From assembly GCF_964213995.1 (NCBI RefSeq), contig NC_135804.1:59396001-59460000 (forward strand): a stretch of 64,000 bases of DNA, given 5' to 3'. Source of the DNA: Mustelus asterias. Lineage: Eukaryota. Shown here piece after piece: positions 1 through 64,000 of the stretch (position 1 is the stretch's first letter; every line of letters begins with the position of its first letter). The translations under genes and the position numbers were made by a program. The notes under the pieces are model-generated. The model searched no databases and had not been told where the DNA came from. It was given only the letters and a program-made list of their open reading frames with translations.

Positions 1-924
1 GTATGATATTAGTTTTTATAGAAAAAAATGACAAGGCAAAAAATTCGAACGTTATTGAAAGTGAGCGAACTGTATATTTCACCGTAGTGACGGCGGTGGC
101 AATAAAATGCAAAATACATTTGTAAGATAAGGTCAATATTTAAAGTAGTGAAATGTATTCTTTGTTTCCACGGCCTTTACTTTTCCATTTTGAGACCGAC
201 CAGCTCCTCGGAGTAGCAACAACTTTTTAAATGCAGGAAACTTCCATCTATGGTCGGGAGTGAAAAAGCGGTTTCGGTTGGGCCAAATACCAGCCAAATG
301 ATTTGGAATTTAAATGGTGTGTTGGCACCGTGGGTAAAGTTTTACACTTACATTTTGTGGAGAAAAATAACATGCCTACTCTTACCTGGAGAGAAATCCT
401 TAACATCGAGAAGTCATGATACAACTCCACATAATGCCAAGGGGAATTAATACTTGAATTACCGAATTTAGTAAAACAAAAATATTAATATTTTATTGCA
501 GCGATAGTAACCGAGTGTGAAAAAAATACCGGGACTAAGTATCGGTGAGGCGATAGTTAAAAATAATTTTCCCATTCCGCCCACCATGGGAATCGTAGCC
601 GGCGAGGGGCGGACCATGGGAAGGTCCGTTAACCTCGGCCGCGATTTTCCGTTTTCGGGGCGAGCACAGCCGGAAAATCGTCGCCCCCTGAAATTCGTCT
701 TGAGCGACAGCGCAAATTGGACGACAACTAGTCATTGCAGTTTTTGCACCTCTCCTGATAACCTTTGTTCTTTGTTTGTTCTTTGTTTGTTCTTTTAGTT
801 TTCTACAGGTTAAATGGTGCGATGTGTCACTTCCCCATCCTAACATGCATCGTTTAGTTTCAAATAGCGGGAAATGAATTTTCACCAAAAAATATTCTGA
901 TTCCCCAGTATGAACAATTCGGCA

Positions 925-1262
925 ATTTTCGGCAAAGCAGCCAGCATAATTAAAGACCCCTCGCACCCCGGACATTCTCTCTTCCAGCTTTTTCCATTGG
1001 GAAAAAGATAAAAATATCTGAGGTCACGTACCATCCGACTCAAGAGCAGCTTCTTCCCTGCTGCCGTCAGACTTTTGAATGGACCTAGTTTGCATTAAGT
1101 TGATCTTTCTCTACATCCTGGCTATGACTGTAACACTACATTCGGCATTCTCTCGTTTCCTTCTCTATGAACGGTATGCTTTGTCTGGATAGCGTGCACG
1201 AAATAATACTTTTCACTGTATGCTAATACATGTGACAATAATAAATCAAATCAAATCAAATA
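925..1262 (+). mobile_element. Rex1/Babar-type LINE, 3' end fragment
   Basis: Closely similar to the 3' end of the copy at 20998-21810 (cggcaaagcagccagcataattaa...); ends in aataaa + (TCAAA)n tail. Confidence 0.8.
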
Positions 1263-1351
1263 AAATTCTTCAATATCGGGATCTCTTTGCGGTTGTAACT
1301 GCAGATGACACATCCACAGCTCCAAGTTTGGAAGTTTTGTCTATCTTTCAG

Positions 1352-1462
1352 GTCGCGACAGTACCTCGTCCTCATCTTATTTACAGATTTTTGGGTGCGC
1401 AGGCTTCACAATGATGGTTTTGCTGCTGCTGATCATCATGAGAATGCTGGGCAACTATAAAG
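1352..1462 (+). CDS. Transmembrane exon of an IgSF ITIM receptor (paralog A; extracellular exons lie upstream of the window)
   Basis: Acceptor tctttcag, donor gtagga, 111 nt, phase 1-1, open: xRDSTSSSSYLQIFGCAGFTMMVLLLLIIMRMLGNYK. Uncharged hydrophobic span; aligns with the minus-strand TM exon at 19192-19308 (shared GCA motif). Confidence 0.75.
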
Positions 1463-1957
1463 GTAGGATATCGTATTAGAACGTAATTAAAATATAAATC
1501 AGAAATAACAGGCAGCAGCCAGTAAGCAGCAAAAGACGATTGATCCACTATGAACTCAATTTTCCACTGGCACTGGAAGCTTTCAGTTGGTTGTTGGGTT
1601 TTTAAATTTGTCTGCGATATTGATTCGAGTATTTATTTCAGATTGGTATGCGTTTAAATATAGATTGTGTTTTCAGAACGCAACCTCCCAACACATCCCA
1701 ATTCAAAAATGTCCTCTCTGACACACTCCGAGAATAATTTATCCAATATTGTTTCCCCATCATTTAGGCAGAGATTTCTTTTTTAAAAATGTAGTGAATA
1801 GCTTTGCATTAGCATTTGCCATCCAGCATCCCTCGCGCAGACACAGGTAGCGGAGTTTAATGATGCTTTCTTGTCTTATCCTCACGGAAATTATCAGTTT
1901 ATTTGCTGAATCATATTATGCATCATTGACAATGACGTTTTGGATTTTGCGCTTTAG

Positions 1958-2001
1958 CACGCAGACAGAGAACAGATGAAGCAAACAGCCGTGACAAATC
2001 T
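1958..2001 (+). CDS. Short cytoplasmic exon of paralog A
   Basis: gctttag / gtaagt, 44 nt, phase 1-0, ARRQRTDEANSRDKS; phase-compatible with both neighbouring exons; 3' end resembles the exon at 18528-18566. Confidence 0.7.
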
Positions 2002-3269
2002 GTAAGTTAAAAACACTCTTCTGACCGATGTCTTAAATGCAATGTGCACATTTTATATTGAGCTGAGAACATCTGAAATTTGGGACTGTTGTCCTCTAAG
2101 ATTTTGCTGGCTCTACTGGAAATAAAAAGAATTGCAGCATTTGCTAATTTCTGCTTTTATGTTTCATGTTAGTCTAGTTAGTGCCAAACAGAAGTTTTAC
2201 GTTTATGATCCGCACTTGGGGCACTCAAAGTTAGTTTAGTCGAGGTCTTGGAGGCGGATGCAGCATTAGCATTTCAGAGTTTCAGCCTGTTTCTGGCTGT
2301 TAAATTCGAGCTTTTGTATCGAAGTTCACCTGAAAATACTTCTGCTGGATGGAGCTTGCAATATGTCCTCTGTTGCAACAATGGCAATCCTTCGAAGGGA
2401 CTCATCGGTTGTTCATTTGGACGAGCTGTGGTCGTGAAAGACGCTCAGTAAATTTTTTATCATTTTTCACATAATCGCTGGCTGAAAATATTACTCATGG
2501 CTTGGAATTAGGTTGAGGTTCATTGGATCTCATTAATAATTAAGTCTCTAGATTGCTAATTTCGGCGAAGGTTTTAGTTTTGAGGATCAACTTGACACAC
2601 GAGGTATTTTTAATCTAAAATCATGAATATCTGATTGAAAAATTGAAATTTTGAAGCTCTTGCGCCAATAAATGGGGAAATTTATTTCCACTGACAATGA
2701 GTGGGTTATGAGAGGATGTAATCGAACATTATCACCAGAAGAACAGAGAGGTAGGAGAATCTTTCTCAGTCAGAGTGCTAGAGCATGCAATTCCATACCG
2801 GAACTGCTGGAAGCATAATTCATACAAAAAATTACAAGAGAAAGTGATACCTATTTCAAAAACAAAATAAATAATTTGGTGTGGGGGGAAAATACAGGTG
2901 TATGGGACTAAATAGAAAACCCGCTCCAAGGACAGGTACAAGAACAGGTATGCAAGATTCTCAGTTTCCAGTGCTACATCAAACAATTGACTTGTGAAAT
3001 AGTGAATGCAATGAACATTCCTATAGTCTATCCTTCACAACGTTGCAACCATTTTGAAACGAAATCAGCAGCCACAGTGAAGTTGGGGTAAAAAACATAT
3101 TTTAGGGGACAAGACATCAGTTGAAAGAATTTGCCTAATTTGGTGACCTAACATGTAAATTCGCTAACCTAAAGACGACTCAAATATTACTATGAAATCA
3201 CTCCGTTTTATTATGTATTCTGTGGATCAATGAAGTTAACACCTCACTTTACAAAACATCTCTTTATAG

Positions 3270-3332
3270 ACCTCGCAAGACGCATTTGATAACCCGCTGA
3301 CTTACGCAGAAGTCGAACTAATTGGTTCTTAG
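3270..3332 (+). CDS. Terminal coding exon of paralog A with ITIM (LTYAEV)
   Basis: Acceptor tctttatag, phase 0: TSQDAFDNPLTYAEVELIGS*; homologous to the minus-strand terminal exon at 13803-13971. Confidence 0.75.
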   Translation, partial: TSQDAFDNPLTYAEVELIGS

Positions 3333-4239
3333 AAAAAGGAAGTCCTAGAGGCAAGGAAAAGAGCGTAGAATGCGCAGCCACGTGGAATGTACGACAAGAA
3401 ATATAAGTGCCGAATGTCCACACACAACCAAATTTCAATTAATGCGAATACTCGCCTTTTACTTTATTTCTTTACGCCTTTTACGTTACGCTTGCAATTA
3501 CGGCAGAGTTCTCACTAGAGCAGAACAAAGCGGATGTCAATAATTTACTGTCAGTGAATGTCCGCTTCAGCTTAACGTGGCTTGTAAGGTAATCAAAGAC
3601 TGCAATTTGCATGGAATCATAACGTGATGGGAACGTCCCCTTCTCGGTTGTTACCCTACTTATAAAATTCCTTGGAAAAGGTTATGCCTCGCTAATAAGC
3701 GTTTTACTTTATTCTTACTGCTAAACACCCGAGCTCATCCTGAAATCTGAATCTTATATTTTTGTGGAATATAAAATTTCACCAACAAGTTAAAAATGCC
3801 ATACATTTAAAAATATTTTAAAGTTTTACCTTGTATCTGAGCCCAATCATGACCGTTAATTTTGTTGTCTGCAAATGAAAAAGAAAAATTAATCTTCCTG
3901 GTTTGTTGTGTGTGAATAATTCAGTGTGGTGGGCTGCTTACTTGTTTGTTTGCATTGCCAATGATACAGCAAAAGGTATTTCCCTGACTTGACCTTGGAT
4001 GTAAACTACCATCGACGAAGAGGGATGTTATGCAACAGAGATCGCTGCATCTTTTTGGGCAGCATTCTTTGAGGTCAGAGACCAGAACCATTGCTTTGGT
4101 GCTGACTAGAAAACTCACTGCGATAACACATCTATGTCCAAACACGATAGTGGCTCAGGAAATGCTTGTTATTAATGTGAAACTTGCGAGCTACACCAAC
4201 GATTACAATTGACTGCAAAAGATCAGCATTGCTGCTGCA

Positions 4240-4400
4240 TTGGTAACCCAGAGATCCAGGGTAATGCTTCGGGTATCTAGGTTCAAATCCCACCAAGGTA
4301 GATGGTGAAATTTGAATTCAATAATCATCTGCAATTAAAAGTCGAATGATGACCATGAAACGATTCCTGTAAAAGCCCACCTGTTTCACGAATGAACTTT
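4240..4400 (+). mobile_element. SINE family B fragment (tRNA-like head)
   Basis: B-box-like ggttcaaatccc and shared body with copies at about 7000, 45010, 47900 and 59945. Confidence 0.6.
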
Positions 4401-4404
4401 AATC

Positions 4405-6408
4405 CCCAGGAAAAAGAAGCATGCTAAGAGGAGGACGAGGCAACCATGACTAACGACGGAAGTCAGGGGCATTAAAACATACAATATGGCGAAGATTAGT
4501 AGGGAGCCAGCGGATTTGAAAGCCTTCGCAAACAGAGGACAACTAAAAAAGTAAAAAAGGAGTAGCAGATAAAATATGGGGATAAGCTACCAGTGATTTA
4601 AAAGAAGATTGCAAGAGGTATTTTTTTAGATATATAAAGGTGAAGAGAGGGGCAATAGTGGACAATGGGCCATTGGAAAATGAAGCCGGAGAAGTAGTAA
4701 TGGGGAACAAATAAATGCTGAAGGATCTGAACAGGCACTTTGCATCAGTCTTCACGGCGGAAGACACCAATTACGTTACAAAAATTCAAGAGAGCCAGAG
4801 GGCAGAGTTGAGTATGGTGGCCATTACTAAGGAGAATGTGCTCGCGAAGCTGAAAGGTCTGAAGGTCGATGAATCACCTGGACCAAATAGACTACACACA
4901 AGAGTTCAGAAGGAGATAGCTGAAGAGGAGGTATTAGTGGTGATTTTTCGGGAATCACTTCAGTCAGAAAGGACCCCAGCGGACAGGGTAATCGCTAATG
5001 TTGAAGAAGGGAGGCAGAAAATGGGAAATTACAGGCCTATTAGCCTGACCTCAATCGCTGGCAAGATTTCAGAGTCCAATATTTGGATAAGATTTCAGAA
5101 TATTTGGAAATGCAATGTAATATGGGGCGAAATCATCATGGTATCATCAAGTGAAGATCATGCCTGACAGATCTGTTTGAATTCCTTGAGCAGGTAACGA
5201 GCAGGTTAGACGAAGGAGAGACAGTTGATGTTATCTACTTGGATTTCCAGAAGGCCTTTGATAACTTGTCACACAGGAAGCTGCTGAGTACGATAAGAGT
5301 CCATGGTGTTAGAGAAATGTACCATTATGGAGAGAAAATTGGTTGACTAGCCAAAGGCAGAGAGTGGGGTTAAAGGGTCCTTTTCAGGATGACAGCCGGT
5401 GACTAGAATAGTTCAATACAGTTCAGTGTTGGGATCACAACTTTTCACTTTCCACATCAATGATCTAGATGAAGGAACTGAGGACATTGTGGCTAAGTTT
5501 GCAGATGATACAAAGATAGGTGGAGGGGCTGGTAGTATTGAGGAGACAGGGAAGCTGCAGAAGGACTTGGATAGGTTAGGAGAGTGGGCAAAGAAATGGC
5601 AGATGGAATAGAACGTGGGAAATGTGATGTTATGTACTTTGGTTGGAAGAATAGAGGTGTAGACTATTTTCTAAATGGGAGAGAATTCAGAAATTGGAAG
5701 TGGAAAGGGTCGTTCGAGTCCCAGTTCACGATTAGATCAAGTTTAACTTGCAGGTTGAGTTGATAGTTAGGAAGGCAAATGCAATGCTAGCATTCATTAC
5801 GAGAGGATTCGAATACAAAAGCAGGAATGTATTGCTGAGGCTTTGTAAGACTCTGATCAGACCACATTTGGAACATTGTGAGCAATTTTAGGCCCTGTAT
5901 CCAAGGAAAGGTGTGCTGGCTTGGAGAGTGTCCAGAGAAGGTTCACGAATGATCCCAGGAATGAAAAGCTTGATGGATGAGGAGTGTTTGAGGATTTTCG
6001 ATCTGTACTCGATGGATTTGAGGAGGATGAGTGGAGATCTCATTTAAACTTACAGAATACTGAAAGACCTGTATATGGTGGATGTGGGGAAGATGTTTCC
6101 ATTGGTAGGCGAGACTAGGATCCAAGGGCATGGCCTCAGAATAAAGGAACGACTCTTTAGAACTGAGATGAGGAGCGATTTCTTGAGCCAGCGGGTCGTA
6201 ATGCATGGCATTCATTGCAACAGAAGCTTGTGAAGTCCAGGTCATTGGGTATATTTAAGACAGAGATGGATATGTTCTTGATTGGTGATGGGTTCGAAGG
6301 TTACGGGTAAAAGGCCAGAGAATGGGGTTGATAAACTTGTCAGTCATGATTGAATGAAGGAACAGAATTCGGCCGAATGGCCTAATTCTGCTTCTATATC
6401 CTATGGAC
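4405..6408 (+). mobile_element. Degenerate CR1 LINE (RT region and 3' end)
   Basis: Fragmented ORFs with NYRPISLTS and [10 protein letters not shown]; typical CR1 3' UTR (ggccgaatggcctaattctgc). Confidence 0.9.
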
Positions 6409-6999
6409 ATCCACAACTCATGAACAAATTAAAAAACATATATGATGTTTTTGGAATTGCAAACATCTATTGTGCTGTAATAATTGTCCTTAACTACAAA
6501 ATCATTAAAGGATCATCCACAATCAATCCGTACACGATTGAATATTTAACTGACTATGTTATACTTAACCAATAAGATATGCCCTTCTGTTTTCGGGAGT
6601 AACCGCAAGGTCGGAGACAGCTATGTGTGGCGGACATTCTGTGTTGGGCAAAACTCTCCCAGTAGTTAAACAAATTGGAACTTCAAGAGGCTTAACAATA
6701 AGAAACCTCCCTGAAGCTGCATGTGAATTTAACTGATGGTGTATTCTTACTCTGTTTTGAACATTAGAAGTAAGCACTGTTAATCTGCTGGAACCAAAAA
6801 GATATCCCATTCACAATAGAGCTGTCAGTTTGAATCAATCTTCAGACCAAACAGCAGCAGCCCAATAAAGCTGTGATCGTGGAATGGAGCTAGAGAGAAG
6901 GAGGGAACAGTGGAGAGAAAAAAAATTAAAAGAATGAAATCACTTAACACTCAACAATCAGTTTGGATTCACATCATTGCTGGAAGTGTAAACCTAAGG

Positions 7000-7290
7000 G
7001 AAGGCAGCGGCATATTAGCATTGTCAGCTGAGTAGTAATCCAGAGACCTAGGGCAATGCTCTGGGGGCCCCAGGATATGGTGCAATTTGAATTTGGTAAA
7101 CATCTGGAATTAAAAATCAGATGCACCCCATCTGATTCACTAATGTCCTTTAGGGAGGGAAACCTGCCTTCCTTACCTGGACTGGCCTACACATTACTTC
7201 AGATCTACAACCACAGTAATATGGTTGACGCTTAAATGCTACTAAACAAGGGAAATTATGGATAGACACGTCCATGGGAAACCCACTTCC
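7000..7290 (+). mobile_element. SINE family B
   Basis: Body cactaatgtcctttaggga...ccttacctgg shared with the other copies. Confidence 0.7.
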
Positions 7291-7358
7291 TGCAAATTAA
7301 TAAAAATGATGAACTGGTAATGAGTCATCTACATGGCTCGGTCTACTGCACTTCTGGA

Positions 7359-8320
7359 TATGACGATACTGTGCCTTTAAGAAATGTATTTGTTTCTTAT
7401 TTCCTATGCAGGCTTTATTTTAATCCCTAATTTCCCTTGTTTAGTAGCATTTAAGAGTCAACCATACTACTGTGGTTGTAGATCTGAAGTAATGTGTAGG
7501 CCAGTCCAGGTAAGGAAGGCAGGTTTCCCTCCCTAAAGGACATTAGTGAATTGCCATCTGGTTTCTAATTCCAGATGTTTACCAAATTCAAAGTCAGTTC
7601 TAATTTGTCTGTAGCCAGCAGCCCCGGTTGTTACTGCAGCAGCATAATTGTTCTTAGTTGCTAAAGATTTCGTTTTACTCTGGACAAATGCAATTCTGTT
7701 ATTGCTGTTCGTTCTGGAGCTTTTCAGAGTTGGGCTTGATTAGGTTGATTGACAGGAACATTAACGTGATTGGGAGGCACAACTCTTACACAGAGAAATC
7801 AGCTCAGTTGCTGCTTTGGACTTTTCGGGAGAGGCAGCTCTCAATGTGTCGCTGTCTCTTTCTGGATTTGGAGGCTGGGATCTGCTAGGATGTAAGATTA
7901 TTTATTTGGAGGCTGCCATTTGGGAGACAGAAGACATGTTTATTTCTGTACCGGTCCAGGGGCATTAAAATGCTGGAAACAGGCACCCACGTCAGCCGAT
8001 CTGTTTTTGTGCTCACTTCTGAAGCAGGATGTATGTTTGTGGGGATATTGCTTACTTTTGAACTATAGAGATAGCTAGCTGTTAAGAATTATATCTTATT
8101 ATATTTAAGTAATTCAATTGGTAAACGTTGTTAATTCTTTTTGTTCTATTTTAACTGCATTGTAAACTAAACTTTGATTTAATAAAAGTTTCCTATTGCG
8201 TTAATCAAATCATACATGGAGCGAAACAACTTATACTCCCCCTAATGCCAAAATCAAAAAAGACTGCGGTCCAGGCTAACTTTATAATGTACCTTGGACT
8301 TTCTGACCTTGTCCCTAACA
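7359..8320 (+). mobile_element. Solo LTR of the Gmr1-like Gypsy family
   Basis: Start tatgacgatactgtgcctttaagaaa and end gtccctaaca match the termini of the provirus LTRs at 53961 and 60607/59650 (reverse complement). Confidence 0.75.
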
Positions 8321-9423
8321 CGGCGACCATTTGTCCATTGAGTCACAGGCGAGTTACAGAGATCTTTCGAAATAGATATTTTTCTCTGATGTGATGGCAG
8401 TTGGCCATCATCAGTTCTTCATACTTAACGGCACAATATTCAACCGAGAAGGTAATCTACAGAACATAGTGAAAGGACTTGCTCATATTTTAATCAGTGC
8501 GTTTTGCTAGATGATTGTGAAACGGAGTTACTTAAACCTTCATTTGCAAAAGTGGCAGACCCTGTAGATTTGCATAAGTCACACTTGTCCAACGTGCGAC
8601 AGCCAAACGCGGTGCTCGAAGCCCCTTTATACACCCCAGTAGCGGGTTTTCAAAATAACTGTCAAATAGGTAAGTTTGAATGGAAGCATGGGAGAATCTA
8701 CATGGAATTCTCCTCCGTTGCTTTTTCATGTTTGCTGCTCACGAACCTCTCATTAGCAAATATGGGAGAGAACCAATGTGCAAGTGGAGTAGCAGCAAAC
8801 GCCAACGGCGGCGAGTTCGGGGGCAGAAGGCCCAGGGCAGGGGAGCTGCGATCTGGGGAACCAAAGGGTGGACACCAAAGAGTCAAGAAGTAGGGCCCGG
8901 AGAGTGACGGTCCAGAGATCAAAGGAGCACAATGAGGCAAACAAGGACCACGGACCCAAAGAACGGTGCCAGGGAACCGAGAACTGCTCAGAAAAGAAGT
9001 GGGACCCCGAAAATGAAAGGCCAAGGAACCAACGAAACGTACCGGGGAGCCGAGCACCGTGGTGCCAAGGACAGCGAGGAAGGCCCAGGCAGTGAAAGCG
9101 CCGGGGCGCGGGCCCAGGGTGCAACGGTACCAGGGAGTAGCTCTAGGAGGTCCGTTGATGGGCCTGGGTCGCCGACCATAAGGCATCAAGAGTGGGAGCC
9201 ACTGATGCCTCAGTAAGCAAGTGACAGAAGAATATGTGTGTGTGTGAGAGAGAGTTTGAGAGGGACAGAGGTAAGAGTGGGGAGGAGGGTTTTTGGGGGA
9301 GAGACAATGTGTGCCACCGGTGGTACAGGGTAGAGAGCATAAGGGGTAGAGAGTGTAAGGGCAGCTTGGTGATTTTCAGAGAGGGGTTGGATATCGCTTT
9401 AGCGGAAAGTGGGGAATAGAAGA

Positions 9424-10232
9424 TAGAACATAGAACAGTACAGCACAGTACAGGCCCTTCGGCCCACGATGTTGTGCCGAACCTTTTCCGAAACCAAGAT
9501 CAAGCTATCCCACTCCCTGTCATTCTAGTGTGCTCCATGTGCCTATCCAATAACCGCTTGAAAGTTCCTAAAGTGTCCGACTCCACTATCACAGCAGGCA
9601 GTCCATTCCACACCCCAACCACTCTCTGAGTAAAGAACCTACCTCTTACATCCCTCCTATATCTTCCACCACGAACCTTATAGTCATGCCCCCTAGTAAC
9701 AGCTACATCAACCCGAGGAAATAGTCTCTGAACGTCCACTCTGTCTATCCCCCTCATCATCTTACAAACCTATATTAAGTCATGCCCCCTAGTAACAGCT
9801 ACATCAACCCGAGGAAATAGTCTCTCAACGTCCTCCGCTCTAAAGAGAAAAGCCCTAGCTCCCTCAATCTTTCCTCATAAGACCTATCCTCCAAACCAGG
9901 CAGCATCCTAGTAAATCTCCTTTGCACTCTTTCCAGCGCTTCCACATCCTTCCTATAGTGAGGTGACCAGAACTGCACACAATATTCCAAATGTGGTCTC
10001 ACCAAGGTCCTGTACATTTGCAGCATAATCCCACGGCTCTTAAACTCAAAACCCCTGTTAATAAACGCTAACACACTATAGGCCTTCTTCACGGCTCTAT
10101 CCACTTGAGTGGCAACCTTCAGAGATCTATGGATATGAACCCCAAGATCTCTCTGTTCCTCCACATTCCTCAGAACCGTACCTTTGACGCTGCAATCTGC
10201 ATTCAAATTTGTCCTATCAAAATTTGTCCTAC
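9424..10232 (-). mobile_element. CR1/HER1 LINE, 5'-truncated
   Basis: ORFs 9799-10206 and 9500-9760 ([20 protein letters not shown]); (TGTTCTA)n tail; small internal rearrangement at about 9781-9830. Confidence 0.92.
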
Positions 10233-10320
10233 CATCAGAATGTGAGAGTGTGTGCGCGATTACGAGAGGTGGGCGTGGGAGTACGGGGAGGACTGTGTGA
10301 GCATAATGGGGGTGAGATGA

Positions 10321-10627
10321 GGCGGCACGGTGGTTAGCACTGCTGCCTAACAGTGCCAGGGACCCGGGTTCAATTCCAGCCTTGGGTGACTGGGTGGAGT
10401 TTGCACGTTATCCCTGTGTCTGCGTGGGTTTCCTCCGGATGCTCCGGTTTCCTCCCACACTCCAAATATGTGCGGATTAGGTTGATTGGCCATGCTAAAT
10501 TGCCCTTTGGTGTCAGGGGGATCAGAAGAGCAAATATGTGGGGTTAAGGATAGGGCTGCGGTGCATTGTTGTCGGTGTAGGCACGATGGGCCGAATGGCC
10601 TCCTTCTGCACTAGGGATTCTATGATT
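10321..10627 (+). mobile_element. HE1-type tRNA-derived SINE
   Basis: A/B-box-like head (tggttagcac...gggttcaattcc), core gtggagtttgcac...ggtttcctcc, CR1-like tail. Confidence 0.9.
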
Positions 10628-12197
10628 TTATGAGAGAATGTAAGACGGTGGAAGAGAGTTTGTGTCAGCTTGTGTGAGACCGTTGTGCGAGCTGAGAGAT
10701 GATGTCGGGAGGTGCGAAAATGTTCTCTTGGGGGGTAGACGAAGTTGACGGGGAAGGCAGGGGGGAGGGATGGGCTGGGGTAGTGGTGGGTGCGGGGTCC
10801 GAATGTGCCAATAAGTCCCAGTATTAGGGCTCACACATATTCTCAACCACAAATTCTAGTGTACTCACATCCAATCTCACAGCGGATGAGGATGAGTGAG
10901 TAAACAACCGGAGCCTTGGACTGAGCCAGAAACACACTCTCATCCTATTGTAATTTAATGCTCATCTTTATTAATTGCTTAAGAAAATGGCTTCTTCCTC
11001 TATCTCAGTATTATTAAAATGCATATTTAAAGTTGTGGCAAAGATTTCCGAAATTTGCTCATTGGCCTACCGAACGAGAAAACACGTGTCCTTCACCACA
11101 CGCGAATAGGTGGGACATGCGTTGTACAAATGAATCAATTGCCAGTCTACAGGCCTCTGACAATCTGTATTTCAAGCTATGCATATAGCGTCTACTTGCT
11201 GCCAAATGCATAAAACGTCTACTTCCTGCCTTAAAAGACAAACAGGGTAGGATTGTCTGCTGCTTTAATGATCTCTGTATTGCCTTTTTCAATGGGCTGT
11301 CGGGTTGATTAACAGCGTTTGATTTTGAGTTCACTGGGTGGCTACAAAATGGTGACTGTAGTTTACTGCATTAAGTTTTCGCTCTACGTCGTGCATTCTT
11401 TTTGACTCACTTCATTTACAAAGATGAGTACAAGCTGACAACATTATTATGCACCTAGAATGGAAATGGCACACAGTCCGCTTGTCGGCGGACGCACACT
11501 GTCGTTGGCATCACCATTATGCGCCTGCTGATCCCTCGCCATCCAATCGCTCAGGCCACACACAAGCCCCCTTCTTGCCTCGCTCGTTGCCCAACTCGCC
11601 GCCCTCACTTGCTGCTTCTCTCGCTTTCCCACTCATCACCTTACTTGCAGTTTCGTTCAGCATGTCGCTTCGCTCGCTGGCACGTCCCCGCTTGGTTCGT
11701 CGCCCATTTGTCATCCCACTCGCTGTTTCGCCCACAGATTGGAGTCAATGAGGGAATAGAACGATGAATAAGGGATCGGGAGCAATCAATTTAATCAACT
11801 TAAATGTGCGGAAGCTTTTTTTGTGGATGAATGAGAAAAAAAGTCCCAATTCAATGAATGAAAATTCAATGACTATAGGTGGGCTAACCTGATTAAAGCG
11901 AAACACTTACACATTCTCACCTGTACCGATAGTGGGGTAGGTAACAACTCACAGACCTGAAATAGAATATCTGTTGAATGTGATCATGAAATGATGTTAT
12001 AATTACAACGAAACTTTCCGTGGAAACTTAATGCTGCGTTTCAAGGCCTGGTAGGCTTACTACATTTTGCGATCAACAGAATTAAATTGAAGACTAGATG
12101 TGTTGCTGCCTTGAGCAGAGTAGCTCAACCACATCCGTTACTTCATTCGAAAAAGCAATTCGCCCTCGTTAGTCGTTAGCAACACATTAGTGTAGTC

Positions 12198-12838
12198 GAA
12201 GATGTGCTGGTTAGGTGCATTGGCCATGCTAAATTGCCCCTTAGTGTCAGGGGGATTTGGAGGTTAAATACACGGGGTTACGAGGATAAGGCCTGGGTGG
12301 GATTGTTGCCACTGCAGACTCGAAGGGTCGAATGGCCTCCTTCTGTACTGTAGGGATTCTATGATTCTAAAATCAAAATGTTAAAAACTCCATGCTAAAT
12401 CCGACGGATTTTCAGAATGACCGATAGCCAAATATTCACCTTTCGATTCCTGTACCACTGTACTCCTGTTTCGATTCATTAATTTTCAAAATAACCGACG
12501 AGGCTCGGTCTCAAATTTGAAGCAACAAATGATTTTTAGTCGCGAAACTCCGTTCGAAGTTTGCACATTCGGAATTTTTGCACATTCTCCTCGTGTCTGC
12601 GTGGGTTTCCTCCGGGTGCTCCGGTTTCCTCCTACAGTCCAAAGATGTGCGGGTTAGGTTGAGTGGCCAGTTTAAAAATTGCCCCTTAGAGTCGTGGGAT
12701 GCATAGGTTAGAGGGATTAGTGGGTAAATATGTGGGGGTAGGGCCTGGGTGGGATTGTGGTCGGTGCAGACTCGATGGGCCGAATGGCCTCCTTCTGCAC
12801 TGTAGGTTTTCTATGATGATGATTTCTATGATTCTATG
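12198..12838 (+). mobile_element. Two 5'-truncated HE1-type SINEs (about 12198-12368 and 12560-12838)
   Basis: Core and tail match the full copies. Confidence 0.8.
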
Positions 12839-13802
12839 AAGTGATCTGAAACATAGACATGTAATTTGTTGTACATTCACCAGCATTTTGCAGATCTTTG
12901 TCATTCGATGTGGAATGGCAGAAAACTGGGCTAACTTAGTCAAGCATACCGTGATTCAGAAAATACAGATGATGTTTTATTTCCTTGTAGGATTATTTGA
13001 AGAAAGAACGGAGAGGATAGATAAAGGTAATGTTGTCGATATGGATGTATGGGGTTTAGTAGCTCTTCGAAGCAAATAGTTGGGATCTTCAAAACGGAAT
13101 TGGATATATATTTGAAAAGGCGAAAAACGGCAGAGCGTTGGGGAAAAGCTCGAAGTTGAGATGAATTGCTACACTCTTTCGAAATATCAACTGTATGGAC
13201 CCCAGGCCTTCCTTTCGTCATGTACGTTTGTATGATTTTACACGGCCACGTGTGTAGATGCAGGTTTGAGTGACGAAGTACAACTACCAGCTACTTTTGT
13301 ATTTGGTGGACGGATTTATAAAGTTGAGCTCCACCCGTTTCACATCAGGAGCGTATCGAGACTGGAAGTCATAATGCAGCAACGCCAGACATAAAACAAT
13401 ATCCAGGTTTTATAGTATCAATCGCAAAATGGGTACGATTTGTTGTTTTGTAAGAGATCGGGTCCACGTTTTTTCTGATATTGTGAGACTTCTTACTGTG
13501 CCCATGTTTTTCCAGCAGTCATGGATGCTGTTAGGAATAGCAACGTGCTTAGCGTATCATTGCAATGGAAAGAGAAGAGACGTCTCATCAATTAAATAAA
13601 ACAGATATAACCATAAGCTATGACAGAGTAGCTACCATTTTCTGCAAGGTAGTAAAAACAACATTCATCAGCAAATCGAAGAGTAATTAACAGTGGAAGG
13701 CAACATTCTCAGAACTATTATTGGAATTATCTTACATCTTGGAAGGATGATATCACACCGTTCATACACATCTGGAATGATATAGCAGAGAAATGTTAAT
13801 CG

Positions 13803-13971
13803 CTACTTGATTCTTACTTCTGTACAGAGTGTCTCGGTTGTTGCTTTTCTTTCGCTCTGCAACTGGACATACTCCGTGCTCATTTCATCTTACTGCATTT
13901 TCCCTTTTTTCTGAGTTGGCAAATGCCAGAGTCGCGTATGTCTGCTCGTGTCGTTCTGTCGTGCGTTGTGT
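13803..13971 (-). pseudogene. Terminal exon with tyrosine motifs
   Basis: Acceptor tattacag; TQRTTERHEQTYATLAFANSEK /frameshift/ DEMSTEYVQLQSERKATTETLCTEVRIK*. Confidence 0.75.
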
Positions 13972-14559
13972 CTGTAATATAACCATTTAGAAATAATGTT
14001 AACTTAAAATGGCGTTGAAAAAACATATATCCAAAGTTACCAGAAATATATGCCCTTCGTTCTCTCATGATCGTCAACGTTAAGTTCGTGATCTATAGTT
14101 TTTCTCATCTATTACTCATTCATACTGGAGTGTAGACGGTTTTCTTGTCTTTATGGTTATGTCTCGGAATTTTTCTGGTTCTACTCAAATCTAATGCAGC
14201 ACAATGCACGATCCCCTCTGTTGCTCTCTGCATAGGCCGGAACTAAAATGTTTGATTCTGTGGCCAGTTTATTTTCTTCTGCAGGTTCCACACCACTGAG
14301 TATAGAATAGGCAGATTGACCTGAGCTGCAAAACAATTTCACAAGTGTAATTTGTTTTGATATGCGTAAAGGCGAATATTAGCACCCTGGTCACTATATA
14401 CTCGCAGAATGCTATTTACATGGAGAAAGACTGCAAAGCTCTGTAGCACAGAGGGCCCGAGTGTTCTACACATGATTCTTAAAAAGCTGGTGTGCCGCTA
14501 AATGATTAGGAACGAAAATTGAATGTTGATGGTTATAGTGAGGCGATGTCACCTTAACT

Positions 14560-17500
14560 TGGTTAAGGGAAGGACAGGATTGGCAGCTTAACATTCCAGG
14601 ATACAGATGTTTCAAGCGGGATAGAGGGGGATGTAAAAGGGGTGGGGGAGTTGCACTATTGGTTTAGGAGAATATCGCAGCTGCGGGAGAACACCTCGGA
14701 GGGCTCATACAGCGAAGCAATGTGGATAGAGCTCAGGAATAGGAAGGGTGTAGTCGCAATGTTGGGGGTGTACTTTAGGCCGTCCAACTGCCAGCGGGAG
14801 ATAAGAGAACAGGTATGGAGGCAGATTTTGGCAAGGTGCAAAAGTAGCAGGGTTGTTAAGGTGGGAGATTTTATCTTCCCCTACATTGACTGGGACTCAC
14901 TTAGTGCTAGAGGCATGGATAGGGTAGAGTTTGTAAGGAACATCCAGAGAGCTTCTTGAAACCGCATGTAGATAATCCAACCAGGGAAGGGGCCATACTG
15001 CATCTGGTATTGGGGAATGAGCTCGGCTAGGTGGTCGAGGTAACAGTAGGAGAGCAGTTCGGGAACAGTGACCACAATTCAGTAAGCTTTAAGGTACTGG
15101 TGCAGAAAGATAAGGTGCTAAATTGGGGTAAGGCTACTTACAGCAATATTAGGCAGGAAATGAATAATGTAGATTGGGGGCACATGTTTGAGGGCAAATC
15201 AACATCTGGCATGTGGGAGGCTTTCAAGTGTAAGTTGATAGGGATTCAGGACCGGCACGTTCTTGTAAGGATGAAGGATAGGTTTGGCAAGTTTTGGAAA
15301 CCTTGGATAACGAGAAATATTGTGAGCCTAGTCAAAGAGAAAAAGGAAGAATTTGTCAAGGCTAGGAGGCTGGGTAACACACGAAACAAGCGTGGAATAC
15401 AAGGAAAATAGAAAGAAACCTAAGCAAGCAGTAAGGAGGGCTAAAAGGGGTCACGAAAAAGCATTGGCCAGCAGGATTAAGGAAAATCCCAAGGCTTTTT
15501 ATACATATATAAAGAGCAAGAGTGTAGCCAGGGAGTGGACAGTGGAGGGAATCTATGCGTGGAGCCAGAGGAAATGGGCAATGGATTAAATGAGTATTTT
15601 GCATCATTACTCACCAAAGAGTAGGACTTGGTAATGATGAGTCTGGGAAAGGATGTGTAGATAGTTTGAGTCATGTTGAGGTATTGAGGTTCTTGAGAAA
15701 CATTAAGGTAGAGAGGTCCCCAGGGTATGTTGGGATATACCCCAGAAAACTGAGAGAGGCAAGGGAGGAAATTGCTGGGGCATTGAGAGAAATCTTTGTG
15801 TCCTCACTGCCTACAGCAGAGGTCCCAGAGGATTGGAGAACAGCCAATGTTGTTCCTTTGCTTAAGGAGGGTAGCAGGACTAATCCAGGTAATTACAGGC
15901 CGGTGAGACTTACATCAGTGGTAGGGAAATTATTGGAGAGGATTCTTCGAGAAAGGATTTATTCCAACTTGGAAATAAGTGGACATATTAACGAGAGGCA
16001 ACATGGTTTTGTAAAGGGGAGGTCGTGTCTCACTAACTTGATTGAGTTTTTCGAGGAAGTGACGAAAATGATTGATGACGTTAGGGCAGTGGATGTTGTC
16101 TACATGGACTTCAGTAAGGACTCTGACAAGGTTCCTCATGGCAGACTGGTACAGATGACGAAGTCGCACGGGATCAGAGGTAAACTGGCAATACAAAATT
16201 AGCTTGGTCATAGAAGACAGAGGGTACCAGTGGAAGTGTGCGATTCTGAATGGAGGGCTGTGACAAGTGGCGTTCCTCGGGCATCAGTGCTGGGACCTTT
16301 GTCGTTTGTAATATATATAAATGATTTGGAGGAAAATATAACTGGTTTGATTAGTAAATTTGAGGACGACACAAAGGTTGGTGGTTTTGCGGATAGTAAT
16401 GAGGATCATCAGAGGATACAGCAGGATATAGATCGGTTGTAGACTTGGGCAGAGAGATGGCAGATGGAATTTGATCCGGACAAATGTGATGTAATGCATT
16501 TTGGAAGGTCTAATACAGATGGGAAATATACAGTAAATGGCAGAACCCTTAAGAGCATTGATAGGCAGAGGGATCTGGGTGTACAGGGACATAGGTCACT
16601 GAAAGAGAGAAGGAGAAGGTAGTCAAGAAGGCATACGGCATGCTTGCCTTCATCGGCTGGGATACTGACTTTAACAATTGGAAGTCACGGTAGCACAGTG
16701 GTTAGCACTGCTGCTTCACAGCGCCAGGGACCTGGGTTCGATTCCCGGCTTGGGTCACTGTCTGTGTGGAGTTTGCACATTCTCCTCGTGTCTGCGTGGG
16801 TTTCCTCCGGGTGCTCCGGTTTCCTCCCACAGTCCAAAGATGTGCGGGTTAGGTTGATTGGCCATGCTAAAATTGCCCTTAGTGTCCTGGGATGCGTAGA
16901 TTAGAGGGATTAGTGGGTAAAATATGTAGGGATATGGGGGTAGGGCCTGGGTGGGATTGTGGTCGGTGCAGACTCGATGGGCCGAATGGCCTCTCTCTGT
17001 ACTGTAGGGTTTCTATGATTTCTTCTTCTATGATGTTGCAGCTTTATAGAACCTTAGTTCGGCCGTACTTGAAATATAGTGTTCAGTTCTGGTCGCCACA
17101 CTACCAGAAGGATGTGGAGGCTTTGGAGAGGGTACAGAAAAAAATTACTAAGATGTTGCCTGGTATGGAGGGCATTAGCTATGAGGAGAGGTTGGAAAAA
17201 CTTGGTTTGTTCTCAGTGGAACGACGGAAGTTGAGGGGGCGACCTGATAGAAGTCTACAAGATTATGAGAGGCATGGACAGCGTGCATAGTCAGAATCTT
17301 TTTCCCAGGTGGAAGAGTCAATTACTGGGGGGGCATAAGTTCAAAGTGCGACGGCAAGGCTTAAAGGAGATGTACGAGGCAGGTTTTATTACAGAGGGTG
17401 GTGGGTGCCTGGAACTCGCTGCCCGGGGAGATAGTGGAAGCAGATACGGTAGTGACTTTTAAGGGGCGTCTGGACAAATACATGAATATGATGGAAATGG

Positions 17501-17612
17501 ACGGATATGGTCTCTGAAAGTGTAGGAGGTTTTACTTAAGTCGAGCGTTATGATCGGTGCATGTTTGGAGGGTCGAAGGGCCTGTTCCTATGCTGTAATT
17601 TTCTTTGTTCTT
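14560..17612 (+). mobile_element. Long degenerate CR1 LINE (APE endonuclease + RT), intronic and antisense to paralog B
   Basis: Fragments EAMWIELRN...GDF, SDHNSV, NYRPVRLTS, VYMDFSK and KFEDDTK. Confidence 0.92.
16686..17020 (+). mobile_element. HE1-type SINE nested in CR1
   Basis: Full head, core and tail interrupting the CR1 RT sequence. Confidence 0.92.
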
Positions 17613-17624
17613 TGCCCTTTTTTC

Positions 17625-18165
17625 TAAAAGAGGGAAGTTGTACTGCAGCTGTACACGGCCTTGTTGAGAGCAGATCCGGAATACTGTGTATAGTTTTGGT
17701 TCTGATATTTGAAATATATATACATAATTGCGTTAGAAACTGTTCAGATAAGGTTCAGAAGATTCATTCCTGGGACGAGGGACATATCTTATGGAAAAAT
17801 ATGCTGAGGGGAATTGACAGGGCTGATGCGTGGAGGTTGCTCCCATCTGTGGAGAGTCCAGTGCTCGGCGAGACAGTTTAACAAGGATAAGCCTCCCTTT
17901 TAAAATGGGATGAGAGGAATCTTTTTCTTTCACAGAGTCGTTAGTATAGACAATGCTGTTCCCCAGAGTGAAGTGCATGCTGGGTCATTGAATTAATTCA
18001 AGTTGACATATTCTTGATAGACAGGGGAATTAAAGATTATCGGGGTATGAACATACAGGAAAGTGGAGTTGAGAACAAAATCGGATCAACCAGGATCTTG
18101 TTGGATGGCGGAAGAGATCGCAGGGCTGAATGATCTACTCCAGCTCCTGAGTCTAATGTTCCATA
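17625..18165 (+). mobile_element. Old CR1 3' fragment
   Basis: Decayed CR1 RT C-terminus and 3' UTR. Confidence 0.65.
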
Positions 18166-18527
18166 TTGCTACTATAATTAATAGTTAAAGCAGTCAACTT
18201 GCATTCCACAAAAATGTTAAAGCAAGTGTTCGCATTTTTTATAATGTATGTTTCTTAAGTCCACTGAAGAAATGAAGCCATCAATTCCTAACTAGGCGTA
18301 TTTTCAACGAAACACGCGGTTTTACTCCCTGTTAAATCATCTTTTTAAAACTAGCATTGATTCGCCGAATGGAACGTATATTGTTAACTTGCACTTCAAG
18401 GCCACATTGTGATCGATCACAGTTTTAGTAATTGAACGTAAATTGCTTTGACATGATTATAACCTATCCAATATATTAATCTTTCTTGACATTGCATCCG
18501 TATGCCTCTATAAGTGAATAAATATAT

Positions 18528-18566
18528 CGGTTCTTCACGGCGGATTCGTCCAGTTACACACTTTTT
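18528..18566 (-). pseudogene. Short cytoplasmic exon of paralog B
   Basis: Acceptor gctttccag; KCVTGRIRREEP; one base too long for phase 1-0; donor reads AT; cgccgtgaagaaccg resembles agccgtgacaaatct of paralog A. Confidence 0.55.
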
Positions 18567-19191
18567 CTGGAAAGCAAAGAAATGTGACGTTGAAATAATG
18601 GAATATTTACAAGCTCCAGTGATGGCGAAGCCATTTTAAGAGTCACAACAAAGCCGAAAGTGCTCCTCGGCTTCTCGTTGTGCAAATAACGTTTGAAATC
18701 TCAGCCACTGTCGCGAACAGAAGTTCTGAACATGATGTGAGTCAGCAATAAGGAATAGGGCAGGAGATTTCAGTTGTGGTGGGAGACCAGCTATGATATA
18801 TTTGTATGGGAAACAGGCTCGAGTGGCCGTATGGCCGAATCCTGTTGCTGGTGTGTGGAATGATTATTGTGGTCGGAACTTCAAACTCTTCCAGTCAAGG
18901 TAGTTGCGCCTCCACAGGACAATGATTGATCACATGACTATGTGTCAGGGGACATGTCATTTATCATTCCATAAAAGGAAAATTTTCGTTGCAACACCTA
19001 GTAAATGATCTCAATGTCTATTCTGAGTCTGTGAGAATTTGTGCTTTATAAAATGCATTTGAAGCATTCGCCCCTTCTGAAAACAGGAATGTCATTGTTT
19101 TCACATTTAAGTCCCAATGGATTTCTCCCTGGCCCCTGTTTCGCGGAGGCTATCATACAGTCTGAGACTTTGCTTCAAATTAAAATTTTGC

Positions 19192-19308
19192 CTTAATTAT
19201 TTTGCAGTTGAAATCGCATCGCACTGACGACCATTTGCACAAACAAAAATCCAAGTCCAACCTAAGCACACCCAGGAACCCAGAGCTAAAGCGAGTTAAC
19301 GGCACTCA
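19192..19308 (-). pseudogene. Transmembrane exon with stops
   Basis: Acceptor ctcacag, 117 nt, phase 1-1: VSAVNSL*LWVPGCA*VGLGFLFVQMVVSAMRFQLQNN*; donor GC. Confidence 0.75.
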
Positions 19309-20415
19309 CTGTGAGATTAATAAGAACATTGGTTATGACGGATAGCTAGCTAAAATAGGCCCGAAGATAGTTTATTGTTTGAACTGCAGGGGCAATTTCA
19401 AGAACTCGCTATTCTACAGCAGCAATAAGAACGTTCAAATTGTAACTCTTTGGTGTAATATTTGAAGTAACTTCCATAAATAGATCGAACATTTTGGATT
19501 GAACAACGAAAAGGATTTGAAGGATCCTCGGACACTGTTTCAGAAGCATTGGAATGCGAAAGGGATCAAAGGTCAATAATCATTAACCGTGTTCTTGTTT
19601 TTGACCTTCCTTATTCAACACCATATCCATTGAGGAATTATATCGCATTTTCGCAAGCGTTTCTTTAGTGTCAGCGCAACATCTTGAATTGCAATAATTG
19701 GGCCAATAAACAATTTCAACGATCGGTTCTGTGTTTTACTAAACTAAGGGTCACTGAAACGTATAGGAGATGAACGGGCGAGTGGTCTTTTTTTTCTGTT
19801 GGCGAAAGAATTGTTAACATTTTGATTCATTGAGCAACCTTTACTGTAACGAGGCTACCTGCCGATCTTAAATGAGATTCATGATACAGAGCCAAATTCA
19901 TCCCGCTGTAGGTGAATGAAGGGCAGCAGTTAGCTATGGCTTTAATTTCAGAAATATGTTATAGAAATGAAGTGGTGATGAGGATGATGGATGGTGAGCC
20001 ATGGGGAGGAGGAGTTGGGGGTTGTGGAATGAAGGAAAGGTTGAGGTTCTGGGGAGGTTAAGGTTGGAAGCTACAGTGAGCAAACTTTAAAAAAACACAA
20101 ACAAGCATGCAAAATTCTGGAATAGAAATTAAATTCTCCAGATTATAATCGTTATATGTCAAATGAAATAAATGGAAAATAAATACGGGTGGACTGAGAT
20201 CATTTGCTTGGCATGTGATATAGCTTGATTTTAAAATGCATGGTGTTCACATGCATTATTTAATGCTTAAAACAGTGAATGTAATGCTTTCTTTAATATT
20301 TCCCAGGCAGTGTCGTGCATTAATTCTTCAGTATTAACAGTTACAAAGATTAGATTACGTCACTTCACCAAATTAACAGCAATTCTTTCCTCTTTTCGAT
20401 CTGTCGACCTGGTAA

Positions 20416-20726
20416 CTTGGTTATATTTAGAAATAGCGTGGGTGACAACAGTAGGAGCTTGGAGAGAGGCGTGAGATACCGAACAGGTGTAATTGGCGTC
20501 GCGTGGAACAGGTTGTACCACAGCCAAAGAGCTTGAGACTTTGTAGAGTCCCTCGGGATTTTGCATTTTATTGTTGCGTATGCCTAATGCAATCTCTATG
20601 CCATTTTATACCAAATTAGGGTGAAATTGTCCGGATAAAATGCAGCCGTTTTGCACAAAAGAGTCAAAGACAGAGCGGGATTCCATTCACAAAGTTTGGA
20701 AAGAATCTTCAGTGGGGTTGGGGGCA
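20416..20726 (-). pseudogene. C1-set Ig exon
   Basis: Acceptor tatttcgcag; VPPTPLKILS...LTLLCKTAAFYPDNFTLIWYK /-1 frameshift/ NGIEI...NPEGLYKVSSSL...YTCSVSHASL (CxxxxFYP, W and YxCxVxH motifs). Confidence 0.93.
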
Positions 20727-20997
20727 CTGCGAAATAGAAAATCAACCAATTACGGTCACCGCGCAACGTTGCGAGACATTAGGCTTTCGCTTTATTCATT
20801 TGATGATAGTAGCACAATTGGAAAGAGCAATCTCCTGTTTGTTTTAAAATTTTCGCAGATCCTCAGCACATATCTCACCAGATATCTCATAAACAAAGGC
20901 ATCAATTAATTTCTACGGGAGTTAGCAAGTCCAGGACTCTGAGTTATTCAGCAGACAATTTGCAACGTTCTGGTATTCAATGTTTCATGTTTGTAAT

Positions 20998-21810
20998 TTG
21001 GACAAATGACGAGGCAGAGTACAGGAATGAGATAAAGAATCTGGTAAACTGGTGCAGCAACAATAATCTCTCCCTCAATGTCAACAAAACGAAGGAGATT
21101 GTCATCGACTTCAGGAAGCGTAAAGGAGAACATGCCTCTGTCAACATCAATGGGGATGAAGTAGAAAGAATCAAGAGTTTCAAGTTTTTAGGTGTCCAGA
21201 TCACCAACAACCTGTCCTGGTCACCCCATGCCGATACTATAGTTAGGAAAGCCCACCAACGCCTCTACTTTCTCAGAAAACTAAGCAAATTTGGCATGTC
21301 AGCTACGACTCTCACCAACTTTTACAGATGCACTATAGAAAACATTCTTTCTGGTTGTATCACAGCTTGGGTATGGTTCCTGATCTGCCCAAGACTGCAA
21401 GGAAAAGTCATGAATGCAGCCCAATCCATCACGCAAACCAGCCTCCCATCCATTGACTCTGTCTACACTTCCCACTGCCTCGGCAAAGCAGCCAGCATAA
21501 TTAAGGGCCCCACGCATCCCGGACATTTTCGCTTCCACCTTCTTCCTTCGGGAAAAGGATACAAACGTCGGAGGTACGTACCAGCGGATTCAAGAACAGC
21601 TTCTTCCCTGCTGCTGTCAGACTTTTGAATGGACTTACCTTGCATTAAGTTGATCTTCCTCTACACCCTAGCTATGACTATAACGCTACATTCTGCACTC
21701 TCTCGTTTCCTTCTCTATGAACGGTATGTTTCATCTGTATAGCGCGCAAGAAACAATACTTTTCACTGTATGTTAACACATGTGACAATAATAAATCAAA
21801 TCAAATCAAA
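20998..21810 (+). mobile_element. Rex1/Babar-type LINE, 5'-truncated
   Basis: ORF with WCSNNNLSLNVNKTKEIVIDFRK, FKFLGVQI, QRLYFLRKL; (TCAAA)n tail. Confidence 0.85.
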
Positions 21811-21917
21811 AATATTTGGGGGCAATTTGGCCCACTACCTTCCTCCATATTTATAACAGTGACAGTGACAAATAATCTGCTGTTATAACTAAGGACTTTG
21901 TCAATCTGGAAGTGATT

Positions 21918-24055
21918 TAGAACATAGAACATAGAACATAGAACAGTACAGCACAGAACAGGCCCTTCGGCCCACGATGTTGTGCCGAGCTTTATCTGAA
22001 ACCAAGATCAAGCTATCCCACTCCCTATCATCCTGGTGTGCTCCATGTGCCTATCCAATAACCGCTTAAATGTTTCTAAAGTGTCTGACTCCACTATCAC
22101 TGCAGGCAGTCCATTCCACACCCCAACCACTCTCTGCGTAAAGAACCTACCTCTGATATCCGTCCTGTATCTCCCACCACGAACCCTATAGTTATGCCCC
22201 CTTGTAATAGCTCCATCCACCCGAGGAAATAGTCTTTGAACGTTCACTCTATCTATCTATCCCCTTCATCATTTTATACACCTCTATTAAGTCTCCCCTC
22301 AGCCTCCTCCGCTCCAGAGAGAATAGCCCTAGCTCCCTCAACCTTTCCTCATATGACCTACCCTCCAAACCAGGCAGCATCCTGGTAAATCTCCTCTGCA
22401 CTCCTTCCAGCGCTTCCACATCCTTCCTATAGTGAGGTGACCAGAACTGCACACAATATTCCAAATGTGGTCTCACCAAGGTCCTGTACAGTTGCAGCAT
22501 AACCCCACGGCTCTTAAACTCCAACCCCCTGTTAATAAAAGCTAACACACTACAGGCCTTCTTCACAGCTCTATTCACTTGAGTGGCAACCTTTAGAGAT
22601 CTGTGGATATGGACCCCAAGATCTCTCTGTTCCTCCACAGTCTTCAGAACCCTACCTTTGACCCTGTAATCCACATTTAAATTTGTCCTACCAAAATGAA
22701 TCACCTCACATTTATCAGGGTTAAACTCCATTTGCCATTTTCAGCCCAGCTTTGCATCCTATCTATGTCTCTTTGCAGTCTGCAACAGCCCTCCACCTCA
22801 TCCACTACTCCACCAATCTTGGTGTCATCAGCAAATTTACTGATCCACCCTTCAGCCCCCTCCTCTAAGTCATTAATAAAAATCACAAAGAGCAGAGGAC
22901 CAAGCACTGATCCCTGCGGCACACCGCTAGCAACCTGCCTCCAATCCGAAAATTTTCCATCGACCACCACCCTCTGTCTTCGGTCAGACAGCCAGTTGCC
23001 TATCCAATCGGCCAACTTTCCCTCTATCCCACACCTCCTCACTTTCATCATAAGCCGACCATGGGGGACCTTATCAAACGCCTTACTAAAATCCATGTAT
23101 ATGACATCAACTGCCCTACCTTCATCAACACACTTAGTTACCTCCTCAAAAAATTCTATCAAATTTGTGAGGCACGACTTGCCCTTCACGAATCCGTGCT
23201 GACTATCTCGGATTAATCCGCATCTTTCTAAATGGTCGTAAATCCCATCCCTAAGGACCCTTTCCATCAATTTACCAACCACCGAAGTAAGACTAACCGG
23301 TCTATAATTACCAGGGTCATTTCTATTCCCTTTCTTAAACAGAGGAACAACATTCGCCATTCTCCAGTCCTCTGGCACCATCCCCGTGGACAGCGAGGAC
23401 CCAAAGATCAACGCCAAAGGCTCTGCAATCTCATCCCTTGCCTCCCAAAGAATCCTAGGATACATTTCATCAGGCCCAGGGGACTTATCGACCTTCAGTT
23501 TATTCAAAACTGCCAAGACATCCTCCCTCCGAACATCTATTTCCTCCAGCCTATTAGCCTGTAACACCTTCTCTTCCTCAAAAACATGGCCCCTCTCCTT
23601 GGTGAACACTGAAGAAAAGTATTCATTCATCACCTCGCCTATCTCTACTGACTCCATACACAAGTTCCCACTACTGTCCTTGACCGGCCCTAACCTCACC
23701 CTGGTCATTCTTTTATTCCTCACATAAGAGTAAAAAGCCTTGGGGTTTTCCTTGATCCGACCCGCCAAGGACTTCTCATGTCCCCTCCTAGCTCTCCTAA
23801 GCCCCTTTTTCAGCTCATTCCTTGCTAACTTGTAACCCTCAATCGAGCCATCTGAACCTTGTTTCCTCATCCCGACATAAGCTTCCCTCTTCCTTTTCAC
23901 AAGACATTCCACCTCTTTTGTGAACCATGGTTCCCTCACTCGGCCATTTCCTCCCTGCCTGACAGGAACATACCTATCAAGGACATCCAGTATTTGTTCC
24001 TTGAAAAAATTCCACTTTTCATTAGTTCCTTTCTCTGACAGTTTCTGTTCCCAAC
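21918..24055 (-). mobile_element. Young CR1/HER1 LINE, 5'-truncated, near-intact RT
   Basis: 459-aa ORF with [10 protein letters not shown] and FADD, continued by the 160-aa and 79-aa ORFs; (TGTTCTA)n tail. Confidence 0.96.
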
Positions 24056-24539
24056 TGATTTCATAACCAAAAGCAAGCAACTGGTGAACTATATTGTGTT
24101 CAGGTAAACCACAGGGATTTCAGAAGCACAATTCCTCTGTAATTTTTGTTATTGGAGTTTTGGGAGGCGGAACGATCTGCGTTTCAAAAATAGGCCAAGA
24201 ACCTTGTATATGCTGGGAGGGGCTCATCAAATAAATAATTAAAATCAGTCTGATGCTTGGAATTCATTCCGAACATTGGCTATCAGCCATCAGATGTATG
24301 AATGTCTTTGGAGCCGGCGCCTACCTGCATAGTATTGATACATGTTGCAATATTCTGCCTGTGACATTGAATGTCTAAGTAACAGTTCGATTAAAAGAAC
24401 ACGGTTATAACAATTGGTCGTGAAGCGTAATAATAGTCATGCTATTAAGGACAAAGACGTGCAATAAAAAATTATGAAATAGCTCAGTTTATGTTCGGTA
24501 TATTTACGATTATTCCACTCTCCTGTTTTTCACACTTAC

Positions 24540-24859
24540 CATAAACAATTAGCTGTGATCGGGTTCCATTTCCCTGTACACCTCCTTGACACATCACAGT
24601 GCAGTGATAAACTCCAGAGTCGTAGAAATTTGCGTCCAGCAACTGGAAGATACTGAACCAATTGTTCTTCAGGCTAAATCGTTTTCTGCCATTGCCGCCT
24701 TCTCTAAGGTATTCAACCTCCCCATGTTTCCACCAATGCACTGTGATTCTCGAATAGTCCGGGATCTGGGGAACTCGCAGGCGAAGCTGATGTTTTCTCC
24801 TCTGGCTGCAATCTGTTCTTTGGGCATTTGAGTCACTCTGAACGAAATTTGGTCCGCAT
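24540..24859 (-). pseudogene. V-set Ig exon with J-like G strand
   Basis: ttttctgacag / gtaagt; 320 nt (321 expected). DADQISFRVTQMPKEQIAARGENISFACEFP /-1 frameshift/ QIPDYSRITVHWWK...FQLLDANFYDSGVYHCTVMCQGGVQGNGTRSQLIVY, with B-strand Cys, C-strand Trp and DSGVYxC. Confidence 0.93.
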
Positions 24860-25046
24860 CTGTCAGAAAATATAATCAATTCCAAGCTAGCCATATTAGA
24901 TGCCACACGTGAAAGTAAAAGAGAAAGGAAATATTTTCCAATACGAAATTACGAGTTACTAAATAATTGTGGATGTTGCTTCGGAAGCATTTTATAAACT
25001 AAAGTACTTGGGACAATGGATGGGAATGTACAAGTATAAGTGTTCC

Positions 25047-25086
25047 CTTGCAGACTCAGGCAGAGAAGAACCAGGCGCGCTGACAT
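25047..25086 (-). pseudogene. Leader exon of paralog B
   Basis: ATG...MSARLVLLCLSLQ + G (phase 1); donor reads GG instead of GT. Confidence 0.6.
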
Positions 25087-25234
25087 TCTGAGCAACTGAT
25101 TCAATTGATCATTCTCTACAATAACTGAACGTTTGCCGCTGTTAATAATAGTTTGCGGTAATTTGCAGTCAGATGCTTCGCAATGACATCTGTGTTCCTG
25201 TAACTGCAGGTTTAGAATATAGGCTTTTAAAATT

Positions 25235-27025
25235 CGAATCACTGTCGTGTTTTGTAACTTCTGCACGTATTGAATTGCTAAAAAAAAGGCATGTGTTATG
25301 CATGATACAAAGAACAAAGAACAAAGAACAATACAGCACAGGAACAGGCCCTTCGGCCCTCTATGCCCGCGCCGCTCCCTGGTCCAAACTAGACCATTTT
25401 TTGGTATCCCTCCATTCCCACTCCGTAACAGAAAATATTTGAGTGTTAGTTACAGAATTTACGTAAATTCGCGACGTCAGTTTTGTTTCTTGAAAGCTAA
25501 GATGGATAGTAAAGAAAAATAAGCGGATAACTGTTGGTTGGTTGGTCATTCTATTTTTTCAGAGAAGTTCAGAACACAAGCAGTCATAAGTTGTACACCA
25601 TCGTCAAAATCACTCATATTATAACAGTTGACTTTGATTAGGGCCCGTTGGGGTTCCACGAAAGCATCTTCCGTCTTCTCCTCACATAAATGGATCATCG
25701 TGACCCTCTATTCTCTGCTTTCACATATGCTTGTCTAGCTTCCACTTACATTCACATTTTACCATTTTTTCAACCATTACCCGTGATGGCATGTTTCACA
25801 CTTTTTCACGGTTTGGGTAAAGGAACGCATTTTTGATTTCCTAGTGATTTCAGCGAATCTCATCAGTTCTCATTTATTCTTTAGCATGCAGCACTCAAAA
25901 CAATAGTGAGCGGACATGGAAAGGTTTGCTTTCAGGTGTTGTACTGTGCTTGCAAGTGCAGCTGAGGGAAATTTGCAATTGTGGAGCGGAGAAATCGCAT
26001 ATGAGCAGGGGGTGATGGCAGCTGCTTTCAGAAGGCAAATATAGAACAAGGTATTTGAGGAAGAGGCCAGCAGTTGTGCGATCTTTTGCCGTAAACCGTG
26101 GATCAACAGGATTTAAGACCTAAAGATGGCATCGGGAGTTGCATTCTTCCCACTATTGTCAAGTCCGACATTCTGACTTGCCCGGTATTCTCCTCCAGAG
26201 GCGATTTCAGCACAGCGCTTCTTGCAGGTCCATTCATTCATCTCACTTACGACACCTCAGAGACCCTTTCGAGCAGCCAACAAACACATTCATCCTCACT
26301 CACTCAAATGCCTTCTGACAGATATGCACGAGAGGATATCTGACAACTCGGCAAGAGTCAGAGGCACTTAGTTTTGGGAAGGCAGAGGGGTCGGCCTCCA
26401 ACTGGCGGGATTTGGCAATGAATGGTCTTATGCTTCAATGTGCAGGCAGCTTTCAACCATGAGAAGACGGAAGGCACTTTCGTGGAGCCCCAACGAGCCC
26501 TAATCAAAGTGTACCATTATAATATGAGTGATTTTGACCATGGTGTACAACTTATGACTGCTTGCGTTCTGAACTTATCTGATACGTTAGAATGACCAAC
26601 CAACAATTATCCACTGATTTTTCTTTACTATCCATCTTAATTGCACCCCTGTTAGTTTTCAGGAAACAAAAGTGGCGTTGCGAGTTTAGGTAAATTCTGA
26701 AATTAAAATTCAAATATTTTCTGTTACGTGTCATCCATACCACATCCGTGTTTAGCAATTCAATACATGCATACGTTAAAAATCACGATGGTGATTCAAA
26801 CATACATACATATAATTTCGCGCTCCACCTTTCTGAGCACAAACTGTGTCAAAAGCTTCCACCTCATTGCTTCCGTTCCTTGTAGGAGAAAATATAAAAT
26901 AACTTGGCAAGAGTCAGAGAAAGACACGTAGTTTTCGGAGGGCAGAGGGGCCTGCATCCAAATGTCGGAAATTGGGCAATGCATGGTGTAATGTTTCAAT
27001 GTGCAGGCAACTTTGCACCATGAGG
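25235..27025. repeat. Inverted duplication (25235-25680 / 26461-26800) with flanking direct repeat (26347-26463 / 26902-27024)
   Basis: For example gcagtcataagttgtacacca vs tggtgtacaacttatgactgc; ggcaagagtcagag...caatgtgcaggca occurs twice. Confidence 0.85.
25309..25422 (-). mobile_element. CR1 3' tail
   Basis: (CAAAGAA)3 tail and ggcccttcggccc; absent from the duplicated arm at 26461-26800. Confidence 0.8.
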
Positions 27026-27615
27026 ATTAAGCTGCCAGCAACCTCTTGACCTCAGTGCCTGATTGTAATGAGGCAACCGTCTAAGCACATGTCGGGATAG
27101 CTAGTCCATTGCCTTTAGACATTTTGTAGGGGATCTAGGCTATTTCCACTTGCATCTCGTTGGCCATGACCTCGGTTTGCGCAGAAGACAGCTGGTGCTC
27201 CTATACTTGATCGTCCAGCTGCAGCTGGAGCATGTTCTTGTGGGAAGCCCCATGTATGAGACACTCTGAAGAGGGAATGCCTCGTAACTTGATACTTTGC
27301 TCCTATGTTGCTCTGAGGTTGGCAGCAGGGAAGTGAAACTGCGAGTGAGTGAAGGACTTGTCAAACACGCGACTCGTTCCACCTGAAACGACAAGGGCAA
27401 CAGACGCATTCAAACAACAAGTCCTCCTCCGAGCCAATAATCCACATACCAGCCTGACTTGTAAAAATATTGCCGTTTCTTTACTATCACTTCGTCAAAA
27501 ACTGGAACTCTATTCCCAACACCACTGTGAGTATAGCCTCCTTAGCAGGATTGCAGCGGTTGAAGAAGGTGGCTCATCGCCACATTTTCAAGGAGAATTA
27601 ACAATGGACAACAAA

Positions 27616-27765
27616 TGCTGGCCTTGTGAGCAACAACCACATTCCATGAAAAAATAGAAAAAAGCTGATGTGCTTCACAGGTAGGCAGTCTGCTGGCCTT
27701 GTGAGCAACAACCACATTCCATGAAAAAATAGAAAAAAGCTGATGTGCTTCACAGGTAGGCAGTC
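27616..27765. repeat. Perfect 75-nt tandem duplication
   Basis: tgctggccttgtgagc...gtaggcagtc twice. Confidence 0.95.
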
Positions 27766-28419
27766 TACACCTGCCAATAGGTGACACATCACCTGACAGA
27801 AAGAACGCTTTGCAAATAAAGCACTCACTATTCATTTCTGTGGCTCTTAGGTGCAATTGATCAAAGATTGGCGGCTTTACATCTTGCGAATTTCTTCGAG
27901 GCAATCCGTATCACTATGTCTTCTCACTCCCGGATTGGAGACACGAATCAGACGGCTTGATTTGGAGGAAAGATTGATTCCATTTGCACAGTGCGTCCTA
28001 ATTCAGTTAGCCGAGGCACGGCTGACATTGCACAATTTTCAATTGTTTACTACCGGCCCTCGAACTCCAGACTTGCATCATTGCCAGTGGAAAATCCTCC
28101 GCCCGCTTATAGCTTCTAATTGCACTCAATTCGCCTCCCGGCAACCATTAGAACCCGCCATCGGGAAAAGTGGCAGGCGGCCTTTAAAAAACTAGTTTCT
28201 TTTTCGGTTTGTGCGCCGGAAAATTTTATTTTTTTCACGACACCACCCCCGTTCCCACCGCTACCCCCGCATGCCGCCTCACCGTCCGCCTGTAAACCTT
28301 CCGTCATGGGCCTTGGGAACTACATTCTTCCCCAGCCCCGTTATATACGTCTAATTTCGCTCAGTTGACTTGCTCGTCCTCCGTAAAGGTCGGGTCTATA
28401 GAAGCGCATAAGCACAGGG

Positions 28420-31400
28420 CGTACGAAAAAGAGCAGGTCATTTGGCCCCTCGGGGCTGCTCTGCCTTTCAATAAGATAATTGCTGATTCGTCTGCCTTTC
28501 GAAACCTACATAATCTTCTACAGCCGATAACCTTTGATTCCGTTGTCAAACATAACTCTATCACTGCTTTAAAAATATTGACTGGCCTTCTGAGGTAGAG
28601 GTCAAAAGTCGCTAAACCCTCTGAGGATAAAATATTATCTCTTTATATCTGTCCGATTAGGGTGAGCACATATTTCAAAACAATGCCCCAATTTCTGAAC
28701 TCACTTATCCTTCCACCATACCAAGACCATTCGCGATCTTACATACTTCAATCAAGTCATCGGCCACTCTTCTAAACTCGAGTGGAACCACTTCCGGGCG
28801 TCCAACCTATACTCATAATACAACCTGCTCATTCTAGGTATCAGCGAGTAAAGCTCCTCTGAACCCTTCTAAACCATTTACATCTATCCTCGAATAACGA
28901 GACCAGAACTGTACAAAACATTCGGAATGCATTCACAACAATGCCCTATATAACTAACGCATAACATCCTTAGTTTTACATTTAGTTCCTCTCGTAATAA
29001 TGAAAAGTACTCTATTAGCTTTCTGGATTACGTACTGCAGCAGCATGCAAACGTTTTGTGACTCATGCAGGAGAATACATAGATTCCTATGCATATTAGA
29101 ATCATGCAGTCGTTCTCTGTTTAAATAACTCTTTGTTTTTATTCTTCCTCCCAAAGGTAACAAGTTCACGTTTTCCCACATTATACTCCATCAGCCAGAG
29201 TTTGCGTACCGACTCAACTTATCCATATCCTTCCGCAAACTCCTTATACCTTCTTCAAAACAACCTTCCCTAACAATCCCTGTGTCTCCTGTAAAGTTAG
29301 CTACCATGTCTTCACTCCCTTAATCTAAGTCATTGATCGAGATCGTGAAAAGCACAGATCCCTTGGCGAATCCACTCATCACTTCCCGCCAATCCGAGAA
29401 AGACACATTATGCAAACTCTCTGTTTTCTGCCAACCAGCTAAATCAACTGAGCAGGCTAAAATGCCATCCGCAATAGCTTTTATCGTCCACGTTAACCTT
29501 TGATTTTGGACCGAATCAGACGTCTTCTGCAAATTCAAATGCAATACGTCTACAGGCTCCTTTTTTTATCCACAGCATATTATGCATTCAAAGAACTCTA
29601 ATAAATTAATTACACGTGATTTCCCTTTCACAACACCGTGCTGATTCTTCTTGATTAACTTGAGTTTCTCTAACTGCCACGTTATAACCTCTTTAATGAA
29701 CAACTCTAAGATCTTCCCCACGACAGACGTCAAAATAACTGGCCTATAGTTTCTTGCATTCTGCCTCTTGCCCTGTATTAATAATGGGGTTATGTTTACT
29801 GTTTTCCGGTCTGATGGAACCTTCCCACAATCCATGTAATTTGGGAAAACTAGCACCAACGCATCTACTACATTAGCGACCTATTTTAAGATCCTAGAAT
29901 GAAGTCCAACAGGAGAAGAGATAAGGAGACTGATGAGTCTGCAGCTCAATCAACTGCCTCAGTTCTGCTTCTCCATTGATTGGAATTTCATCAAGTTGCT
30001 CACTCTCCCCTGATTTACATCTATAACTGGAATGTTTGCTTAGCCCTCCATCGTGAAGAAAGAAACAAAAGAATACTTAATTTATTTGCTAATCCTTTGC
30101 CTACTATCAAATTCCCACTGTCACTCTCTTGAGGGCCAACACTCAATTTACAAACTAGTTTCCTGTTTACATCCTTGTACAAACCCTTGCCATTCATTTT
30201 ACATTTCTAGCTATTTCCTCTCATACTCCAATTTAAGTTTCCCGTTAGTCATTGGTCATTATCTGCTTTTCTTTATATTCTGACTAATAATCTGACCTGT
30301 CACTCATCTTTGTGCACTTATATGTTTTTTTCCTTAAGTTTAATGCTTTTCCTAACTTCTTTGGTTAACCATGGATGGCGTATCCTCCGTTTAGAATTTT
30401 TTGTTATAGTAAGAATATACACATTGTGAGTATTCTGAAATATTTTAAATGTCTGCCACCAGTTCTCTATTGATCTACCCCCCTACCCTAATATCTCAGT
30501 TCACGCGAGCTAGCCCAGCTTTCATACCCACATGATTGCCCTCATTTATGTTTAAAATACGAGTCTTAGACCGACTCTTCTCCCTTTCATGCTGGATATA
30601 AAACTCACTCACACTATTGTCGATGCTACAACGGTGTGAACCTGAGGCCACTATTTAATCGTCTCACATTACACAATACCAAGTCTAATAGTATCTTCTT
30701 AGCTCGTTGGTTCCAGCGTGTGCTGCTCTGAGAAACTATCTCGAAAGCATTCCACGAACTCAACATAAAGGTTACTGTGATAAATCGATTTCCCAGTTTA
30801 TATGTTGATTGAAGTCATGGTGGATTATTGATGGCGCTTTATCACAAGCACCCAATATCTATTTGTGTATATTTTGTCCTACAGTGTGGTTACTTTTAAG
30901 GAGCCTAAAAATCGCTCTCACTCGTAACTTTTTCCATACTGTTCCTCATCTCCACTCAAAGCGATCTACACCCTGATCTCCAAAACCGCGGTCATCTTAA
31001 ATTATTGCACCAAATGCCATCCTCGATAAAGAGTGCTACCCTTTCATGTTTAGCGAGATTTCTATTCTCCTTGAGTGTCTTATACCCCTCAATGTTCAGG
31101 ACCACCACCACCCCCGCCCCCGCCCCTCCCCCGCCCCCCCCGGCCCACCCCACTTTGTCATCCTGCAGCCACATATGCCGCAATGGCTTTCAGTTCATAT
31201 TTATTTGCTTTACTGTTCGCTATGAGTTTGTTTGATTTGTCACAAATGTTTTGCGCATTCAGATACATAACCTTTAGTTTTGTCTTTTTGTTCCATTTGC
31301 AACTTTTGGTCTTGATTCTTGGTATTTTCTTCGGGTTATTCTCTCTGTTCCTTCCTGCCATTGCCCGACTCTTATTTCCCATATTGCTGTGTTCCTTGCT

Positions 31401-31700
31401 TACATTGTCTCCAGTCGTTGATATAAAACACCATACTTGTCACATGTCCGAACTATTTAGCACAAACCCTTCTCTCCTTCTCTAGTTATGCTGCTTCCAA
31501 GAACATTGGTCTCAACGCATTTCAGGTGTATACCACCTCAACGGTGTAGTCCCCAATTTCCCCAGCACTGGTGCCAGTGCCCACAAACTGAAACCTATTT
31601 CTCCCACGGTAGTCTTTGAGCCATGTATTCATCATACTGATTTTATGTACTCGATGCCAATTTGAACTCTACTCCTTACCAAGCTTCAGGTCTGCACTAA
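28420..31700 (-). mobile_element. Old, long CR1 LINE
   Basis: Fragments KLKVMYLNAQ (endonuclease start), NYRPVILTSVVGK and FTISINDLD. Confidence 0.85.
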
Positions 31701-32299
31701 ATTCCCTCAGATGCACTCAATTTTCCTGAGATATACTAAAGAGGCCTGTAGTTATAGTCAACTGAACTTGTGCTAGAGTTTCAACTAGTTTCAACCGGTT
31801 AGCTAATAAATAATCAGCTATCACAGCAGAAAGTGAGTTTACCTTTTTAAAGCTGCAAGAAAAGAACTTAGCATTCCTATACATTGGCTAAAATTGCGAG
31901 GATTCTGGGAGCTGGTCATTCGTTAATACGTTACCCAGTTCACAATCCTTACGTTTCCAGTCCCCAAATTATAGTCCTAGATGTGCCTGGTCAGTCTTAC
32001 TCTCTAAACTCAATCGCCATCCATCATGCTTGATTAGTTGTTCATTGATTCGCTTTTGAGCAAATGGGGAAATCACCCCACTTCTCCACGAACAACTGTC
32101 CGAATTTCCAATTTCGGTTCCAGCAGCTGATATACATTGCACTTTCAGTTCTAGTTCTGCAATTCCAGCGAAACATTGGTTAATATCAAAGTCTGTGCAT
32201 AATTTTCGCGCCGCTGCCGTCAGTTGGTTGACACAATAACATCTGTTGCACAAAAGTTCTGCACAGTGCCCTGAAAGGTATCTCCTGAGTTCCTGATTA

Positions 32300-34468
32300 T
32301 GACAACCGAACGAAATCGGAACAAGAATAGGCCATTCGGTCCATCGAACCTGTTCCGCCATTCAAAAGGATCATGATTGATCCGACATTCTCACGTCCAC
32401 TTTCCTGCCCTTTCCCCAGAATCGTAGATTTTCTTACTGTGGGAAAAAAATCAATCTTAGCTTTAATTATACACAAGTATTCTGGTCCCACAACTATCTA
32501 TTGCAAGGAGTTCCAAAGAGTCTTACCCCTCTGAGAGAAGGCATTCACTCTCATCTCATTCTTAAATTGGCTCCCCTTTATTCTGAGACTATGTTCTCTG
32601 ATCCTAGACTCTCACATGAGGGGAAATATCCTCTCAGCATTTACCCTGTCAAGCCCCTTCAGAAACCTTTATGTTTCAATGAGATCATCTCTCATTCGTC
32701 GAAATTCCAATGAGTGGAGTCCCAATCTGTTTAAACTTTCCTCATAAGACAATCCTTCTGTACCGGGGATCGTCTTAGTGAACCATCGCTGAATTGCCTC
32801 CAATGGATTAAAATTTTGCTTAAATAAGGGGGGCAAAACCGCTCGTAGTACTCCAGGTGTGGTCTCGTCAGTACCTTGTACAGTTGCAAAAAGCCTCTCC
32901 GATTCTTATACTCCAATCCCTGTGTGCTCGCTTCCTGTGTTTTGTGCACAAGCATCTACAAGTCTCTTTGTGTTGCAGGTTTCGCCGGTTTTTCTCCACT
33001 TAAATCATATTCAGTTCTTTAATTCTCCCCTCCAAATTGAACTTCACTTTCTCCCTCATTATCCTCCTTTTTCCCACTTTTTGTCGCCACTTACTTATCC
33101 TATTAATATCTCTTCATAACTTTTTGCATCCCTCTCACAACCTGCTTTTCCACCTATTGTTGTGTCGAACTGGGGTGATCAGTAAGTTTGCGGACGACAC
33201 AAAATTGGCAGGACTTGCAGATAGTGAGGAGCATTGTCAGAAGCTACAGAAGGATATAGATAGGCTGGAAATTTGGGCAAAGAAATGGCAGATGGAGTTC
33301 AATCCTGATGAATGCGAAGTGATGCATTTTGGTACAAATAATGTAGGGAGGAGCTATACGATAAATGGCAGAACCATAAAGGGTGTAGATACGCAGAGGG
33401 ACCTGGGTGTGCAAGTCCACAGATCCTTGAAGGTGACGTCACAGGTGGAGAAGGTGGTGAAGAAGGCATATGGCATGCTTGCCTTTATAGGACGGGCCAT
33501 AGAGTATAAAAGTTGGGGTCTGATGTTGCAGATGTTTAGAACGTTGGTTCGGCCGCATTTGGAATGCTGCGTCCAGTTCTGGTCGCCACGCTACCAGAAG
33601 GACGTGGAGGCTTTGGAGAGAGTACAGAGGAGGTTTACCAGGATGTTGCCTGGTATGGAGGGGCTTAGTTATGAGGAGAGATTGGGTAAACTGGGCTTGT
33701 TCTCCCTGGAAAGACGGAGGATGAGGGGAGACTTAATAGAGGTGTGTAAAATTATGAAGGGCATAGATAGGGTGAACGGTGGGAAGCTTTTCCCCATGTC
33801 GGTGGTGACGTTCACGAGGGGTCACAGGCTCCAGTTGAGAGGGGCGAAGTGTAACTCAGATATTAGAGGGATGTCTTTTACACAGAGAGTGGTGGGGGCC
33901 TGGAATGCGCTGCCAGGCAAGATGGTGGAGGCGGACACACTGGGAACGTTTAAGACTTATCTAGATAGCCATATGAACGGAGTGGGAATGGAGGGATTCA
34001 AAAGAATGGTCTAGTTTGGACCAGGGAGCGGCGCGGGCTTGGAGGGCCGAAGGGCCTGTTGCTGTGCTGTATTGTTCTTTTTTCTTTGTTCTTTGAATGC
34101 AAATATGGCGATAATAGATTCGCTTCCTTCCTTCAAGTCATAATATATTATGAACAGTTGCGATTCCAGCACTAATCTCTGTGGAACCACATTGGTTACA
34201 GGTCACCGACCTGAAAAAGAACCCCTTATCCCCACTCGTGTTTCCTGCCCATCAGCCAATTATCTATCCAACCCAATACATTGAACACCATGAACTCTGA
34301 TCTTATGACTTAACCTTTTGTGAGGTACCTTGTCCAACGCCTTCTGGAAGTCCAAATTCAACACATCTACTGGTTCCCCTCTATCCACTCTGGTTGAGAC
34401 TTACTCGAAAAACTTTGAAAAAATAGTCAGACACGGTTTCCGTTCTATGAAACCATGCTGCCTCTGCT
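32300..34468 (-). mobile_element. CR1 LINE containing a nested opposite-strand CR1
   Basis: Minus-strand RT fragments at 32300-33165 and 34096-34468; flanked by TGATTA on both sides (32294-32299, 34469-34474). Confidence 0.85.
33168..34095 (+). mobile_element. Young CR1 LINE, nested
   Basis: Open RT C-terminus from ISKFADDTK to the stop at 34014; (TTCTTTG)n tail. Confidence 0.93.
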
Positions 34469-37400
34469 TGATTAGGGTAGACGTCTTTCCATTTGGATGA
34501 AAGGACGTGTTCCTTCCTGCCACAGTCTATTACCATTACCGCGTTTCCAACCGGATGGTTAAAAGATCATAGCCCTGCCGCACTCCGTTACCCCTCGGCC
34601 CACCCAAAGCATTCGTGTAAATATTACCTGCGGAAGAGAGCTGGCGACCCAAGATGCCGACCGGTATTGCTCACTCTATTGGCCACCCGCCTCAGCTCCC
34701 CGACCAGGGGTGGACTGAAAAACAAGCTTTCGATATCTCACTTCACCAGAATTCATCAGCTAAATTGTGAACCCGTGCCTTCGTTGCAATCGCCCGCATA
34801 TTTATTTTCGGTAAGTGGCCAATTATTTGAAGATGCTTTTTCTCTAACGTTATTTCTCGTGTGTATGCACAGGTAGGAATGATCTTGGTTTCCACTAGCT
34901 TATACCTGTTCATAGTATTTTTATCAAGTTCAAAATTCTGTGATTGTGTCACTGCCAGCAAAGAGCTGGAGTCGATTTTCGATTGCACCCTAATCCCTTT
35001 CGTTATATTCCAGAAATGATGGGTTGACTGGCCGAAACTCTGGATGAGGTTTCGCATCAGTTTGGGAAATTTCAGGGCGTGTGAAGGCAGGTAAAGTGGC
35101 GCGGGAATGTTTCACAGACGTTTCGTTCTTTTTCCTGCCGCCTGTTCATTTTGCCAGCGCAGGGGAAGGTGCCAGATGGACTGATTTGCGCGGGGCGCAC
35201 TTGGGGCATGAAAATGGCCAATTACGCGCGACTTCACACGTCAGCGGATCTTTCTCCCCACCCGGAGTCTCCACTGCTACATTGGGAGGTCACCAGTTGG
35301 CCTCGGCAGAACCTGGACAGTATCTCCAATCCGACTTACCTGTCTTGGAGGACGCACCGCTATTGATAGGTGGCGCTGCTGAGACCAGTGAGCTGCTGAG
35401 GATGCACATGGTTTGCAACAAATAGTTTGAAACGCTTCCCTTGAAGCCATGCGTCAAAATGACTATGAGAGATTGCGAAAGTGAAATAAAAGTACGCCTT
35501 TTATTACCTGAACTTGATTTTAGCGAAAGTATTTATCTGTTAATAATGACAAATTATTCAACCAAAGCGCAGGAGGACTTTTGAAATTTCGATAACGTGA
35601 ATGTTGAAAACATTCCTGCTTCTGAAAATGATTGGCGTATATAATCACGATTGGACCCGAAGATCAAGGTATATTGTGAAGCAAGACTAGGCTCCAGCAG
35701 TTTTTCTATTTGAACGTAAATGCGAGGAAAGGATGTCTCGCCTGCAGAGCAATTCCAGTAACAAATTTGGGATTTAAAAGAAATCAAAACAGGCTGAATT
35801 CGCACCCCAGTTTAAGGATAACTCCAACAAAATGCAGCACTGAACCTGCAATTATTGAACACTCGTTTAACATGAAAAGAAACAAGTCTTAATTTCTAAC
35901 TCATCACTATTTCAATTCCAAGTTATCAGCAGTCATCCCATAGACTTGACCCCCAGTTTAATTGCAGTTAGCAAACTCAGGCACACCTGCTTGAAATTGT
36001 GGTAACAGTCATGAAGGATCCAAAGACTTTTCAGAGAGAGCAGCTTGTATATTTAAACAGCCCTCTCCAGCCACTGAACAAAGAAATATGTTTTTCTCTG
36101 CTCACCCCAAACTAGCTCCTCCACATTCTAGTATCCCATGACCATATGAGCTTTACATCTAACCTTCATTTACTTTAATCAAAAGCCCTCGGGTCCTCTC
36201 TAGTTAGAAACTTAAAGCAATTAGCTTCATACTAAGTAAATGCTGGAGGGTTAAATTGATGCTTTTCAGCATCTGTTCTGTTCCCTTCAGACATACCGAT
36301 AGCTTTGAGAAAAGACACAACTTTAAACACGCTACAGAAACATAAAATATATGAATATTATGGTATCATCTCAATACGGTAAGGATGAATCTTAATTCAA
36401 GAGCCGAGCGCCAGTAGGGAACGTGGAGCGTGTCTGTAAACTGTCCAACCAGAGAAAGCAAGCTCTGGCATCTAACATTCATTTGCTCTCGGTTAACCTG
36501 TCTGCAACGTATTCGTATGTTTCAAGAATACAAAACAGTGTCAGACAATTCCCAACTGGATAAGGGTTGCTGTCATTAAATTGCATGAGTTCATTCTGGT
36601 TTGTTACAAAATTAAATGTATGTTAAGTAATCCAAGGCCTTCAGCATAACAATCGATAAAAGTATTTCTCCAACGTTGCCTAACATAATTTATTCATTTC
36701 AGCATCATTGGTGCTCCCCATCAAGTTTTAGAAGGTCACATTCATGTTCCCCAACCCGCCTGACAAAACGCTCAATTTCTCGACGGTAGAACCATGTGAT
36801 CGAGATTAAATTTTACTTGCAACCAAGTGAAATAAATTCCGGCTAGAAACCGGCATAAACAAATAATGATGATCAGTTGTAATCCCCAACCACAGGTCAG
36901 TCCTCTGTGGTGAACACTGTGACCTTGCTTCTCGCCGTCATCTTTACCTTATTCTACAGGGCGGCCATTTCTTGGTTCCGTGAGGAAGTTTTACTCAGAT
37001 ATGCACTTGTAAGTGAGAGACGGAGAAGAGAAACAATATTGTCCTCATTAGTTGAAAATGTAGCTGTCTGCTTTGTATGGTTCCGCAATCACGTTGAACA
37101 GATTGAGAATCTCTTCATTTATCTTCCGCTTCGACAAAGTTTTAAAAGCCGTTGCATTTTGAAGCAAACATAAGGCCTCCAGGCATGTCGTCTGTGTTAT
37201 GTTGACCGTTCAAAAAAGACATTCAAATGTCAGACAGCTCTCAGAAGGACAAAAAAGTAAAGAGACACACAGGGACTTGAAACAACAGTCGTACAGAATA
37301 TATAAATATGAATTTTCAATAACTTATCTGCCACCCGAATCAGTAGTCAGCGGCAATCCTTATCGCACCATCATGCATCGCCCACCCCATATCTGAAAGG

Positions 37401-40400
37401 AAATAATGAAAGAAATGAAAGATAGAGAAGCAGACACGGTGAATAACGCGGAGCGTGGAGAATTCTGAAAGTGTGTCCTCATGTGTGAGGGTGAGAAGTT
37501 AAGAGATGATATATGCAAAAAAGAAACAAGAGAAGGAAAATTGAAAGAGCATCTGCGAAACAGATCGAGAGACAAGCAACGTCAAGGCAACAGTGAGATA
37601 TAACAGGATCATGCAATCCGATTTAACAAATGCAACGCCACGGCTAAAATACAGCTTTCATAACGATGTAACACTACCTGGACCCTGAAGTAAATAGATA
37701 CTGTTGCAAAAGTAACGCTTAGACCGGCTAACTTCCACCTTCTCCAGAAGATGGCACTGAACGCTCGTAAAACCGTTACACGATAACCCGTGGTAATTCC
37801 AGCATGTTTGGGGGAGGGAGCGGGTAATAAGTCTATATTACGCAGTTACGTTTGAGTTGGCTTTGAATTTGTTGAGTGAAGAGTGATCTGACACATGGTT
37901 GTATTGTTTTCATTTAATGGAGAGGTCAGTGGTAGAATGGTTTCATTTGAACTTCCAACTCAGGTGAGAAAGTTAGAAAATTTGCGGCGTTTTGAAGTTG
38001 GATGTGTGATTATAAAAGCGCCAATAATTAATGTTAATATTTCATCAGATGCACCAACTCGTTTAGTTAAAGAATAAATCCTCTGCTTATAGACACGATA
38101 GACTTTGAAAAATTTACAATGAAAGCAAGATATTGTAGATGCTGAGAGCCTAAAATTAAATAGAAGATATTGGAAAACTAAGCCAGTCGGAACCCTCAGT
38201 GAAAGAAGAAACAAAGGTTACATTTTAGGTTTGCTGATTTACTGACCACATATTTGGATAATGCTACGACATTTTAAAGCTTTGTGCCAATGAGAATTAA
38301 GACCGACAGTATCTCAGGTGAAATTGTCAGACAATTAGAGTACGATGGGATATAATGTGCTTGAGCGCTCAGCGTGAATAATAGCGAAACCGCAGCACCG
38401 AGAGCGAGAGTAGAACGATCCAAGCGGGAGGTTAGAAGCGTGACGGTAGCAGCACCGAGAGGAAGAGCACAGTGAGACAAGAGGGAGGAAGAGTGGCAGC
38501 AGCAGCCCAGATGATGAGAGAAAACAAGAGTAAGAGAAGGATAAAAGAGTGACGACAGCGGCACCGAGATGTTAAGAAGAGCAGAACAACAGCAAGATCG
38601 CGTTAAAAATAAAAGTGTGACGTCGCAGGAAATTGAGTACCTGATAGGTTGGTGAGGATTTTTTTCTCTCTGAGCTACCGCTTCCTTTCAAATTAGAAGG
38701 TAGGAAAAAATGAAAATCAGATGGGTTAAGTAAAGCGTGAACTAATGAGAGCATAAATAGCGAAGAAGTGGAAAAGCATTAATATAAATAAGGTATTGAG
38801 TCGATAGCTAAGGAGGGAATGAAATGTTTTCGAGATCAAGGATCAACATCTGAGACCTGTTGCTTGCAGTTCGTGCACACTGTAGGAAATTTAGGATATT
38901 TCACACACCTAACGGTCACCAGCAGGGAATAGTTTTTTTTCCTGTATGGGACTTTCCAACATATAGGTTTAGGGAGTCTTAAGTCTTTGGTTGTGTGGTG
39001 CTCTCTAATAGGTACTTATGTTCCATACTTACGGATGCTGGAAATGATAATGCGTTGCAGCAGCGCAACATAAATCAAGGCAACAATGAGCAAGGAACTG
39101 ATCAAGAGGGACATTAATGAATAGAAATGCAGGAAGGAACAGGAAGGGATTTTTGTACCCATCAACTTGCGATATGAGGGGCGTCTTCTCTCCCTGGTGC
39201 CGCGGTAAAGGACATCGTAAAGGGTGTGCAGGACAATCCACTCAGCGAGTGCCTGAAGTACCGTATATATTGCGACCAACGAAGTGGAGAGGTCCGCTAT
39301 TGAGGGCTTACGGTTAGATTTTCAGGATCTACGGAGGAAAAATAGAACCACAAATGTAATAATTCTGGTTTCCTCCCGGTGTGACATGTTAATAAGAGTA
39401 GAAATGGGGAACATCTGCGTGTGGCTTGAGGTGTTTTCCAAAAGATGATGTGGTGAGGTGTGCTAATTGGCTTCAGATTTCAGAGTGCGCTCAATCCCTC
39501 ATTGGTCTATAATGGGCTACGACCTCTGGCCAATTGCTCTCTCAATACATAATACCACGTTGCTACTCAGTGACATCTTGAACACTGGCAGGAGTTGATT
39601 CTGGAAGCAACGGTTGGAAGTGGAGAGAGGGAGGGGCGCAGAATATCAACTCGGAATCGCGTTTGAGGCCGGAGAGCTGCATGCCTCTTCCGCTGACCCA
39701 GCCTTTCTGAATATTACTCCTCCTACCCTATAAGTGTGGCCCATCTCCTCTGTAATGGACGTCTGGTTGCGTTTTGTAGTGTAACCATCATTCTTATCAA
39801 TATTGAGAACTGAATACCCATTGGAGATCGAGATAAATTCATGGGAATTCCACAATATCTGTTTTGTCGTTCTTCACTGTCAGCCTTTCTCTCTGCCTAT
39901 TCTTGAGCTTTAGTTGAGCACCTCCACAAAAATCTTCTCCATCGAGCTCTCAGCTTCACAGATGCATCGCAGTGAAATCAGCTGCTGCTGCTTCAAATAG
40001 AAAGTATTTGAGTCCTCGAAATGGTTATCCAATTTCTGTATATTTTTCTTTTGGTTCTGCAATAATTGTAAAAATGAAACACAGAAAGAATTGATTTACC
40101 GCAGTTATTTCCTTCATATTAATACAGCAGCACAATACTGATCATCTACACATCTGGCTGCACGGAAACTGCCAAGAAATGTTCCGATTAACAATCGAAG
40201 ATAGCTACGTTTTCAAGATACTTGCGATGTACGAATTGCTTGGTATAGCCGCTTTTATTTTGTAAGTTTGCGAATTGCTTTCCAAACATCTTTTGTAAAA
40301 TCATAGACAATACATTTTTAAAGAGAATGCAATCATCTCCACGTTTCAAAACTGTCTTAATTTCACTCGATGTTGCAACTGAAAATACATCTCTTGCCTC

Positions 40401-40459
40401 TGTTCAATGTCTCGATGCATTGGAGCGAGGTGACTTCATAGCTCCTTAAAAATTACTTG

Positions 40460-43400
40460 CCAAGTATTCTCCAAAATACCATGGCACCGTCCATGACAGC
40501 TTTATATTGAGGAGCTCAGATGTCCCAGCGGAGGAGCCTAGGGTTCAGGGATGGCTTGTGGGGGTCAAAAGGTATCTGCTTTGGCTGATGACGCCTGTGC
40601 AGAGGCCAGAGACTGAGATGGAGAGCTGATGTAATGGGGCCCACGCTGCCAGCCAGTTAATCATGGATTGATGCATTGGGCTCCGCAAAATGCGGTTCAG
40701 GTGAATTGACCGTTCTGGTGGGGCCCTCCAGTATAACCCCCTAACATTGTTGCGCCCTTTGCTGGTAAACTGTGCCCTGCAGAACCTGGCACAGCACTGG
40801 GTAGACATTCCGGATGAGGAGGAGATGGAGGCGAACCTCTCGGGCGACGCAGGGAGGATGCCACCTAGGAGGGCGTGGAAGAGGATGAGGGCGACGATCA
40901 ACATCACCCAGGTTCTCGAGCGCTGGTGGCAGCAAGGGTCAGGCATGCGAGGGTGGTTAGGGAGGCCCTGATCAACATGGCTTTTGGGAACTGGGGGGCT
41001 TCTGTTGGCGCAGTGGGTTCCAATCCCCTCGCTTTTCCACCCCTACAATCTCCTACACCACTGTAACAATAGAGTACTGGGCCTGGGTACACTTTTTTAT
41101 CGAATTCCTGTGGCAGGCAGGAAGTGATGACGGCTCACTATGCACTGTTGTGATAATGCTGTGCTGTGCAATCTAGTCTGACTCCTACCTGAAGTCGGCG
41201 TGCACGATGACATTGGGCCCTCATCTAGGTGGGGTAAGGGAGCACTATACATCAATGCAGGGCCTGGGTGGGGTGGGGGGAGCGTCCCCCTGGTTCTGGG
41301 GATGCCGTGGCAAATGTTATAAGTCGCTGCCACTGCATGCCACCCTCTGTAGCCAGTGAATGATTTGAGCATCTTGATTTTCACACTAGCAGTGCACTGA
41401 GGGCCTTCACACATGGATATAAACTTGTGGGTGCGTCCAGTGAAGATCGGGTAAGTACATCCCTGTTGGAGGTTAATCAGAGACAGATTACTCACAGCTG
41501 TGGCGTGCAACAACATATATTAGTGCCCATAAAAGTGCCATCAAACTAACTGCTCATATATAACAAGTGCAAGTGAAACTTAATAGTGGCTAATTATTCG
41601 ACCTTAATGATGCTCTCCTTTACCCTTGCCATCTTTGTGCCACTTCAACTTCTTATCTGTATGTGGCCTGCCACTGCATCTCAGTGTCCCCCCACGATGT
41701 ACATCGAAGGCGGAGGTGTCCGGCTGCTTACCTTGCCCCTGGCCTGGGATGATGTTGGCGATCGTCCGCTGGAGGGCCTGGACCTTGAGGGCCCCAGCCA
41801 GCTTCCAGGTGTCACGTACATATCCATGCCATTCTGTTCATCCCACTGCCCTTGAGATGCACTGGTATCAGGAAGGGGGGGGGGGGGGAGTCGGAATGTG
41901 TAGTCACTGCTGCAGTCTTCTGGGTGGAAGGCCCCGACACCGAATCTAACCCTTCCTCCTCCCTCGGGGTTCCTGTGGGCCCTGGTTCACTCCATGGGAT
42001 GGCAGTGCTTCTGCAGTGAGCTCCACAGGATTCGGTGTCAAATGGCCCGGCCAGTCCTGGAGGACCAATTGCATTCTTGCCATGGTGGGCATGCCCTGAG
42101 CAATGGCCCTCTGAGTCTGGGGCCATCTGCCAGTGACAACACCACGTGCCCTCTGAGATGGAGCTACGCTCTTCAGCTCTTCAGCCATGGTGAGTGGGCC
42201 ACATCCTCAAGGGCTGCTTCATAGTGTACTGTGTTTCAGCATATCCTGCTGGGTCACCTGCAAGCTCTCGAGCCTCTCAGCCGTAGGATGCAAAATCTCA
42301 GTAAGCCTGTTGAGGCCCTCAGCCATAGCCTGCTGTGAGTCAGCCATGGCCTGCTGTGACTCAGCCGTGGCCCACTGTGACTCAGCCATGGCCCTCTGGG
42401 ACTCCATAGTGCCCTGCTGTCAATAAGCCATCACTTCCACTCAGCCACTCATGTTGATGATTTCCTGGCCCAGGTTCACCGTGGATGCCACCCATGAAGT
42501 GATGGCCTGGGAACCACACAGGACTGGCAATAGCTGATCCACCTGACAGCTTTGGGATTCCTCCCAACAGCCTCACAGTTGGTCCAGTGCTACTGTCATC
42601 TCTTCCTGCATTCCTTAGCTTGGTTGCTGCATCTCAGCAGCTAAACGAGAAGTGATCACAGAAGCTAAGCATGTAGCCTGGGGCCAGCTGTGTCTCACCT
42701 CTGGCAGGTCCCGTGTGCCAGAGACCTCGGACTTTCCCTCCTCCACCCAATGTACATCAGCAGAAGTATGGTGTGCGCGAGAGAGTGATCCAGATGCATT
42801 AGCTTGACCCATCGATGTGGGAGCCTCTGGGATGGTGAACTGCGAGGTGGAAGCTGATGCGAAGCTGGTGCTGGCCTTGGTGGTCCCATCATCGCTTCTG
42901 CTGAGGAGTCTTCCGAACTGTCTTGGGGAGGATGGGTGGAGCAGCGGAGGGGATGGGGGGGAGGAGCGGTGGCGACAGGGACAGATGGGCCTGGTGGACC
43001 TGGGTCCCTTCATGCAACACTGAGTGTAAGGGAGGGACAGGGATCTGGGCTGAATGCAATTCACTTCAGATATCTCCAACGAGGAGGATTAGCAGGTGCT
43101 CACTTCTATGCTCCAACCCAACCTGGCTGTTGCGTTTGCTGTGGATCCTCTCCTCTCCAGTCAGCTCCAGTGCCCACTCCTCAAGTGCGGTGAGGACCTG
43201 GACTTCAGGCACACCACCTCCTGTTTTTACCCTCTCACAGCGGTTTTGGGCGTTCTTCTCCTGTGGCGACAGAAGGAGCCATATAAATTCTGATGGCAGG
43301 AATCCTGTATGGTGTCAAACGTAGACCTCAGAGGACAAGGGTGTGAGACTTTTGGGGACGCTGGGGTTGGAGGGAGGCGCTAGCGCGTCAGGGGCTTGAA

Positions 43401-44385
43401 GAATGCAGTGTGCCGGGGGTGGGGTGGATCTTGGGGTCACTGAGAGGAAAGATACTCGGACAGGTTTACCACTCACCCTTGCTGCCCAGATTAGGGCATT
43501 CAGTTTCTCCTGGCACTGTTTTTCAGTCCTCCTTCCCAGTGCCCTCGTACTGACACATGCTGCCACCGTCTTCCAGTCTGCATTGCCATCCCTTCCCCTG
43601 GAGCAGCAATCTGCTGGCGGGGGAAGGCGGGGTCGAGAGGGTCGCCCTTCCAGCCTCTATCACCTCCAGCAACCTGGCAAGAGGTCTATCAGACAAACGG
43701 CGGGTTGTCTTCCTTGAGGCCATCTGCCTGCCTGTCTGTCCACCCTGCGGGCTTGTATGGAGCTCTAATTTGTTAAGACAGATCAGCTGCAGTTTGGGCG
43801 AATCAGGCGCGCGTTAGAGAATTCCAGCGAGTTTAATGCGCTTTGCGTTGTTGTCATGGAGGGCGAGCCAAGTCAGCACTTGCAGGTGTGCTGAAGGGGA
43901 GGGTGGGTGGGGGGGGGGGGCGGGGAGGGAGTCGGGGGGTGGGGGCGCAATGTGCCTCTGTGATGTTGGGGGCAGGGGAGAGAAAGATTTGTGTCACTGA
44001 GCGATCGAAAGCAGCGGTTGATGAGGGGGCCATGTGCAAAGGGGTCCGGCTGAGGGTGTGGAGTGGCGTGGGTGGGTAAGGGGGTTGCAAATATTGGGGG
44101 GTCCTCGGTGGCCGTTGGGGGGAGGCCGGCCTTATTCGGTCCCGGTGGGCCTATGTTTTAGAGATTTTTCTGCAAATGCGCAGTTTGTAGCTCCGATTTG
44201 AGCTGCAGGTTGGCTGGCGAGTAATATCCCGCCGACTGCATCTCGTGGCTGGAAACGTTCTAGCCCATTTTTTCAATGTCTAACTCCGTCAGATTGGGGG
44301 CAAAAACTCGCCCAAAAAACTGATCTGGAACTCTTCCATTTTCACGCGAGGTGGACACTAAAATGCTTCTGTAAACTTCCGCCCA
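40460..44385. mobile_element. PIF/Harbinger DNA transposon, left-truncated and degenerate
   Basis: Plus-strand transposase C-terminus (KYHGTVHDSFIL...WLMTP...DRSGGALQY...CALQNLA) convergent with a minus-strand spliced Myb/SANT-like gene; TIR-like right end (aacttccgccc). Confidence 0.85.
43104..43723 (-). pseudogene. Harbinger Myb/SANT-like gene, exons 43723-43477 and 43260-43104
   Basis: MASRKTTRRLSD...RTEKQCQEKLNAL, gtgagt donor, then EKNAQNRCERVKTGGG; frameshifted. 21-nt repeats at about 42320-42410 encode MAESQQA-type heptads. Confidence 0.75.
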
Positions 44386-45009
44386 TGGAGCTTTTTTTTG
44401 TTTGAAAGCTCACACCGCAGGATATTGAATCTTGGAAACAGAATCGATGGGAACCAACAAAGTGGAATTGAATATATTGTTGAGAAGGAGAAAAATTCAT
44501 GACTTTGGGAAAGAGTGCAAAAGTGAGCCTAGTTATCTTTCAAAACGTTGGCACTGTCGCAAGAGGGTGCAGGTTTTCTTCCGTGTTGCAAGTTGCAACG
44601 CTTTTGCTGGGCCAAATGGGTCGATGCAGATGTGTGTGACATAAACATACCTGTAACTTTCTTTCAGTACTTCGATGGACAAATTCATTGAATTAAGCTG
44701 CACCCTTTTCGAATCACGTGTGCACTTTGACTATACGTTATACTGCAGTAACAGGAGCCATAAATTAACACGCAGCTTTTACAGTATGAGTCGCCAAAAA
44801 GGAGCACGAATTATTGATTTGTAAAATATCAGTTTTTTCTTGAGTTCATTTATTCTGATTGTTCGGTACAGCAACTGGAAGTGAGGTCGTCTCGTCCTTG
44901 TTGAGTCAGTAATAGATATCTAAAAATTTTGTGAATACGCAATTTGGGAGGTCCTGTAGGCTATTATCAAACAGCCATCAAAACGTCACATAAAAATCCT
45001 TATCTCCTT

Positions 45010-45335
45010 AAATCCTCAATGCTCTGGGTAACCTGGTTCAAATTTCACCAGGCTAATGGTAAAACTTGAATCCCATAAAATCTGGAATGAAATGTCTAAC
45101 GACGATCATGAAACAATTCTCGATTATCACCAAACCCCATGAGGTTCACTAATGTGGAAGGGCATTTGCCAGCCTTACCTGCTCCGGGCTACATGTAACT
45201 CCAGATCGACAACAATGTGGCTGGTTCTCAAATATACTCTGAAATGGCCTGGCAAGCCGCTCAGTTCAAGGGCTATTAGGGAGGAAAAATGAATGCCGGT
45301 CAGCCAGCGAAGCCAACATCCCATTAATAAATAAG
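45010..45335 (+). mobile_element. SINE family B
   Basis: Same body as the copies at 7000 and 47900. Confidence 0.65.
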
Positions 45336-45574
45336 AATAAAACACTCCGACAAAATCTTCCAGAAAAGTATAAACGTTATTCTCGCATGATGGTTTATGT
45401 TACACTGGTGTTCTATGTTACTTTCTAATTTGTTACTCAGTCCCACCTGAGCGTAGAAGGCCCATCATCATTAAATTTATGTCTTGGAGCCTTTCTGGTT
45501 CTGCTGAGATCTAATGCAACAACATGTTCGTTCTCAAACGTTGCTACTGCATGGGTCAGAAAGAAAAGGCTTGT

Positions 45575-45845
45575 TTATAGAACCATAGAAAATTACAGCT
45601 CAGAAACAGGCCTTTTGGCCCTTCTTGTCTGTGCCGAACCATTTTCTGCCTAGTCCCACTGACCTGCACTTAGACCATATCCCTCCACACCCCTCTCATC
45701 CATGCACCCGTCCAAGTTTTTCTTAAATTTTAAAAGTGACCCCGCATTTACTACTTTATCCGGCAGCTCATTCCACACTCCCACCACTCTCTGCGTGAAG
45801 AAGCCCCCCCTAATATTCCCTTTAAACTTTTCTCCTTTCACCCTT
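45575..45845 (-). mobile_element. CR1 3' end
   Basis: FFTQRVVGVWNELP and tail. Confidence 0.85.
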
Positions 45846-47333
45846 ATGTTGGTGGTTCATAGTGTGCAGCAGCATATTCATCGCTGACCAAACTTCGGAT
45901 GGATTGACCTGAGCTGGAGAACAACTGGGGAGGCAATATCTCACTCACAAAGCGTAGAGTTAGCTCACTCAATGACAATGGAGGGAGGTTATGCGTGGGG
46001 CAGCAGAATGAGTATATTGGCAACACAATTAACGATAACAAAACCACCACATGATGGGAGGATTTGAGAAATTGGGGAATGAATGTGAATATTTATCCAT
46101 GGACTAAGGTTATATCACATGTATTGGCCTTTGAAGCATCAGAAGGTGGAGTGTGATTGATGGACATAACACCTGGTTGATCGCAGATGAGAAGACACCA
46201 TCAAGTGCTACGTCATTAGCCGGAATATTGCAATCGTTGCTTCACTTTGTGATCCCTGTGAGAAGAACTGATAAGAGCTGAAGTTGGTTTTGGGAAAGAC
46301 TGTATAACAGGCTTCCAGAGAATGGAATGTCGTTAAAAAATAAATTTAAACAGAGTTTACCTTAGAGACTCACCGTTGCAACCATGTGGAATGGTCAACC
46401 ACGGAGAACGGAAGGAAGAGCCGGAAACGGAGTGACTGACTAGTGCCTGCGCTTTGGGATTACTTAGCGACTTGATATATACACCGAGCGAACGATAATG
46501 TGTGTACCAACGATAGGGATGCAGAACAAATTAGGGGTTATTGATTGTGCATAAACAAACATCTGTGTATCTTACTTATTTCAGATATTTACAAAGCTCT
46601 TTCTTTCAATAAATTACCTTTCTTCCTTTTTATATATTTATCTTTCTTTTATATGCTTTATATACATATTAAAAATTATAATTACAATGTTAGTAATATC
46701 ATTAGTCAATATTTTAAAAACTTTGTAGTAACACAATACTTGTCAGTCACTCATTCCTGCTGTGTCAAACAGTACGGATTCGTACATAAGTGAGACTCTA
46801 AAAGGAACATTCTGTTCTCATGACTTTGCCTCAGACTCTGCAGAGAAGGTTCGGCGGAGCTGCACACGTTGCTCCTATGCTGCTCTTGCACGGTTGGAGG
46901 TAACTACAAATGCAAGTGAGTGATGTCCTGGCGAATCCCGCGACTTGTACATCCTGGAGTGATATGGGCGGTGGGCGGATGGGCACACCATGTTACCCTC
47001 GAAGCCACACAGTATCCTGATTTGGAACAACACCACCGTTGCTTCACTGTCACTGGGCCAAAAACCAAGAACTTTTTTTCTAACAGCATTGTGAGTATAC
47101 TCTCATCAGTTGCACTGCACCCGTTCAAGAAGACGGCACAACGTCAACTTTTGAACAATTACAGATACACAACAAATGATGCCCATGCTCCCATGAAAGA
47201 ATGTAAAGAAATCTGGCGCTTACAAGGCGGTTGGCCCTCACTTGCAGTAGGCATGCTTTACACAGAAGCCTTTCCAGTTGCCTATTTCTGATATTCCAGC
47301 AACCTTTCGATTGTCCTCTGTTATTTTTTCTCC

Positions 47334-47502
47334 ATGATGTGGGGATGCCGGCATTGGACTGGCGTAAACACAGTAAGAAGTCTCACAACACCAGGTTAAA
47401 GTCCAACAGGTTTATTTGGTAGCAAAAGCCACTAGCTTTCGGAGCGCTCGCTGCCCCTTCGTCAGGTTGGACTTTAGCCTGGTGTTGTGAAATTTCTTAC
47501 TT
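47334..47502 (-). mobile_element. Penelope pLTR fragment with short inverted arm
   Basis: caacaccaggttaaagtccaac and its reverse complement; homologous to 63163-64000. Confidence 0.8.
47429..47470 (-). ncRNA. Minimal type I hammerhead ribozyme, intact core
   Basis: ccaac-CUGACGA-a-ggggc(agcgagc)gcucc-GAAA-gcUA-gugg. Confidence 0.7.
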
Positions 47503-47899
47503 ATTTTTTCTCAGTATTGCTTTCTCTCACGGGAATTTCGTGTTCGCTTTTTACATGATTGTCGCAATTTTAATTGAAGGTGTAGTCACTTTTAGACTGT
47601 CCCAAAAGGTATCATCGTGCGCCTCCGCAAATGTCAAGTCCCGATAAATGCATATACATTGGCGAAACAAGTTTCGATCTCTTCTGGGAGGTACTAAGCC
47701 GTTAACATTGTTTACCCGGCGCACAGACCACACGATTCCAGTCCCTAATGTGTACTCATCGTTGATGTTGGTTAAGATATATTGACTTTTCTTTGTAATC
47801 TATCATCGGCGATCATGCTTGATATCTTTGTTATGGACGACAGACCCCTCCTCGATCCCCCATCCTCCTCTCCAAATCCTTCCCCTCCAGAACTGGGAG

Positions 47900-48240
47900 G
47901 CGGTGCCGGAATGGTATTTCCACTGGTCTAGTAATCCGCAGACTCAGAGTAATAATCTGGGGACCAGGATTTAAATCCCACCGGAATAGATTGCGATATC
48001 TGAATTCAATAAAGTCTGGAATTAAAAAATCAGTGATGACCAGGAAACTACAATTCGCTGTCGTAAATACCGATCTGATTCACTCATGTCTTTCAGCGCA
48101 AGGTATCTGCGTTCCACCCCTGGTCTTGTCCACATGTGACTGCAGACCCTTACAAATATGGTTAACACTTAAATTGCCTCCGATGGGCAATAGATGCTGG
48201 CCCAGCCAGCGACCCCCACATCCTATGAATGAATAAAGAA
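47900..48240 (+). mobile_element. SINE family B
   Basis: Same family; (atga)n-like tail. Confidence 0.65.
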
Positions 48241-48299
48241 AACACGAACGTATCCGCAGTGCGAATTTGTTCCAAACAGTAGACATCGTGCATTCTCTG

Positions 48300-51153
48300 C
48301 TTTAAAGTAAAAACGTTTATTTATTAGTCACAAGTAGGCTTAGGTTCACACTGCAATGAAGTTACTGTGAAAATCTCCTAGTCGCCACATTCCGGCCCCT
48401 GTTCGGGTACACTGAGGGAGAATTTGGCATGGGCAATTCACCTAACCTGCGCATCTTTGGACTGTGGGAGAAAACCGGAGCCTCAAGGAACAAATACTGT
48501 GTGTCCTTGATAGGTATGTCCCTGTCAGGCAGGGAGGAAAGGCCGAGTGAGGGAACCATGGTTCACAAAAGAGGTGGAATGTCTTGTAAAAAGGAAGAGG
48601 GAAGCTTATGTAGGGATGAGGAAAAAAGGTTCAGATGGCTAGATTGAGGGTTACAAGTTAGCAAGGAATGAGCTGAAAAAGGGCCTGCGGAGAGCTAGGA
48701 GAGGGCATGATAAGTCCTTGGCGTTGGATCAAAGAAAACCCAAAGGCTTTTTTACTCTTATGTGAGGAATAAAAGAATGACCAGGGTGAGGTTAGGGCCG
48801 GTCAAGGACAGTCGTGGGAACTTGTGTATGGAGTCAGTAGAGATAGGAGAGGTGATGAATGAATACTTTTCTTCAGTATTCACCAAGGAGAGGGGCCATG
48901 TTTTTGAGGAAGAGAAGGTGTTACAGGCTAAGAAGCTGGAGGAAATAAATGTTCGGAGGGAGGATGTACTAGCAGTTTTGAATAAACTGAAGGTCGTTAA
49001 GTCCTCTGGGCCTGATGAAATATATACTAGGATTCTTTGGGAGGCAAGGGATGAGATTGCAGAGCCTTTGGCTTTGATCTTTGGGTCCTCACTGTTCACG
49101 GGGATGGTGCCAGAGGACTGGAGAGTGGCGAATGTTGTTCCTCTGTTTAAGAAAGGGAAGAGAAGTGACCCTGGTAATTATAGGCCGGTTAGTCTTACTT
49201 CGATGGTTGGTAAGTTGATGGAAAAGGTCCTGATGGATGGGATTTACGACCATTTAGAAAGATGTGGATTAATTTGGGATAGTCAGCACGGATTCGTGAA
49301 GGGCAAGTCGTGCCTCGCAAATTTGATTGAATCTTTTGAGGAGGTAACTAAGTGTGTTGATGAAGGTAGGGCAGTTGATGTCATATACATGGATTTTAGT
49401 AAGGTGTTTGATAAGGTCCCCCATGGTCGGCTTATGATGAAAGTAGGGAAGTGTGGGACAGAGGGAAAGTTGGCCGATTGGATAGGTAACTGGCTATCTG
49501 ATCGAAGACAGAGGGTGGTGGTGGATGGAAAATTTTCGGATTGGAGGCAGGTTGCTCGCGGAGTGCCACAGGGATCAGTGCTTGGTCCTCTGCTCTTTGC
49601 GATTTTTGTTAATGACTTAGAGGAGGGGGCTGAAGAGTGGATCAGTAAACTTGCTCATGACACCAAGATTGGTGGAGTAGTGGATGAGGTGGAGGGTTGT
49701 TGCAGACTGCAAAGAGACATAGGTGGGATGTAAAGCTGGGCTGAAAATGGCAGATGGAGTTTAACCCTGATAACTGTGAGGTCAGTTAACTGTTAACTGT
49801 TAACTGTTAACACAGTTAACTGTGTGGGGGTAGGGCCTGGGTGGGATTGTGGTCGGTGCAGACTCGATGGGCCGAATGGCCTCCTTCTGCACTGTAGGGT
49901 TTCTATGATTCTATGATTCTAGGTGATTCATTTTGGTAGGACAAACTTAAATGTGGATTACAGGGTCAAAGGTAGGGTTCTGAAGACTGTGGAGGAACAG
50001 AGAGATCTTGGGGTTCATATCCATAGATCTCTGAAGGTTGCCACTCAAGTGGATAGAGCCGTGATAGCGTTTATTAACAGGGGGTTGGAGTTCAAGAGCC
50101 GTGGGGTTATGCTGTAACTGTACAGGACCTTGGTGAGACCACATTTGGAATATTGTGTGCAGCTCTGGTCACCTCACTATAAGAAGGATGTGGAAGGGCT
50201 GGAGAGAGTGCAGAGGAGATTTACCAGGTTGCTGCCTGGTTTGGAGGGTAGGTCTCATGAGGAATGGTTGAGGGAGCTGGGGCTGTTCTCTCTGGAGCGG
50301 AGGAGGTTGAGGGGAGACTTAATAGAGGTTTATAAAATGATGAAGGGGATAGATAGGGGCGGCACGGTAGCACAGTGGTTGGCACTGCTGCTTCACAGCT
50401 CCAGGGTCCCGGGTTCAATTCCCGGCTCAGGTCACTGTATGTGTGGAGTTTGCACATTCTCCACGTGTCTGCGTGGGTTTCCTCTGGGTGCTCCGGTTTC
50501 CTCCCACAGTCCAAAGATGTGCGGGTTAGGTTGATTGGCCAGGTTAAAAATTGCCCCTTAGAGACCTGATGCGTAGGTTACAGGGATTAGCGGGTAAATA
50601 TGTGGGGGTAGGGCCTGGGTGGGATTGTGGTCGGTGCAGACTCAATGGGCCGAATGGCCTCCTTCTGCACTGTAGCGTTTCTATAAAAAAAAGATAGAGT
50701 GAACGTTCAAAAACTATTTCCTCGGGTGGATGGAGCTATTACAAGGAGGCATAACTATAGGGTTCATGGTGGGAGATATAGGAAGGATGTCCGAGGTAGG
50801 GTTTTTACTCAGAGAGTGGTTGGGGTGTGGAATGGACTGCCTGCAGTGATAGTGGAGTCAGACACTTTAGGAACACTTAAGCGGTTATTGGATAGGCACA
50901 TGGAGCACACCAGGATGACAGGGAGTGGGAGAGCTTGATCTTGGTTTCAGATAAAGGTCGGCACAAGATCGTGGGTCGAAGGGCCTGTTCTGTGCTGTAC
51001 TGTTCTATGTTCTATGTTCACCCGGAGGAAACCCACGCAGTCACGGGGAGAATGTGCAAACTCCACACAGACAGTGAACTAAAGCCTGGAATCGAACCTG
51101 GGTCCCTGGCGCTGTGAGGCAGCAGAGCTAATCACTGTGCCACCGTGCCGCCC
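48300..51153 (-). mobile_element. HE1-related SINE split by a CR1 insertion (48300-48480 + 51019-51153)
   Basis: Joining ...aaaccggag to cacccggaggaaaccc... restores the SINE core. Confidence 0.8.
48481..51018 (+). mobile_element. CR1/HER1 LINE (same subfamily as 21918-24055) with two nested HE1 SINEs (about 49783-49920 and 50357-50692)
   Basis: 323-aa RT ORF highly similar to the 459-aa ORF; SINE at 50357 flanked by gatag duplication. Confidence 0.94.
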
Positions 51154-54100
51154 GAGTTTTGTACATCAAGAGTAACACTTTTTGCGATCTCAGTTTTGAA
51201 CACAATTGTTAATCCACTGCTTTCTGTTCGTTCATTTGATAATACCTGCCAGATTTAATTTTTGCTGGTCAGTTGTGCTGGTTTTTTAATTTTGTTATTC
51301 TTTCCATTTGGGTCCGTTTTCGTGCGGGCGGTGAGAGAGAAGGGCCAGCACCTGGATCTAACTAAGCTGTCGATTATCAAATCCAGGCAGTGTGCGGCCG
51401 AGGGATCGTCTGTCCCGACAGTCTGCTCCTCTACCGTGGCTATTTTCGCTGTCAGGTGTCCCTGAAAATGGAGCACACCGTGCCCACCGGCAGCACTGAG
51501 GCCTTCTGCACTCAATGGGCACCGGGGGACTGAGGTGTTTTACCGATCGATCCCTTTAATCACATTACCTCCTCTTTGATACCTGATAACGTTGATGCAA
51601 TACCCTTCTCATGGGTTGCCTTTTAATTGATCCTTGAACTTGTTTATTTGATGAACGTAAAAGTAACACACAACATTGCTGTTGGTGTCTTCAAGCTTCC
51701 TTTTCATTTGGATGCAAATGTGGGTTCCTTCCTGCCATCGTTTATTACCTTTGCCTTGCCGCCGATCTCAGAGTCAGAAAGTCTTAAATTTTCGTCTAAA
51801 TACATTTTCATTGGTGTTTACTTTGTGTAAATATTTAACAACGGAAAGGTTTGTGTTCTGATTGGTTGTTCCATTTTTATTTCAAATTTTGAGTACATGT
51901 TTGCTGCAACATTCATCTTCCCGTTGCGCTGGGTAAGTCAACAAATGTCTTCATTAAACTCCGGGTCATGTTTTACAGGGTGAACTGACAACGGTACCAT
52001 AATGGGAGGCTGTAGCAGATACTATGTGGATTACCGTCATCCTTCAGAGCTCTCATCAATGCAAAAGCCTACCGCCTTTGAACACATAGCGCACAAAAAG
52101 GAGTATCAGTAAAATTTAAGTTAATGATTTTAGATTCGTTCTCCACTGGCGCATTCATATCAATGATTTTAATTGCAGACAGGGGGTCAATCGCCCCAGG
52201 CACTGGGTAACGCTGCGGCAATTCGTCAGGCTCGATGACCAGCCATCTTGAACATTTTATCTGTTTATCAATGACCTTCACCTCATTGTAAAGTTAGGAA
52301 TAATGATGTTCGCTAATGCTTGTTAAATACTAATGTTTCTTCGCAGTTCCTCGTATAATGCAAGTCCTATGGACGTATGCAGCAAGGCCTCGTCAACTTC
52401 CGTATATTCACACCGGAGAGATGCCAGGCAATGACAATCTCTCACATGAAAAAGGACAACTCTCTCATTTTGATATTTATTGGGACTTCCATCATTAAGC
52501 CCCCACCATTAAAATCGCGAGATCATATGGGATTGTAGTTCCCATTACTCAGAAATTAATTTAATTAGACCACTCATATAAATGCAATCGCGACAGCAAC
52601 ATGCCAGAGGTTAGTAAATCAGCAACGGGTAACTCGCCTCCCCAAAATCTGTTCCACCGTAAACAATACCAATTGACACATGGTGGAATGCTCTGAGTGC
52701 GTGGACAATTGTATCGCAACAATATATAGGAAGGTTGTAAGCAACCAGGACCAAGCAGGCAGCTAATTTATATGGCTGCAGCGTACACCATCTAAAAGCA
52801 AGTACATTTCATTACAACAAATTGCCAAGAGTGATTCGACTTAAAAGGGCAAGGAACATAGATGTGTGGGAAAAACATCACCTCTAATTTCCACTGCAAG
52901 TCACACATCACCTTGAGAACTATCACCCTTCCTTTAGTGATAATGATTCAAAATTATGGAAGTTGGTGCCTGCTGCTGCCAAACGAACAACCCCTTGCCC
53001 CTAGACGCCCCACAGCGCCTCAGTGACCTCCAGTTCCATCGGCGTGAACCTCGCATCTGGGGACCAGCTGTGATTCTCGCTGGAGAGATGCACTCCCAGC
53101 GAGACCACAGAGGTACCTAATGATAACGTCCGGGCTCGTTAATTCAATGCAACATGCATTATCATTTAATTTAAATGATTTATTCACCCTTGCAGCGGAA
53201 ATGGGCAAGAGCATGACCTCGCCGGATATCCGGTGCCAGTATAATTGCAAGTGATATTGGCGAGATATCGGGCGCAAACCTGATTTCCTGGCTCTCTCGC
53301 AATCTTACCTGTTCACTCCGCCCACCGGCTTGTGGGGCACAACGGTATGATCGCCCCCCAAGTGTCAGATCAAGCGAAAGATAAGGTTCAATGCTTCATC
53401 TTGGACGTGGTTTGTCTCTCCTGTGGGGACCATGAATTGGATTCAGTCGGATTCTCATTTGGTTTTTGCAGCAAGCAAGGAATGGATTTTGGTCTGTCTG
53501 GTCTTCTCTGAGCATTGACTTTGCAACATTAAGAATGGAGTAAAAACACAGAATTTAAAAAAAAACGAATGAATCAGCTTAAATGTTACCAACTGAAATA
53601 TTTAAATATGGCAAGATGCAATTCTTAACTGCTAACATATATCTATTTGTTCCAATTTTAAAAGGATTCCTCACAGACTTAAACGCCTCTTTAAAATCAG
53701 ATGGCAGTATTGCAGGCTTAGGAGCTGGTTGGTTGGCTGCCCAGCCTCAAAGTTTTGAAGACTTCTGCAGATTGAGAGACAGAATTACACCTGTCTTCTG
53801 ACACTCAAGCAGCAGCCTCAGAGAGAAACAGAGAGTTATCTTGCTTCTTTCAAAGCCAAGCCAAGCCCACCTGATTTTTCCAGTCCATAGCTGAACTTTA
53901 AATATACCCAACTCAAGAAAGATGACGTAAATCAATTTCTTAAAGGTACAGTATCATCACACAATCCCTTATAAAATGACCCAACAATGTTAAAAGATGG
54001 CTTCTTTTTCAAAACATCGAGTTTCATACGATCAGTTCTCTACAATATATATATTTTATTAAATCGAACCATGCCACAATAACAGTGGTATAATCGAGTT

Positions 54101-56937
54101 CAGTGAATATTTTCCAACATTGACATTCCTTCTCCTTTCATCGAAGTCATGATAAAGCATCAGCAATAGCAGACTCTCTTCCTGTCACACGCGTAATTTT
54201 CAAATTAAGTGGCTAAAATAATAAATTCCATGGACAAAGTCTTGCATTCTCATCTTTAAATTTCTCCAGAAACGCCCATGTATTATTGTTAGTGAAAGCA
54301 ATTGTCTCTGATGAATTGATGGCAATATAAATGTTAATATGTTGCCATGCCAATGCCAGGTTCAACGTCTCTTTCTCAGTGGTTAAATATTTCTTTAGAG
54401 GATTATTTAGCTTTCTGGAAAAATACCCAATAGGCCTTTCTATCCTTTCATCGTCTTCTTGGAATAGTACAGCACCAGTGCCGACATCACCCCCATCAAT
54501 AGCCACCTCAAAGGGTTTTGCGTAATTCAGTGTTGTCAATACAGGTGCAGTTGTGATCACAACTTTCAGTGTGTCAAATGCCTACTGACGCTCAGCCATC
54601 CACAGCAAATTTCAGGGTTTTTTGAAAGCTTTTCAATGCAACCACAATGCTAAAACTTGGCACACATTTCCTGTAGTAATCACTTAGACCCAGGAATTGC
54701 AGTACTTCCCTTTTCATCGACAGTTTTCAGAACTCCCCCATAACCTTTGCTCTTACGTTCTGTTAGGGCCATCTATCTATCTATCCGATTTTATGTCATA
54801 GGAACATGAGTTAGGCTTTTGCAAATACAATCTGAGCCACGTTTGCCACCAAGTGCACTTCTTCAAGTTGATCAAACAATTCCTTTAGATGTTCCAAGAG
54901 TTCCTCCAAAGTCTGACTGAAAAGCACCAGATCATCTATGTATACTGCACAATTTGTTAGTCCAGAAATGACCTTATTGGATAGTCTTTGGAATTATGCT
55001 GATGCATTCTCCATTCCAAAATGGCAAGACTTCAAACTAGCACAGATGATTTGCTGTCACGTCAGCTGAAATCTCCTTCACTCTTCTGGATAATGATACT
55101 TACCAGTATGCTTAAGTAAGTCAAGTTTAGGGATGCCATTCACTTGTCCCACCTTCATAATGCAGTCTTTCAATCGAGGAATGGGATACAAATGTAACTT
55201 CATATCTGCATGATGTTTCTATCGTCGACACACAAACGTTTGGTACCATCTGGTTTTGGCATCATCACGATGGGGGAGCTCCACTCACTACAACACACAA
55301 CGCAATGTAGGAAATGCTGTTCCAATTAAGCAACATCTGTCTAGACTAAATCCACTAACGTTGGCATACATTCAAAAGCAGATTGAAAGGATGCTTAAAA
55401 ATGATACCATTGCCTACATCTATCCCATGCACAATTACTTTAGTACTTCTTTGTTTATTCCCACATCTATCACCATGTAATTGTCATAACACTTTGAGAT
55501 CATTTTGATCTTTCTCGGGAACATGCCTTCATAGTATTTTTTATATATTTTGAATGCTCCCTTATTGTTCAATCTACTTTGAGGAAGGCAGAATTCAGAA
55601 TCACCTGGGATGGTTTCTTCACCCTAAGCTATATTGGATATTACATCCTCCTTCTTCTCACCTCTCCTCTCAACATGCCTTTTGAGCATATTCACATGCC
55701 ACACTCTGTGAGTCTTCCTTCTATCTGGTGTACAAATTAAATTATTCGCCTGACTCAATTTTCTCTGTAGTTGATAACGCCCACTAAACCTTGCTTCTAA
55801 TGGCTCACCTACCACTGGTAATATATTAGTACTTTGTCCCCCATGAGCAGTATTACCAATTTTTGATTTCTTTTCGGTTTCCTATTTCATGCTGTGCCAC
55901 TTTAAAATGCTGTCTAGCCAAATCACCAACACTTGTGAATTTTTTTCTGAAATTTGACACGTACTCCAAAAATATGGTCTCAAAACACCGAATCATCAAT
56001 TTCCCCTTTATCAATTTAAATGGTTCTCTTACCTGATGACCAAAATTGAAATTAAAACTGAACTTAGTTGATTCATAAGATTTATCCCGAATTGCACAAA
56101 TGATAATTGTAATTCCTTCATCCCAATCCTCTAAACAGACCTGACTCAAGGCACTCAACGTGGTCTTTAAACTTTAGTACCACCGTTACAATGCTCCCTG
56201 TGATTCTGGATGGTACAGAATTGATTTAAACTGCTTTACTCCTGAGTTATGCATAGCACCCTGAATATCTTCGACAAAAAATTTGACCATTGATCTGATT
56301 AGGTTTTTCTGGGTAGTCGATATCTGGTAAAAAAAACAAGTAACTCCCTTACAATCCTTTTAGCTGTAATACTACATAATGGAATGGCCTCTAGAAATCT
56401 CGTAGGCACATCCATTATGGTCAAGAAATATTAATTCCCACCTTTTCTTTTCGATGGGAGGGAGTCCCACGCAATCAATTAGGATCCTCATAAAGGTTCC
56501 TCAATTGTCAGAATGGGCGTCGAGGCTTGATTACCCCTTAAGGTTTTTCTATTACCTGACATGTGTGACATCAATGCAAAATTCAGCTAAGCCAATAAAA
56601 ACGTTTCTGTAGTTTTGTTTGAGTATTTCTCACTCCTTAACGATCTCCTACTGGTACCTCTTGTGCTATCTGCAACACCTCCTTTCTATAACTTACTGGT
56701 AATACAACTTGATAAACATTATTCATCTCCCTGAATATGTAAAATTCTCCACTTCCTCATCAACATTTAATTTTTAATGTAATAACACTCTAATATTCAC
56801 TCAGATTCTTCCTATGTATATGCGTTCTCATGCAGCTCCCTTATCTCTACATCTTTCTATTGCAATTCCTCCAACATCCCTGACCTAAAGTTATCTACTT
56901 CGACCTCCGTATCTACTTTTTTTTATGGTCAAGCATT

Positions 56938-58045
56938 GGCCTGGATTCTCCCATCGCCACCCGCAGCTTTTCTGTCGGGCCGTAGAAATGCGCGTCACCG
57001 GCCTTGAACAGGAATTTGCGCATGTGCTGGGAACGCATGCGCATCTCCCAGAGCCGGCGAGCAGTCGCAGGACAGACCGCGGTAAGGCAAGTAAGTAATT
57101 TAAATATTTATGAAATATGTTTAAAATATGTTTATTAGTTCATTATCAGGACCGTTCAGGTCCCGATCGAATCTCCTACCCGCCAGGAGTACTTGATGCC
57201 GGCGGGGTTCAGACTAGCTCCCCACGTTCGGGGAACTAACGGGAGACCCCGCCGGAATGAAGGGGGAAAACGCGGGACCCCCCAGGCGGTCGGGCAGCGC
57301 GGGGGGAGGGGGGGGGTGGGGAGGTGCACCTGGACATGGGCACCCTGGCAGTGCCAGCCTGTGCCCCCGGCACTGCCCAAGGGACAAAGTACCCATGCCT
57401 GGGCATTGGGCAGTGCCAAGGGAGAGGGGCCTATTTTGGGCGGGGCCTAAGGGCGATCGATGGGGTGGGGGGTCCCTGTCGCACTCTGCAGACAGGATCG
57501 GTCTGGGATGAAAGGAGGGCAGCGTTTGGGGCAAGCTGGGGGGCGTGTTCTGCTGGGGGGGGGGGGTTGTCTCCGGTGGGGGCCTGACCCCGGAGGGGGT
57601 CGGGAGTGTCTTCCGGGGTGAGGAGGGTTGGGGGATCGCCACTGCTGGGGGGCTTGTGCATCGGGCGCTGGGGGGGGGGCGGGGCGGAAGGGGGGACGGT
57701 CCGGACTGGTCAGGAAATTGTTGTGAGGGCCACGATCGGGCCATGGGGGGAATGGGGAATTGGAGGGGTAGCACTGCGGAGGTCCCGGACTGGCCAGCGA
57801 TCGTGTTGGCCAGCAAACGGGGAGTCTGACAGATCGGGACCACTGCGAATTCGCTGAGTTCTGGAGCTATCAGATTCCTGCGCGAACAGGCCGCGCCCCC
57901 CTGGGTTTTTAATGAGATTCACGACTGGGACCTCTGCAGTGAGCAGATTGCGGGGAATCAAGTGAGAAGCTGAACTGACAAAGCAGCCGTGATTTTGAAC
58001 AGTTTTCCTACCAATTCAGCACTTTTGGGAGAATCCCCCCCCCTC
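56938..58045. mobile_element. GC-rich non-autonomous Harbinger-type element nested in the Gypsy element
   Basis: Terminal inverted repeat ggattctccc / gggagaatcc; no coherent coding sequence. Confidence 0.7.
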
Positions 58046-59944
58046 CCCCCCGCCCCCCAATTACTTCTTGACTTCAACATCTTTATCGTAACTGTGTTTT
58101 CTCCTCCTGCCTCAAAATGTGACTTTGTGACCTTGTTATCACACGGTTGGGAAACATCCCATCATATGATTCATGCAACAGCTCAGTTTGATTTTCCACT
58201 GGCTTTTCAACTACAGTAGGCATTGCTGTCCCCCAGCTACATCGTTAGGCAGCATAAACTGTATTCCTGAAAAGGATAATTTCTTTGTTACTCATGTCAG
58301 CACTTCAGTTTTTTTCACCGGGCTTTCCAAGCTTAACTTAAACAATGGAACACAACTCTTTTCACAATGAATTCCATATATAACCAACTTTCCCGGCAAT
58401 ACTCCTTCTAAACTACATCTCTGCTCATCACTCACCATTAAAGATTGACTTGTCCCGTATCTCTTAAAACCTGAACTCATTTACATGCTTCTTCTTGTAC
58501 AGATAAATAAGTCTTGTACACTCAAGTAAATTATTCAAGGAGACCTGGTACTCGCTTATCAACCAACCCCTGAGCATGCTTTACATCATTTTTCACCTGT
58601 TTATCTTCAACCATGATTTCCTTTACCACTTTAACAAAACCCACTGACTTATCCTCCATCTTTTTACTAAAATTGCGATTCAAACTCTCATTTCCTTCCC
58701 ACATCTGTCTTCCCAAAGCTGTTCTTAAGCCACCAACACTGTTATTTTGTGTGTCCAAATTTATTACGAGACATCTGCGGCTTTTCATTTCTCTTCTATC
58801 CTCATATGTTTCCTATATAATCTGAGGTAGGCTATCTTTACTATCGCCAACGAGATCTCCTTTGCCTTCGCCACCTGAGAATTTCTCTTTTTGCCAGTTC
58901 TTATCCCACGCAGATTAAAATCTTTGTCAAAAAATAAACATTCATTCACGAAACAATGGAAAATTATCTGCCATTTTTGCTTCTACTCTTGCAGTTTTAC
59001 TCATTTTGATTTCTAACATTTCAAGTTCAAATTTTCATTCCACTTGCTGATGTCCTAATGCTCTCTCTTTGTTCTATTTCCTCTTGCAGTGCTACTCCGT
59101 GTTTTTCATTTTTGCTCTGCCAGGGCTATTCGGTCCTTTTCCTTGACTTCCATCTCTCTATTTTCTTCCCTGGAATTGCCACTCTCTCTCTATCTTTTTA
59201 TTAAAATTGCTATTCAAACTGTCTCATTTCCTTCCCATGTTGTAACTGTCTCAGTTCTTAGTTCTGGTCAAGCTGTTTCATTATAATTGAATTTTAGCCA
59301 TTTCCAATGAATTAGACTGTGTTGCTGGCAGATGCAAATGTTGAGCTGTCACTGAAATTATCTCTGCATTCCCCACCACTTCACATATAGTCAATCCCAG
59401 CTGCACTGCCAATTCCAAAAGCTTTGTTTCAACAGTTTTGGCAAACCACTCCGAGTGACCTCTTCCACACCCAGGAAAACGTCAGCCACTGAAAGAGTTA
59501 TTATTCCACAAAACACTCCCTATTTATACTAACTGTATGCATCATCTAAAAAAAAACCTACCAATACTTAACGCCCACTGTCTTCGTGTTTAATAATCCT
59601 CAGAAAAACAAAGAATTATAATTTTTAATCTCAACCAAGCCCCCAATTTTGTTAGGGACCAGAGCAGAATCCCCAAGGTATATTTTGAAGTTAGACTAGA
59701 CCACAACTATTTTTATTTTCGTATTAGTGTGAGGACAGTTTGCTCAACTTCAGGTGTGATTCTATTGCGAGACGAGGAAGATTTAACAAAACAAACTTTA
59801 TTTTAACAATACAGTCTAAATATGATGAATGAATTAGCTTTCAAACCTTTGAATGCTTCTGGAGATAGAAAGATAGAAAGACAGCTGTCTTCTGATACTC
59901 AAACAGCAGCCTCCATAGAGAGAGGGATCTCTTTATAGTTATTC

Positions 59945-60260
59945 TTTGTTCATTCGTGGGACATGGGTACCACTGGTTTGCCAGCGTTTATTGCCCTTGT
60001 TCAGAGGGCAGTTGAGAGTCAATAACATTGCTGTGGGTCTGGAGTCACATGGAGACCAGACCAGGTAAGGATGGCAGATTTCCTTCCCTAAAGGAGTTTA
60101 GTGAAGCAGATTGTTTTTACCAAAAATCGACAATGGTTTCACGGTCATCAATAGATTCTTAATTCCAGCTCTTTCTTATTAAATTAAAATTCCGCCTGCT
60201 GTGTTGGATTCAAACTCGGGACGCCAGCATTTTAAATGCGCTGCTGGATTAATATTTTAC
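59945..60260 (-). mobile_element. SINE family B inside the 5' LTR
   Basis: Reverse complement of the family body. Confidence 0.75.
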
Positions 60261-60654
60261 CGACAGTATCACTAATCAATCGCTTGCTTCTTTCAAAGCC
60301 ACGAAGAAACCAGCTGTTTTCCTCTGTGAACTCAGCTCCTCTCCTTCACATGCCTTTACCTCTGTCAATCAACTTAATCAATCCCTACTCTGAAGCCCAG
60401 GGGAAGAACAACATAATCAAAAATTAATTAGCTCGGATAAAAGCAAACGCCCCATTATGTAGGATCAATTATTCTCCTCCATTCTCAGCATGGACCTGCT
60501 TGGTATGATGACAGATCAGCACGAGGTAATGCGGAGTTGGATTTTAAGCATACCCTTCACAAGAAGAATGATATAAATACCTTTTTTAAAGGGACAGTAT
60601 GATCACAGCTTTGAGCTCTAGTCCGTTCCCTAGAAAAGCACATCAGCTAGATCA

Positions 60655-60980
60655 GAGATCATAGAATCACTACAGTGCAGAAGGAGGCCGTTCGGCCCAT
60701 CAAGTCTGCACTGCCAATAATCCCACCCAGGCCCTATTACCGCAAACCCACATATTTACCCTGCTAACCCGCCGACACTAGGGTCAATTTAGCATGGCGA
60801 ATCCACCTAACCGGCACATCTTTGGACTGTGGGAGGAAACCGGAGCACCTGGAGGAAACCCACGCAGACGCAGGAAGAATGTGCAAACTCCACACAGGCA
60901 GTGACCCGAGGCCAGAACAGAACAGGGGACCCTGGTGCTGTAAGGCAGCAGATCTAACCAGTGTGCCACCATGCCGCCCC
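60655..60980 (-). mobile_element. HE1-type SINE
   Basis: Full-length head, core and tail. Confidence 0.9.
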
Positions 60981-61809
60981 AAGCTAGTCCGTAAGTTCTA
61001 TGTATTATTTGAACTCAAATATTACTCGTTATCCATTTAGGCAAAATGAAACAGATTGGTGAAATGACTTGGAAAATCTTTAATAAATTGCAGATGTCCA
61101 AATATTAAAAACAAGGTAGGACCTGACTGCCATAGTATGGCTCTTGATTTTTTGATCAGCCTTGGGTACAGGTTGACTCTAAGTAGCGCCATGCATTCCA
61201 TACAGAATGTCAGTGTATGGAGATTGCATGCAGCACATGGGTGTCAGGACAACACGGAACTCCCGACACATGGTCATGCATGCTGAAAACGTACAACCAG
61301 TATTAACACCTGATAATTTGTTCCCCTCCTGAGTCAGAGAGCAGAGGCATGACAATATTTGAGAGGATTGGTTAGAGGGCTAATCTTTTAATGTTTAAAA
61401 ACCACACAAGGCAAAAGAAAGATACATATTATGCATTTGAAAAGTTCGCTTTGTCATGTAGCTGTTCGGAACTATAATGTATTTTATACTGTGTTGTTTA
61501 AGTGCATTCCTGATGTAATGTTGATCCTTACAAACCTCAGTGATTACTTCAGATGATGTAGGGAAGTTTATTGCCGTAGTTGATATATTCACGCCTTCGA
61601 GAAGGTAATGTGAACTATGTCTCTGACAGGTATTGCAGAATCTAGTGTAGATTGAACACCTGCAAGTAATGTTCCAAAAATGCTGGCACATCACAACTTT
61701 AACTTGGTTTCTTAAAATCACTGAATTCTTTTGAGGTTTTGACGCAGGCACAGAGATCATAAGAGAAGAGTCAGTCTACCTGTAAAATGTATAATTAATA
61801 TATCCAAAC

Positions 61810-61952
61810 CTTCCCTTCATTTACACTCCCTTCATCTCCTCTTCCTTCCTCTTCCCTCATTTCCCTCCCTTTTCCTCCCCTTTATACCCCTCCCCTCATT
61901 TCCGCTCCCCTCCTTTCCTGTTTCCTCTCCTCCCCTTTATATCCCTCCCTTA
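61810..61952. repeat. Pyrimidine-rich (CCT/CTT) low-complexity tract
   Basis: Direct inspection. Confidence 0.8.
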
Positions 61953-62397
61953 CCACTCTGTTTACAGAAAGACAACACACCAATTGTGTTAAAGTAAAAA
62001 AATGTTTCATTGATCGTTCTGCAAAAGTGAGCAATATTTTATTGATCGTCGTGTTGAAGTGAAAAACTATTTTTTATTAAAAGCAATTTGGAAAAGTTGA
62101 GCTAATTAAACGAAATGTCACCTGCAGCTGTTAAAGTTAGATGTTTAGTTAAATGTTGACATGGTATCAAAGTTTGGCATTCATAATATTATTTTTGTTA
62201 ATGAATGCTTTCCATTAAACGTTACAAAATTCTGCAGATGCCTGATTCAAACATCAAAACGCAACACTTAATATGGAATTCTACAAATGCTTTATTGAAA
62301 CATCAAAACACATTTCAATATGCGACAATTGCAAATGAAGAACATAATTGAGAGAAAAAAAGGGAGCAGAATACCAATGATAATCACATAGTGGTTT

Positions 62398-63148
62398 ACA
62401 AAGAACAACGAACTGTATAGCACAGGGACAGGTCCTTCAGCCCGCCAAGCCTGCCCCGATACATGACACCTTTCTAAACTAAAGAACTTTTGCTTATATG
62501 TGGTCCGTATCCCTCTATTCCTTACCTATTTATGTATCTGCCAAAATGCCTCTTAAATATTGCTATTTTTTTCTGCCACTACCATCTCCTCTGGCAGCAC
62601 ATTCCATGATGTGGAGATGCCGGCGTTGGACTGGGGTAAATACAGTAAGAAGTTTAACAACACCAGGTTAAAGTCCAACAGGTTTATTTGGTAGCAAAGT
62701 TTGTGTGGCTTTTGCTACCAAATAAACCTGTAGCACATTCCAGTCAGTTATCAGCCGCTGTGTAAAACAAATACCTCTCCCATCTCCTTTAAACTGGCCC
62801 CCTTTTTCCTGAAAGCTATGTCCACTCGTAATTGAAACTTCTACCCTGCGAACAAGACTGACTGTCCATGCCTCTCAAAATTTTGTAAACGACTATCAGA
62901 TGGCCTTCGAAGTTCAAGTGGAAACAAACCAAGTTAGTCCAGTGTCTCATCATACTTAATACGCTCCAAAACAGGCAACATACTGGTAAACCTTTCTGTA
63001 CACGCGCCAAAGTTTCCACATCCTTCTGATAGTGTGGCAGCCAGAACCTTATGCAATATTCCAAATGTGACCGAACTAAAATTCTGTACATCTGCAACAT
63101 GGCTTCCACGTTTTTATACTCTAGGCCCCGACTGCTTAAGGCAAGCTT
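62398..63148 (-). mobile_element. CR1 fragment with a nested Penelope fragment (62607-62731)
   Basis: RSHLEYCIRFWLPHY; the insert is flanked by the 11-nt duplication agcacattcca. Confidence 0.85.
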
Positions 63149-63149
63149 C

Positions 63150-64000
63150 GTAAGAGTTTTAACAACACCAGGTTAAAGTCCAACAGGTTTATTTGGTAGC
63201 AAATGCCATTAGCATTCGGAGCGCTGCTCCTTCGTCAGATGGAGTGGAAATCTGCTCTCAAACAGGGCACAGATACACAAAATCAAGTTACAGAACATTG
63301 ATTAGAATGCGAATCTCTACAGCCAACCAGGTCTTAAAGATACAGACAATGTGAGTGGAGGGAGCATTCAGCACAGGTTAAAGAGATGTGTATTGTCTCC
63401 AGACAGGACAGCCAGTGAGATTCTGCAAGTCCAGAAGGCAAGCTGTGGGGGTTACTGATAGTGTGACATAAACCCAAGATCCCGGTTTAGGCTGTCCTCA
63501 TGTGTGCGGAACTTGGCTATCAGTTTCTGCTCAGTGACTCTGCGCTGTCGTGTGTTGTGAAGGCCGCCTTGGAGAACGCTTACCCGAAGATCAGAGGCTG
63601 AATGCCCGTGACCGCTGAAGTGCTCTCCCACAAGAAGAGAACAGTCTCACCTGGTGATCACACGAGGACGGCCTCAACCAGGATCTTGGGTTTATGTCAC
63701 ACTATCAGTAACCCCCACAGCTTGCCTTCTGGACTTGCAGAATCTCACTGGCTGTCCTGTCTGGAGACAATACACATCTCTTTAACCTGTGCTTAATGCT
63801 CCCTCCACTCACATTGTCTGTATCTTTAAGACCTGGTTGGCTGTAGAGATTCGCATTCTAATCAATGTTCTGTAACTTGATTTTGTATCTCTGTGTCCTA
63901 TTTGAGAGCAGATTTCCACTCCATCTGACGAAGGAGCAGTGCTCCGAAAGCGAATGGTATTTGCTACCAAATAAACCTGTTGGACTTTAACCTGGTGTTG
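63150..64000 (-). mobile_element. Penelope-like element 3' end with inverted pLTRs
   Basis: Arms 63163-63505 / 63659-64000; minus strand encodes a GIY-YIG C-terminus VGEHFSGHGHS...EQKLIAKFRTHEDSLNRD; hammerhead motifs at 63206-63242 (-) and 63921-63957 (+). Confidence 0.88.

Follow-up and report, generated by a model that had tools for sequence, protein, structure and literature searches.

SIRP alpha, beta1 and gamma carry two C1 domains after the V domain, the human SIRP genes lie beside NSFL1C at 20p13, and the activating SIRP is joined to its adaptor DAP12 through a transmembrane (TM) Lys. NKp30 (NCR3) has an NGT-type G strand and a TM Arg, and the ectodomain of NKp30/XMIV is V-only and MHC-linked. 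PRARP/VJC1 is a VJ-C1-TM protein with ITIM/ITSM motifs and a canonical J-like FGxG, and the work of Fu 2019 and Ohta 2019 is said to present this VJ-C1-TM-ITIM/ITSM receptor as non-rearranging. In human, TCR alpha/delta lies between NDRG2 and MMP14 at 14q11.2, and RPS13 is linked to B7-H6 (NCR3LG1). According to published papers, activating SIRP couples to DAP12 (PMC2915791), PRARP/VJC1 is MHC-linked (PMC10751288), the Arg-TM/FcR-gamma and ITIM/SHP logic is described for LILR (PMC10679719), and human NDRG1-4 map to 8q24, 14q11, 20q and 16q21-22, respectively (PMC12272907). UrIg and UrIg2 have three and nine or more C1 domains, respectively, and are linked to the MHC or to the Ig/TCR complex (PMC12227049).

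The window analysed here, a stretch of 64,000 nucleotides from Mustelus asterias (NC_135804.1, positions 59,396,001 to 59,460,000; this contig, called C4 below, bears both the window and a receptor cluster), contains a minus-strand gene that runs from a start ATG at 25086 to a stop at 13803. It is very probably a decayed duplicate from a clustered family of V(J)-C1 membrane receptors of cartilaginous fishes, the intact members of which are probably paired inhibitory and activating immune receptors. A sequence-only reading of the window had proposed a six-exon gene; its leader, V, C1, TM, short and tail exons on the minus strand were all recovered, but an exon at 14227-14126 had been overlooked. 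The seven exons, in the order leader, V, C1, TM, short and two Tyr-motif tail exons, have borders (AG/GT-type) set by aligning the gene with a paralog at C4:59.237-59.246 Mb, which is colinear with it. They are given below with the insertions in the introns.

25032..25086, minus strand: exon 1, leader, 18 codons plus 1 nt; GT donor retained, the two preceding bases unlike the paralog
24540..24859, minus strand: exon 2, V domain whose G strand is J-like and joined in the germline; 1 nt lost near 24763, Gly replaced by Arg in the J-like motif
20416..20726, minus strand: exon 3, C1-set domain; 1-nt deletion near 20607, TT at the family donor position
19192..19308, minus strand: exon 4, transmembrane, uncharged like that of inhibitory members; interrupted by three in-frame stops, GC donor
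18528..18566, minus strand: exon 5, short cytoplasmic; 5-nt deletion at its start, AT donor
14126..14227, minus strand: exon 6, the first ITIM, its Tyr changed to Cys, together with the second Tyr motif; found by tblastn with the tail of Heptranchias P0004 (E 5e-5)
13803..13971, minus strand: exon 7, the last, bearing Tyr motifs three and four; 2 nt deleted, one stop, final Tyr now Cys
14560..17620, plus strand: degraded retroelement of LINE type, along with a SINE, inside intron 5; RT-like ORFs, multi-copy, colinearity gap against the paralog
21000..24059, unstranded: two insertions of LINE type between the V and C1 exons; missing at the matching place in the paralog

The gene is a real but dead copy. 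Since V and C1 are each cut by a 1-nt deletion, the list of open reading frames gives only two half-domains, just as had been noticed before, and the donors of exons 3, 4 and 5 (TT, GC and AT) are broken, the TT being common to the window gene and the paralog. The undamaged counterparts are recognised by Pfam, with 30.1 bits for V-set in the paralog's intact exon 2 (cut-off 26) and 53 and 61 bits for C1-set in homologs of exon 3 (cut-off 21), and the paralog's counterpart of exon 6 keeps the ITIM intact. The uncharged TM ascribed to the gene is present in the paralog, but in the window its exon is interrupted by the stops. The V exon includes the J-like end NGTRSQLIV, and the idea that CGA here stands for an original GGA agrees with the paralog, whose codon is GGA (Gly) against CGA (Arg) in the window; Asn, not Phe/Trp, stands ahead of GxG. 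No RSS-like element was found in 13000-26000, as the first reading had it, and the sole relaxed match within the window is at 3928. Divergence of the window gene from the paralog is near neutral, 11.0% in exons (122/1105) and 11.8% in introns (312/2645). The retroelement and SINE of intron 5 are also missing at the matching place in the paralog; for the former (LINE-type, with RT-like ORFs) the family name is our assumption. The window copy, of the inhibitory type, probably arose with a segmental duplication and would yield no receptor now.

At least 54 V exons of the family are clustered on C4. All 53 matches of a genome search with V lay on this contig, as did 53 of 54 with a second query and every one of the 36 matches with C1, so the window gene is no chance resemblance. 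Within the DNA retrieved around each of the 53 V loci, a C1 exon follows V in 52, and stop-free V and C1 exons were recovered in 48 and 49, respectively. There is a single C1 per gene among the genome matches listed and in nearly all database models; the exceptions P0032 (VCC), P0027 (VCVC) and P0009 (CVC) resemble fused models. The V exon ends in G.G[ST].L.[VI] followed by a GT donor in 42 of 49 family members, and none of the 49 has the F/W-GxG J motif. The pN/pS ratio is 0.27-0.65 in seven of eight subfamily-domain sets, and no positive selection was seen in V, where the highest ratio was 0.98, in one subfamily. The family is a birth-and-death cluster with pseudogenes, as in LILR/KIR-type receptors.

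The tails of full-length homologs hold 2-5 Tyr motifs, which in P0004 are VHYAAL/TVYAQ/LTYATL/TDYAEL with a spacing of 23, 14 and 23. The intact members comprise ITIM/ITSM-tailed forms and also short-tailed forms with a membrane Arg, a kind that the first reading overlooked, and the presence of both makes this a probable paired family. Of the 86 database models that have a TM, those with membrane-embedded Arg/Lys carry two or more ITIM-like motifs in 0/11 cases and the others in 36/75 (p 0.002), by a refined TM rule that was chosen after a first, cruder classification had given 8/20 versus 42/65 (p 0.069), that misses some Arg-TM models and that is applied to related, non-independent sequences. 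With the threshold at one motif the split is weak (3/11 versus 47/75, p 0.046). The median tail is 18 aa in the embedded Arg/Lys models and 80 aa in the others, and the embedded charge is Arg, near the outer TM end, in 10 of the 11 and Lys in one. Moreover, four V subfamilies in the genome each include both types, with between-type identities of 86-98% in V and 75-98% in C1. Short tails of predicted models may be truncations, and one conserved subfamily (for example P0068 and P0071) has neither ITIM nor charged TM. In the mechanism that we infer, a ligand on a cell surface would be recognised by V. Where the tail is long, its tandem ITIM/ITSM tyrosines would be targets of Src kinases and, once phosphorylated, would recruit SHP-1/SHP-2 and damp activation. 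The short-tailed sisters, with a near-identical ectodomain and the membrane Arg, would instead activate by way of an ITAM adaptor, for which FcR-gamma is the likeliest choice. Run X1, the RNA nature of which is a guess, gave one 552-letter contig whose letters 118-425 match the C1 exon of a paralog that is intact; its gap rows are of equal depth in that paralog's TM and V exons; this would fit a spliced transcript, no joint is visible, and we do not count it as evidence.

Relatives were found in sharks, rays and chimaera only, in keeping with the shark family foreseen by the sequence-only reading: 53 of 56 matches in a profile search are chondrichthyan, with an E-value gap from 2e-54 to 3e-15, and so are all 10 divergent members looked up. 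Their RefSeq auto-names are inconsistent (SIRP, tapasin, CD276, MHC class II, B7-H6, Ig lambda), many being SIRP-like. No description of the family was found in the literature searched (Fu 2019, Ohta 2019, Flajnik 2023 and Flajnik 2012, outside that scope, may mention it), and one supplement file of the elephant-shark paper gave no match. The proposal that the gene is a pseudogene from a poorly described family of one-V, one-C1 ITIM receptors stands, for intact homologs share its exon combination, and no characterised gene emerged as its 1:1 ortholog. Taken alone, the window gene is just a pseudogene. Little has been described of the receptors by which cartilaginous fishes tune NK-like and myeloid cells, and the family is a concrete candidate, with more than 50 genes in brake and accelerator versions and subfamilies common to sharks, rays and chimaera.

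On C4, an NDRG gene at 58.54-58.57 Mb lies 0.2 Mb from the first clustered family gene, and further markers are an MMP15-type gene (57.53 Mb), FTO (42.9 Mb) and a BRK-domain gene (42.3 Mb); markers paralogous to these are on C7 and C20. The cluster segment, which had escaped the first reading, is of 16q type and likely a sister of the 14q11 (TCR alpha/delta) and chromosome 20 (SIRP) segments. The MHC class II beta-type C1 exons are at C8:34.4-34.7 Mb and the family is on C4; hence it is not MHC-linked, and the synteny with the MHC that had been put forward as a check was not borne out. SEP-domain genes are on C20 and C7, and no Ig exon was found in 360 kb around that of C20 (C20:50.41-50.77 Mb), so that no rival SIRP lies there. 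A B7-H6 position was rejected, the RPS13 marker being on C9, not C4. The UrIg-like genes occupy places of their own on C8 and C16, and C23 bears another shark VJ-C1 cluster, which has a canonical FGxG J.

In the trees the family forms one clade for V (99/97; 89/85) and for C1 (99/96), and its V clade is separate from IgL, the UrIg-like sequences and the C23 cluster. IgL and SIRP lie across the deepest supported branch of the V trees, and the deep branches of the C1 tree are without resolution. With a V clade of its own, a non-canonical J motif and a locus off the MHC contig, the special tie to a pre-RAG precursor that had been suggested is not supported in that form. The B7-H6 label of the outgroups P0124, P0088, P0142 and P0097 is our own. 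The AlphaFold model of P0004 has two Ig domains (pLDDT mostly 80-90) and is non-discriminating: Foldseek retrieved Fab light chains and SIRP-alpha with no gap between them, and in VIA-align B7-family structures tie at Z 15-16, B7-H6 being top but tied (Z 15.7, rmsd 3.3, 192 aligned). A single-sequence V model (pLDDT 52) was too poor for use. UrIg is the top PDB sequence match by summed domains, and a profile search of the PDB places SIRP-alpha (2wng) third and SIRP-gamma fourth.

As for origin, one reading, which is compatible with the paired-receptor explanation and possible though doubtful, derives the family from V genes of NKp30/XMIV type: through exon shuffling these would have acquired C1 and an ITIM tail, and they would have moved out of the MHC. 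The outsiders that score best with the family V profile are sauropsid multi-V proteins, at 66 and 64.5 bits, and, at 58 bits, an NKp30-like shark exon from the MHC contig; a turtle V query matches the MHC contig C8 first, with C4 dominating at about 26-27 of 32 rows, and the AU test gives p 0.45 and 0.185 for NKp30-type groupings. However, the ML trees leave the family apart from shark NKp30-like exons, mutual attraction of short V domains may play a part (C-to-F span of 41-45 versus 47-56), and the NKp30/XMIV label of the sequences compared is one we assume from motifs. Descent as true shark SIRP orthologs, moved from the SIRP locus with one C1 lost or never gained, we consider unlikely, even though the VJ+C1 ectodomain, a four-Tyr tail with spacing like that of SIRP-alpha, the PDB ranks, the numerous SIRP-like auto-names and the lack of Ig exons in the C20 interval all point that way and the AU test (p 0.086) stays above rejection. 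None of 75 genome matches of a skink SIRP-like V query was on C4 (150/402 candidates scored), local scoring against the two SIRP V domains puts the best family V in 11th and 3rd place among 64, and the family V profile gives SIRP 28-34 bits against 57-66 for NKp30-like and sauropsid multi-V proteins. In addition, the ML trees, in which P0125 (unnamed in its source and labelled SIRP-like by us from motifs) is the only such protein, do not join the two, and activating family members carry Arg, not the DAP12-type Lys.

A further idea takes the family as a surviving sister (ohnolog) of the gene that gave rise to the rearranging antigen receptors and of SIRP, all from one VJ-C1 gene on the pre-duplication chromosome, and we think it quite improbable. 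The C4 markers with their paralogs on C7 and C20, as well as the human NDRG1-4 map positions (PMC12272907), are consistent with it, and among outsiders the C1 profile favours IgL-kappa-like (55.6 bits) and IgM (52.7 bits) sequences; on the other side, the 14q11-type markers sit on small unplaced contigs here, IgL and SIRP fall beyond the deepest supported V-tree branch with no help from C1, immune gene clusters move easily, and published work instead derives the receptors from the proto-MHC chromosome (PMC10751288, PMC12227049). Equally improbable in our view is its extension, that the family beside NDRG4/MMP15 is the fourth sister of the ancestral VJ-C1 gene, whose other copies from genome duplication would have given SIRP on chromosome 20 and, after invasion by RAG, the TCR alpha/delta-IgH complex at 14q11. 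If true, the pre-RAG receptor would be a paired innate receptor on an 8q/14q11/16q/20 ancestral chromosome and not in the proto-MHC. The position of the cluster offers another, testable account of where antigen receptors originated. That the window gene is the shark PRARP/VJC1 ortholog and a remnant of the antigen-receptor precursor is very improbable: the VJ-C1-TM-ITIM/ITSM layout matches the description of PRARP, but F/W-GxG is lacking in all 49 V exons, the locus is off the MHC contig, and the C23 cluster is a better candidate, with which grouping of the family is rejected (AU p 0.018; PRARP itself compared by description only).

Read as a paired receptor family of cartilaginous fishes, the cluster can be set beside the known systems. 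NKp30/XMIV has the highest V scores and a similar NGT-type G strand and activating TM Arg, but is without C1 and on the MHC contig C8, whereas the family has C1 and is on C4. LILR/KIR-type receptors likewise have Arg-TM short-tailed and ITIM forms in one cluster (PMC10679719), but LILR has 2-4 C2-type domains, and there is no sign of common descent. PRARP/VJC1 is alike in its non-rearranging VJ-C1-TM-ITIM/ITSM layout, from which the family differs by the lack of a canonical J motif and of MHC linkage and by its large paired cluster. UrIg/UrIg2 are also shark proteins with a non-rearranging VJ, C1 domains and a split leader (PMC12227049), but the family has one C1, and their V domains reach only 17-20 bits against its profile. 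The family is unlike Ig/TCR in having no RSS in the window gene, no F/W-GxG and a clade apart from IgL. B7-H6 shares the V+C1 fold and some RefSeq auto-names, but B7-H6-like proteins form separate V and C1 clades, and the family has the J-like strand and ITIM tails. With SIRP it has in common a single-exon VJ-type V followed by C1-set, a tandem ITIM/ITSM tail and near-identical inhibitory and activating ectodomains; it differs in having a single C1 where SIRP has two, some 54 genes, an Arg-type TM, a V nearest to other proteins and a position on a 16q-type segment away from the NSFL1C-type gene. We take the family for a separate lineage that is SIRP-like in logic, and neither for established SIRP orthologs nor for an established antigen-receptor ancestor.

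The window holds an old pseudogene from a chondrichthyan paired-receptor family that is apparently undescribed. In the 3.68-Gb genome (G000, with the window at C4:59,396,001-59,460,000), most of window positions 1-26,758 aligns at 79-88% identity with a colinear duplicate at C4:59.225-59.247 Mb, and this alignment fixed the exon limits of the window gene as follows.

25086-25032, minus strand, leader exon
24859-24540, minus strand, V exon
20726-20416, minus strand, C1 exon
19308-19192, minus strand, TM exon
18566-18528, minus strand, short exon
14227-14126, minus strand, further exon with the first ITIM
13971-13803, minus strand, last exon

The exon model of the sequence-only reading was largely right, but it had overlooked the ITIM exon at 14.2 kb. 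Its pseudogene call is borne out by the lesions: V and C1 have each lost 1 nt, the short exon 5 nt and the last exon 2 nt; the TM exon contains three stops and the last exon one; the donors after C1 (TT), TM (GC) and the short exon (AT) are broken; and Cys replaces the motif tyrosine at two sites. As it had also stated, no RSS-like element is present within the gene. Divergence from the duplicate is about equal in exons (11.0%, 122/1105) and introns (11.8%, 312/2645), and there has therefore been little constraint on the pair. The duplicate may be in decay as well, since it has the same C1 donor defect and has lost one C1 cysteine.

Other relics lie nearby. A neighbouring family gene, with its V and C1 exons just left of the window, stands tail-to-tail with the window gene; its TM exon is at 1352-1462 (plus strand) and its ITIM tail exon, frameshifted and with a stop, at about 3270-3400 (plus strand). 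An orphan relic of a first-ITIM exon occurs at 45476-45544 (minus strand), near which neither V nor C1 was found in the window. Four-gene blocks at C4:59.186-59.247 and 59.348-59.423 Mb have identical order and orientation, which suggests a segmental duplication with a spacing of about 170 kb, and C4:59.53-59.66 and 59.69-59.83 Mb are apparently duplicated too, some exons being identical. In one gene (L066) the ITIM exon is tandemly duplicated (C4:59,213,184 and 59,213,886), like the RefSeq model P0023.

All 53 matches of the V half in the genome fall on C4: one at 54.66 Mb, then a cluster at 58.79-59.96 Mb, and one at 67.6-70.0 Mb. A divergent second V query had 54 matches, of which 53 are on C4 and include a new one, so the family has at least 54 V exons. 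Within the fetched DNA a C1 exon follows V at 52 of the 53 loci, from which 48 V and 49 C1 stop-free exons with borders were recovered. Two RefSeq proteins of Mustelus asterias match family genes of C4 at 100% over tail and TM segments. Relatives come from sharks, rays or Callorhinchus in all 21 homologs of the database protein P0001 and in 53 of 56 profile matches, the next match dropping from 2e-54 to 3e-15. When 1.84 billion representatives were searched exhaustively, the best 150 of 4,648 matches were crowded by multi-domain proteins. Among these 150, the ten most divergent single V-C1 matches examined were all chondrichthyan, though weak bony-vertebrate orthologs may rank lower; ten non-family matches were labelled by us as turtle/snake multi-V, skink SIRP-like, B7-H6-like and UrIg2-like. 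Subfamilies in the V and C1 trees are common to shark and ray sequences, and once also to Callorhinchus; the expansion is therefore old. RefSeq labels family members variously as SIRP-alpha-like, SIRP-beta1-like, tapasin-related, CD276, MHC class II beta, NCR3LG1-like and Ig lambda. The suggestion that the gene belongs to a poorly described shark family agrees with these results, and we found no published description in the incomplete literature covered, including PMC11599192, PMC3964593 and PMC2915791.

The family forms one clade in V trees and in C1 trees; the proposed tie to an antigen-receptor ancestor did not emerge from them. The deep branches are weak, and TCR V, tapasin and PRARP are absent from the trees. 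In AU tests on 33 V rows, with six outgroup rows of long or duplicate branches left out, the p values for grouping the family V with an outside set were 0.45 for sauropsid multi-V, 0.185 for shark NKp30-like, 0.086 for SIRP and 0.018 for a VJ-C1 cluster on C23. The family V profile scored 44-66 bits against sauropsid multi-V, 40-58 against shark NKp30-like, 28-34 against SIRP, 21-24 against IgL and 17-20 against UrIg-like sequences; the C1 profile scored 55.6 against IgL-kappa-like, 52.7 against IgM, 51.3 against MHC II beta and 35-42.5 against SIRP. Fold searches gave no discrimination. These results do not establish the family as SIRP, PRARP or an antigen-receptor ancestor. The V exon ends in G.G[ST].L.[VI] in 42 of 49 family exons and carries an N-G-S/T sequon there in 32 of 49, while F/W-GxG occurs in none of the 49; a sequon where J normally has its aromatic residue would be expected to impede V-V pairing of the antibody kind.

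Other VJ-type loci were seen in the genome. The germline VJ-C1 genes on C23 (L160-L163, C23:0.08-1.12 Mb) form a second cluster, unrelated to the C4 family; they have a canonical FGxG J with C1 about 430 bases downstream and are a better PRARP candidate than the C4 family. The MHC contig carries two clusters of NKp30/XMIV-like VJ genes with a single VJ exon (L151-L159, C8:7.1-7.3 and 20.4-21.2 Mb), for which the 10 kb of DNA retrieved gave no C1 match. Motifs and a multi-C1 arrangement mark L166 (C16:64.41-64.42 Mb) as UrIg2-like and L168 (C8:1.85 Mb) as UrIg-like. At L164 (C19:66.77-66.78 Mb) a CD28X-like VJ exon is followed, 7 kb downstream and on the same strand, by a C1-like exon.

Synteny with the MHC, which the sequence-only reading had named as a check, was not borne out: C8 carries the MHC class II beta-type exons, IgL is found on C8 and C13, and the family, being on C4, is not MHC-linked. 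A marker search placed the following on C4.

C4:42.3 Mb, BRK-domain gene
C4:42.9 Mb, FTO
C4:57.53 Mb, MT-MMP with an MMP15-type tail
C4:58.54-58.57 Mb, NDRG gene, 0.2 Mb from the family cluster

We take the MT-MMP to be MMP15-type from its tail sequence. Paralogs of these markers are on C7, C20 or unplaced contigs. In human, SIRP is at 20p13 and TCR alpha/delta at 14q11.2, with NDRG2 and MMP14 on either side. Human NDRG1-4 are at 8q24, 14q11, 20q and 16q21-22, according to PMC12272907. From these positions and the marker genes, C4 represents the 16q-type segment in a paralogon of four, the others of which include those with SIRP and TCR alpha/delta. The family could then be a whole-genome-duplication sister of the SIRP and TCR alpha/delta genes, but we consider this origin unlikely; the trees lend it no support, and published models put the antigen-receptor precursor in a proto-MHC (PMC10751288, PMC12227049). 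In the 360 kb surrounding the SEP-domain gene of C20 no Ig exon was found, while the control stretch scored. The place of the family on C4 is a positional coincidence that fits such an origin without proving it.

The paired-receptor reading draws on two kinds of TM and tail. In the long forms Tyr motifs are repeated, as in the tail of P0004, whose four motifs are spaced by 23, 14 and 23 residues, resembling the SIRP-alpha tail; in others the tail is short and an Arg lies close to the outer end of TM. The first automatic TM split against Tyr motifs gave p 0.069, and under a refined rule set after that result (a charge, then at most 19 uncharged residues), in 86 models retained from 132 with a family C1, at least two motifs occurred in 0/11 charged-TM models vs 36/75 others (p 0.002) and at least one in 3/11 vs 47/75 (p 0.046). 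Two database pairs with opposite TM and tail have ectodomains 97% identical, and four V subfamilies in the genome, among them the one nearest the window gene, hold both types at 86-98% V identity. Within subfamilies pN/pS is 0.27-0.65, and once 0.98. One conserved subfamily of shark, ray and chimaera is unlike the rest, with a Cys-rich juxtamembrane region, a CxxC-containing basic tail and no ITIM.

C4:59.051-59.069 Mb (P0068, P0071, P0200), Cys-rich, ITIM-free subfamily

By analogy with LILR, the model for ITIM to SHP-1/2 and Arg-TM to FcR-gamma coupling in PMC10679719, ITIM-tailed members would recruit SHP-1/2 and Arg-TM members FcR-gamma, and the family probably works like the SIRP/LILR paired receptors.
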